Part shown: piece after piece, positions 1 through 64,000 of the stretch
How the letters are laid out: the number at the start of each line of letters is the position of its first letter
Numbering within the stretch: the first letter of the stretch is position 1
DNA from: Kudoa neothunni
Taxonomy: Eukaryota > Animalia > Cnidaria
Assembly: GCA_964304625.1 (NCBI GenBank)
Contig: OZ199838.1
Location: forward strand, 4,675,354-4,739,353
DNA: 64,000 nt
Reading direction: 5' to 3'
Program-made: the position numbers and the translations under genes
The notes under the pieces: model-generated
The model's input: the letters and a program-made list of their open reading frames with translations, nothing else
Databases searched by the model: none
Told to the model about the DNA's origin: nothing

Positions 1-1603
1 AGCCACTGGCTCGAATCTTGCTAATTTGGATAAATCCTTACCTACCGATTCTATCGCTGTTGGTGCTGTTGAAGCTGATCCTAACAGCATGGAATTAAAA
101 GGTGATGAAGATATAACCGACGATAACATCACCGAACCCACAGATTCATCTATAGTTTCGTGGTAGATTGGATTTTCATTGTTTTTCTATCCGCTTTTAT
201 ATTATAATATCCAAGTGAGTATAAGAAACCGAAGTATTCCTATGCACAACTCATAATTCAAGCTATCCATTCTTTTCCCGGAGAACAAGCAACCCTATCC
301 CAGATCTACGAATATATCACAAAAACCTATCCTTATTATCAAATGAAGAATAAAGGATGGCAGGTAACCAATTATCAAAGCATTGATCACTATTTTTGTA
401 AAAACTTTTTCTATTATGGTAGAATTCTGTGAGACACAATCTCTCATTGAATTGTTATTTCATAAGAACTCCTGCCAGGTTACCGTCGCTAAATGAAGGC
501 GCTCCACCATCTAAAGGAGGTTTTTGGAAATTAAACCCGCTCTACTCGAAAAAACTTGTTGAAGAAAGTTTCAATTTGAGAAGAAATCGTAAACTGCCAC
601 CGTTGTATCTTCGAAAAAACGAGATTCCCTAGTATCTACTTGTTGAATCCAATGTGTTCTCTTCGAAATCTTTAAACACTTTCGTTTTTAGCTATTATTT
701 GAACGAGAATGAAAAGTTTAAATATCCAAATGAGTTTGCCAACTATCGCCACTATGATAGTAACCTAAGTAATTTATTTTTCTTGGCCAATGATGATTTT
801 TCCTCAATTATTTGAAATGTTTTGGTGTAGTTCCATCAACACGGAATAACCCTCATAGTATTGATAGTATTCTCAATCCTAAAAGTAAGTTTAATGATAA
901 CAACTCTTGTTGTTGTGATAATAAGATATCACAATCTGCTGTAGGTCACTGTCCGCAATCAAACGAACATCCTCCATTCTTGGACAACTATGGAAGGCCA
1001 TATGTGCTTCCAAATGTTACAACCCCGGTTAGACGGAAACAACAGCACTATTACGAGCACAATGAATTTGCCATACCAACACAAAATACAATACGTCCAC
1101 CGGATCATTTTCAACCTCAATTTCGGTTTTCTTTTCCGCATCCTAACATGAGGGAAATGACGATGCTACGACCTTCAGAATCCCCTCTTCCATATGTTTA
1201 TGGTCATCAAGAAACAAATCCACCAATTCCAAACCTACCAACACCTCTGCCCAACCTAGCTAACATTGATGTCGGGCGTATGGATATACAACCAAATGTT
1301 GATACGACATCGTATATGGCACAACATCCGTCTCTACTGGATGTCTATAACTATCATCAACCAAACACCCAAGACAATCCTAATGTTATTCAACATCAAC
1401 CACAACATCATTCCTATTTCAATCAGAATCGACAAAACCCAGCTCCTAATCCTGAATATAATAATCGCCTAAGTTTTCCTTCAAGTTGTTATTTGGATTT
1501 TTTATCAGCTATTTACTCTTACGTCGTTAATTTAGGACCTGAAGATATTCTTAAAATGAAAAGGTACTCCTACTTTAGGAGCAAACCAAATTCTACTCCC
1601 TAA
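1..1603 (+). CDS. FOXK: Forkhead-box transcription factor, FoxK-like (5' end outside window), multi-exon
   Basis: Proposed exons <1-162, 216-363, 423-631, 692-768 and 831-1603, with a possible 63-nt intron at about 1473-1535. Spliced domain reads KKPKYSYAQLIIQAIHSFPGEQATLSQIYEYITKTYPYYQMKNKGWQ^NSVRHNLSLNCYFIR...KGGFWKLNPLYSKKLVEESF. SYAQLI, YPYY, KGWQ and KLVE..F are FoxK-like, although KGGFW also resembles FoxJ1. Tail is rich in P/Q/N/H. Confidence 0.85.
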
Positions 1604-3774
1604 CCAAATTAATATACCTATTTTATTTAAATATGTTATAAAAATAATTGTATTTATTTGAATTATGCGAGGTTATCGTGTTGCTTTATTGTGGACCTCT
1701 CAACAAAGCCATTATTTTGGTTACAACAACTCTTGTTTTTTGTTTGATTCTGCACATTATTCTAATGAATGATCAACGTAGATTAATAAACTTAAAGAAT
1801 TTTCTTCTATTAACAACCCCTTGAGTTATCCTGACTAACCTTCAATGAACGTGAAGTTGAAAACCCCCCAAATTTGTTGTTACGTAATATTATATGCGCT
1901 TTACTGTTGTTAACAAACTGCATACTCATTATATTTCTTACGTTTCGAAACTTTTATGTACATACCTTAGAGTTGTATCTATTTTAGATGTACATTCCAG
2001 CTCGGACAGAATCTTTCCTTGTGTAAGGATGTTTTAAAACTTTTGTTGATGTAAAAATTAATAGTTCTGTCTTTTAAAACAAATTTAGGCCTTACTATTG
2101 CAATAAAGATGTTAACCATTCCTGTACTGTGTCCAAACTAATTACATGCCTTTAGACCTAAACTATTTGTCATACACCATGAAAATTCTATCCTCACCAG
2201 ATTTGAATTCCCAAAAAACTCAAGTAAATTGAATTATTCTGAGTATAATTTCTGATTAGATACAGATTTATCAATAGTTTTTAGTCCCCAATGATTGGCA
2301 AAGAGACATTATTATCTCCACGATATGTACGATTATGTGAATATACAACAAGACGAATATTTGAAAATTAATAATTTTAGATAATTAAATTTAACCTATT
2401 TAACAAATAAAATTAAAATAAGTTAGTTTTATTTATCAGAAAAGTCCCTATTATCATCATCATCATCGTCATCATCGGTGGTTGGATCCTCTCATTATAA
2501 TTGGATTATACACTCAGCAAGATTCACTTTATATTTTCAAGATAATTTTTTTGTTGACTAAACAAAAATGAACTGGAGGCCAATTCAAGGTTATGATGGT
2601 AATTTTTGACACTCAAACAGTTGTTCTTCCTATTATGCCGACACGATTCGTTGGCATTAAAATCTGAAGATGCTTTTATGTAACTGTGAGCACAAAGCTT
2701 TATTTGAGAGCAAAGACCTGACTCCAAATATAGCCAGATGCAAAAAGATGAAGAATACAAATTTTTACCATTGTTAACTATGTCTTCGGTCAAATCTTCA
2801 ATGGATTAAACATCGGAATTAGGAACTATGCTTAAGGCAATATTCAAATCATCATTGGAAAAATGCTCATTTATTTTTAACGATATCATTCATTATTCTT
2901 AATTCTTTGCTTTAGGTCTTCAAAATAAGATGTTTAAATCGTTAATAAAGCTAAATTAACTCATCCGCATTGCATCAAAAAAATCAAAAATACGCCAATT
3001 CATTTCTTTAATATATTATAGAATTAACCCTTGTAAAACACTGTTTCTACGAAAAATAATTAAACTATTTACCGGCCATTTATAGATAGAAAATTATGCT
3101 GAGTGAAAAAATATAGTATGGAAATAGTATTAGAGAAATAATAATACCTCAAAGTTGATGAATAAAATATTTATTTTATATATTAAACTCTGTTACGTTT
3201 ATACTAAAAAGTAGGGCTTTATAGGAGAATTATGAAGATCTAAATTCAAGGAGGAAAAATTTTTTATTTAAATGAAAAGCAACTATTTTAATGTGTGTAA
3301 GCATTCTACTCAGGGCAAAGAGGTTCAATTATTTTACATGCCTATAGAATTTATTTAATAGGTATCACAGTTTCCTCGGTCGTTAAATTTTTAAAATTTT
3401 TTTCGTGAAATCTATTTCCTGTCTCTTTACGTTAAAGTTAAACAATGTATCTGTTCTCCGTTTAATATAAAATAATTGAATGGTTCCAATTTATTATCTT
3501 TTTCCTGTAGGTAAATTTCTCTCTCTGAAAGCCACCAAGTTTAGTCATCAATTTTATATTTAGCGTCAATTTAAAAAAACGATGAAATTTATATGTTTTA
3601 GAGAGTTGGAATAAAGGCTCAGCTGAACAACTTTGGCACCCGTTGCGTGCGCAGTGATTGGGGGACTTCCATTGAATTATTATCAAAGAATGAATTTGTT
3701 ACTGAAAATTATCAGTGATTAACTTATTTAACTTTAGAGCCATATTTTTAGTTAACCAATTTTTGTGGATTTAT

Positions 3775-5342
3775 ATACAACCGAACCCCAATTATTCGAA
3801 AATGTTGCGACCTTGCATTTTCCTTTCGGATGCTGAAGTTTCGGTTAACCGATATTCCAGGGGTCACCAAAGTTTTTGACTGGAGGACCGCATTTTAGAT
3901 TTTCATAAGCTTCGAGGGCCTGATTAAAATTTATTTTGGAAACCAAACAATTATAAAAATTAAACAAAAACTGAATAAATATTCCAAAATTATGAATTTT
4001 TTCGAGTGTGAAACCTAGAATTGATTCATGTTCGATAAAAGTTTTTCCCTGTGTGTTACAAACAAATCAGGCAGGTTACGTCAGGATACAAAAAGAAATA
4101 AAATTTCCGTATAAGTCTAGTTTTTCTGTTATTTGATGTTTTTATATTGATTTTTTTGTGTATTTTGCATAAATGATAAAATTTTGCTACTTTTTTGTTA
4201 GCATAAGCACAACCTGATATTGTTTACCAGGCCGCTCTATTAACTCTACAGGCGTACCCTAAAGTAGGACGTACCGCATGCGCATCCGAGTATTAAGGGG
4301 GACACCGCGGACCGGATTGACTACGCCGGAGAGTCGTACTTTGGTGACCTCTGCGATATTTAGTGTATGCGCACATGCAAAAGAAATAGTTGGGGGTTGT
4401 TATATATTTATTTTTCACAATTCTACGTTTGTTTTGTATAAAAAAGAGTATTATATTTGAACTCCAATGACGAATAAAAAGTGAAAACATTACTTTATGA
4501 TACAGTATTTCGAGTTGAAACGTAGTCGGTGCATACATACCACTGAGATGTGAGATCAGAGTGCTACTGCGCTATATTGGAATGAGACTTTCTAGATTCC
4601 AGAAAATGAGTTATTAAAATATTAATTTCTTACCTATTAGGATATTTCGGATTGTACGAATAAGGGGGGGGGGGTAAGAATAATTAAAGTGCTAATGAAG
4701 AACAATTTCTTGGAGTTTTCGATAACGATCTTTATTATTTCCTCTTTATTTAAGATTATCTTATTCTAATAATTTACTATTAATTGGTGAAAATTACGGC
4801 TCGTCAAGGCTTTGAAAGGGGAGATGTTATGGAAAACAAAAAAAGTGCAATGACTGTTATTTAAGTGAACTCCATAAATAAACTATTCTTATGAAGTCGC
4901 TGGTAGTATATGGTTCAACAAACCCATAAATTTCACTATTTATTATATTGAATTACTCATGAAAATATAAAAGGTAATTTTTCTTTGCCTAACATTTATC
5001 TCATCATAATCAAAACTGGTCGCAATGTGAACTTAAGCTACTATATTATTTATGCCACTTTGTTCCTATTAATCAAATATAAACTTAAATTAAATAAATA
5101 ACTATCAAATGAATCATAAAAATAAAGTCACGCAATGTTTTAATCAGGCGTTAATCCAGATTTTATTCTACTGTTATTCTAAAATTCAAGTAATAAGTGG
5201 TTTCGGATTGCGGTTTCTGAAGTTTCGGTTAATCTAAATCTTTTTGTGCAGAATGTACAATAATTTCAAATAAATTTTAAAAAATTGTTCGGATAGCGCG
5301 ATTTTCGGATAAACAAAATTAGGATAACTGGGTTCAACTGTA
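3775..5342. mobile_element. Degenerate pogo/Tigger-like non-autonomous element containing other repeat fragments
   Basis: Imperfect terminal inverted repeats (TIRs) TA-CAACCGAACCCCAATTATTCG and GGATAACTGGGTTCAACTG-TA. A hAT-like CAGGGGTC end lies inside at about 3858. Confidence 0.4.
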
Positions 5343-6999
5343 CTTGAAAATTACTGTTGAAAATGTTAATTATATAGAGTATGCGCCTTATTTATCAGAA
5401 TTTTTATATCAAGTCCGATTTGTTGGATAAATGTTTATTCTTGATATGAAAACATTAATGAGAAACTCTTATATCGAAATATAACTCATGATTTACACCA
5501 TTTATAATACTACATCTTAAAAAATTATCAAATTTTTAATAATTACATCATTACTCAATAATCTCTATATTTATAAGAAAGTGGCTATTTGCATGATAAA
5601 TAATATTCAAATGGCACTAATGTCGACTATATTTCATTATTTCTGACCATTATGAATGAAAAAGTGGGCTAGAAATAATGAAATATGGAAGATTCTATAG
5701 ATATAAAATCTATATAGAATTCATGAGTAAGAGTTGCTGGGATTAAAAATCTTATTTCGCGCTCACGTGACATTTAAGATTAGAATTTTCAATGGTTGTT
5801 GCGACCAATATTTGTAGGGCACCAGCTATTAAGACGGAAATTTGCAGTCCCAAATAAAATAGAATCAGCGCATGCGCTAGGTGCTTTTATAGTCGCGGAA
5901 ACATCCCCTTTTTAATTGATGGATAAAGATTATTTTTTGGAACCCGCTGTATTTAATTATTATCAACATACCGCTTCGCTCTTCGGAGTCTGGAATTATT
6001 AAATACAACAAAAAATATACTCATCTAAATATTATGATCCGTTGCAATAGCCATTTTTTATAATTTATCGCAATAATACCCCATATCTGTTTTTAATATA
6101 CACGACAGATTTTTGAAATATCAATTTAAAAAATTAACATTAATTTATGTCGCTGAACTTTAGTAGGAGAGGTCCCAAATATCATCCTATACAAAGTGGA
6201 TTATTTACGAATTCAAACACATAAATACAGCCCGACGTGTACGTGTTCAATGAAGAAATGATACAGCCGGTATGAAGCTATCACAGAAATTTTTTCGGTG
6301 AAGTGAACTCCATTGTTTATTTGGTCAAATAGCAAGTCCCGCCGTAGCTGGATAGTTGTCCATTCTGTGTTGGAAATGGAATTATGTTGCACAGAAAAAT
6401 TTGTGTTGTACTAAGAGGTTATGTTAAAAAAATTTTTCGTTATTTAAGGGGAATTTTTTTACTTTAAAATTAAACATTAATGATATTCTTGAATTCTCTT
6501 ATTGCTGATTAACTGGAGTGAATTCTATTAAACTCTATAATATTAATGGTCATTAAAATGCTATTATTTCTAATTATGGTAAGCTTTTAATATGCTGTAT
6601 TTTTAATATTCAAGTAAAACCCTATATTTATGTGTAAAATTATCAATTTTATATTAATCCATATGATAACTCCGGATTAGAAAAGTAATGAATATCAATG
6701 TATAATAATCCACAATATACAAGAGGATTAAGTGGATCCTAAACCAAATCAGATTTATAATTTAGGTGCAAATACATATGAATAATTTATTTATTTGTTT
6801 GTTTATTTATTTATTTATTGAAAATTTAAATTAATGTCGAGTTGTACACTCCCAGACGGCTTTTCACGTAGTTACGAGTTTTAGATGATTAATAAGTTTA
6901 ACACCAACAAAATTTCTAGATAACGCTATAATAAAAAAGCGATGGACTTATTTTTCGAAAAATAGGTCCACAATAAACTTGAAGATGCACACGATACGT

Positions 7000-7577
7000 G
7001 TGAAATCGGGGAAGTAAGGATGCCAAATGGAGATTTCATTTAAGGATGACAAATTGGTACGCCAATGCATAAATAAGTGTTACGGTAAAGTCATCTCTAT
7101 AATAAATAACTCAAATTTCTCTTCTTCCAATCTGAAAATTAAAGTAAATAGTTCAAGTAAACAGGATTATGATTTAATTAATATATTTTTGCATAGGGAA
7201 TATTTCCCATTTATTATTGAAGAATTAAAACCCCTATAACTTTTTTAAAAATGGTCTGGAAGTATATTCTGACCATACGATTATTTATTGGAAAAAAGGA
7301 TTACGTTTTTTTACTCTCAAATTCTACTTATGAATTCCAAACCAATTGGAGTTGAAATCTAGCTTTATTGTTTATCTCACATAAAATAAGGCTACGGGGA
7401 AATAGTTTAAATTGATGAGAGCAATTGTGAAAAGCGTGAATACAACAGAGGATATGAAGTAATTGGTCAATGGGGTTTTGTGGGAATAGAAAGTGATTCC
7501 AACAACATGATCTTTGTTCCAGTACAAAAATAGAACCACAAAGTTTGGGTCTCATTAATCAAAGAATATATTTACTT
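7000..7577 (+). pseudogene. Merlin (IS1595/ISXO2-like) transposase fragment, truncated by a hAT insertion
   Basis: 7400-7495 reads IV*IDESNCEKREYNRGYEVIGQWGFVGIES, matching the Merlin VEIDES..KYxRG..GQWVFG motif. Confidence 0.7.
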
Positions 7578-9877
7578 CAGGGTTGCCAAACGAATTTTGT
7601 AAACCGTACCGAATTGTGTAATAAAAGCGTACCAAATAATTTAAAATTGTACAAAAATTAAAAAAAGTACCATTTTTTAGAAAGATGACAACAAAGAGAG
7701 TTTTAACAGCAAAAAAAATAATCAGACAGAAATAATAGTTAATAGGATCTATTTATATAAATTTCAATTCGTTATTACTGTCCTCCTCTTTGTATAGGTT
7801 TATATTTTCCATCATTTGAATCAATTGGTCAGGTGGATTCCACCTAATGCAATTGATGTCTCTCAGTAAACACTTGGAATGTAGGAGAGCATTTATTGTC
7901 TCAGCTTTCAGTAAAAACCATTTTTTAACTTTAATGTTGTTCATTAATGAAAACAATCTTTCCGCAGCTGCAGATGAATGAGGCAACGCAAGCAAAGACA
8001 ACATTAACTTTGACTGTAATAGAGACTTTAATGTTTCTCCTCTTCTTTCATTTGAGACTGCATACCAAAATTTTTCTTGCCATTTTCTAACAACATAGCC
8101 ATTATTTTCAAGGCTAAGTTTCCTCCACTCAATTTCTATTTTGGAATATTCACCTCTAGCAAGAATATTGAGAAATCTCTTTTAGAGGGGTATGATGGAG
8201 GGAGGTTTTCCTTCGTTGTCATTTGCAGGATCCATTGCTTCAAGTAATTTTAAATTTACCAGCGTATCGTTGGTCAAAAACCTTTTAAATATTTGTTTTG
8301 TCAATTGTACGTAGAAATCCAGAATTTTCGTTTGAAACTGAACAAGATCTTCAGTACCTATTTTAGTAGCCTTCTCATCGGAAATGGATCCTATTTTCGA
8401 TCCATAATAAAACTCATCCAAAGGAATATAATTCGACGAGTCTTTAATATTTATATTCTAGAAAGTTGTATTTTTTATCAGCTTTCTTCTCACAAAATAA
8501 CTAAGCATAACTTTAGAGATACTTTCACTCGAATTCCTTAGCTTATGAACTCCAATATTCTCAACCTAAAATTCAACGTTGAGTTTAGGAAGAGATACAA
8601 ATATTCTAGATAATGGTTCGGAATTGTTTTCTGATTTTTTAATTTTGAAAAACGTTGTAAGAACCGTCCATTTCTTCAATATTCTCTTAAAAGCCCGCTC
8701 AAGAGACAGCCATCCTGTGCTTTAGTTAGTTATAATATTTTCAAAAGTTGGATGCCGAATAATTTTTGCAATTCGTTGTATTCATTTTGACGTTATGAGC
8801 TATTTGAGAAATATGAGTAGATACTTCGCGCTAGGTCCTCTAACTCATTAGGACAATGTTGGCACGCTTTAAATGTACACAGGTTTAAAAAATGACACAC
8901 AACCCCTAATCTTTTTTAAGTGCTGGAATTATCTGCGTCAATAAAGTTTGCACATCATTTTTGTACCCATCATCATATTTGCATTATCACTCGCAAATCC
9001 GATTAGGTTTTTAAAGGGAATTTTGTGCTTATCAAAAAAACTAATAAAAGAGTCAAAAATTCCTTTAGCACTATCAGCTTTAATCTCCTACAAGGAAAGG
9101 AATCTATCAACAGGTTTCTGGCTATCAGACTCATAGTATCTAACTAATAGAACGAGTTGTTTGTACTTCGTTATATCGGTGGTTTTGTCAATAATAATCA
9201 GAGAGAACATTCGGACCTGTAATGTTGAAATTAATTTGTTTAGATAGTATTCTCTGATAATATGACGAAAAATTTTGGTACCCTTTGTTCGAGCACTCTT
9301 AAATCCCTGAACGATGACAGAATCTTCACAGACATTGGCAATAAAGCCGGGTAGATGATCCAGAATTGATTTGGGTAAATTATGTTCAGCAACAAACGCA
9401 CATAACTTCAATCCAGCAGCGGCTACTGCTTTGATATGTAAAGAAAAATTTGTTATTTTGAGATTCAAACTTGGAAATCCATTTTTCTGGCAATGTTTTT
9501 CTGTTTTAGTATGTCTCGATTTGCGAAATACTACCGCCAATTTCGCGATTTCGTAATTTGCAAAATTTCTTAGTCTTGTTTACAATATTAACGCCAATCC
9601 AAGCAGAAAATCTTTCATCAGTCAATCACTCTTTCTTGATTTACGATCATACGTTTTATATTGTTTTTCAGGCGGCATTTTGTCAATTTCGTTATCGATA
9701 TTACATCTTTTTGCACTTATCTAATTTTTTTTTCAATTAAAGGAAAAAGTGAGGCAAAATTATTATGATCCCATTAGTTCATTATGTAACATGCATTCAT
9801 ACCAATTCTAGCTGGAAATTCATTGACCTTAAAATGTACCAACTTGTGTCAACATCATACCAAAAATGCCAACACTC
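7578..9877 (-). mobile_element. hAT-superfamily transposon with decayed transposase
   Basis: One end is CAGGGTTGCCAA (7578); the other is a degenerate TGCCAACACT (about 9867-9876). ORF pieces 9088-9540 (FSLIIIDKTTDI...QLVLLVRY) and 7753-8004 (LPHSSAAAERLFS, hAT dimerisation motif) carry frameshifts and stops. Confidence 0.85.
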
Positions 9878-9902
9878 TTATCCTTCATCTACTATCTACT
9901 AT

Positions 9903-10932
9903 TAGGGGTTAAGATCGGTTCTGTTTTAGACAAAACCGAAAATCCAAAACTGATTTCGAAAATTTGTTTTGATTAATATAAATTAGCTTTTATTATTAAT
10001 TGATAGTCTTTAAACAAGTAAACGCGTCTTTGAAAGAGTAAAAGGACAAACAATATTGTTGAATGACGTGTTTTAACAGTCAACAAATTTTGTATTTAGC
10101 ATTACAGGAATTGTATCCAGTATTCGGAGCTATTTTGTTAGGCTTTCTAATAAAAGAGAAAAATCTAATAAATATGAGTTCATACTCACCAATACAATTG
10201 AGGATTTATCGCGTATTGACGGAACCATTTCAGAAATTTTAAAAATGAAATTTATCAAACGCTGCTTGGAACGACGCACCATTTGGTCCGATATATTTAT
10301 GTTCTCAAAATTCAATTCAAACATTATTATAAAGAATAATTTCTAAAAAATACTGTAAATTTGGAGCAAGAAGTCGCAGTTAATTTCATTGAGTTGAATG
10401 ATCCAATCCAAAACTATGAACCTTCCGAATCTGTGATAAATTTAGACAATTTGATAAATTGCAAATTTTTGACGTCACGGTGTGATGTCAGATCATTTAG
10501 AAAGAGTTTGTAAAACTCTTTCTAACATTAAACCTACGAGTATTGATTCGGACAGATGTTTTGCCTTATACAACCATGCTATTTCCCCGTTGAGAACAAA
10601 ATTGAGCGACTCGAAACTTGAAACCATTGAATGTGTTTACTTATGAAAATAGAAATAACTAATTTGAAATTTGAGACATGAAAATTTTTATTAAATGTTT
10701 GAAAACATTTTATCGTAAAAGATTTATAATCTTTTTTAAATGCAATAAAAAATAATTTAAAATTTTGTTTAAAAGAGCATATTAAAACAAAAAACGACCA
10801 AAATAAGATTCAATAAATTGTATTCTTCCATATTTTTTGTATGAAAAAAATTGACATTGATAATTGGAAAAATTATTTACAAACCCAAAAACCGTTTTCG
10901 AAATAACCGAAACCGAACCGTCTTAACCCATA
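9903..10932 (+). mobile_element. Internally deleted hAT element with 8-bp target-site duplication
   Basis: TIRs TAGGGGTTAAGATCGGTTC and GAACCGTCTTAACCCATA; target-site duplication (TSD) TCTACTAT/TCTACTAC. Residual C-terminal motif SNIKPTSIDSDRCF...PLRTKLSD at about 10520-10625. Confidence 0.8.
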
Positions 10933-10939
10933 TCTACTA

Positions 10940-11088
10940 CAGTCGAGATTGGATATTGCGTAATTTAAGATTTTCATTACGAAAATAATTACATTAGAAA
11001 TCAATTTTAAATAATTATTATTATTTCATTTAGAAAATTAGTAATTTCTGGGACCGCAAAAAAATTACGCAATATCCAATCTCGACTG
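10940..11088. mobile_element. 149-bp pogo/Tc1-type MITE
   Basis: Perfect 27-bp TIR CAGTCGAGATTGGATATTGCGTAATTT with TA on both flanks. Confidence 0.9.
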
Positions 11089-13793
11089 TAGTACAAAAAA
11101 CATATTAGGTTTGCAATATTCATCAAGTCTGCCACTAAAATATCAGGTAATGGTAAAGTATGCGCAACTAAAAACTCCCTCTTGCGCATATTTCATGAAT
11201 TTCTTTTTTTCACGATTGTCCATAATAAAATAATAAGAAGGGAAAATTTCAGCTTAAAATGGTAACTTTAAAATTTTGAGAACTTTTCATCCAATTGCGG
11301 TCGGATACATGTGTAGTCTCCATCTTTTTCCAACAAACATTGAATTGATCTCTAATTAATTTTGATAATCATTCATAAATTGGTTCTATTTCATATTTTT
11401 TACTATATAAATAAAAATTTTACAGTAGAAAATTTAATTACACAGGTTTTTATAGGTTTTAAGCATGAATAGTTTAAAAGCGAGAAGACAACCACTCGCT
11501 CTCAAAATGCATTTTCTTAATTTTGTTAGAACTAATTGGTTTTTTTAATGATTAATCAACATTATATTTTAGGACAACATTAAATTTCAACAGGGAAATA
11601 TCTTAAGATAGATTATAATAAGTTATCACGTTTTAGGAAGAATTTTTACATGTGTATTTAGTATAGCATTCGATTAACGTAAAAATGTAGTTATACAAAA
11701 ACATAAAAACGAAAAAATTGTTATTTCTGGAAAACTACTAGTTCTAATGAATTATATATGTACCGATAAGGATAATAACCTATATTAACATATTGTGTCG
11801 ACATCTTAAATATTCTCAATTCGTATATTTCGCCGAATTTGTTGTTGGGAAATTTTTTCATATAAAAAAACTTACAAAACAATAAAAATATAGTTTAAAA
11901 ATTGTTTAAAATGTTTTATACATACTTCAAGGTAAAAAAATTAATACAATCATTTTTAAATTCTAAGTTCCTGAATTTTAATAATAAAAACTGAATAATT
12001 TCTTACTACATTAATATCTATATTTGAAAGTACACAAAGTATTTTTATTATAATGAAAAATGAGATGTTTTTGTGAACTTTGCAAAAAGTTTATTTTTGG
12101 CGTTAGTTTATATAAAATTGTTATATATCAATCGTAAACAATTTAAATTGTAATAACAAATGATTTTTGAGATAATAACTAAGAAAGAAAAAAAATTAAA
12201 TGTTTGTTGAAAAAAGCGCATTAAAGTTTAGGCGGGGTCAAAGAATATTAATTTGAGTAATAAAAATCAGTTTTCTCCTGTTTTCATCTCTATTACTTTT
12301 TCTATTTTTTTATCCCTTAAAAAATTAGTGATGCACATATTTTCCGAGCCGGTGCAGAATTGGACTTAAAAAATCCCCCGAAGCAAAAAAATAACGTATT
12401 AGATTGCACTTTAAGAGAGTTTAAATAATTAGGGAACGAAACTAAATATGACAATGATCTTAAATTATTTGGCGTTTGTGCCGGGACAAGAAACTGTTAA
12501 TTAGAAACCAAGATTAATACATTTCTACACAGAAATGATCATGATCTATATTTCGAAATCATAATCGACAAAGTATGATGCTTAAAAAAATTTAGTTTGA
12601 CTGTTTCTATAAACCAATTTGAAACAATATTTTTTGAATGTTATAAAGAAACGTCTCTACGCAGAACCTTCCCCAAGCAACGCTGGGCAGTTCGCGCTAA
12701 TATCTTATAAAAATATGGCTAGCGAACAATTTAATTATCTGATAAAATATATTACCCATGGTTTGATGTGTTCATGAATGAAAAATACCAATCTAGCGCT
12801 AAATATTTGTTTTTCCGTGCTAAATTAACTAGTTATTCATGTAATGGATATCAAAACATTTGAGAAATTTAATATTTTACAGATCGATAATACGATCAGT
12901 TAGGTTCCTTTATTAAGTAAAATCAGTAAATTTTAGAGAAATAAAACTTTTTTTTGGATAACTACAAATTTAGGCGTAATCTCATTAGAATAAAAAAAAA
13001 TGTCAAAAACGATTGAAATTTAAAATATGGACGGACATGCGTGGAACAAGGTATCGGAATGAGTATCGGTAGCGACGAGTACTGAAATTTGATGTACTTG
13101 TACTCGTTTAAAAAAAAAGATATCGGTACAACCCTAATAAATACTCCTAAGAGTAATAATTTTTTTACACATATGGTGGTCTATACTAAATCGGATTTCT
13201 TAACTCTATGCCTTTAACCAATTATATATTATAGTTTAAAAATTCTTATTTGATCCCTCATCCAGAATGTTTTTTTCTGAGTGAATCCAAACTTATTTTA
13301 TATGAAGGAATTAATTCGACATTCTTCTTTTCGGAGTTTTCAAACCAGAAATATATACGAGATCAAAATCACGAAATATTAAAGAATTATCGGCTTTCAT
13401 TCGCAAATTTTTAAACAATGGAAAAATTATAATTTTTTATATCTAAATGATTTACAATGATATTATGGATGTAAATAATTAAATCAAAGGAAGTAGAAAA
13501 TTAAGGTTGTGGCTGAAAAGCTATATAAAATCAATAATACCTATTTTTTATAAAAAACTTCTTCATAAATTACTTTTTTTACTAATTTTTAATTTCAATT
13601 GCATAAAATAAACTTTCTTAATTTACATAAATAGATTTAACTCTGATAATTATATAAAAGGAGAAAAAGTAAAAATACTTAAAATGGGTTATTACGGAAA
13701 ATCGTTTACCTACTGTATATAACAGAAATCGCCAAACAAAAAAATAGACATGGACAAAATTTCTTCACAAATATTACAATCTAATACTAATTA

Positions 13794-14484
13794 TCAATTT
13801 TTGTGTAAAATGGGTTTATATTGAAAATCAATATTCATATCAGCAATTTTTTTAGCGAAAGCACTCGACTTGTTGTCTTTTCTAGACTTTGCACGTTGTG
13901 CGGACTTTTCAGTTTTCTAAAGACAAATTAGGTTCTCTTTCCCATTGTAAACAATATAACATACCACCAGACGCTCTTTTTGTTTGGCAATATTGGCTAG
14001 CCTCTTATTGGAAAATTTGCGTACGTTATAATAAACAGACCTACTAAGTTTGATCCCACTAAACAATTCTTTTCGCACTTTTGAGCAAGGTATAACATGA
14101 CATTTGATAATCTTATCAAACATCAAATAGTTGTTCATAGTTGATGCCGCTATCTCTGCAACTTCGGCTACTTTGAACTTCACAAATGCATATCCCTTAC
14201 ACATACCCGTCTAATTGACAAATATAAACATAAAAAACAACATTCCTAATTACCTTCCTATTTCTAACTACACGAACCTTCGTGACAGTGCCAAACTGAG
14301 AGAAATAGGATAACAATTCTTTTTCGTAGAAACCATGCGGTAAATGGCCAATATAGATCACATTCTATAGAAAAATCATACCTATACATAAAAAACATAG
14401 TAAATTTACAGAAGGCTTTTCGGACTCCATAAATGTAGTGGTTGATTCAACAGCAGATATTTTTACACCTTTGTTGACGCGCAT
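13794..14484 (-). CDS. NIFK: Nucleolar RRM protein NIFK/MKI67IP (Nop15 homolog), 4 exons
   Basis: Exons 14484-14410, 14364-14254, 14210-13965 and 13916-13794, with GT-AG introns of 45, 43 and 48 nt. Reads VIYIGHLPHGFYEKELLSYFSQFGTVTKVRVVRNRK^TGMCKGYAFVKF...AASTMNNYLMFDKIIKC...KKIADMNIDF. Confidence 0.92.
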
Positions 14485-15028
14485 GCGTTTTCATAAGATT
14501 ACACAGGTGATGACTCTATCTCTAGCACTCGATAATTTGATCGCGCTTGGATTATATCTAACGGGATAAATATCTCTATAATTATTACATGTATTATGTT
14601 CTTATTTTACATAATACCTAGGCTAATGTGGAGTTTAGGCATGTAATTAATCTTCTGCGATTACGTTGGTCTTCGGCGTGCAGAATGTGACGGATATTAA
14701 TCTCATATTTGTGTTTATAATTTTACACTGGTTTCCCCTTTCTTCAAACTTCAATATTTTAAATGAAAAATAAAATTATAAGAGAGTTAAGAATAGCACT
14801 TAGCCCACAATGTTAAGGAATCTTTTTAATCCAAACTCACAAGCAGGTATTGTTCTGTTAGTACAGTAGGCAATCGATTCTCCGTACTGACCGATTTTAC
14901 GTTCGTTTGCTTTTTCGTTTCTCATATATAATTATTAGAGTTAAAAAATTTCTTTAAACTAAGATAATTTATTTTATGCAATTAAAATAAAAGTTGCAAG
15001 AGAAAAATAATTTATAAAAGAATTTTTA

Positions 15029-16317
15029 GGCAGTGGCCATCCTCATGAAAACGAATAACTTCTCCGTTATAGATGATATTTCAAATTTGATTTCATATTT
15101 TAATTGAACTATTTTTAATATAATTTATTATGTAAAAATTGTTTGAACATTTAAAGAATAAAAATTCAACACTTTGTCTGTCCTATTTACACTGTTCAAT
15201 AAGTACACTCACATTTTTTTAGCCTAATATAGTGTAATATAAACATTTTAGTTGAAATGAAATGTAAACATATCTAATGGTGGTTGACACCTTTAGTTTA
15301 ATACGTCTCAATGCATGCAGTTTAACTTAGAACAAGTCACTTACAATCATTTACGAAACATGTACGTTTCTATCTAAACCTTTTTTAATATAAATTTAAA
15401 AAAATTGTCGTTAATTAATGGATATTAATTGGATTAGAACTATTTTACATCGATGTAAACAACTTTTCATATGTATCTATAAGATTGTACCATAATTTGG
15501 GGGAATTTTTGATCTTTTGTCACTACAAATGTATTTGCTTTAATCAGGAGTATGAAAAAGGTTTTCATGGTGCCTATTTGTGAACACAGATCCTATAAAT
15601 ATAAATACAGGAACCTATGAGTTTAAATTTAAGAATAAACCTATACTTTTTAATTTAAACTCATTTATCAATTTTTAACAAGCAGGGTGATTCTGAATTT
15701 TCTGCATTAATTCCTCTGGTTATGTCTCGATGGGTAAATTAATTAAATGAAAATTGTTGAATGGTGATTTTTGTGGTACCTTTGCTTTGACTTTGGTAAA
15801 GCGAGCTGATGAAGAAATGTAGTAAGTATTTAATAAACAATGTTGGAGTCAAAATAACGGTTAATTCGTGCTCGAGTATTTTCAATTGTTCTGAAAAATT
15901 TAATTTTAAGATTGCAAACATTTGTTTTCTGATACTGAGGAATGTGTAAATTTAATAGTTCAGAAAAATCAATTTTCACCCCAATGATAAATTGATCAAC
16001 TTATCCATTAGCCATGGTTATTTAGTTGTGTGCTTAAAAAAACTTCTCCCAAATAACCACATTCGAAATTTTAACAGTAAAATAATAATAATTGTTGATA
16101 AAGGGTATGGGTTTGAGCAAATCAATTTAACAGCGCTTCATAGGAAGCAATAATGACACCACCGTTCAGACTTATTCCATGCAAGTGGTATTTTATATCT
16201 TGCGAAATTTTAAATTTCTCTTCTCCAACCGAATGTAATGTATAAACTTGTTCCATAGATTTTGGTTATTTCAAAATTCTTTAAAACTTAGAAATAGTCT
16301 CACGAAATAGAACGTCC
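15029..16317. repeat. About 1.29-kb truncated copy of the long-TIR element at 30505-32168, in inverted orientation
   Basis: Reverse complement of about 30881-32168 with only scattered substitutions. ORF-track entries 15739-15921 and 31276-31458 differ at 2 of 60 aa. Confidence 0.92.
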
Positions 16318-16329
16318 CATAATCAAGTA

Positions 16330-16720
16330 TTTTTCAAAAGATTCATCAGGTTAACTATTATCTCTCAATAAACGAATAATTTATCTTTCAATGTCAAACT
16401 ACAAAAGTATTTCGGTTAAAAACCACATTGTCGAAAATGATAACGATCTAAATACATAACCACCAGATTTTCTTCAATTTATTTTAAAAGATAAAGAACT
16501 TTTTAAACGTTGATAATTGTGAACATGATTATATTATGTAAATAGAAAATATTTTGTCTGAGCATGCATCAAAAAATATGGAAAATCGATTACCTACTGT
16601 ATTTACAACAATCGGTGTCAAAAACTCCGTGAGCTAATTAATTTACTCATTGATGAAATCCATATATAGAGACAACTGCGACCTTTTCAATAATTTCTCT
16701 GGTCAATTGAACACATTTCA
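16330..16720 (+). pseudogene. Possible P-element/THAP9-like transposase relic
   Basis: Only a short INLLIDEIHI motif at about 16637-16666; the rest is heavily decayed. Confidence 0.25.
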
Positions 16721-18892
16721 AAGTTTTTAAAGATTTTTTAGTGGAAAGTTAATAGAAACTATTCAGTTGTTATCGAAATGGAGATAATGTAGTATCAAAA
16801 ATTTCACTAACTATTTATTATATTCGTCACTAGCAGTATACCAATAGTAAATCTTTTTTTTTGAAGCTATGATTTTTAAGTTTTAGAACTAATTACGATC
16901 TTCAACTGTTTAAGAGTGATTTCCTGCATAGGTAGAATTAGAAACTTTAGGTATACCTTTCTAGAAAAGTGTTTTATTTAAAAGATTCGAGTTTCGAGGC
17001 TGCATCATAGAGTTGTTCAAGTATTAATACGATTAAATAAAGAAACCCTACGATGTGTGACTTTTTTAAATTGAAATAATCAATAAAAATAACTCTATTT
17101 GTTTATTGACTTACTTAGGGACTATATATATATCCACTTACCTTTATCTCATAATTTTAACACTTGCATGTGTGCGAAGGATTAAGGATAAATAATGTGC
17201 GTGTGACGTACCTGAACTCTACAGTGACCCATTATTAAAAAATACTGATCTCAATTTTATACAAGATTTGAACACATTTGAGAAAAAAATAAATTTTTCG
17301 TAGAGCAACTACAATGAATATGTGAATAATCAAATGTAGTCATATATTTTTAAATGTTTCCATATATAAGTCATTTATTTGTCTAATGCAATTTAAATAA
17401 ACTGAGTTAATGTCATTGCTTACAATATCAATTTGTATTTCTAAAAGAAATACAATGTATGAAGACTTAAACATGCGGGTTAGAACTTAAAGAAAAAATC
17501 AGTTATGGACGGAAAATGAAGTTCGTTAGTAAATATTGTTTATTATCAAATAAAATACTTCTTTTCTATCTATAACAAAAATTATTGTTAAACGATTACC
17601 TTTTGAACTTTCAGCAAATTTTACTTTCTATGGAACTTGAAGATAAAAAAATTAAACAGAAATATAATTTTGAGTTCACCCATTAATATAAACCCCCTAT
17701 GGTAGTTCAAACTTTTTATTGTTATTATTATTAAATCGTTTTTTATGAGGCTTAAAGTCATTATTTTTTCTAATTTTTTTCTGTTTTGTGGCGAAGATTA
17801 TTAATATTAAATTAGCACGAAACTCCTAATTTCGAATATCATTGATCATATAAAAAAATGTTTGCATTTTTTTCAAGCATATCTCTAACTATGCCAAATT
17901 GTAAATGTATCATCCATTAGAAAATATTCACGTGTATTGAGGAAACGTTCGATGACAAAATTATGATTTCAATCAGATTAATGGGTCTTATGGATTTATC
18001 AACAAAATTATCATAAAATTCAAAAGCTGTATTAATTAACTTCGTCTTAAAAGTTGTTACGTATTTTAACTTCTGTTCTAAAGCTTTTATTTAAAATTGA
18101 TTTATTCTGACAATAATGATTTAAACATTTTCTTTATCATTTTCTATTATAGTACCTACATCTTAAAATATTATTCCATGCTACTTTTTCCATCGATCAC
18201 AGCATAATTTTTCAGAACCAAGATGTAATTTTTGTGATGATAGGATGTTTTATATATGGCGTTAAAGTAGCGAACAGGATCGGTAAAATAAGCAGAAACA
18301 TACAGATTTACTTACAGATTCATTTTATTTTTAAAATTATACAACAGTTTTTATTGATCTAAATTTATTTTTAAACATGGAAAAGGTATATTTTATCAAC
18401 CCTTTAATGTCCCAATGCTATTTTAGTGCACAATCATTATTCAGTTTATGAAACGTTAATTATTGAACTCGTTGAGCAGTAACTCGTGCTTTATGAAATA
18501 TTTTAACATTTTTTCTTGATATGACATAATATAAAAAACAATAAAACATACAATATTTTATTGCAACTTTGTTTTTATCATTTTCGATAATAAAAGTCAC
18601 GCTGTTGTTTCGCTTCTAAACAATAAAATTTGATTAAGATAATGAAACATAAAAAATACATGTTTGAGAATTAATTTAAAATAAATTAAAAAAATAAAAC
18701 ACCATCAACACATGATCATTAGAACGGCCACTAAACACCTGCGATAAATTTATTTTAAACAACATGGATGAAGACGTTAAATCCTTAAAATTAAATAATG
18801 AGCAAAAAATCATTCAAGTGTTTTGTTTCCGACGTTTACTTGTCAGATCCTGATTTGGTTTCATGTGATGATGAAAAACTCAATGAAATTAA

Positions 18893-21141
18893 CCCTCCAA
18901 GCATGCTAAAAATGACTATACACCAAGCACTTTGGTGGTCCAGAAGGATCCCAAATTTTTATTTTTTAGTTTGATACGCAATATTATGAAATATAATTAT
19001 ATTATTTTAAAATGTTTTTTTACCGAAGCGACAACAAAATAATCATAATTTATTTGTGTGATGATGGTAGTCGATGTCTCCCGAACACTTATTTATTAAT
19101 TTTACATGTTTAAATATCAACGAAATTATATTTTAATATACAAAATAATCTTTTCACAACATTATCTAGATACTAAAAGGATAGTTGGATTTTCAAAAAT
19201 TCTGATAAAATCCGAAAATACCTATGTTCACTTGTAACAACATGATTCTAATTTTACCGATTCTTATAATTTCTAAATAAAATTTTTTGAAATGATGTAA
19301 AAAACAATATAACCTAATAGATATTCATAAAAAAATAGACACATATACTGTTGCGAGCTCATCTAGAGGCCAATCGCTCATAATAAAATATGGATGAGTG
19401 ATTAATGATCAAATAATTGATATAGTTCTTAACTAAGCTACAAAGTTTAAAATATTATTAATTCAAAATATAATATGTAACATAATAAATTTTACTGGTC
19501 ATTTTTTGTTTCCGTTTCTAACAAGTAATTCTCGAACGTTTGTTGCAACGACGTTCGGAGCAATAATAACATTTGTTCTTTATTTTTATATCAGAGAGTC
19601 GAACGCATAAAATACCCTTTTTCGTAGTGGGCGGGACACTATCTGCCATATCCACAAACCTTTAGTTTTGTTATAATCGACAATAACTTTGGGATTTTTG
19701 TCTGATCATGTTATAAATTAATATTGTTTGAGGACGTCGCCAATAAAATGACCGCGTTGTCTTTGGTAGGAAAATTGAACTAAAAAACTCCCCCTATTCC
19801 TTGGTTTTAAGAATTAATGAGATATTCCGTTCGTTACCTCGGATAGTCTCCAGAAGGATTAAACTTAGGTTAAGAAGTTGGTTTGCCAACGGAGTCGAAG
19901 TGGAAAAATTATCGCAAAAAATGTTTCTACTAGCCTCTTCAAGTGCGACGAGAGCTCTAAAACAACCTTTTCATCAACACACTTAGTAATTTGGTCATTG
20001 TTTCTTCCAAAATAAACGAAAATATTACGTGTATAATTGGTATGAGGCTCAGTTAAAAGAAAAAATTTAATGACATAAACTGCACGTTTGGAGGGAATAT
20101 ACAGCGTAAAGGAACACCTGCCCCTCAATGAATCTAATTGTTCATCAACAATAAGATGAGCAGAGGGAATAGACACATCGGCAAAATACTTTTCCACCTA
20201 CTGAAAACTTCGGTTACCGGGAAAACTTTTCGACTTCTCATCGCAAACTATTGTCTCGCAGTCATCAAAGTGTACATTCCTGTTTATTTGGATGAATCTA
20301 TAAAGCAGCATGATTCTACGAAGTAAATAATGTCCTCTATCCAAGCTCCACAATTGCTTAAAAAACTCCATTTTATATTTAGATATTGACATATATTTAA
20401 GAATTCCTATGTATGGTTTATATTTCACTATATTTTGATTTTCCATTTGCATCCGTAATGAAATGCACCAAATTTATTAATGTGAGTAATGGCAGAATTG
20501 AATATTTCATCATCAAAAAGATGGAAAAACTATCATATAAATTGTAAATTCAGGATGTTACAAATGCAGTCAGACCTAGAGGTTTGTTTAAGATGTTTCC
20601 TTCCTTGATTTTTGTATTTGAAGGCGCAAATGAAGATCATAACACATTGTTTTTGACCGTACACGTGTTAGTGATGCCATAATCATCTGAAATATAACAA
20701 TGAGATAAATAGAAACATTATTCAATAATATCTTCAATTTCACTGCAATCAGAACCATAAGTTGTTAGAAAACCACCCTATAACTCTTCCATTTCTAACG
20801 ACCGAAAACAATCGGCATCACTTGATCAACATCGGAAACATAAAACTTGATTTTTCTCAATATTTAATGGATGTAACCTTTCAAAATTAAAATATTTTAT
20901 AATTATACAAAAGTATTTGTAAAATAAAAAAGTGGGGTCCTCCTGGACTCCAAAATTGCTTGGTATAAGTACTTGACATAAAATCCTAGAAAAAATCCTA
21001 ATTTGAAAACTAAATTATGAATATATAGAAACTTTTAAAAGAATAATGATTGGAACCAGCCAATTTAACGTTTTCAGTGAGCAGTGAATTGAGATTAAAG
21101 TCGGTCTGGGGTCCATTTGGACCCCAAAAGTGCTTGGAAGG
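18893..21141 (-). mobile_element. Inner piggyBac (PGBD4-like) element inserted at TTAA, decayed transposase
   Basis: TTAA-CCCTCCAAGCA and TGCTTGGAAGG-TTAC ends, with subterminal GGGGTCC..GGACCCC palindromes. ORF 19865-20197 reads LIVDEQLDSLRGRCSFTLYIPSK. Cys-rich tail at about 19530-19620. Confidence 0.85.
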
Positions 21142-22360
21142 TTACGGTTAAACGATAATATTTGTGTTCCCTCGTCCGATAATTTTGAGTCTGATAGTTA
21201 TAATAATACAGGCTTCAAATGGACCAACTATGGGTCTTGGATCAGTATACCAAATAATGTCATTATTGTGGATGATTTCCAGGTAGTGGTAGTGAATGGA
21301 TTGCTACATCCTATCAACTGCTTCAAATTCTTCTTTAGTAAAAAAATGATTACATTGATCACACACAAAACTAATATTTATATAGCCCAATGTGGCATAC
21401 ACTCTGTTACAGATATTGTCGAAATAAGAAAGTTCCTTGGTGTACTAATATTGACGGGAATTGTTAGGATGCCTCGTTACCGCTGTTACTACAACAAAGC
21501 ATCAGATTACTAAAATATCCCAAACGTCTTCTCTAGAAACTCATTTGATAAATTTTCCAGATCGATTCATTTTACGAACGATGAAAACATAATCAGCGAC
21601 CAAAATTCATCAACATACGATCGGTTCGTAAAAATCAGACCCTTTTAGATTATCTACGAGGCCAATTTTTAAAGGTTAAGTCGGAGATTAACAATTCTAA
21701 TGATGAGAAAATGACATTATTCAATGTGAAATGCAATGAGAAACAATATCTTCCCAATAAACCAATGAAAGGAGGTATTGAAATTTTCGCATAATATGGA
21801 GTCAAAGGTTTTGCCTATGATTTCCCATTATATAATGTAAAACTCCCAGAAGTTTCTCAAACTTTTGATCAAGTATCCGGTAATTTTGTTGTCAAATTAT
21901 GTGATAGTCTTCCAAGTTCTAGAATCTTTTGCGTGCATTTTGACAATTTATGCACATCCTTTTAATCGCATTAGTTATTGAAGGAATGAAATATTTACTC
22001 TGTTGGAATCATAATCAGGAACAGAATTAAAAATTTCCCATTAATACAAAAAAAAAGATCGCAGTCCATATGAATGTTCTCACGATATTGAAAATGAAGT
22101 TGCGCTGACTCAATGGTGCGTCGAGTCTGTGGTTACACTTTGCTCTACGCATTTTTTCTCATAGTCCATTGGTAGGATAAAATAACCATTATCATAGATT
22201 GTCCTTCTGTTGTTTCCGAGTATAACAAAAATATAGGGGAGTTCGAATTATCTGATATGCTTATGACATCATAAAAATTACATTACAAATGTCGTAAAAG
22301 CCATACGAGGATATTCCTTTAGGGGCTAAATACTGCTATCACCAAGGCTTATGTATTATA

Positions 22361-24826
22361 TCGTCGTAATTCTACGTTACGAAGAACCACCAACAATGAA
22401 TTACAGTAAGGCTTCGATATGCTCGATATGGGGGGAGGGGTTTGGGGAATGTAATTCGCCACGCAATAGCAAGCCCCCTATATCCATGATTCGCGCATGC
22501 ACACACATATACATAATATTTTTCTTGTTGACGAAATAACTACCTATTTTAGTTTGTTTCTTTTTCTTTTTAAATATTTCGTATGTGTTCCATGACGGAG
22601 TGTGGAGAGAGAGGAAGTTGAAGGTTTTTCGGTTATAAAGACCTTTCTAATTATGCTGATCGAGGCTTTTAGCTGTTTCGTTGAAATTGTTTCTCCTTTC
22701 AAATCACAATCGGGGTCTTCAATACAAATAAAATTATTTAATTTTCTTGTGTCGCAACTATCAGATCCATCATCATGAACAATTTCAGACTCTTCCATAG
22801 CGTCTACGTCATCGAGGTCATCTAATACAATCAAACCAGATAAGCAACAATTGATACCATTAATAATTTCATTATTTTCACAATTGTAATCAATTAATGA
22901 TTTTTCTTTATGTATAATAAAAATTTTGAACACAACAAAAACATCATTACCGAAAATAGGTGAATTCTTGAAACAATTTATTATTGCTGAATTACTAACT
23001 ATTTCACGAGCATTTTTTAATGCATTTAGGCAATCTAGTATGACCTATTTCGGAATATTTGTGACATCATTGTTAAATATAAGATTTTGGGCCAATATTT
23101 TTATGTAGTTTGCCTTAAGATTACGAATAATACCGCGATCCATTCGCTGCATGATGCTGGTAGTATTTTTTGGTAGAAATAATAATTTGATGTTTCTAAC
23201 TGAATTAATTGATTGAGGGTGAAAAGGGCATTGATCTAATAGCATTAGAACATTTATACTGTCTCGAATAAATTTATTATCCGAATCTTTAGTATCTCAT
23301 GGAAACTGGTTGTTGTCATCCAACCATTTTTTGAGCGAAATATCTGCAGGGAAAATCATTCACCCCTTTAAAGAAATGGTTTTTGAAACTTACCAATAAC
23401 ATAAAGCAGAAGTTCTTCTCCTACCAAAGATGTAGTTACCAATACGGTCACTGTTTTTTGATCGTTTACAGCCCCTCACTTCGATTTCGTCTTTTGTTGT
23501 ATAAGTACGTGTGGGAAGTTGTTCGTAAAAAAGAATAAATTCGTCAAGGTTACAAATATTTTCTTGAATGTAATTATTTATTACATCCGAATATTGTCCA
23601 ATCCATTCATTAGCTGCCATCACATCGGCATTACCTGTCTCTCCGTGGAGTTTTTGATTTTTCAAATTGAACCATTTTTTAAAATTGCAAAACCACCCAT
23701 TACTGGAATGAAAATCTTTGACTTGAAGATTATTTTCTTTCTGCATCGCCTTTCCTTTAATTATAGATTTTGAGATATTTCTCTTTTTTTCTCGCATGCT
23801 TACAATCCAGTTATACAACTCATTCTCAATCTGAGTGTATTTTTCCCAAGAAACTCGTATTCGATCAATTGAAACGTTTGAACTAATAAGTTCATCTTTT
23901 TTTGATAATATTCTATCGAGAGAGGAATGACCTATTTTGGTTAATTGAAACCTAGAATCCAGTTATTACTTGGAAAGTTAAAATGCTTCATTGCCATCAT
24001 TATTTATTGAAGGTCAAATATAGGATTAACTAGCGCAAAAGCCCCGCTTCGCTTTGGCTTCCTTGCCTGACCAAGGTCATTTAAAGTTCAAAGTATATTA
24101 AGAGTATTTAGATCAATAGTACAAAGAGTACCCGATTAACGGATAATTTATTTAACAAATAAGACGTATGGACCTTATTTAATATTTCCAAGAACGAATA
24201 AACACTAATGAGCGTTTAAAATTTCTTCTTTAGAGCTCCTAAAAATCGATTTTCTCATTATTGTTTGCAGTAATCTCTAAATCATACCATATGAAAAGGA
24301 CTAATCTTGTTAAACATCAGCAAATGAATTTCATATTAATGCTTGGCTACATAGCATAAGATTACCCTCTTTATTTGAACTATTTAAATTATTAAATTAC
24401 GTTTCAATAATTTTAAAGTAAATGAAACACTATGGTACATTTAAAATTAACTTTTTATAACGTTAACGAAATGACCTATATGTTTGCACAAATCCTCAAA
24501 TCAAACTAATTATACCACATGAAAATGTTTTTAGTCATATTGCAGGATGCAAATCTTTTATAACTTTTTACGTATTTTTCTGTGTTAAAATAAAATTTTA
24601 TCTTTCCATACATGTGCTCGAATGGACCGATATGTCTCTCTATAAAGATTGAAAAATGCTTACACACTGACACACACACACACGGATGACCGGTTTGCTT
24701 TATATAGTAGAGATGGGATTATTTCATCTAAAAAGCCGCGCAATAACGAGACCACCGATTTCCATAGTTTTGAATTTGATTGAACCAAAAATTAATAATC
24801 ACATTTCTAAACATGTAAATATTAAA
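22361..24826 (-). mobile_element. pogo/Tigger (CENP-B HTH + DDE_1) element, decayed, inserted in the outer piggyBac
   Basis: ORFs 23390-23818 (FHSSNGWFCNFKKWFNL...NLDEFILFY) and 23045-23245 (LLDQCPFHP...FLPKNTTSIMQRMDRGII), plus an acidic tail at 22544-22933. Confidence 0.85.
24030..24713 (-). mobile_element. Non-autonomous Helitron
   Basis: Minus strand starts TCTCTACTATATAAAGC followed by (TG)n, and ends in a GC-rich hairpin-like tract ...GCGAAGCGGGGCTTTTGCG-CTAG. It sits between A and T with no TSD. Confidence 0.8.
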
Positions 24827-25778
24827 TAGAAGACTTTGTTGAGACTTTTTAAGTTAGACAATACCGAAAAATCTTTAACTGCGCAATATCGAGGCCTTAC
24901 TGTCTTCGACTTAATGTCATTTACAAAATTAATGTGTGAGTATTTGATTTACTATAAAAAATCAACCATTGCGAAAAAGCGTGGGTGTCCTTCGCTCGAT
25001 ACATCAAGAAATGTAGGTGATTCTTGTTAAATTACTCTAATTAAAACCAACGAAATACTTTTTTTTAATGTGGTTAGGTTTGACAACGTTGGTCTTTACC
25101 CGAAATAAAAAAAATGGATATCGACTGCGTTAACGAAGAGCACAGTTTACCCGTATTAAATGCAAATATCTATGCTGCATTAAAAAAAGGAGACTTTTCT
25201 CATGCATCATAATAAATAAAATTACGTCTGATTAATGAAAATTTGTTTGGTCGCATATAAATAATGGTGATTCTAGTTAACGTAATAAAATATGTGGAAA
25301 AATCATATTTAAACAGTAATTTTAATTTAAAAAAAAAGATATGAAATAAAAATTTATTTGTATGGTCACTATTTTTTAATTGGATTTTAATTCGTATTCA
25401 CCTACAAGCAAATCTTATAATTTTATTATTAATCAATATTATTGTTATAATTTTGATTTACTAATACCCCCTATATTGAATATTAGTTTTCTCATTGAAA
25501 CCTATCATTATTTGAATAATTATAATTTTTGGTTGTTGAAATCTACAATCAATTAAACACAAGAGGGATAGCAACGCATAAATACAATAAGAAACGAATC
25601 ATAATAAATCTAAAATCAAGTCATATACCATAGTATACAATAAATGAATAATAATCACAAAAGAGGTTGCAACAATGGTTCATGTTAATAAGAATTACAG
25701 AGCAAGAAATTTCAAAATCGATCTATATAAGGTAAAGTTCAAACGAACCGGAAATTTATGGATGGATTAGTGAATGGT

Positions 25779-28545
25779 TCAGCTGTTTCTAGGGAATGGC
25801 TGATTGGAAAAGGATTTCAAATCGTTGGTTCTGTTGTCGTTATTGTTATAAAAATTTGGCCTTGAAAGGTTGGAATCATATACGAATTGGGTGGGTGGTT
25901 TTGAGGGTTGCGACGAATAGTGGCTGGGTGTGTTACTATGCGATTGGGTGTATGGGCTGTTTTGGGAAGAGGAGACACTTAAACCAAGGTTGTTCAAGTT
26001 ATGCATGGCATTATTGGTGGCGGGTTGTGACGGAGAAAACATAGTAGCAGACGAATTAGAGTTGAGATAGTTTGTCCAATTGTTGATCAAAGAGTTGGCA
26101 GCCGACTTGATCGAGTTGTCAAAGCTACTAGAGGGATTGACTATACAGCCAAGTTGATTCATAACAATTTTGCCAACAGAATCGGTATTTGTAAGCGTTG
26201 ATGAAGCCTGGGCCTCCGCTACAAAATATTTATTGTAGATGAGCGTCATACCATTTGAGGTTTTGCTGACGGCGCTCAAAATGCCAATCACACAAGAGAT
26301 CACTCCAGCATCATCGCTGAAGAGCAATTGCGTAAGCGAGTCCAAAAACTCGGAGGTGACAACAGTATTAATAATTTCATACGAGTTTCTACCGCTACAA
26401 CTGCCCACAAAAATAAACATCAAAATTATAGCATCTTCTATAAGTTTATTATAGAGAGAGATTTGTTTTGTCAATTCTTTGTTGGAATCCTTGCTGGTTG
26501 CATCATTGGTTAATGCATAGAATTGTTTGATCATTTCAATCGAATATCGTAATATATTTGTAGTCTTCTGAGCAACTTGTAACGAGAAGAAATCATTCAG
26601 AGACGACTCATTATTGATGATCACATTGGAGATCACTGACATGGTTGCCTTTTTGAGATGGGGAAAAAAATCATCAGCACTATCATTGAACAACAGATTG
26701 AGGCAGTTGGATAGGAATTGGAAACAATTCAACGATTTCAATGTGGCAATGGCATGATCAACAAATTTGTGTTGCGATGTGATATTGCGAAGAACATACA
26801 TTGTCGGTTCGATAATTTCTTTGAAGGCGTAGGCGGTGGAACACAAAGTGACCAACGCTTCCAACCCTCCAGATCTGACCAATGTTTCTTTGTTGTCTTG
26901 ATTGTTACAAGTGAGGTTAGCAAGAATGCCCACCGCACAAGCTACCAACGACGGTTCTGAGATAGATTTGGTTGGATGGGATCCACTTGTCTTATCCCTA
27001 TCTTCATCGCCTTTATTATCGACAGTAGTGGTGGGATTCGATTCCTTGGTAGCAGTTGACAAATCGCTAATTTGGACATGAATAAATCGGGTACATATGA
27101 CCAAGAGTTCTTTAAGATTGTGATCATTTCCACAGACATCAGAAAAATTTCGAAGCGCCCACAACGATGTACATGCAATTCTTCTACTTTTGTTCAATAA
27201 CAACTCTGTTAATACTGGCATTATATTTTGTTGGAGAAGAGCCATTTTGGAGGGGTTATTAGTTGATAATGATTTCACAAATCGACAAACCGTAAAAAGT
27301 AATTTTTCAAATTTATTTGTTCTGAGAAGATACACCAATTGTGCATGTAAATCTGTATTTAGCGCACTGATTAGAACCTGGGAATTTCCAATTGAAAGAA
27401 AATGCAACACATCCGCAACCAATGTAACGAATTTGGGGTTTTTCACTTTTAATAATGGAACAATTTTATCAAAACAATTAGTTTCCAAAACATGACTCCT
27501 CAATTCGGGAAATTTGACCAACAGTGTATGAACCGTAGCTACAGCATAGAATGCCGTAGCTTCTACCGACGAAATTGTCAGTTCGCAGATCACTTTGATG
27601 GCGTTTGAAGTAGCAATGTAATGATTTACAAATACATCGCTGGTCATCAAATGATAGATGATAGCAGTACAATAACGAATCACATTTGGATTGTTCTGTA
27701 AACGTATAATCGCATTGACAAGCGCACCACTCAAATCAGTATTCCCACAAAGCACATATCTGCAAGCTTCCTTCTTTGATAACAAATAGATCAGATAGGC
27801 AGCTCGCGACGCTTCACTATCAGGTGCGGTGTTCAGAATATTGATCGCTTGTGGTAGGCAGTTGAACGCTCGCTGTGCGTCGGTTTCATAATTGACTATC
27901 TTGGAGACATTTCCACACAACATACCAACGAGCGACTCAAGTTGCGACAGATTTGAAGGCTGTCTATTCATCTGAGCATTATTCTGCTGTAGATATGCAG
28001 ATGTATTGTTGTTGTTCATGTCTGTAACTAAATTGACTCGTTTAGAAAACAAAGTAAAAATTTATGCAACTACTAGGTTGAGTTTGAGTCACGTTAACAA
28101 AATTGTTACCACATAAATTGGGTGCACTAGCGTTTTGAGGAAATATATTCGGCCTAGGCATCCCCGAACTTATAGTTGGATGTCCTTTGCTATTGGTGGA
28201 ACCAATAGTAGATATAAAATTGGTCAGATTTTTCATCTGATACATTGTGCTATTGTTGTAGTTGTTAATAACTGGATCCGACGAAACATTATTCAATGGG
28301 GCTGCATTACAGTCAACACTAGCAGCTGATACCATTCCGCTGTTAAAAGCGCTCCATTCCCAGTTGCCAAGACCGGCTGAATTATTGCATGCGGTGCTGT
28401 TATACGATGAACCGCCTCCCATTTGACTGCCCATATTTGTGTTACTGCTGCTGGAGAAATTTAACGTAGGTAACATATAATCGTTGGGATTGATGTTCAT
28501 GAGCAAGGATGCAAAATCGATATCATATCGATTTGGCATATTCAT
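25779..28545 (-). CDS. CTNNB1: Divergent beta-catenin/armadillo; at least 2 exons, 5' end unresolved
   Basis: Armadillo motifs align to beta-catenin: IVNYETDA (INYQDDA), LSKKEACR, FYAVATVHTLL, EKLL, LWALRNFSD and CAVGILANLTCNNQDNK. ORFs 28042-28545 and 25779-28052 join through a 46-nt GT-AG intron at 28028-28073. Confidence 0.9.
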
Positions 28546-30504
28546 AGTTTGAGGATTTGTTTACAAAAGAAGGGTGTTGCACGTTGGAGGGATTAATAAC
28601 GGCTGCTGTAGAATTGGACAACGTAGCCAAAGATGGATCCATTAACGACGAGCATCGGTCATTTGTTGATTAGCATTATAGATACTTCAACCGACCCTTG
28701 ATGGCTTAAGGCACCATTATTTACTGTGCTATTAGAGCTACTGTTGGTCAGCGAAATCACATAATTCTAAATTTTATCATAATCAATTCAAATAAATCAC
28801 ACCAATCACCACAACAAATCTATCAAATCCAATTAAATACATTAGTATCGTTTATATTATTCATTGATGATAAACGCGGTAGATAATCAGGATGACAATT
28901 GTAATGATGGTGATGATGAAGACGAGCGCGACAAGAACGATGACGAAAAAGGTGAATCAACACAACCAACTAGTGTGCACTGAGATAACCTGGTTAACAC
29001 GCACAATCCACAACAATCAGCTTGATTAAACCCGCGCAAACAAATCTCCTTTAAATATCAAACACATTACAGACATTTAACGAATTTTTTTACTATATTA
29101 ATGCGACATTTCTAATGAGTTTATTTTTATGCAATGTCTCCAATAACGCCACATCAATCGATGCAATACTAACACCTTGACTAATCACTAATCGCCTGAT
29201 GAGTTTGATAACCCCGTAGGGAATGTTTATATGTTTACTAGTTGACTCTATAGATGTTACTGTGCAAAAAAAGAAAAATTCTCGATCATCCTTGCTAACT
29301 CTAATTGTTACAGCTGGTTGTTATTCTAGCCATACACCCACTGTTATGTATATATATTTTAATCTTGAAGTAATCATTTAGATCTGATCTCATCAAATGG
29401 CTTATCACCTGTGTTATCGGTTATTCAATTATTCACTTGGTAGCTTATACAACCACCTATTGTGATATATATGATATTGAGCTGTCCTCTTAGTAATATC
29501 ATTCAAATGTTTATCTGGTTTGCATTGTTTTTATATGTTTGTGGTGATAGTTGTTTTTGTTGATTGTGACAGGCGATGAAGTTGATAACGCTGTCCCACT
29601 GCTGTAATCGAGACAAACCTTTAACAATAATTGGATGAAGTTTTAAGTTGGCTTCTAGTCTAGTTTGTTTTTTCTGGGATAAATGGGAAGTTAACCCATC
29701 TATCTCTATTCTAGCCTGCTGCTACTCCCTGGGGATATTCCCGGGAATAATTCCTAAGACACTGACACTGGCAGTGGAAAATCTCGACACAATATGAATC
29801 CAATCGATTGAATGACAAAAGTGGTGCAATATTTTTGTCAAATATAATGGTTATAACTATTCATTAACCTTCCACATCATTCCTCCCATATACACAACAA
29901 ATATTATCAGAGTCATTATAGGGGATCAATTACACACCTGTTGTTTATTAAAATTTACCCCATAAATACCTGTTGTTTCAAGCTCTTGATAACAATAATA
30001 TTTCCTCACTAATAATCTCCATTCCTGGGAAAGTATTATTGAAAACAAACCTGAAATTCATAAGAAGGAATTGTAAGATTAATTCTGAGCTGATTTTATA
30101 ATGTAATAATTAAGATTATTCAGAAGTGGATCTTGGCGCCCATCTCAAGCGACCTTTCTATTATACTTTTTGAATCAAATCTAATATCACAATAATATTG
30201 ATCATTTTGAACATTTAAAAGGAGATAATAGTTGAATAGAAACACATTTGAACAAAATAATTATTTCGAGAACGGTCCTCAACTCACTCAGTCCCCATAA
30301 CGCACGTTCTTTCCACGATTGGATTTAACGAGCTTAAACTAACACTGACATGATCTATTTCCAAATAATGCTTTGAAAATGATCCTTATGTCAGATTTTT
30401 TCAAAAATCCATTATTTATGGAAAAAATTCTGAATTAACTAATTACATAAATGATTATTTTATATTTATAAATGATTCTTTTTTCCCAAATCAGGTTTTT
30501 AATT

Positions 30505-32168
30505 GACAGTGGCTATTCTCATGAATCCATATAATCCACTCTCGGGACTGGCTATTCTCATGGAAACGAATAACATCCTCCGTTATAGAAGATATTTCAA
30601 ATATGATTTCTTTGTTGAATTTAACAATTTTTAATCTAATTTTCTATGCAAAAATTATTAGAACATTTAAAGAATAAAAATTCGACATTTTATCTGCCCT
30701 ATTTACACTATTTAACAAGTACACTCGCATTTTTGAACCTAATATTGTGTAATATAAACATTGTAATTTGAATGAAAAGTAAAAACATTTTCTAATGAGT
30801 AGAAACTGTTCTGTCCGCGCATTCTTGTGTGACCCACCGTGTCTATATATGAATATGCGCGTGAATCCTACGTGATTCTGGGGCGTTCTATTTCGTGAGA
30901 CTATTTCTAAGTTTTAAAGAATTTTGAAATAACCAAAATCTATAGAACAAGTTTATACACTACATTCGGTTGGAGAAGAGAAATTTAAAATTTCGCAAGA
31001 CATAAAATACCACTTGCATGGAATAAGTCTGAAAGTGGTGTCATTATTGCTTCCTATGAAGCGCTGTTAAATTGATTTGCTCAAACCCATACCTTTTATC
31101 AACAATTATTATTATTTTACTGTTAAAATTTCGAATGTGGTTATTTGGGAGAAGTTTTTTTAAGCACACAACTAAATAACCATGGCTAATGGATAAGTTG
31201 ATCAATTTATCATTGGGGTGAAAATTGATTTTTCTGGACTATTAAATTTACACATTCCTCAGTATCAGAAAACAAATGTTTGCAATCTTAAAATTAAATT
31301 TTTCAGAACAATTGAAAATACTCGAGCACGAATTAACCGTTATTTTAACTCCAACATTGTTTATTAAATACTTACCACATTTCTTCATCAGCTCGCTTTA
31401 CCAAAGTCAAAGCAAAGGTACCACAAAAATCACCATTCAAAAATTTTCATTTAATTAATTTACCCATCGAGACATTACCAGAGGAATTAATGCAGAAAAT
31501 TCAGAATCACTCTGCTTGTTAAAAATTGATAAATGAGTTTAAATTAAAAAGTATAGGTTTACTCTTAAATTTAAACTCATAGGTTCCTGTATTTATATTT
31601 ATAGGATCTGTGTTCACAAATAGGCACCATGAAAACCTTTTTCATACTCCTGATTAAAGCAAATACATTTGTAGTGACAAAAGATCAAAAATTCCCCCAA
31701 ATTATGGTACAATCTTATAGATACATATGAAAAGTTGTTTACATCGATGTAAAATAGTTCTAATCCAATTAATATCCATTAATTAACGACAATTTTTTTA
31801 AATTTATATTAAAAAAGGTTTAGATAGAAACGTACATGTTTCGTAAATGATTGTAAGTGACTTGTTCTAAGTTAAACTGCATGCATTGAGACGTATTAAA
31901 CTAAAGGTGTCAACCACCATTAGATATGTTTACATTTCATTTCAACTAAAATGTTTATATTACACTATATTAGGCTAAAAAAATGTGAGTGTACTTATTG
32001 AACAGTGTAAATAGGACAGACAAAGTGTTGAATTTTTATTCTTTAAATGTTCAAACAATTTTTACATAATAAATTATATTAAAAATAGTTCAATTAAAAT
32101 ATGAAATCAAATTTGAAATATCATCTATAACGGAGAAGTTATTCGTTTCCATGAGAATAACGATTGCC
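30505..32168. mobile_element. Non-autonomous long-TIR element (MULE- or Merlin-like) with 9-bp TSD
   Basis: Imperfect TIRs of about 240 bp (GGCTATTCTCATGGAAACGAATAAC... and ...GTTATTCGTTTCCATGAGAATAACGATTGCC). Flanks are TTTTTAATT and TCTTTAATT. No coding capacity seen. Confidence 0.75.
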
Positions 32169-33725
32169 TCTTTAATTGATTAAAAAATTCAACATTTTCC
32201 ACAAATAGAATAATCCAATAGCCGAATGAGTAGAGGTTAGCTGTAAACGAATCCAATGTTTAAAGCCGAAAGATTAAAATGTGATTTACGCGCACTGATT
32301 GCTGGGTTCAGTTTTCTCAAGTTTTTTGGCACTTTGAAATTTTTAAATTTTCTTATAAATTAATAGTAAATTTTGCACTACAAATCCTGGTCAGCACAAA
32401 TTCTAGTCAAGAACACTAACTTAAATAAAATCCATTTCGTTCTGCATTCGCCAGAAATCGTCATGATTTGATTTTTTAGTGGGGGTGGCTAGTGTTGTCG
32501 ACCGTGTCCGATTTTTACTCCTGTTCTTCGAAAGACTGAATAATCGCAAAACAAAGTTTCAAAGATACGGAGTTTTTTCAAATTCACAAAAAATGGAATT
32601 TAATCGTTACCGATTTCATTACGAGAAATCTTCGAGTAGAAAATTTTATACTTGGAACAATGCTTTATTTCAAATTAGAATGTCTGCAATAGAAGTTCAC
32701 CAAACACAAGATACAATTAGGAATTTTAATAATTCTTAAAGCCCACGTAATACAAAAATTGAGCTTAGAAATACATGCCAAAGATTCATCAAAATGAGCA
32801 CATTTTTAAATTTTATACTCCTGTTAATACCAACATTTTGGATTTTTTACCATTATTAGCGGCAGCACACAGTTTTTTCATGGTCATTAACCATTTTGGA
32901 ATTATTACGAAGAGATTTTTGTGTTTGAATTAAAAAAAGACTCTGATGTTGGTGATATCCAATGCTAAATTATCGTTTACAAGTGTCTGTTATCAATTGT
33001 CAAAAAATCCAAATTTTAGGTACTATCTAAACAAATTAAAAGTTAACTAAATATTATCTACTTGACTAATTTTTCTTAATTTCAATGAATGAATGATCGC
33101 ACACAAATAAAACCTTATCTAGGTATAGTTGTTACGTGAAATTCAAAAGCTGAACGATGGACTGTAATCGAATTGTTTGAAATTAAAGGAATTGAATAGA
33201 CTCAAATATAAAGTGTGTTTGACTTAATTATTAACAATCGCCTTTTTGGCCATTGTTTGTCGGCAAATAATTTTTGCCGGATGTACGATTTGGGTTGGCA
33301 GCGCCGGAAGTGGCTATTGCATCGAATCATAAAAACAAGTGTAGTTTTACCGTATTTAATTATTTTTGGTCGCTAGTAACGATTGATATAGACCAAAAAT
33401 AATTTACAAAAACATATCTAACGAATAAACGTTATATATCAATCATGGAATTTATGTGGTTAAAAATAAACAGTGCGCGAGCGTGGACTCTGTTTAGGAC
33501 AGGAGTTCCCAACGGGGGGGGGGGGGTATGAGATCCGATCAAAATTGAAAATAATTTTTGATAATTTTGTTTTAGATAAATTATTTGTTTTTTGATATTT
33601 AAGTCGTAAAAAATTATGAATTCGGATTTATTTTTTAATCTGATCAGTTTTCATTTATTGTAATGTAAAAATATATTAAGAATCAACATTAATTTACAAA
33701 ATGAGTGAATAAAATTTGTTCTTAA

Positions 33726-34437
33726 ACCCTCTAAGGTCAGAAAAAACGACCACCCTCCAAGGACTTTTGGGGTCCAAAAGAATCCAGGTTTTTTTATTTG
33801 ATGAATTAACTTAATAAATACAGAAAAATTTAATATCATTTTTATTAAAAATAAAATAGAAAGTATAGGTAATTTGTGAAATAAGTAAATAATCGGCTAT
33901 TTTTCCGTGTTTATTGCAAGACGATATAGATTACACATGTACCCGACTGTAGTCGAATAGGAATTAGGCAAAAATTTAGAAATAATTTATTTGAGCTAAA
34001 TATTTGCACTCAGTATTCCTTTGATTTATTATTGATAATCGCAAAAGAAAAAACGAGAAAAACCGAACATATGAAGGTGTTTTTCTGGAGTATATACTTT
34101 ACCATTACCCTTATTTTTAATTTATAAAATATTTGGAGATATATAGTTAAAAATTATTGCCAGAATAGTTATTTATATAGAGTAAACATCTTATATATCG
34201 TATTTGTTATGCTAGGTCTAGATTATTTAACAAATGTATATTCTTGAAATGATATAGTTAATTTGAAACTCTTATATTTTAAGAAATTCATAATTTTAAA
34301 ATTGTTATAATATTAAATTTTGAAAAATTTTTAAATACCCATAAAAATTATTCCCGCTATTATTTAAAAAAAGATTAAAATTAATATCGGCATGTATACC
34401 CTAAGGAGGTTTTCATGTGGTTACACGTTTGAGATGG
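33726..34437. mobile_element. Non-autonomous piggyBac-like remnant
   Basis: Left end CCCTCTAAGG...CCCTCCAAGGACTTTTGGGGTCC resembles the 18893 family; possible right end GATGG-TTAA. Confidence 0.45.
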
Positions 34438-34499
34438 TTAAGGATTTTAACACGAACACTGATAGAATTTCTAACTTATTCTCTAATTAACAGGAAATA

Positions 34500-35500
34500 A
34501 TGGACTTTTTTCTCCAAAAGATACTCCTAAATAAGTCTGAAGGCGCATGTTGCACATGCAAACTCGGTAAAGTCAGACTACAACAAGATGTGTCATTAAG
34601 AATGACAAATGCGTGTGGCGATTCTTAAGTAAGTACCGCCATAAAGCAGCCTACATAAGGAACAATTCTATTTTCTTCTTTTCTTATCTGAAGATTAAAA
34701 TAAATAATATTAGAATTTAATTACTATATTTTTACATATAAAATACTTCTCATTTATTATTCGATGAATGAATGAATAAATGCCCTCTAACTCTATCAAA
34801 AATGACCTGGAGATATATTCTGATCATACAATCATTAATTGTAATAAAGAATTTCGTCTTAGTTGCCCTGAAATTCTGTTGATGGATTCAAAACCAATTG
34901 GAGGGTAACATCTAACTACATTTTTTATCTAACATAAGTTTGAGGACCTGGGAAAATAGTTGAAATTGTTGAGAACAAATTTGGAAAGCATAAGTACAAC
35001 AGAAGGCATAAAATGGTGGGTCAATGTGATTTTGGGGTAATAGAAAGAGATTCCAACAATATGTTGTTTATACCTGTTCAACAATGAAACCAATAAAGTT
35101 TTGGTTTCACTTGTCAAAAAAAATATTTTACCAATTAAGTGGAAATATTTATTAATCTTAGGTACAATTTATTAGACACAATTACTATAACTGACGCTGC
35201 CGAATTTTACAAGATATTACCATCTCTTGGATATGAGCTTAAGACAGTTAATCACAGTGAAACCTACGTGGCATTGATGGCTCTCATACTATTACTATTG
35301 AGTGCTACTGGCATCAGTTAAAGATTTCTTTACCAAAAAATGGGACAAGAAAATATCTTTATCAAAGGTATAATAGTTTTGTATAAAGAAATATTTAATA
35401 TATTTTAGTTACTTTGACGAGTATATTTTCAGGAAGAAATATTTGGTCGGGAGGACGGATGAATTCCTAGAAATATTAAAACAACTTAAACTAATTATAT
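34500..35500 (+). pseudogene. Merlin transposase pseudogene with apparent introns
   Basis: Reads KFGKHKYNRRHKMVGQCDFGVIER...ITITDAAEFY..LGYELKTVNHSETYV...YFDEYIFRKK, with short AT-rich AG-ending interruptions. Confidence 0.75.
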
Positions 35501-37216
35501 TTTAGGAATTAGAATTTTTTTTCCTTGATTATTTTTGTTAAATGCTTGGTGTGTATAAATTTATTGCAATTGGATGTTTAGACCTTTCATGTTTTATCAA
35601 CAAATTTACAATTGTTACCCTATCAGAATATTTACAATAATTCAGGTTCAATTAAATTATTACATTCCGTTAACAAAAACAAGAAAACTCATTATCTGAG
35701 TACAATCGTTAAGTATTTCAGGCGCATCATTAAATGGAAATTGTCGATCCCATATTGATCCAATTAAAGCTGAATTTAGTTCTCTGATATATTTATTGAA
35801 AGAAGTAAATAGACAGTTATAATAAATATTAATTTAAATAAGATTTGATTATAGAGGATTAATCTTACTTTCCAACGCGTACATTAAAAAATCCAATTAA
35901 CTTCTGTAATATTTATTCTCGTATAAAAGCAAAACAATTTTGTCAATAAGTTGTTCTGGAGAACATAATGTGTACATTGGTTTTAAACAAATCAAAGCTT
36001 GAAGAAAACAAATTCAATGTACATAAGTTAAGGTTTTGTCTTCCACATAATAAGGCGGTGATTGACGAAGCTTATTGAAGTTCGAGGTTCGTCAAATCAA
36101 GGTTTCAGCGTATGTTCGCCAGCTTACGAGTCGGATTCGCGAGTAACTCTATAAAGGAAAAGAGAGGATGTTGTTAATGATGTGGATGTGCTTGGGTCTG
36201 ATATTAATATTTTATTTCTGTGAAAAAATCGCTCTTGCATGCGCTCTACGGACTAGAGATTGTGCAGTCGTTCCCAACACGTTTACATTAATTATTGTTA
36301 ACATGGTTACATCTATTAAAATTAATATATTATTATAATTCACGTATTCCTCTTGACATAGAATACCTTCAGTAAATACAGGAAATAACATGATAAAATA
36401 GCCAGTAAATGTTTGTAAATAGGATTTGTATCCATGCGGAAGTCCGAATTATGGTAAATCAATATGTAAGTTTATCAAACATAACAAAAAATGATCATTA
36501 AAAACAATTTTAAAGAGAATGAGACGGAAATATACATACATTATACAAATTTTTCCATCCAACTAAAGGAAAATTATTTTTATCGCATGCTGATCAGAGC
36601 AAAAAATATGATTAAAGGCGGAAAATGTGCGAAAATCGGGTTAACGACTGTATATAGATTTACTAATACGTGGTAAACGTGTAAAAAATGACAATGATTA
36701 TTTCAGCGAATATCTTTAACCCTAAATAAACCTACGCATGCGCAGCACTCATTTGTAAGCCTGAAACCCCCATTTATAATTGTCGTATCAAGTTTACTCA
36801 TTGGATTCTGCTATATACGATTATTCCTGGTTAATTTTTGCCTCTCTTAAGGGTCAAAAATAATTAGCTACAGTCACCTGGTTATTATGATTATGATTCG
36901 CTGCAATAGCAGCTTTCTAGTAAAATTAAGTCACCAGATTCCTTCATAAACAGAAATAGTTTCACATTTAAGCCCATGTATCGGAATAACTGGGTTTCCT
37001 TTATAAGGTGTGCGCATAATTTATCTTAAAGTTCCCCTATTTCGATAATTGATAATTGTTCACTCACATCGTACTTGAATTGTATTCATGAAATTTTTGT
37101 ACCAATAACTGAGATTAGATAAATAGAATTAATTCTCGAATTATCTGAATCTTTATTGAACTAAATGGTAATAAATTTTCTTTGTGCATGGTTGACTTAA
37201 ATCCCCGCAGACTTAT

Positions 37217-39709
37217 AGCTAAGACTACATAAACCTAACCTCTATTTAGTACCCACACAAAAATGGGATAAGTTCCCACTAGCAAGTAGTTCATTTATAT
37301 GATTATAATCGAATACTACAGCAATATTTTATGGAATAAAAACTATTTATGAATGTATTGATTAAGGGTGGGCGAAGATGAATATACATGATTGGGCCCG
37401 ATTATGACTATGTTACCTATTAAATTTATTCAAATACCGGATAAGCCACATATTGAATCTGATTCCAATTCACCATCTTAGCGAAAGCGTGATCTATACT
37501 ATTACCACATTTTTGCGAATAACCCCTAGCATCTACAGATCAAGTTAGGAATATTATTTATTGTATCGACTTAGAGCACGAAAAATTTATCTCGGTGTTT
37601 ATATAATTGATATATCAAGTATGTTGTGTTGTCATGCGCCGTCACCTAAAAACACTTTAGTCGGAATTGAAAGTTGCTCCAAGAAAATATCCATATGCCT
37701 TCATTTGAACTGCCAAAGTTTGTGTATTCAAATGAACATTTGTTAGGAATATTGTCACAGTTGGCTGAAATTGAATCTCCCCACTGGCTGGATGAAATAA
37801 ATGAGCTGATGAGTTCAGAACCACAAAAGCCATTACTGTTGACATTTGACGAAAATATAACAAAAAATTTTACTCATCACAACAACGTAGGAGGATTTAG
37901 TATTCGAACGCGTGTTAAAATAAGAATAGGCAAACAAGTTCAAACCCTCTAATAATCATCCCAATAATAATTATTGCTCCAATACTGGCACGAATGATGA
38001 TCCCTCGAGATATAAATCTAAGAAATGGGGTAGTTTTGAGTTTATGGAATCATCCAAAAAGGAATCTGCTGAAGTGAATGCTTCTCTATTATTTTTTTGT
38101 TTAATATTGTTGACCTCTTATCTATATTTGACAGGTGGATACTGATGAAAGTGATGCACAATTATTGAAAGAAAAATCCAAATCCTACCATTCGTTTGAT
38201 GAAACGTTTGTGACAGAGGTGACATCCATTGGTGGAAATTGTACAACGAATGGGTGATACTTGTTGTTGTTGCTTAATAGTTTATTTATATTTTGTAGTA
38301 AATTATTGGTGGCCAAAACTGTTAATGAAGACTCAGACAATCCAAGTTATTCTACCGGTATTGATAACTACTATTGATAATTATTGATTACTATTGTGTA
38401 CGGTGGGTTATGTTGTTATGGGATAATATTTTAGACAAAGAAACTATTGGTGGTGTTGGAAAACAGAGATTACACTCATCGAAACTTGTTAGAGATGATT
38501 CTACGGAGGATAACAACTCGGGAAACCTCTCACCAACAACCCAACAAAATGATTTAGCTAAATCTAGCCCAACTCATATCATTTCTAAAACTAGTTATGG
38601 ACAGTCCCATTTAAGTGATGAGATTGATGAGGTAATTCACTCAGATGCATACACATGAATAGATGTGTGCTTCAATGGAGAAATGAATGATTGACATATT
38701 ATGTGGCATGTGGTATAGGGACGAAAAGATTTGTCGTTGGTTGAGTTCAAAAAGCCTTATCCCAATAGGACATCACCTAGTGGGGCGAGCAGAAAGCAAT
38801 ATACTAGAACAGATCACCACAGGGATGAGGTTTCTTAATTGTCTATAAGTGATTACCACTAAGGTTTTATAGAATTCACGTCACAAGCCAGTTCGTAGTA
38901 AACCTACTGCTGACTACAAAAGTAGAGGTTTGGTCCAATCGCATACTTCGAAAAATGCGTATTCTTCATCCCATGGCTCAACATCTATCGTAATGAGTTA
39001 TAATAGCAATGCGTCGTCAACCCCGTCTTCGACAACAAACAGTCGAATTCATGGTCATAGAAAAACCGATCATTCCGGTTATTATAATATTTCTTCTTCT
39101 TATACTGCTAGCGATAAAAAGTTCTCATTTCAACAATACCCTGAACAACATTTGATACCGACGAAAAATCGTCCCGCAACTAACAAACAGCGGCCAAGAC
39201 CAAAATCTTGTATTGATAGTCCTCAAACTGTTGTACATATGAAACAAAATCAGTCCACCGATTATCCCTCAGAAGTCAAAGAATCGATATTAACTATTGA
39301 TGAAATTATGCGGGAACAAATGGCTGAAAAACAAGCTGAGGAGAAAAAGCAGCGACAACAATTTCAAGAAAAAATACGCAAAAAGAAAGAGAAAGAATCT
39401 TCGACGGCTTGGCTTGGGGAAGTGACTCCGAGCAAGTAATTTTTATCGTTACTTGGTTGTTGGTTTGATTTTTCATTTATTATGCTTAGACCTGTGGAAA
39501 CTATTACCATTGAACAAATAGAACTAGAAGAAAAAGCAAAAAGTTTATCTCTAAAAAATGACGACGATACACTCGGAAAATCATCAACTATTGTAATTAC
39601 TCAAAATCACATTGACTATCTATTATTTACTGATTGCTTTTAGCACATGGATAATCACTCGGCCAATTCTGATGGAAAATTCTGGGACAGTGCTATGAAA
39701 TTTTTTTGA
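37217..39709 (+). CDS. Hypothetical multi-exon protein (S/T-rich, C-terminal coiled coil); start unresolved
   Basis: Chain of short exons with GT-AG introns, including ORF pieces 37674-37952, 38374-38658 and 38930-39439. Ends ...DGKFWDSAMKFF* at 39709. No recognised domain. Confidence 0.6.
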
Positions 39710-40686
39710 AACATCCCCCCATCTGACAACTACCGCCGTCTTTTTATTCCCTTAATCTTGATCATTTTTGAAATGTTCTATAATCTTTTAATTCAATTTT
39801 AACTACATGCGTTTGCATTTTTTAGATGCATTACTGTTTGTTTAAATCAGTGTTTCCCTAACTTTTTTTTCTATTATTTTAAATCCGGGCCTCCGAATAT
39901 TCCAAAATATTAATTAAACTGACGAGTATATTTCTTAATTTGAATTTTATTTAACCCTCTAATGCAGCAGGGGTTCTCAACCGTAGGTAAATTTACCCCT
40001 GAGGGATGAATTTTAAATGACATGGGTACATTAACTAACATCAAAATTGGATAGGGACAATTTTCGCATAATGGGGTTTGTGACGTACATAAAATAAAGG
40101 TTTCTAAAGAATTATATTGTTCAGGACTATTAAACTCAATAAGAAGTTGGCAGAAATGTTTAAAATATTTTTAAGAATTTTCATTTAACAACTTGTTATA
40201 AAAATGCAGTCAGTCTCTTTCTTTTATGGCTCGTTTATCTTTTGGTGATGTTTTAATAATAAAAATAATAATAAATAATAATGATTGTTAAAATGTAGAA
40301 TATTGGCCGTATTCCAAATCAGCGACCACGATAAAAATCGAACCTGTTGATTATTCTAATTTTTTGTATTTATCATTGTTTCACCACCAGTAGGTTATTT
40401 TCGGCACTGTATTTGTTGTCGATAATAGTTGTTGTAATATATTCTTTAAATAACTGCTAGCCCCTCGTAGTTACTTCCACAGGCTATACCATTTAATCGA
40501 TGGAGTAAAGCATGCTTTGTTTATCCTAAAATTTGAGTGTGACAACTGATTTTTTATTGATTGTCATAATTCATCATTAGCGATTGCCCATTATTAATTC
40601 TATGTCTATAAGAATAAGAAGTTAATATTATCTGCAATCACTAGGTGTTAAATTGTATCAAATGCATAACGTTAACATCAAAAATA

Positions 40687-41935
40687 CAGTATTTCACGAT
40701 CAAGATGCAAATTGAATGCGCATTTTCACGTTTTCTCCAGTTAAGACCCTAAAAGCATGCCTGATCAAATTGAAAATAATAATTCGAATAAGAGAAAATA
40801 CGAGATTGTTAGTGCCAAAGATAGGGCTAAAATTGCTCACCATGTCGAAGTGAGCACAAATTTTGAATGATTATTAAAATAATTAAGATTGGAAAGACGA
40901 ATCATCAAATTTCCGAGTCATTAAACATTTCCGAATCTACAGTAAAGGGAACAGTGAGAGAGTCAATGACACCGGCTCGTTCCAAAGGTTAGCAACTGGA
41001 GGAGATCGCCGCTCATTGTTGAGTGAAGTGCACAAACAATTTTTACTTACAGAGGTAGATGATAACTGTACGCTGACATTCAATCAGTTATCAGAGAAGC
41101 TCTTTAAAAAATTTTCTATTTGCGTTTCTCGTCAAACCATTAATAGAGTTCTGAAAGAGTTTCATTATACCTTAAAAAAATATCGTTGATGCCTATAGAT
41201 AGGAATTCTACTAGGACAATTTCATTACGATTCGAGTGACGAATTGACCTATATATTTTATCTAATATTTTTTAGCTATGTAAACGAATTCATAAGATTG
41301 GAACCTAGGTATTCGGAAATATTGTATATCGATGAATCAGGATTTTCCCTATCAACCCGTCGTTCCCAGGGTAGATCCCTTTCTGGGACGAGAGCAAACT
41401 TAAAGGTCAAATACATCCGATCTCGAAACATATCATTAATAGCGGCGATGAGTGACAAAAAAATTTGGAATTTTAAAATTCACAAGGGGGCGTGAGCCAG
41501 TCTGTGTTTTTGCCATCTCTAGAAGATCTTTTTGCAAATTTGGAGGCGAATTCTGTCGATAAAGCTATTTTGGTTATGGATAACGTAGCTTTCCATAAGA
41601 CTGAGAGTGTTCGAAATTTGATAGAAAGCAGTCCTCACAAGCTCTTACTACTATCGCCGTATTCACCCTTCCTTAACCCAATTGAAGAAGTTTTGGGGGA
41701 GCTGAAATCAATTGTTAAAAGCATGGCACCAACAACACATGATGAGCTGATTGAATGTATGAAAAATAGTCCGACCCAAATAACCGAAACCAATTGTCAA
41801 AGCTATGTGAGACATTCAAAATCTTACTTTTCAGCATCCCAGCTTAAGAACCCCATTAACAATTAATACAAAAACTATTATTTAAATATAAAATTTGTTG
41901 GTTTACTATTTTTACATCTTAATCGTGAAATACTG
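40687..41935 (+). mobile_element. Tc1/IS630-like (DD34E) transposon, full length, frameshifted, intron-containing
   Basis: 25-bp TIR CAGTATTTCACGAT(C/T)AAGATG(C/T)AAA with TA TSD. Catalytic motifs YIDESGF, VMDNVAFHK and SPFLNPIEE, with 34 residues between D and E. Confidence 0.92.
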
Positions 41936-42349
41936 TATTGAAATCTAAATCGGAAAATTCACACCATTTCTGGGAAATACATTGAGCACATTTTATCTTA
42001 AAGTTCGTAATTTATGAATAGAATACAATAAACCACATAATTTAAACATTGCAAAAATTGAAAATAATTTAAGTAACACGAGGTTGAATATATCACGTGG
42101 AAGCGCGCGCTTCTAGAGTAGTGTCAGACCTACGAAAACACACAAAATTCTTCAACTTTAAACGTATTATTGACAGAAAATGATATAATACAATTTTTGT
42201 CGTGTTTTAAACTAAGATCAATGAATTTTTCATTTAATTATGGAAAACAGTCAATAAAATAAACAATATAAATATGTAAAAAAATATATTCTCAATTGTT
42301 ACCTAATTCTATAATTTAGCACAGAAAAATATAAATTGTAGAAATGTGA

Positions 42350-43097
42350 AATTAGTTATTTAATACAGATAATAATTGCGGAGAAATTGATTCCCGTGGT
42401 AATAGCCAGTGCCTATTTTCCATATCATCAAAATGCGAAACTCGCATTATTTGGAGAAATTTATGTAATGAGAATAAATCACAATATGTCTTTCCTTCTT
42501 CTAACCCAAATATCTCTTTAACCGATCCTCGGTTATCCCTGTGATATCCCATCAGAAATAAACAGCTAATGAACCCATCCAATTCGATCCATCACCGAAA
42601 ATTTTTCCACCCATGTACTGGTATATTTTAAAATAATGGCGTACATAACAAAATTAAATATTATTCTGAAAGTATCAATTGTATTTTGTAATAAAAACGG
42701 AGAGAAACTAGGACGACTATTCATAATATTTGCAACACATGTTCTGGATGCCAACGGCGGGTTCATCGACCATAACGTTCCGTTCTTGTGTATTAATGAG
42801 TTAAGTTGTATATCTGTATCAATATCAAATTTTTCTAAGGATAAATAATCATGAAATGAGGAAAATGAATCCGAAGACTCGGTATTAGAGTAACTACTAT
42901 TAAGATCACTTGAACACATCATTTAAATTAATTATGGTGCATGCGCAATGCAGATTAAGATAAGATATTCATGCAATAAAAATATATTTAATCGATAAAA
43001 TTTTTTCAACGTTTTCCAAAACATTTAAATCAATATTTTGGATAATTAGATGAAAAGAAATCGTGGGGTTCAAAAGACTCCAATTATACTTGGTGGG
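42350..43097 (-). mobile_element. piggyBac 5' fragment (TIR and N-terminal transposase)
   Basis: ORFs 42566-42922 and 42352-42582 (KNGTLWS, HFDDMENR). End GGGGTTCAAAAGACTCC...CTTGGTGGG-TTAA. Confidence 0.75.
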
Positions 43098-43101
43098 TTA
43101 A

Positions 43102-43929
43102 AGACCTTGTTACTCCGTTTTATGGCGCTGGAAAAGGAGTTACTGTCGATAACTTTTTTACCTCGGTTCTATTAGCGAAGGAATTGCATGCCAACAAAAT
43201 AACTATGCCTAGAACCATCCGTGCCAATAAGCGTGAGATACCACCTGAGTTTTTAAAATCACCTGAATGTGAAGTATTTTCTTCAATTTTCGGGTTCAAT
43301 GGAGACTTAACTTTGGTTTCTTATGTGCCTAAGAAAAATTACGCAATCAACCTCTTGTCGACGGAGCATCATGATATTCCTATCGATAATAAGACGAGGA
43401 AAAGACCTAGCATAATCGCTCATTATAATAAAACCGAAGGCGAGGCCTGCAACGCAGAAAAGATGACCTTGTCTTATTCGTGGTCCAGACTTGCTCGTAG
43501 ATGGCCATTGAAAATTTTCATGGACATGCTAGATATTGCAGCGCTCAACGCCAACATTCTATGGAAAAATGAATATCCAAACTGGAAGAAAAATTGTAGA
43601 AGTAAGAGGCAGCATTTTCTAAGACAACTCTCCGTGGAGTTAGCAAGACCAAATGTTTCTAATCGCCAAACTGAGTCTAATAGATATTCAAGATCTATAA
43701 AATATGGTTTTAGTCCATTACACGAGAATAGTGATAATTACTGCACCAACGAGTTCCCCTTGCGTTAAAAGGCGCTTTCACCAATACGAAATATAAATTG
43801 ATGTCATTACTGCCCTAGGAACATGGACAAAAAACTCACATTACATGTTTCGGCTGCTACAAATTTCTTTGCGCGAAACATCGAAATCAAAAAATCCTCA
43901 CCTACTGTCCGAATTGTAACCAATGATTA
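43102..43929 (+). pseudogene. piggyBac transposase C-terminal half
   Basis: Reads GVTVDNFFTSVLLAKEL...LVSYVPKKN..LLSTEH..YNKTEG..RRWPLKIF..LDIAALNA, with a C-terminal Cys-rich domain at about 43800-43920. Confidence 0.85.
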
Positions 43930-44116
43930 ACTTAATTAGATGTGTTATAATTTGTTTACTTTTCCTCTGAGAATAGCATTCTCGTTTCGTTCATGTCTCA
44001 ACCACATTTATTCAAATCATTTTAATATTTGCCACAATTAAACTCGGAAAAATTACATTATAGTTGGTATTAGATGAAGTTAGTCATTTCATCTTTATTT
44101 ATTTCTTAACCATTAA

Positions 44117-44602
44117 CCCTTTCCGTGAAAGATATCGATTACAGGTTTTGTGAGTGTGTCATTATAGAATGAAACTGCGCTAACGAATAGCATCTGATTA
44201 ATAAAAAAACTTCAGAAATGAATTATTGTTGCTATTATTATCATCTATTTAAATCCATTCATTTTCATTTAGATTCTTTAATTTAAAACAACTTGATTTC
44301 CGCAATTAACTATATTTCGACCATATTTATTGGTCCATATGGTTTAAATCATTGTTTGGCAAAAAATAGGAGAATTGGCTGGTTGTACGCTCTTGTAGCT
44401 TCACTTTAGTGGATTTGCAATATTGTCGGTTTTTTAACACAGGGTCAAAACATTTTTCTATGTTAACGTCAATTAACATATATGTTTATGATAGTTAAGA
44501 TTATGTAGATTTCGGAGGATTTAAAATTTATTATTTTCTGGGGTACGGCAGATACCCCACGTCGGATCACGCGTAATTTTATTCAACCCAGTACGGGAAG
44601 GG
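44117..44602. mobile_element. piggyBac-type MITE
   Basis: TTAA-CCCTTTCCGT and ACGGGAAGGG-TTAA ends. Confidence 0.75.
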
Positions 44603-45284
44603 TTAAGGGGCTACGCAGTTGTTTTGAGGAAAGAGCGTATGAAAGTGTTCCGGATAAATAGACATTATTTTGAGCAATACTAATTAATCTTCGCAAGTTA
44701 TAATCGAGTTAAACAGTTTTTGCTATTTTTATGATCACCCTAAATGTTATTAATTTTAAATCCATACTTATCACAGTCGTTAAAAATATGGATTTAAAAA
44801 ACAAGGTTAATTTGAATTCTTCTCTGAATTAATTGAAAAAATTGATATATTTCATTATTTTATATACATTTTCTGGGATTAAATATACCCAATCCCGTGC
44901 AGAGCTGGGTAGTTCGCGCTAGTATGAAATAAATTTTGGCGTTAGAACCACCTGATAAATGTTTGTGGATCTTGTTTACATTAGATTTGGTTTATTGATG
45001 GCACAAAATATAGGAAAACGAATTAAATAGATTAATTTTTTAATCTTAAAAGCTTTAATTAGAGCAACACATAGTCAATCGAAATCGCACTTAAGATCTA
45101 ATGCGACGGCTGTTGACGAAAGTGATATTTGTAGGATTCTCGAGATTATTAGAGAATTTATTTACGCTGTAACACATTATTCTTTTTTTATATCCACTAA
45201 AATTTTATTTATTTCTTCTTACGACACTTGATTGTAACAAATATATATATATATATAAAGTAGTAGTATCCATGTACAAATCTG

Positions 45285-48255
45285 GGTAATTGTGGAGTGT
45301 GTGGCTCCCCCATTTTTGGCGGGTTTTACGATTTTTTTCGTCGGAAGCAGTTCCAAAAAATGTTATATGCTCTTCTCATCTGGAGCGAATCAAAATTTTC
45401 CTCAAAATTATAAAAATAAATTTTTCTTCTCATCGCATATACGACAATGTAATAAACAATTAAATCTCCATGTTATACACGAGTTTCTGTATTCCACCAT
45501 GAAGGAATACGATTTTGAGTATGAATTGTACAACAAACTGTTTATAATATTTTTACATTGTATTCCACCGAAACTAATTTCACAATAAGTTATTATTAGC
45601 GCTTGTCGTTTAGACACGTAGAATATTAAAAATTTGTCCATAGTCAAAACATTTTTTCGTTAACATTTTGTTTAAATTATAGAAATATAACTATTTTTAG
45701 TTATCTGAATTTTTTTAATCGAATCGCTATATTATTAGATACAATTCCTTAGTGCCATGTGATAAATTGTCACCTAAATTGTACTTAAAGCGTCGTTATT
45801 AATTGTAAAATGCATAAATAACTAATATGGTAGTTCATAAAAACTTTTATAATTGAGAATAATCTCTAGACATGAAATTTATTTTTACGGACGATTATGA
45901 ATAAAAAATCCAGATTTCTGTGAGTAATTTTATATCAATTTTTATTGTTAAATTTCTTTTTTCTACATTTTCATGGTTTTTTATGTAATAAAGAAAAGTA
46001 TATGTTGAGTTAAGATTTTCATCACATTAACTACTACCTATAATAATATTCTAAGGTTGCTGTCACTCAAATTTCGGTCCAACGTTGAAATAAAATACAC
46101 ACACATAATTTTATTTCGTTTAAAGTAAATATTTTTGTTGAAGATATTATTCTTTTAGTTATTATAATCCAAGAATGCCGAATATTAATATCATGTTTGT
46201 AACGAACAAATTTAAAGTAACCTGGCCTGATTTGTTGTTATTTGAGGGATTTATGTAAAATCATGTTTTAAAATTAATGTTTAAATGGAACCAATAAATT
46301 TTCTATATAAAGACAAAATATGACTAATTTTCAATTTCGTGGCATGACGGCGGTTACTCTCTCCTTATTAGCGATGAATCGATTACAGTAAATAATTATT
46401 ATCGGAAAGTTTATATCGGGAACTTAAAAGGGAGAAAGAAATAATAATATTTTATAGCAAGCGATTTTCGGAAGTTGAAGTATAAAACAAAGAAATATTT
46501 CACTTAGTTTTTTCTTAATATTTGCTTTAAATAACTATAATGAATTATATTCAAGTTGATATCATTTTAATTACGGCACCGTTCAAAAGATCAATATTAT
46601 ATGGAACTTGATTTTTATTGAATTGATAACAACTGTGGAGCTGCACTTAGTCTTTATCTGGAATTTAAATCCGTTACCGGGCTGCGGCTTGCAAGCCACT
46701 GTGGTAACGACAACATCTTGTACAAAAGAGATAGCGATTCTTTGTTTTATAGCCGGCATAAAAACCATCATCCGACAAGTTTGTGGTCTGCCTTCGCGCT
46801 AAGAATAATGGAACTAACAATTAGAGGAGATGATGAATTTTTCGTGCTTGTTAACGACTGTGAAAAATTAGTCAAATTTTTAATGGATCATAAATTAATC
46901 ATCGATGTTCCAAAAAGATGCCGGAATTACTGGAGGTGTAATTTACTTTACATTTCTACGAAAAAATGTAATTTGAAAACCTCTTTGAATGAGATGATGT
47001 TGTACGAGAGGAACGGCATCACATTTTAATATATTTACATTTGTAAGGAGTAATTTTGTGATTGTTTCCGTTTATTAAGAAGAATGTAGTAAATATTGTA
47101 AAACAAAGGTGTCTCCGTGTAGGGGTACCTTCTTTCATCCTCGTCGGAGTCCCCCAACGGATCCACTAATTTATTTATCAAAAAAATAATGAAAATAATA
47201 TATTATTGGGCCTGGACCACACAATGCTCTCTTTCATCGAGAATGTCAATATTGATACAAAAACTTATTTATATTGGGTTGCAAAAATAAGAAATGTTGT
47301 TTCCAATTTTTTCCGCAACCGGGAGAAGTTTGGCGGTCCAGGGTTCGTTGTAGAAATCGACGAAAATTTGTTGCGAGGAAAACGGAAAAACCACAAAGGT
47401 GGATATTTGGGGTTCGACAAATGGAAAACTTCCAAAAATAAGGGAGTCTCCCATTCCCAATCAAGAATATACATTGAAGGTAATTGTACTGGAAAACCTT
47501 TTAATACCCCCAAAAAGGGTTAAACAATTGGGAGTGAATATTGTCCACCAGGCTTTTAAGTTGATTTCATATATGGTAATAAGTATATATCTTATTAATA
47601 ATCTAAACTATTTCTAGATGATGAACCGATCGTGGCCCAAAGAGATCGATACAATAATAGAATCGATGAGCCTTGGGTCTTTGGTATCTGTCTTTGTTCC
47701 CTAAGAGAGGACAAAAAAAGAAACTTAGAAAAAGTTAGATATTTCTATGTTGAAAAAAGAGATGCCAGGACCCTTGTGCCCATCATTCTTAATGAAGTCA
47801 TCCCCGGAACCACTATTTATGGTGACGCATGGGGTGCATATAACACTCGGAGTGATCATGGTTTTGACCACCAAACCGTTAATCACTCCGAGCGTTATAT
47901 GGATGGAAACAAACATTCTAACACCATTGAATGTTGTTGGAATGTTTTGGAAACCAGACTTCTGAAGATAAGAAAGGGGATCAAATTTGAGCATATTCAT
48001 CCCCACCTCCAAGAATCCTGGTTTAGATCAACTCTACATCGAAAGATTGAGGTGTTCGCAACATTTATAAAACTCATTAAGTTAGAATAAGACTTGTAGA
48101 ACGTAAAATACTTTTATATTTATTTTTATAATTTTGAGGAAAATTTTGATTCGCTCCAGATGAGAAAAGCATATAAAATTTCTTTAGAACTGATTCCGAC
48201 GAAAAAAGTCTTAAAAAACGCTAAAAATGGGGTAGCCACTCGCTCCACAATAGTT
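45285..48255 (+). mobile_element. Full-length Merlin (IS1595-like) element, about 135-bp TIRs, 8-bp TSD, disrupted transposase
   Basis: TIRs at about 45285-45420 and 48120-48255; TSD CAAATCTG/CAAAGCTG. Transposase 46808-48090 reads GGPGFVVEIDENLLRGKRKNHKG...PWVFG...RDARTLVPII..PGTTIYGDAWGAY...HQTVNHSE...HSNTIECCW. Confidence 0.9.
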
Positions 48256-49415
48256 CAAAGCTGCTCCTTATACAGAGGCTCTATTGACTATTTGAGTTTT
48301 TAGTATACTTTAAAAAATACAAAATTAACTATTGAAATATAAGGGGGTTGTCTGATTGCCTTGAAAGTGGCGAATTGGCAATGTAAACTTTTTGTCAATA
48401 GATTAGCGCTGGCAATAATAAAATTACTACATCATGTGGCTTTCAATACAATAAAGTTATGGGTGTAGATAACTTTTATTTTCCGCAGCTGCTTCAACTA
48501 TAAAATAGTGATAAAATGTTTGTTACCATTCGAACATAGTTGGGACGTTCTATAGCGTTTTTTCTTGCGTGGGTCAGGTAACCAATCACTTGTTATCCAA
48601 ACGGGAGATTAATTCGCGTGGAATAATTACTTGCACTGTATTTTTAGTTTTTCCAAAAAAGATATTCTTTTTTTTATATACATTTAAATTTAAGTTAACA
48701 CGTGTTCTTTAAATGCAACACGATTAACAAACTTTTAGATTAGTTGGTTCATCCACGGGTTGATTAATGCGATTAATATGCCACACGGGTTGAAAGTAAT
48801 TTTGATTTCCAATTACGATGAAGTCCACTACAGGAGAAAGTGAAGAAGAAGGGGATATTACCGTTTAGTTTGATTAACGCTGTCTCCAAAAGAACGATAC
48901 CGTGATTATACTTTGCGGTTAGTACTTTCATTGACGGGCCAGTTAAAACATAAAGATTATTTGTATTTTTGTAAATAAATGATTCCACTGAGGCGAAGCC
49001 GAGTAATTCTATTCAAGAGATTTTTTAATTTAATATGCTTGTCAAAAGGATGATATTAGAAGCAAGTTTTGGGTTCATTCTGTTCAGAAAAGAGGTTATA
49101 TAAAAGGATTAATATTTTTTCATTTTAAATTAACCCGTTCCCGGGTAAAGCCGGAGTTTTTGCGCTATCTATACACATGAAGTTGTTTTGTTTGTGTGTG
49201 CTAATTTAATCTTTTTATCAATATGTATGCATCATGTTGATAACATTTAACTAATGTTTTTAACTAGGGATTAGTTTTTGCACTGTTTGATTAATGGTGA
49301 ATTTATGATGTGCAATATGTAAAATTTCTACAAGTTGAGACAGCGCTATGAATTAGGATTAAGTTCACTTATTATGCCAAATTAGTTAAATAAATCAAGC
49401 TTTATTTGTGTAATA

Positions 49416-50521
49416 GGACCACATTTGATTTAGACCCCCGTTAAAATTTCTGTTTTTAGTGATCAATAATTAATACGTTTGTGGATGTGTCGCCCTTTAT
49501 AATATTACCGCATTAGATAGGTTACGCTGACAGAGTATACTATTTAAGGGTTAGCTATCGATTATCCTTAGAACTGTGCGAATGATTTCCCAAAGATCTT
49601 TTGATAATATTTTTTGCATCGAGGATAACTCTATATAATATCTTATCAATATTGGTATCTTCAAAGCACCAAATAACTGTATAGAATGTAATGGAATTAG
49701 CCATTCTATATATCGAAAAAATTGGCGATGCTGCTCCAAAATGTGCAGAAAAGAAACATCCATTTTGAGTCGACATTTTTCAGTAATATGAAAATTCAAC
49801 TTCACGATTTTTTGGGGTTATCATATTACTGGTTGGTGGGTATAAAATGTGTTAACCTGGGCACAATTACCTGACACTCTTCTCAAACAATTACCGGTTA
49901 TTGTCACTATCTTCGCCAGCTGGTAGCAGATAGTCTGGACTTAGAGGATATAGTTATTGGTGAAGAAAATATAATTGTAGAGATTGATGAGTTTAAATTT
50001 GACAAGATGAAGCATGACAGAGGGAACGGTGTTAATGGAGCATGGGTTCTTGGAGGTTTCTGACAGAACCGCTGAGACTTTTATTCGAAAAATTAAAACG
50101 TGCGTCCATCCTGGCTCTATTATCATAATTGATTGCTTCAAAAGTTATGGAACGCTACACAATTTCTACACTCACCTCACTGTAAATCACCATATAGAAT
50201 ATGTGAATAATACTATAGGAGCCCCTATAAACACCATTAAAGGCACTTGGGGTTCTATAAAATAAAATATCACCAAGCAATAGGACATCTTCGGTTAATG
50301 AAGATGGTTCTGTCAGTATGGATGGTATCAACGAATTTCTCGGTGAATTTCAATGGAGAAGGAAAAACTATCACGATTTATGGGATGGCTTTATATCATC
50401 GTTAAAAAATTTTTAGTTTACTATAAATTAGATTTGTATTTATTGTGATTTTCATATTTTATTTCGATTGCGCTAATCCTATGTTAATTTGAGATTAGGG
50501 GAGTTATATCAAACTTCAGTC
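49416..50521 (+). mobile_element. Merlin element, decayed
   Basis: Degenerate TIRs GGACCACATTTGAT and ATCAAACTTCAGTC; TSD GTGTAATA/GTGTAATC. Motifs VEIDE, DRTAET, HLTVNH and NTIKGTW. Confidence 0.85.
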
Positions 50522-51151
50522 GTGTAATCTTTGTACTATTTATCCAAATACTCTTAATTTACTTTGAATTTAAAAATGATTTCGTTTAATAAATAAATAT
50601 AAATCGTTAATTCGATTGCTCATAAAATTGAAATTATTGTATTGTTGGTCAATAGTTTGTAAAATAAACTTCAAAATATTCATTAATTTTTGCTCAATAT
50701 CTCTATATTTGCATGGAAATTGCGCGCATATTTTTGTTTCTTTAAATCATCACAATACATAAATAAAAGTAGAGAAATAAATCCTAGAGGGTCAGCATAC
50801 TAATTAAATTAACTTTACCGTAGAATCTCTCCATTCAAAAATAAAACTAAAAGTTAAACTTTTTTATCACACAGTACTAAGCAAAGCTGGGAATTGGCGC
50901 TGGCGATAAAATAAAAACGTGAGGTATTTTTCTACTCCAGGGTCCATCGGAATGCAGTTGATTTTGGGTACATTAGAAGGTTAATATAAAATAAATATCA
51001 TAATTTTAACTAATGACATTATTTTAATAAATATGTTATAAACACTTTTAGTTTAAGAATTTTGTATTAAATTTTAAATAGTGGTTACTACTATTACCTT
51101 ATCAAAAATCTTGTCTTTATAAGCATTTTAGAGATATTATCTACTTTAATA

Positions 51152-51565
51152 CAGCGCAACCTCGGATTTTGACCATAATCCGTTCTAGAAATGTGTTCGA
51201 ACTCCGAATAATTTTTTCCCATGCAAAATAATGAAAATCAATTTAATCCGTTACCGCGCCTCAATTAAATGATTATTTTTATTCTTATTTTTTAAAAAAC
51301 AGGCGTAGCTTTTGCTTACAAAATATAACAAATGAATATTCATTATTGAATAAATATTTTTTGGTTGTCATACGATATATTATGAAGGGTTCTCTTTCGA
51401 TGACGTTTGCACGATTTGATTGAGAGAATCTTCATCTAGAATTTATTTTCCTCTCTGTTTTTTTCTTCGGCTGGATTTATCCTGAATACTCTTTCCATGG
51501 GTGCTTGAACTCGAAAGTGTTTCTGACTCAAAATTTTTGATCGAACTCCGTCCGAGGTTATACTG
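51152..51565. mobile_element. Tigger/pogo-type MITE
   Basis: TA-CAGCGCAACCTCGGA and TCCGAGGTTATACTG-TA ends. Confidence 0.7.
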
Positions 51566-52634
51566 TATACAATTGCTTGTATATGTTGTTTATGTTATAT
51601 TGAAGTCCGTATTTTTCGATTCCATTCATTATTATTTTAAAATTAATGATCGATAATTTTCCACCATTTAAATTAAAATATATTTAGCTATCAATATAGG
51701 TTAGAGTTACCTGTTAATATACCTTCATTATCAAATGAAGCGTTGTTTAAAAACTAACGTAATTTGATATTCCTTCATAACTCAGCTATTTCATTAGATA
51801 TGTTGACTAGGTAATCATCAATTAATTCATCTAAAACAGTGATTCCAGAAAACCCAAGGGATGCGAACTATGGTCTTGAGAGTGCGAGATTCGACCACGA
51901 TAGAAAGCAATTTTTAAGACAATTTGTGGTAGCTACACTTTATCGTGTGGATTTCATTTTGTAATCAAATGAGGGTGCGAGTCCAACTTCAGTTGGGAAG
52001 AGATGATCTAAAACGTTATATACCAAAAAAATCTTATTTTAAAACGTTAAAGCTCGGACTAAATATTTTGTGAAATATTACAACTTTTGTAATCTGAAAC
52101 TAAACTATGAAATTATGATATTATTCCTTAGAGCATCTAGTCAACGAAAAACAAGAGCAATGTCGATACTAAGCCAAACAAAACTAGGACTAAAAACATT
52201 ACATTTTTATATGAGTTTTAATTGCGTTAAATTTTATCACTTGTTTTTTCCTGGGGATTTATATTAACATTATTATAGAATTCAAATAATCGAGAAAATA
52301 TTAATTGAAAAATAGAGAACATAGAGATTTACATGCACGTTGCATAAATCGATAATGCCTAACTGTTATCTTCATCCCACCAATGTTAACTTTTAGCATT
52401 CAAATTTTCTCACAGCACTCGGAATTTTAATTAAATTTCCATAAATTTTTCTGACAAACAAAAATTTTATCACGTTCATTCATTGAGTCACAAGATGCTA
52501 GGTAAAATAGAAATCAGGGATTGAGCGAGAAAAACGCCAAGCAAAACTCCATTCGTGGTTTTTAGAATTGAAGGTTAAAAATTGAAACAAAGGCTTGATG
52601 TACTAACTGAATAAAACATATTTTATGCGTATCG

Positions 52635-53463
52635 CTATTGGTGGACACATCGGAACAGGTCAAGACATACGTCCTTATAGGATAGGCCCCATTTGTCGAC
52701 CTCCAGTCGAAAATGTTTAATCAACAAACTTCCCAAAGCGAGCAAATATTTGCACTAAAACAGATTTAATGGCCAATTTAATAATTGTAGACAACATACA
52801 GATTCTATTTCCGTTTCCCCAATCGCACTTGAACATGCTTCATCCATAAATGTTCCACTTATGAATAGTTTCTGAAGACGGCTCCTCTCAGTGAGAAATG
52901 CTGATAGTATTATCTACATGAAAATAAATGTTATATTTTTTATTTTTATCGATATAATTACTTCACAGGTGTCGCAGAAAGGATCGTCACCCCTTAACTC
53001 ACCTGCATTATCACAGTTATAAGATAGTTTCAACAGTTTCTCCATTAGTGTTACCTTTTCTGTCATGGAATCGTTCGCCGTATTTCCAGTACGTGGAATT
53101 GGAAAACGACGTTTGAAGATCCACCCTCTTGTTTAATCCCTCAACGAGTTTTCGATAAATCGACTGCATTACTGGACACTATAACGAATTCAATTCATTT
53201 TACAGTAGAAAATATTGCTGTGTATCGTAATCGACAACAAATTGGAGCAGCTATTTCATAGAAATCGTTCGGAATCTGATTTAAGTACTCTCTTCCAGTT
53301 AATTTGTTCCTTGAAGCTAGCATAAGCTAACCATTGTTATCATACTTTATGCAAAACTATATTTACTTTATTTGTAATCAACAGACTGAGACAAAATTGA
53401 ATATATACTAAAAATGATACATTAAAAAAATTATCTAACAATACTTATGGAGTAGAAATTCAT
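52635..53463 (-). CDS. Probable secreted saposin-like protein, paralog 1 (7 exons)
   Basis: Spliced product: MNFYSIIYIQFCLSLLITNK^LMLASRNKLTGREYLNQIPNDFYEIAAPICCRLRYT^CPVMQSIYRKLVEGLNKRVDLQTSFSNSTYWKYGERFHDRK^GELRGDDPFCDTCE^IILSAFLTERSRLQKLFISGTFMDEACSSAIGETEIES^CKYLLALGSLLIKHFRLEVDKWGLSYKDVCLDLFRCVHQ*. Six-Cys spacing C-x2-C-x27-C-x11-C-x28-C-x5-C fits a saposin B-type domain. Confidence 0.8.
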
Positions 53464-53735
53464 TTTCTGATTTTGTCCGCCTATATAATATAAAAAATCT
53501 TTTTTTCGGGACGAAATACATTTCTTATCATTTATAATCATTAAATTTATACAATAGCATCTATTGATAAATTTACAGCAAATTCATGGACTAAACTGAT
53601 AGAATTCAACTTCTTGAGATTAAAGATAATTATTTGCTAACCAAATTGATTAAAAAACAATCTAGAATAGACTTATTGTGATTTCAATATCTGAAATCCT
53701 TTTTATATTTAGTCTCAGATAATTAGCTTTAAAAT

Positions 53736-54902
53736 GGGCTGAAATTTGATCTAAGCCCCCATAATCCTCAATAAAATAATGCTTATATCTATTATAAAAA
53801 CAAATTTTATACAAAACGCAACAAAAAAGCTAATAAGAGTTGTTTGATTGTAGATTGATTTTTAGAGATTGTATGAAATCACTCCATAAGTCGTGTTGAT
53901 TTTTTCTTCTCTATTGGAATTCACCAAGAAATTCATTAATGTCATCCATAAGAACTGTTCCATCTTCATTAACTGATGATGTTCTATTTCTTGGGGATAT
54001 TTGGTATTTTATGACACGCCAAATGCCCTCAATAGTGTTGGTGTGATCTCTCGAAGCATTATCCACATATTCTATACTGTGGTTAACAGTGAGGCGAGTG
54101 TAGAAATTACGAAATGTGGCGTAGCCTTTGAAACAGTCATTTATGATAATAGAGTCTGGTTTAACATAGGTTTTGATTTTTTTAATTAGAGTTTCAGCAG
54201 TTCTATCAGGGACCTCCATTAGACACATTATTCATTGGGATGTCCTTTCAACACATCCAAGAACCCATGCTTCATTAACTCCATGGTCTTCGTTATGCTT
54301 TGTTTTACCAAACTTCGACCCCTCAATTTCTACGATTGTGTTTTCTTCTCAAATTATGACGTCCTTGAATCTTACACTGTCGGCCATCATTTGTCTAAGG
54401 TAGTGCGAATAGTTTGTGACAGTTTGAGAAGAGTGTCCAGTTATAGTGATCATGTTAAGGGTTTTAACACCCACTAACCAATAATAATAATAATAATAAG
54501 CCAACTGCATGAAATCGTTAAATTTAAGTTTCATACTTTTGAAGATCATGAAGTAAAAAGTGGAGACTTCTTTCCGGCAAAACTTTTCCCAACATCGCCA
54601 ATTTTTTCTGTGGATCGAAAATCTGAGTCCACCACATTTACTGCAATCAGTGGGCTCTTCAAAAACGCCAAGTTCAACAGGATAATTAATGGGATTTTTC
54701 TTTTCATTGAAAATTTTATCGAATGTGATTTTTGGTGTAATCATTGTTTGTAAATAGCGACTTAATTCTTATATATCATGTTTGTGATTCGGTAATCCTC
54801 ATGGTGCGATACTAGTACTACCAGCACTAAACAAACGATTAGCTTAGCCGCTAATCTTGATAATGTTACAGGATTAGTTGGGGATGGATATCAAATATAA
54901 TC
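53736..54902 (-). mobile_element. Merlin element (same family as 49416-50521), decayed
   Basis: ORFs 54349-54744 and 53911-54228 (VPDRTAETL...TVNHS...HTNTIEGIW). TIR GGGCTGAAATTTGAT; degenerate TSD TTTAAAAT/TTTGAAAC. Confidence 0.88.
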
Positions 54903-55024
54903 TTTGAAACGTATTATGGCGCAGTAAAAACAAAAATACGCATATAAAACGAAATATTAATCATGAGGACAATAAGACTATAGCCCTCGAAATATAATTG
55001 GTTAGGTTGCTCACCACGATTATT

Positions 55025-55812
55025 TTAATGATCACATAAAAAGAGATTTTTGCAGTACTCTCTAGAAGAAATTCCAGGATCTCCATCTCTAAGTTTGAGC
55101 CTTGTTATCAGGCATCCGCACAGGTGTAGGATATAATTACACTATTAAGAATTTTAGCTTAATTTTTATGTCGATATTTACAGAAATTCGATGAATTCCT
55201 TCGGAAAATTGACCGCAGAAAGATTCTTTAAAATCAGCAGATACGAACAATTGAGATAGACGCAACTTTTCTTGAAGTACTGTAATGGTGAACGACTAAC
55301 CACCTTTTATATATAACAAATATTTAATATGTTACCGTGCAAAAATGGCAGTTTGGATTGAAGCCGACCTTTATAACTGGGAAAAGATGGTTCTTAAACA
55401 GAATAAATTATGTGGGGGGCTACCTTCACGTTGGCTACATTGATTTGTATCAGAGCATGATATGTGAGAATTAAATTTGTTTATTAGATTGTCTGTAAAA
55501 TTTTGATGGATGAATTGCATTATTGGACACTAAACAATTGAATTGTTTATATAACAAGTAGTACTGTGTGAGGTAATCGGGCACAGAGTCGATGTGTTTG
55601 TTCATACACACCTTTGAACATTGGACTGAAAAAACCTTTGTGGTTGAATACACTCATTTTTATCTAAAAGATACATCTCTACTTCTAATAAATTAGATGT
55701 TTTTACCTTCATAAGAATCATAAAACTAAGAAGAACTGAAACGGTCACTAAATAAAATTACATAATTTTCCGATGTAAGTATAGGAATTATACCCACGAT
55801 ATGAGGTTGCAT
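55025..55812 (-). CDS. Probable secreted saposin-like protein, paralog 2 (7 exons)
   Basis: Spliced product: MQPHIVVTVSVLLSFMILMK^IKMSVFNHKGFFSPMFKGVYEQTHRLCARLPHT^CPIMQFIHQNFTDNLINKFNSHISCSDTNQCSQRE^VIKVGFNPNCHFCT^SFTITVLQEKLRLSQLFVSADFKESFCGQFSEGIHRIS^CNYILHLCGCLITRLKLRDGDPGISSREYCKNLFLCDH*. All introns are GT-AG, at the same positions and phases as paralog 1. Confidence 0.82.
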
Positions 55813-57270
55813 TTTTCCCAAACAACAATTCTTTATCTTTTAATATACACTTTTTGTTTATTTAATATTGATCTGTTACAAATTCATTTATGAATGATTG
55901 TTTATAGATTTATCTTATAGATACTACGTATAAATTTGATAAAATTGTTATAAATATTGCTGCGTTTTATCGTTTGGTAGTTAAATTTTATAAAACAGTT
56001 TTTATTAACTTATAGATGCAAAAATATTAACTAAAAGCATATTCTAAATGATACATAAACTTAAATTTTTAAATCAACACATATATGAGGATATTTGACC
56101 ATAAAATATTTCTACTGGAAACAATCACCTTACATAATTAACTTCTGAAATAATGATAGGAATGGAGTGATATTTTAATATATTCTTTCCGATGTTTGTT
56201 AAAAGACATGATTTTTCCGGCGGTTCCATGTAAGAATAGAATAACTTTATTAGTATATATACAAAATCGGTGTTATTTGATAATTTGACCCGAGTTTTAT
56301 CAGGCTCTCGTTGACTGAAATTGAATTTAATGTGTAATACTTAATTAGAAAAGTGTTGATTGTATTTTTGTATTAATATTATTATACAATTTCACATATC
56401 TTAGGGTTATCGAGGAAAAAGGACTATTTTTGGTTTCTAAAGCTCGAAATCAAAATTAGAGTAGGATTTTAATGCTAGGGAGTTAAATAAAGTTATGATC
56501 ATTAAACCTTTTTTTGCAGCTAGTTAATTTTAGCTACACTTCATGATAATTATTGCTCATTATGAGGGAATTATGAACTCTCCTTCTTACAGTAATCTAT
56601 TCAATTTAAATTACTTTATTTCGCCCCTGATGGCTCCATGTTTATTGATAATGTAACGATGGCGTTGCATGGAAATACAGACAAAATTCGGCTGATAGAT
56701 TCGAGGCATCAATTAAAAATACAACAAACTTATCTTGGCAACATCGGCGCTCTTTGTTTGTATTATAATATATAAAAACTGTACAATTTATACTATTGTA
56801 GTAAATACAAAACAATTAGATTTTTCAGCCTGTTGGAAATAGCATGTGAGCTAATACGCCAAAAAATTAAAGCATCTTGAGTTTACTAAACAATAATACT
56901 ATTTTCTATAATTTTTAAAATTAGTTAAGCACTTAAGTCTATGATTTTTATATTAAATGTAATAAATTCGTTTTGTTAAATTATTTTTTATATTACTATG
57001 TTTTGTCTTACAAAAATAATTAAAAGTATAATCCATATACCCTATCTCCTTTGTTTATCTTCGCAAATATTAACCACGAACGCAAACAATATTTAGTACT
57101 AAAAAAAAATAAGAAATAAAAATAAATTATTATTTGATTTATTAGATTTAAGTTATTCTTACATGATTTCAGTTTATGTTAATGATTAAATAGCAAAAAA
57201 TAAAAATCTGCTGTCATAATTAGAAACTAAAATAAGTGAAACAGTAATATTTTTTAATATAGTAAACTAA

Positions 57271-58106
57271 TCAATTAGTCGGGTGATCACATAGGAACTT
57301 TGTAAGACAAAGATCATAGTAATTGATTCCGCTATCAGTTTCTTTGATTTTCAATTGACTCAATAAGTATCCAGCAAAATCAAGCATATAAAAGCACTAA
57401 ACTCATTCAATCATACAGCTATAGTAACCGAGAAATACAGCAATTTTGTCATAGTGATGCTGAATATACCCACAAACCATTTGTTGTAAATGTTTGTTCC
57501 TTAGCAGAGAAACGATACGATCCCGTTCGACACAAAGGGTGAATTGAAAGGCCTTTAATATAGTCACCCTTTTTAATATTTAACTCCCAATTTACCTTGC
57601 ACAGTTCACATCTTGGATCTTGAATTACTAAAAACAACTTTAGTTGATCAATAAAATTAAAATATATTTTCTTGAAAGTTCATTCAGTGATTCCATGTAA
57701 ATTAGATCCCTAGATTTTTGTTCAAAGCTTTTACGGATTGACTCCATCAATGGACACTATGATAACTATGGATGTGTAGAAGTAATTTAGCTACTGTGAA
57801 TGGAAGAGATTCACAAGCTTGGGTAGTCAGAGTGCGAAGTGTTAATGTCGTGTTTACTATCAATCTATCATCATTGGTTTTTGAGTTAAATATATCAAAA
57901 TTCTAGGTGTTTATAGAACATACCATGGTAGCCCCTACATACTATAAAACAGTTACCGCGGTTAAATTAGTTTTTGTGTTCCATGGATGTGCTTTCAACC
58001 CATCTAACCACCAACCTAGAAGGCACACTAAACGTAATTAACCCAAAAAGTTCTATCTAGAACAAAATTTTCGTGGAAATAATCCAATACCAATCTTTAA
58101 TTTCAT
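57271..58106 (-). CDS. Probable secreted saposin-like protein, paralog 3 (7 exons; one donor uncertain)
   Basis: Spliced product: MKLKIVCLLGWWLDGLKAHPWNTKTNLTA^NFDIF...TTQACESLPFT^CPLMESI(RKSFEQ...)^IQDPRCELCK^AFQFTLCVERDRIVSLLRNKHLQQMVCGYIQHHYDKIA^CFYMLDFAGYLLSQLKIKETDSGINYYDLCLTKFLCDHPTN*. Confidence 0.78.
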
Positions 58107-59222
58107 TCTAGGGATTAGCGACTAGGACCAAATATTTGAATCTTACAATTTTTTTAATGATTAGTTTATTGAACAATTATCTAAATTGTATGTTGTCTCA
58201 GTCAATTATTTTCAAATGACTATATTTGAAGTTTTGAGGGTATATATGATAAAAAATTCAACTACTGTAAATTTGGGATATTATTGAAGATAATTTTAAT
58301 GTCACAATAATTTACATTAGAGGTTCCGAACAGGCTATGTATCATTTACCTTCTAAGCCTAATATATCTTTTTGTTTACTTCCCTTAGGCTCAATTTTAA
58401 GCCGACATAAAAGTTAGACGCATATTTCGGGTAACAATGCAATGTAGAATGTAACACATTCAATAATGAAAAGGCGCATGCAAAAAAGAGAATAAGAAAA
58501 GACATTAAAAATTATTTATACATTAAATATACATATATAATTGGATAAATCAAAATTATGAAATCTATTTTTCTTCGCATACACAGAACTATTTTTAAAA
58601 AATATCCAGTCCTTTAATTATGAATAATAATAAAATTATTCAGAAAAAGACCATTATCGACTTGAAAAGTGTTGGTTTATCGAAGCAATTAGTGTGTTTA
58701 TTAGTATGAGTGTTGATAAATTTAATGGTTTTCGGATTAAAATAAGTGTTTTTAGAATACTCCTTAAAATATTCAGATAACTCAATAATTATTAACCATA
58801 AAATGAAATATTTTTAATGGAAAATAATTCACACATTATCCTGAATATTAAACAATTTTAAACTCATTTTTATTATAGGTCACCGAAAAATAAAACTAAC
58901 GTTAAGTTATTTCCAAAATAACATTGGCTGAATAAGTTAGAGAAATCAAATTTTGATGATCCATTTATAAGGGTTTTTATGGAATTCATGTTAATATAGC
59001 TAATTTGAGTCAAATTAAATAGCATAATTTCCTATTTAAGTCGTAACAACGAATCATAGCTTCTTTGTTCAAAATACCTAGCAAAGAAAATCATTGTCAC
59101 ATCACGATAAGTTATTACCGTATTATGGTCGTTTGGTGACATGTTTGCATCACAATATCAAACAATTAGGTGTTATAATTGAGATCAGATTATTTTAGAC
59201 CGAGTTACGAAATATTAAACCA

Positions 59223-60697
59223 ATGATTTCACGGAGACACCCCTCATATGCCGGTAGGCTTTACCCCCAGAATGGTTTGCATTTGAAATTAGATGGCTGA
59301 GTTGAATTAGATAATTTATTAGACGCAGAATTGAATACTATGTTGGATAGTTTCGTTTCCGACCATTTTCAATCTGAATCCGAAAAAGATATTCACGTGC
59401 TAATTTTACCGTAATAGTTTTCTTAAAATTAAGTATCTGATCCTACGTTCAGTCATTTCAACTACAAACGAAATGGCCCCACGCTGGCTCATGCATACGG
59501 ACTAGTGAATAATTTGAAGAGAGTGTATTTTTATATTTTTTGATATGTGCTATAAATCGGAATGTAGGAAAAGAGTTTTCGTTCTAGGAGGATCTCATTA
59601 CATCAGGAGTAATCGATTTTTGCTCTCCAGATATTCCTCATTTGCGACGCCATTGGGAAGGTTGAGAGTGGATGCGGGAGGTAATTGGAACTCTACTTAC
59701 TTTTATATTAATTCTTTTTGAAAAAAGTCAGGAGATATTTGGAACGTAGCAATGAATTTGACTACGCAGATGAAACTTTGGACCTAAAAGAATTCTCTAT
59801 AGAAAGCCAACTTCCATTTTTGGTCTATTTGAAAAAAAAGTGTTTTTTTATTTTTTCAGCCGTATGTAAGAAAGCAGTAACCAAACCTGATTAGCTTATA
59901 TCTTTAAAAATTCACCCAAAGATTGCATTAACATAGAAAATAATGAAGCGTTTATAGATATTCTTGTCATTTCAAAATTATCCCGATCTACGTACCTTAT
60001 TGCAAGGATGAAACTTCAAGATTGGATTGTGTCGCCCATATTCTTAGTGAATTTTTCCTCTCCAAAGATAATCTGTTTATTATATCTACAGATATGATGG
60101 AAATTAGTAATTTTGTCGATTACATTTGCATAACTGAAATAACTAACTGTTAGATCCTAGCGTATCTGGCTCAGTAAATTCAAATACAAGTTTAACTGCA
60201 AGAGTCAACTCTGCCAATAAAGTAACATTTATTTTTAATTTTTAAAATCTTTAGAGTGAGCTACATAGTTTTGTTTATTTTTAGTTATTCAACATTATCA
60301 GCCAACTCGATTACTCTAGTTACGTGAACTTTCTAGCCAGCAATAATTGGGACATTTGTGGTAAACATGCTATCGCATTAATTTTCAAGGCATGTCAATA
60401 AAAATTTAGAATTAATAAAAATAACATAATTTGAATTTTTTAAAGGCCCTATATCTGTTAAGAGTTACCCAGTCCCATTATCACCCCGTTAACTATCTCA
60501 AGTCGGTGATGATAAATCCCCAATCCGGCAAGTATAAAAATGAGCTCCATGAACGCAGTGAAGATGTTATTGAAAAACTGGAATTCGTGGCAAAAGATAG
60601 ACTCAATTTACATTGCACCAATAATCAAACTTTTCATGGTTCACCTATGGCTTTGTACACTGAACCAGGTGTAATTGAGTTTTACCAACAAAATTAA
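59223..60697 (+). CDS. MEMO1: Divergent MEMO1 family protein (Memo/AmmeMemoRadiSam B), multi-exon
   Basis: Spliced motifs: MISRRHPSYAGRLYPQNDAELNTMLDSF..VLILPHFNYKRNGPTLAHAY..KRVFVLGGSHY..FATPLGRLRVD..KEFSIESQLPFL..FKIIPIYV..DNLFIISTDMME..QLDYSSYVNFL..DICGKHAI. Confidence 0.85.
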
Positions 60698-61013
60698 AAA
60701 CAAGATTTAGTTTTCTTTACCATAACAATTCCGTTTATAACATTTATTAACTAATTCATTATATGATTTTTCATTTTTGTGCTAAAAAATTTGTTCAAAT
60801 TGTCAAAATGGATAGATTCAAACTAATTACACTCTAAAAATTTGATTGTTTTAATTTTTCACCTTCTTTTTTATAGATATTATATTGTGTAAATCCTAAA
60901 TTTAACCTCTTATTATCGTTATAAACGTCAGCGATATGCTAAAATTCATTTTTCGCCAGTTAGACATTATTCAAAACAGTAATTTCCAATGATATTAAAT
61001 TTTTCATGAAATA

Positions 61014-62545
61014 CAGCCGTGTCTCGATATGTCGTAATATTTTTGGGCAGTGGACAAATTACGCAATAGAAAACATTATTCAATATCGAGACACGCGCGC
61101 AATAAGTTTTTAAGTTAATATTTCTTACAAAATAACTCATTTACTATATAATTTTTTTATTAATTTACTATTAATGTAGCGTACGAAATCCTCAACTTGA
61201 TGTACAGAAAATAATTCATTAGAATTATCGATGAAATAAGTTTTTTTTGCGGATTTATAAGATTTTTTACTCGAAATGTTATATCGATTTCATCGTTGTG
61301 TTTGGGACAAGGATATTCACTTAAAAAAATAAATTTACCTTGATCGTCTTCATTCAAATGTAAAATTTCAACTTGTTCCAATAAAATAATATCATTAACA
61401 TTGTTATCTACACATATGCGTATGCATATGAATATTAAAATTATTCTATTAATTACTTTATAATGTTATTTCATCATCATACTACTTAGAAGTTTTGTCT
61501 TCTTAATTTCTCAATAAAAATGATAAAAAAATCAATTATTTTTGTTTGAAAATAGGCTGTTTATTAACTTAATTACTAATTTTTGAACAGTAACCATCCC
61601 CGAGTCAACTTATACGTAATTAAGGAATCGAGCACGGCATATTTAAATATTTCTGGATCTTCCTCTCCAAGTAGTACATTTATACATAATATTTTTCTCT
61701 AATTGGCCTTTAATCGGCGAATCATTCCCAGATCAATTGGTCGCTTCACACAAGCAGTGTTTTTAGTAGAAATATGAGCACTGTTCTTATAAAATTAAAA
61801 CCGTTCTTTTTTCCTATATGGACCTCCAGTTTATATCTTATAGGATCTGGTAAAATATAGATGAAGATATTCGTCCATTCATTTGCGATTGGCAACAACC
61901 TGAAAGTTCTTTAATTAATCAAAAGCAGCGATTTTTTCATAAAATTATCTCATTACGTGTAATTGTAATTTTTCTTTGGTGATTGTAGCAGTGATAAACA
62001 TCGTAGCACGCTTTTGAATTATTTTACACCCCAACATTGTATTAATTTTTAATAGTGGACTTACGCTGTATCAGCTGTTCATAAAAATGAGCCATCTTAT
62101 CCAAATTTAACATGTATTCCGGATTATATTTTGACAAAATATCTGAAAAATTTCCCATCCATCGATAAATATATTTAAAATCAGCGCTCCCCTCCGTGCA
62201 ATTAGAGTTTTCGGACCGTAACGCCTTCTGCAATTATTAAAATAACTTTCGCTTCCTTTGAAATCTTTTATTCAAATATCTTTGACAATAATACAAGATT
62301 TTCCGATCATCAAAAAAATAGATAATAATTTTTTTCTCGCATTAAGACTACCCAATTGTAAGGATTATTTTAATATCTTTATATTTTCGGGGTTTATATA
62401 TTTTTCGAGATTTTAAAATGTTTGAATCTATGGTTTTATTTTGTTTAAAAACCTTCTATAAAGACTTAAGTAATCTATTTTAAATTATCGAAGAATATTG
62501 AAGTTAATATAATTCGGTAAACCGAAACCTTTTACAGTAATACCA
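61014..62545 (-). mobile_element. Heavily decayed pogo/Tigger element
   Basis: End TA-CAGCCGTGTCTCGATATG. Fragments NLDKMAHFYEQL (62042-62233) and FLLKTLLV..RPIDLGMI (about 61720-61780). The other boundary is approximate. Confidence 0.65.
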
Positions 62546-62587
62546 TGAGTCCCGCGTGTAGAGTTTAAAAATTATAGTAATCAATTA

Positions 62588-64000
62588 CAGTCAGTGACCG
62601 GTTTTACGTACTTTTAAATATCACATTTATTTTACAAATTATATCATGAACAAGTAAATAATATATTTACTAACACATTTATTTATAAATTTCAATGAAA
62701 AAACTTTATATGCACCTAAATTTTGCAATCAAAATATCACGTGATTCACAAATTTTACGCATCTTTTCTGACCAAATTGGTTTATAGTTTTCATAAAAGT
62801 GACGTAAATGGCTAATAAAAATAAATCTAAGAATAAAACAATTGAAGAGAAATATAAAATTATTAAATATTTTCATGGAATCACCTCAAGAAGTGCGAAG
62901 GTTGCTACTATAAAACATTTTAATATATCAACAATATCCACTCTTAATGGTATTTTAAAAAATGAAGAGAAAATTATAGACATGTTTGAGGGGGGATTGG
63001 TTTGTAAAAATAGGAAAAATCTAAATGATGGCACCAATATTTCCCTCGATGAATGTGTCTATAATTGGATATACTGGGTGCGATCAAAAAAAATTGAATT
63101 AACTGCCACCGACATCAGTGATAAGAGAAACGAAATTGCCAGAGAAAAGAATTTACCATCAAATGCAACATACGGTTGGTTTCGATGTTTTAAGTCGAGA
63201 TTTAATCTCAAAAAAATAAATTTCCATGGCGAAGCGGCTGACATTGACCCATGTACAAGTTCTGAATGGCTTTCTCAACTCAAAAACTTATGTGAAGGAT
63301 ATAGTGATGATTGTATCTATAATATAGATGAAACCGCGTTGTTTTATCAGCAACAACGAGGTATATTTTTTCATTTGTCATACTTGCATATTTTATATAA
63401 GTAAAAGTTATGTAAGCTCCATAGAAAGTCATACAAAAGGAACAAGAAAGTTTAAAAAACGAATAACCGTTTTGTTCGGTGCATCACTGAGCGGAGAAAA
63501 ACTTGAACCTTTGGTTATTGGACCTAGTCGAAAGCCCAGATGCTTTAAAAATATAAATAGCCTTCCAGTTTTATATGAATCCAACAAGAAGTCTTGGATG
63601 ACTAGTGAAATCTTCCTAAGATATCTAACTAAAATCAATTCTATTTTCACGAAAAAAAATAAAAATGTTCTAATTTTTTTAGATAATGCAACCTCTCACC
63701 AAAAAAAACTATTCAGTAACATAAAGCTGATCTTTTTACCCCAAAATACCACTAGTTTATTGCAACCCCTAGATCAAGGGATTATTCACTCATTCAAATG
63801 TGCATATAAGAGGAAAATGATCAAAAAATATATTTCATGTATTGAGGTGGGACTAGAACCAACTCCACCAACCATTTTAGATGCGATGATGTTGATTAAA
63901 CAAGCGTGGGAATGTGTAAGCGTATCCACCATCATAAATTGCTTTCAGAAAGCTGGGTTTTCATCTCGACAAACGGTCCCTGTCAAAACTAACAGCATTT
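62588..64000 (+). mobile_element. pogo/Tigger transposon with apparently open, one-intron transposase (runs off window)
   Basis: End TA-CAGTCAGTGACCGG. CDS 62808-63360, intron 63361-63424, then 63425->64000. Motifs GWFRCFKSRFNL, YNIDETALFY, KKRITVLF, SNKKSWMT, LDNATSH and FLPQNTTSLLQPLDQGII. Confidence 0.9.

Follow-up and report, generated by a model that had tools for sequence, protein, structure and literature searches.

Amoebapores, naegleriapores, the SPP proteins (caenopores) of C. elegans and the Apl proteins of Dictyostelium are small proteins that are made with a signal peptide and carry one six-cysteine saposin B-type (SapB) module. Families of such saposin-like proteins (SAPLIPs) in amoebae and parasites are lineage-specific, very divergent and often arranged in tandem. 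SAPLIPs are defined by their fold and cysteines, with identities of only 11–27% (PMC3184995). Those of helminths, such as Na-SLP-1 and Ac-SLP-1 of hookworms and the SAPs of flukes, are secreted, membrane-binding proteins of about 100–140 amino acids (aa) with 11–27% identity to human saposins (PMC3184995).

The 18 genes that we describe here from the cnidarian parasite Kudoa neothunni resemble the expanded SAPLIP families of parasites and amoebae in their six-cysteine module and divergent multiplication, but they differ in an extra, apparently decayed half-module upstream, a longer stretch from the fourth cysteine to the fifth, a nearly invariant histidine two residues past the last cysteine, the lack of a consistent cationic charge and the failure of Pfam SapB models to detect them exon by exon; they are also not known to be lytic. 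The helminth proteins likewise come from parasites, but sequence searches recognise them, their structures have been solved and they carry one module, whereas each Kudoa protein, described here from sequence and prediction, combines a complete module with a degenerate one. Tandem SapB modules in one chain are also a feature of prosaposin-like precursors, four of which (P0003–P0006, matched in the protein search below) share with the Kudoa proteins, in register, a C-terminal motif of a glycine, an acidic or amide residue, four residues, a cysteine, five residues and a cysteine. Prosaposins, however, have 4–12 complete modules, a spacing of 20–25 residues from the fourth cysteine to the fifth and Pfam scores of 120–330 bits; the Kudoa proteins have just a pair of modules, of which one is incomplete, and no Pfam match exon by exon. 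They also gave no SapA match, and so they fall outside the prosaposin arrangement, in which SapA domains flank several complete SapB modules.

Three of the genes lie in the window analysed here, a stretch of 64,000 nucleotides. A first-pass annotation of its sequence had proposed three minus-strand, 7-exon genes at 52635–58106, and our scripted models, which run in frame from ATG to stop and encode 185, 178 and 188 aa, reproduce these genes with exactly the same outer coordinates (58106 and 52635). The features of the locus are as follows.

57271–58106, minus strand: gene 1, 7 exons (58106-58091, 58027-57957, 57902-57795, 57756-57666 (or -57735), 57627-57596, 57552-57439, 57396-57271), 185 aa, or 162 aa with an alternative donor.
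55025–55812, minus strand: gene 2, 7 exons (55812-55794, 55747-55707, 55663-55565, 55529-55424, 55376-55336, 55295-55182, 55141-55025), 178 aa.
55424–55663, minus strand: N-terminal partial module of gene 2, exons 3–4.
53914–54768, minus strand: decayed ISXO2-like (IS1595-type DDE) transposase remnant (Pfam PF12762, E 8.9e-10).
52635–53463, minus strand: gene 3, 7 exons (53463-53445, 53407-53367, 53326-53219, 53178-53055, 53002-52962, 52913-52800, 52754-52635), 188 aa, its complete module having exactly six cysteines.
52635–53002, minus strand: complete six-cysteine module of gene 3, exons 5–7, cysteine index 0, 3, 31, 43, 72, 78 from exon lengths.

The introns of these genes are 35–63 nt long, and their positions and phases (1, 0, 0, 1, 0, 0) are common to all three, as had been claimed. 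Exon lengths are near-equal: exon 1 has 16 nt in gene 1 and 19 nt in genes 2 and 3, exon 2 has 71 nt in gene 1 and 41 nt in the others, and exon 5 has 32 and 41 nt, respectively; across the three genes exon 3 spans 99–108 nt, exon 6 is always 114 nt and exon 7 spans 117–126 nt. All but two of the introns are of the GT..AG type. Intron 4 of gene 1 has a non-canonical AT at the homologous donor, with an in-phase GT 69 nt upstream, and intron 3 of gene 3 has a GC donor, for which the choice of a GT instead would leave a 25-nt intron. Gene 1, in which exons 2 and 5 are also atypical, is the least regular copy; gene 2 is the cleanest, with every intron GT..AG and the C-x5-C of the N-terminal module kept. 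GC content is 36.9% in exons and 26.0% in introns, the same values as those published for K. neothunni exons and introns (PMC12239612).

Further copies, for which the first-pass annotation had advised a search, were found by scanning the genome (about 40 Mb) with exon profiles. Each of four independent profiles recovered the same 18 loci, distributed over 7 places. The strong divergence noted earlier between the window copies extends to the family, with paralog identities of 14–44% save for one pair at 85%. A splice acceptor immediately precedes the fourth framework cysteine in all 18 copies, and the penultimate exon is 37–38 aa long, in phase 0 and open in all 18 (the chance of an open 38-codon frame is about 0.046 at this composition); the 41-nt exon that carries C-x2-C is kept in 14 of 18, and an odd seventh cysteine is present in 10. 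The gene models are not a product of chance, as all exons are open in 18 of 18 paralogs despite their low identity. No paralog has the whole domain in a single open frame, because the introns preceding the last exon all end in TAG; one copy has just exons 4 and 5 fused. We also observed recombination mosaics among the paralogs, including a mosaic pair on contig 3 with its switch at the border of the complete domain. Between the window genes, synonymous sites are saturated, identity there being just 20–27%.

A search of 1.84 billion protein representatives with the last-exon profile found no relative, a word-indexed protein search with the last-exon alignment came back blank, and the literature that we searched held no paper tying saposin-like proteins to Myxozoa. 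These genes are a real, fast-diverging and undescribed SAPLIP-like family. To call them an undescribed system, for which the first-pass annotation had seen its best candidate here, is an overstatement. Parasites and amoebae often have expanded families of saposin-like proteins; the novelty is in the lineage and the extent of divergence.

The partial and complete cysteine modules described at first reading are both present, as are the motifs C..LP.T followed by CP and the C-terminal C.H. Cysteines of the complete module are at index 0, 3, 31, 42/43, 71/72 and 77/78 in all 18 copies, compared with 0, 3, 29–31, 40–42, 63–67 and 69–73 in 40 bona fide SapB domains. This spacing follows the SapB pattern (C-x2-C, about 27 residues, C, about 10, C, about 20–25, C-x5-C) except between the fourth and fifth cysteines, where the family has 28 residues and the comparators 20–25, the sole interval outside the comparator range; five of the six framework intervals agree with SapB to within one residue. 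In gene 3, exon 5 encodes C-x2-C, exon 6 the third cysteine and exon 7 cysteines four to six. Genes 1–3 all retain the framework cysteines and the C-terminal histidine. The N-terminal module lacks the first two cysteines throughout the family, and about half of the copies have also lost the last two. Its layout in gene 2 consists of a cysteine followed by ..LP, 6 residues ahead of the exon end, and a following exon that opens with a cysteine and closes with C-x5-C. This partial module appears to be a second SapB copy that has decayed, and the presence of an intron right before the fourth cysteine in both modules suggests that they arose by internal duplication.

Sequence searches gave a mixed answer on the saposin B assignment made by the first-pass annotation. 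Run exon by exon, as that annotation had advised for SapB profiles, Pfam SapB_1 (PF05184) and SapB_2 (PF03489) matched none of the 18 copies even at E 10, and a genome scan with both models left the family loci untouched while giving two marginal matches per model elsewhere in the genome. A sequence profile search of the PDB was blank, and ESM Atlas features returned noise only (scores 0.80). The last-exon profile, however, had 6 matches among the 1.84 billion protein representatives, 4 of which are multi-SapB proteins by Pfam and align in register at cysteines five and six. In hhalign comparisons, the profiles of exons 3, 4, 6 and 7 mapped onto the SapB alignment in the expected order, with P values of 7e-4, 0.011, 0.058 and 0.0013, respectively, and low probabilities (1–26%); the exon 3 profile fell on the third-cysteine/LP region of SapB and the exon 4 profile on its C-terminal region. 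When profile columns were permuted in 150 trials, the true score was reached 0, 3, 5 and 1 times, respectively. Scores of this kind can be raised by the cysteine columns.

AlphaFold models of single exons of gene 3 placed helices at residues 2–18 and 20–37 of exon 6 (pLDDT 79) and at 3–14 and 26–33 of exon 7 (pLDDT 62), and these four helices sit at the positions of saposin helices 1–4. Exons 6 and 7 folded as two chains gave an ipSAE of 0.01, which counts neither for nor against the fold; ESMFold pLDDT was below 50, and Foldseek with the exon 6 hairpin model was blank. The cysteine framework, the predicted helices and the weak, in-register profile matches leave the saposin assignment plausible but weakly supported, and its Pfam part, exon by exon, did not hold.

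The hydrophobic N-termini reported at first reading were recovered as a hydrophobic core at residues 3–17 (11-residue Kyte-Doolittle mean 1.9–2.7), and the proteins end one to four residues past the C.H motif. The leader is probably a signal peptide and the proteins are probably secreted. The strongly cationic mature domain typical of NK-lysin and granulysin was not found across the family: the net charge of exons 5–7 ranges from −6 to +5 (0, +2 and −5 in the window genes), and these values do not point to a uniformly cationic lysin.

The reading that we favour, and consider reasonably likely, is that the 18 genes are a lineage-specific family of saposin-like domain proteins that are probably secreted and act on lipids or membranes. 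Each protein, of about 160–190 aa, would comprise a hydrophobic leader, a decayed saposin-like module and a complete six-cysteine SapB-type module, the helical bundle of which may act on the host muscle cell or on compartments of the parasite, binding or extracting their lipids or perturbing their membranes. A fixed scaffold would be combined with fast-diverging surfaces, and recombination between paralogs would add mosaic variants. The analysis itself shows the gene structure, the size of the family, the framework of cysteines, a propensity for helices and a weak similarity to SapB; expression, secretion, the fold of the assembled domain and activity on lipids or membranes are what we infer in proposing this. 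It is unlikely, by our estimate, that these are real proteins whose six-cysteine module merely mimics saposin spacing and adopts another helical fold, stapled by disulfides and possibly new. Such a fold would fit the blank Pfam, PDB and Foldseek results of the single-exon searches, the low ESMFold confidence, the long fourth-to-fifth cysteine interval and the 12-residue loop predicted where saposin helix 3 continues, but the agreement of the other five intervals, the colinearity of four exon profiles on SapB above permuted controls and the fact that the only informative matches in 1.84 billion proteins were prosaposin-like and in register all argue against it.

Two further alternatives bear on what the genes do or whether they work. 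We judge it rather improbable that the proteins are saposin-like but serve the parasite internally, by helping to break down lipids in lysosomes or to build the spore or polar capsule, and are not secreted, host-directed effectors. Lysosomes house the classical saposins and are also a destination of proteins with a signal peptide, the mostly near-neutral or acidic charge recalls lipid-activator saposins, and a jellyfish lens crystallin is a cnidarian SAPLIP with a structural role (PMC3184995); yet 18 copies with 14–44% identity and recombination mosaics suit an arms-race repertoire better than housekeeping, and the genome has a marginal canonical SapB_2 match outside these loci. Very unlikely, in our view, is decay of the window array, with at least one of the three copies, gene 1 foremost, being an unexpressed pseudogene left by tandem duplication beside a transposon insertion. 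Although gene 1 has no canonical donor at the conserved place and two atypical exons, gene 3 uses a GC donor, a dead transposase lies between genes 2 and 3, and three RNA runs with the same species label put 0 reads on the region (the parasite is possibly absent from these runs, which therefore do not test expression), none of the 21 exons is interrupted and each model is in frame. Gene 1 does have its in-phase GT donor, the framework cysteines and C-terminal histidine persist in all three copies, the exon–intron GC contrast is that of active genes, and gene 2 is free of defects.

If the fold and secretion of our favoured lipid- or membrane-acting family are confirmed, its members would be candidates for lipid uptake from, or membrane action on, host muscle cells by a reduced cnidarian parasite, and the family would show a saposin domain whose divergence has taken it past the reach of standard models. 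A bolder version, which we think quite unlikely, is that the 18 genes give a muscle-dwelling myxozoan a diversifying set of effectors that face the host, built on a cysteine-rigid saposin scaffold whose surfaces are reshuffled by recombination exactly at the border of the complete domain. If true, Cnidaria would have a variable arsenal of a new kind, aimed at lipids or membranes, with possible relevance to the manipulation of host cells or to Kudoa-linked post-mortem muscle softening. The published annotation of K. neothunni was built on protein hints only, without usable RNA (PMC12239612). Families such as these 18 genes slip past annotation of that kind, and myxozoan genomes are rich in orphan genes. 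The transposase remnant between genes 2 and 3 does not belong to the saposin-like family; its frame is broken by stops, and the DNA word depth across it is 24–90, compared with 6–8 in its flanks.

The first-pass annotation had reported three seven-exon genes for a saposin-like protein on the minus strand. Reading that strand and checking the models by script gave the same coordinates and exon counts, and the motifs and architecture described for the genes were correct.

58106-57271, minus strand: gene 1, 7 exons, 185 aa
55812-55025, minus strand: gene 2, 7 exons, 178 aa
53463-52635, minus strand: gene 3, 7 exons, 188 aa

All three share intron phases 1, 0, 0, 1, 0, 0 and have introns of 35-63 nt, yet are mutually only 20-27% identical. 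Every splice site of gene 2 is canonical; intron 3 of gene 3 has a GC donor, and gene 1 has AT at the conserved donor position of intron 4, with an in-phase GT upstream, and atypical lengths of exons 2 and 5. The window (contig 1:4675354-4739353 of a 40.3-Mb assembly in four contigs) is AT-rich (GC 26-39%), and the GC content of the models (exons 36.9%, introns 26.0%) agrees with the values published for the K. neothunni genome (36.84% and 26.00%; introns there average 49 bp; PMC12239612). So few RNA reads mapped to the parasite that the published annotation of that genome relied on protein hints alone (PMC12239612). Four DNA-type runs of one study contain the window stretch, and three RNA runs under the same species label, from which the parasite may be absent, gave zero reads on it. 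Between genes 2 and 3 lies a decayed ISXO2-like DDE transposase (53914-54768, minus strand), its frame broken by stops. The element contains a trinucleotide repeat near 54471-54506 and, by DNA depth, is multicopy.

A genome search for further copies, proposed in the first-pass annotation, was carried out with exon profiles. The last-exon profile matched 18 loci, including the three window genes, and the profiles of exons 3, 4 and 6 matched these loci again, with no other notable hit; by these profiles the family is closed at 18 genes. Outside the window, contig 2 carries two copies and contig 3 thirteen, nine of which form an array. In all 18, the last exon opens with a cysteine codon directly after the AG acceptor; the AG/GT-bounded, phase 0 penultimate exon encodes 37-38 aa, of which residue 27 is a cysteine, and precedes an intron of 37-47 nt. 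A 41-nt exon with C-x2-C is found in 14 of 18 loci, and exon 3 is exactly 108 nt in 13. Across four exon alignments, pairwise identity is 14-44%, except for one pair at 85%, and the chance of an open 38-codon frame in the local composition is ~0.046. The retention of splice geometry and open frames at such divergence shows that the family members are selected coding genes.

Two further features were seen on contig 3. In L013 (~9.683 Mb; locus positions 1130-1309), exons 4 and 5 form a single open exon of 180 nt, a sign of intron loss in this paralog. L006 and L008 (~7.452 and 7.4585 Mb) share 98-100% identity up to the end of intron 5, the upstream region included; identity falls to 76-80% from exon 6 on and to 66% downstream, which marks a recombination or gene-conversion breakpoint where the complete, six-cysteine module starts.

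A further question was whether this module is a saposin B-type (SapB) domain, as the first-pass annotation had proposed from its cysteine spacing. With residues counted across exon lengths, the six framework cysteines lie at 0, 3, 31, 42/43, 71/72 and 77/78 in every one of the 18 copies, compared with 0, 3, 29-31, 40-42, 63-67 and 69-73 in 40 bona fide SapB domains of proteins retrieved in the analysis, so that the spacing holds except for the fourth-to-fifth interval, the sole one longer in the family. Sequence searches did not recover the domain: Pfam, which like AlphaFold was run exon by exon, matched no single exon of any member, none of the 18 loci was matched when the genome was scanned with Pfam SapB models, and a profile search of PDB sequences found nothing. 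Saposin-like proteins (SAPLIPs) are defined by fold and cysteines and have little common sequence, with 11-27% identity (PMC3184995).

Three weaker lines point to SapB. In an exhaustive search of 1.84 billion protein representatives, the last-exon profile had only six matches, four of them multi-SapB proteins (5-12 domains; Pfam 120-330 bits) in which the fifth and sixth cysteines are exactly in register with the profile. In hhalign comparisons with a SapB alignment, exons 4 and 7 fell on the C-terminal part, exon 3 on the third-cysteine/LP region and exon 6 at the third cysteine; the true scores of exons 3, 4, 6 and 7 were reached by 0, 3, 5 and 1 of 150 column-permuted SapB alignments, respectively. 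AlphaFold predicted helices at 2-18 and 20-37 for the exon 6 alignment (pLDDT 79) and at 3-14 and 26-33 for that of exon 7 (pLDDT 62). These four helices occupy saposin helix positions; helix 2 contains the third cysteine and the last helix the fifth. The complete module is judged likely to adopt a saposin fold.

Two features are specific to the family and neither is canonical for saposins: a histidine two residues past the last framework cysteine, kept in 17 of 18 copies, and, in 10 of 18, an additional seventh cysteine seven residues past the fourth (index 50). One of only two Pfam SapB_2 matches in the genome, L028 (contig 1, ~4.0076 Mb), scores 16.7 bits alone and 22.7 bits, above the cut-off, with its in-frame neighbours; this locus is a candidate for the canonical saposin gene of the parasite.

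The partial upstream module of the family resembles a second SapB unit. In exon 3, a cysteine with ..LP after it stands six residues from the end, exon 4 has a cysteine at its start, and C-x5-C (C-x6-C in one copy) occurs in exon 4 of 9 of 17 copies. Just as in the complete module, a phase 0 intron immediately precedes the equivalent of the fourth cysteine. These features, combined with where the exon profiles aligned, suggest that a SapB unit was duplicated within the gene long ago, after which the first copy would have lost C-x2-C in all genes and the last cysteine pair in about half, including genes 1 and 3.

A hydrophobic core encoded by exons 1-2 spans residues 3-17 (mean Kyte-Doolittle value over 11 residues 1.9-2.7), other paralogs have similar leaders, and the protein ends one to four residues past the C.H motif and therefore has no anchor; secretory routing is likely, as predicted from these features. 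Across the family, the complete module has a net charge between -6 and +5, so its members are not in general cationic lysins of the NK-lysin type. By analogy, the likeliest putative activities are the binding or extraction of lipids, or a pH-dependent action on membranes.

Close relatives were absent from the protein collections searched, and our literature search found no paper linking saposin-like proteins with Myxozoa. Because expanded SAPLIP families are well known from other parasites, the family is a new case of a known type, a very divergent newcomer among them.

Elsewhere in the window, positions 25779-28052 of the minus strand hold a single 757-aa open frame with an armadillo repeat (Pfam Arm, E 2.5e-15), unusual for this genome in its length and in being unspliced. 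Transposase fragments are also present in two intervals.

43184-43768 and 62808-63404, plus strand: pieces of a piggyBac-type transposase (DDE_Tnp_1_7) and of the DNA-binding region of a Tc5/pogo-type transposase
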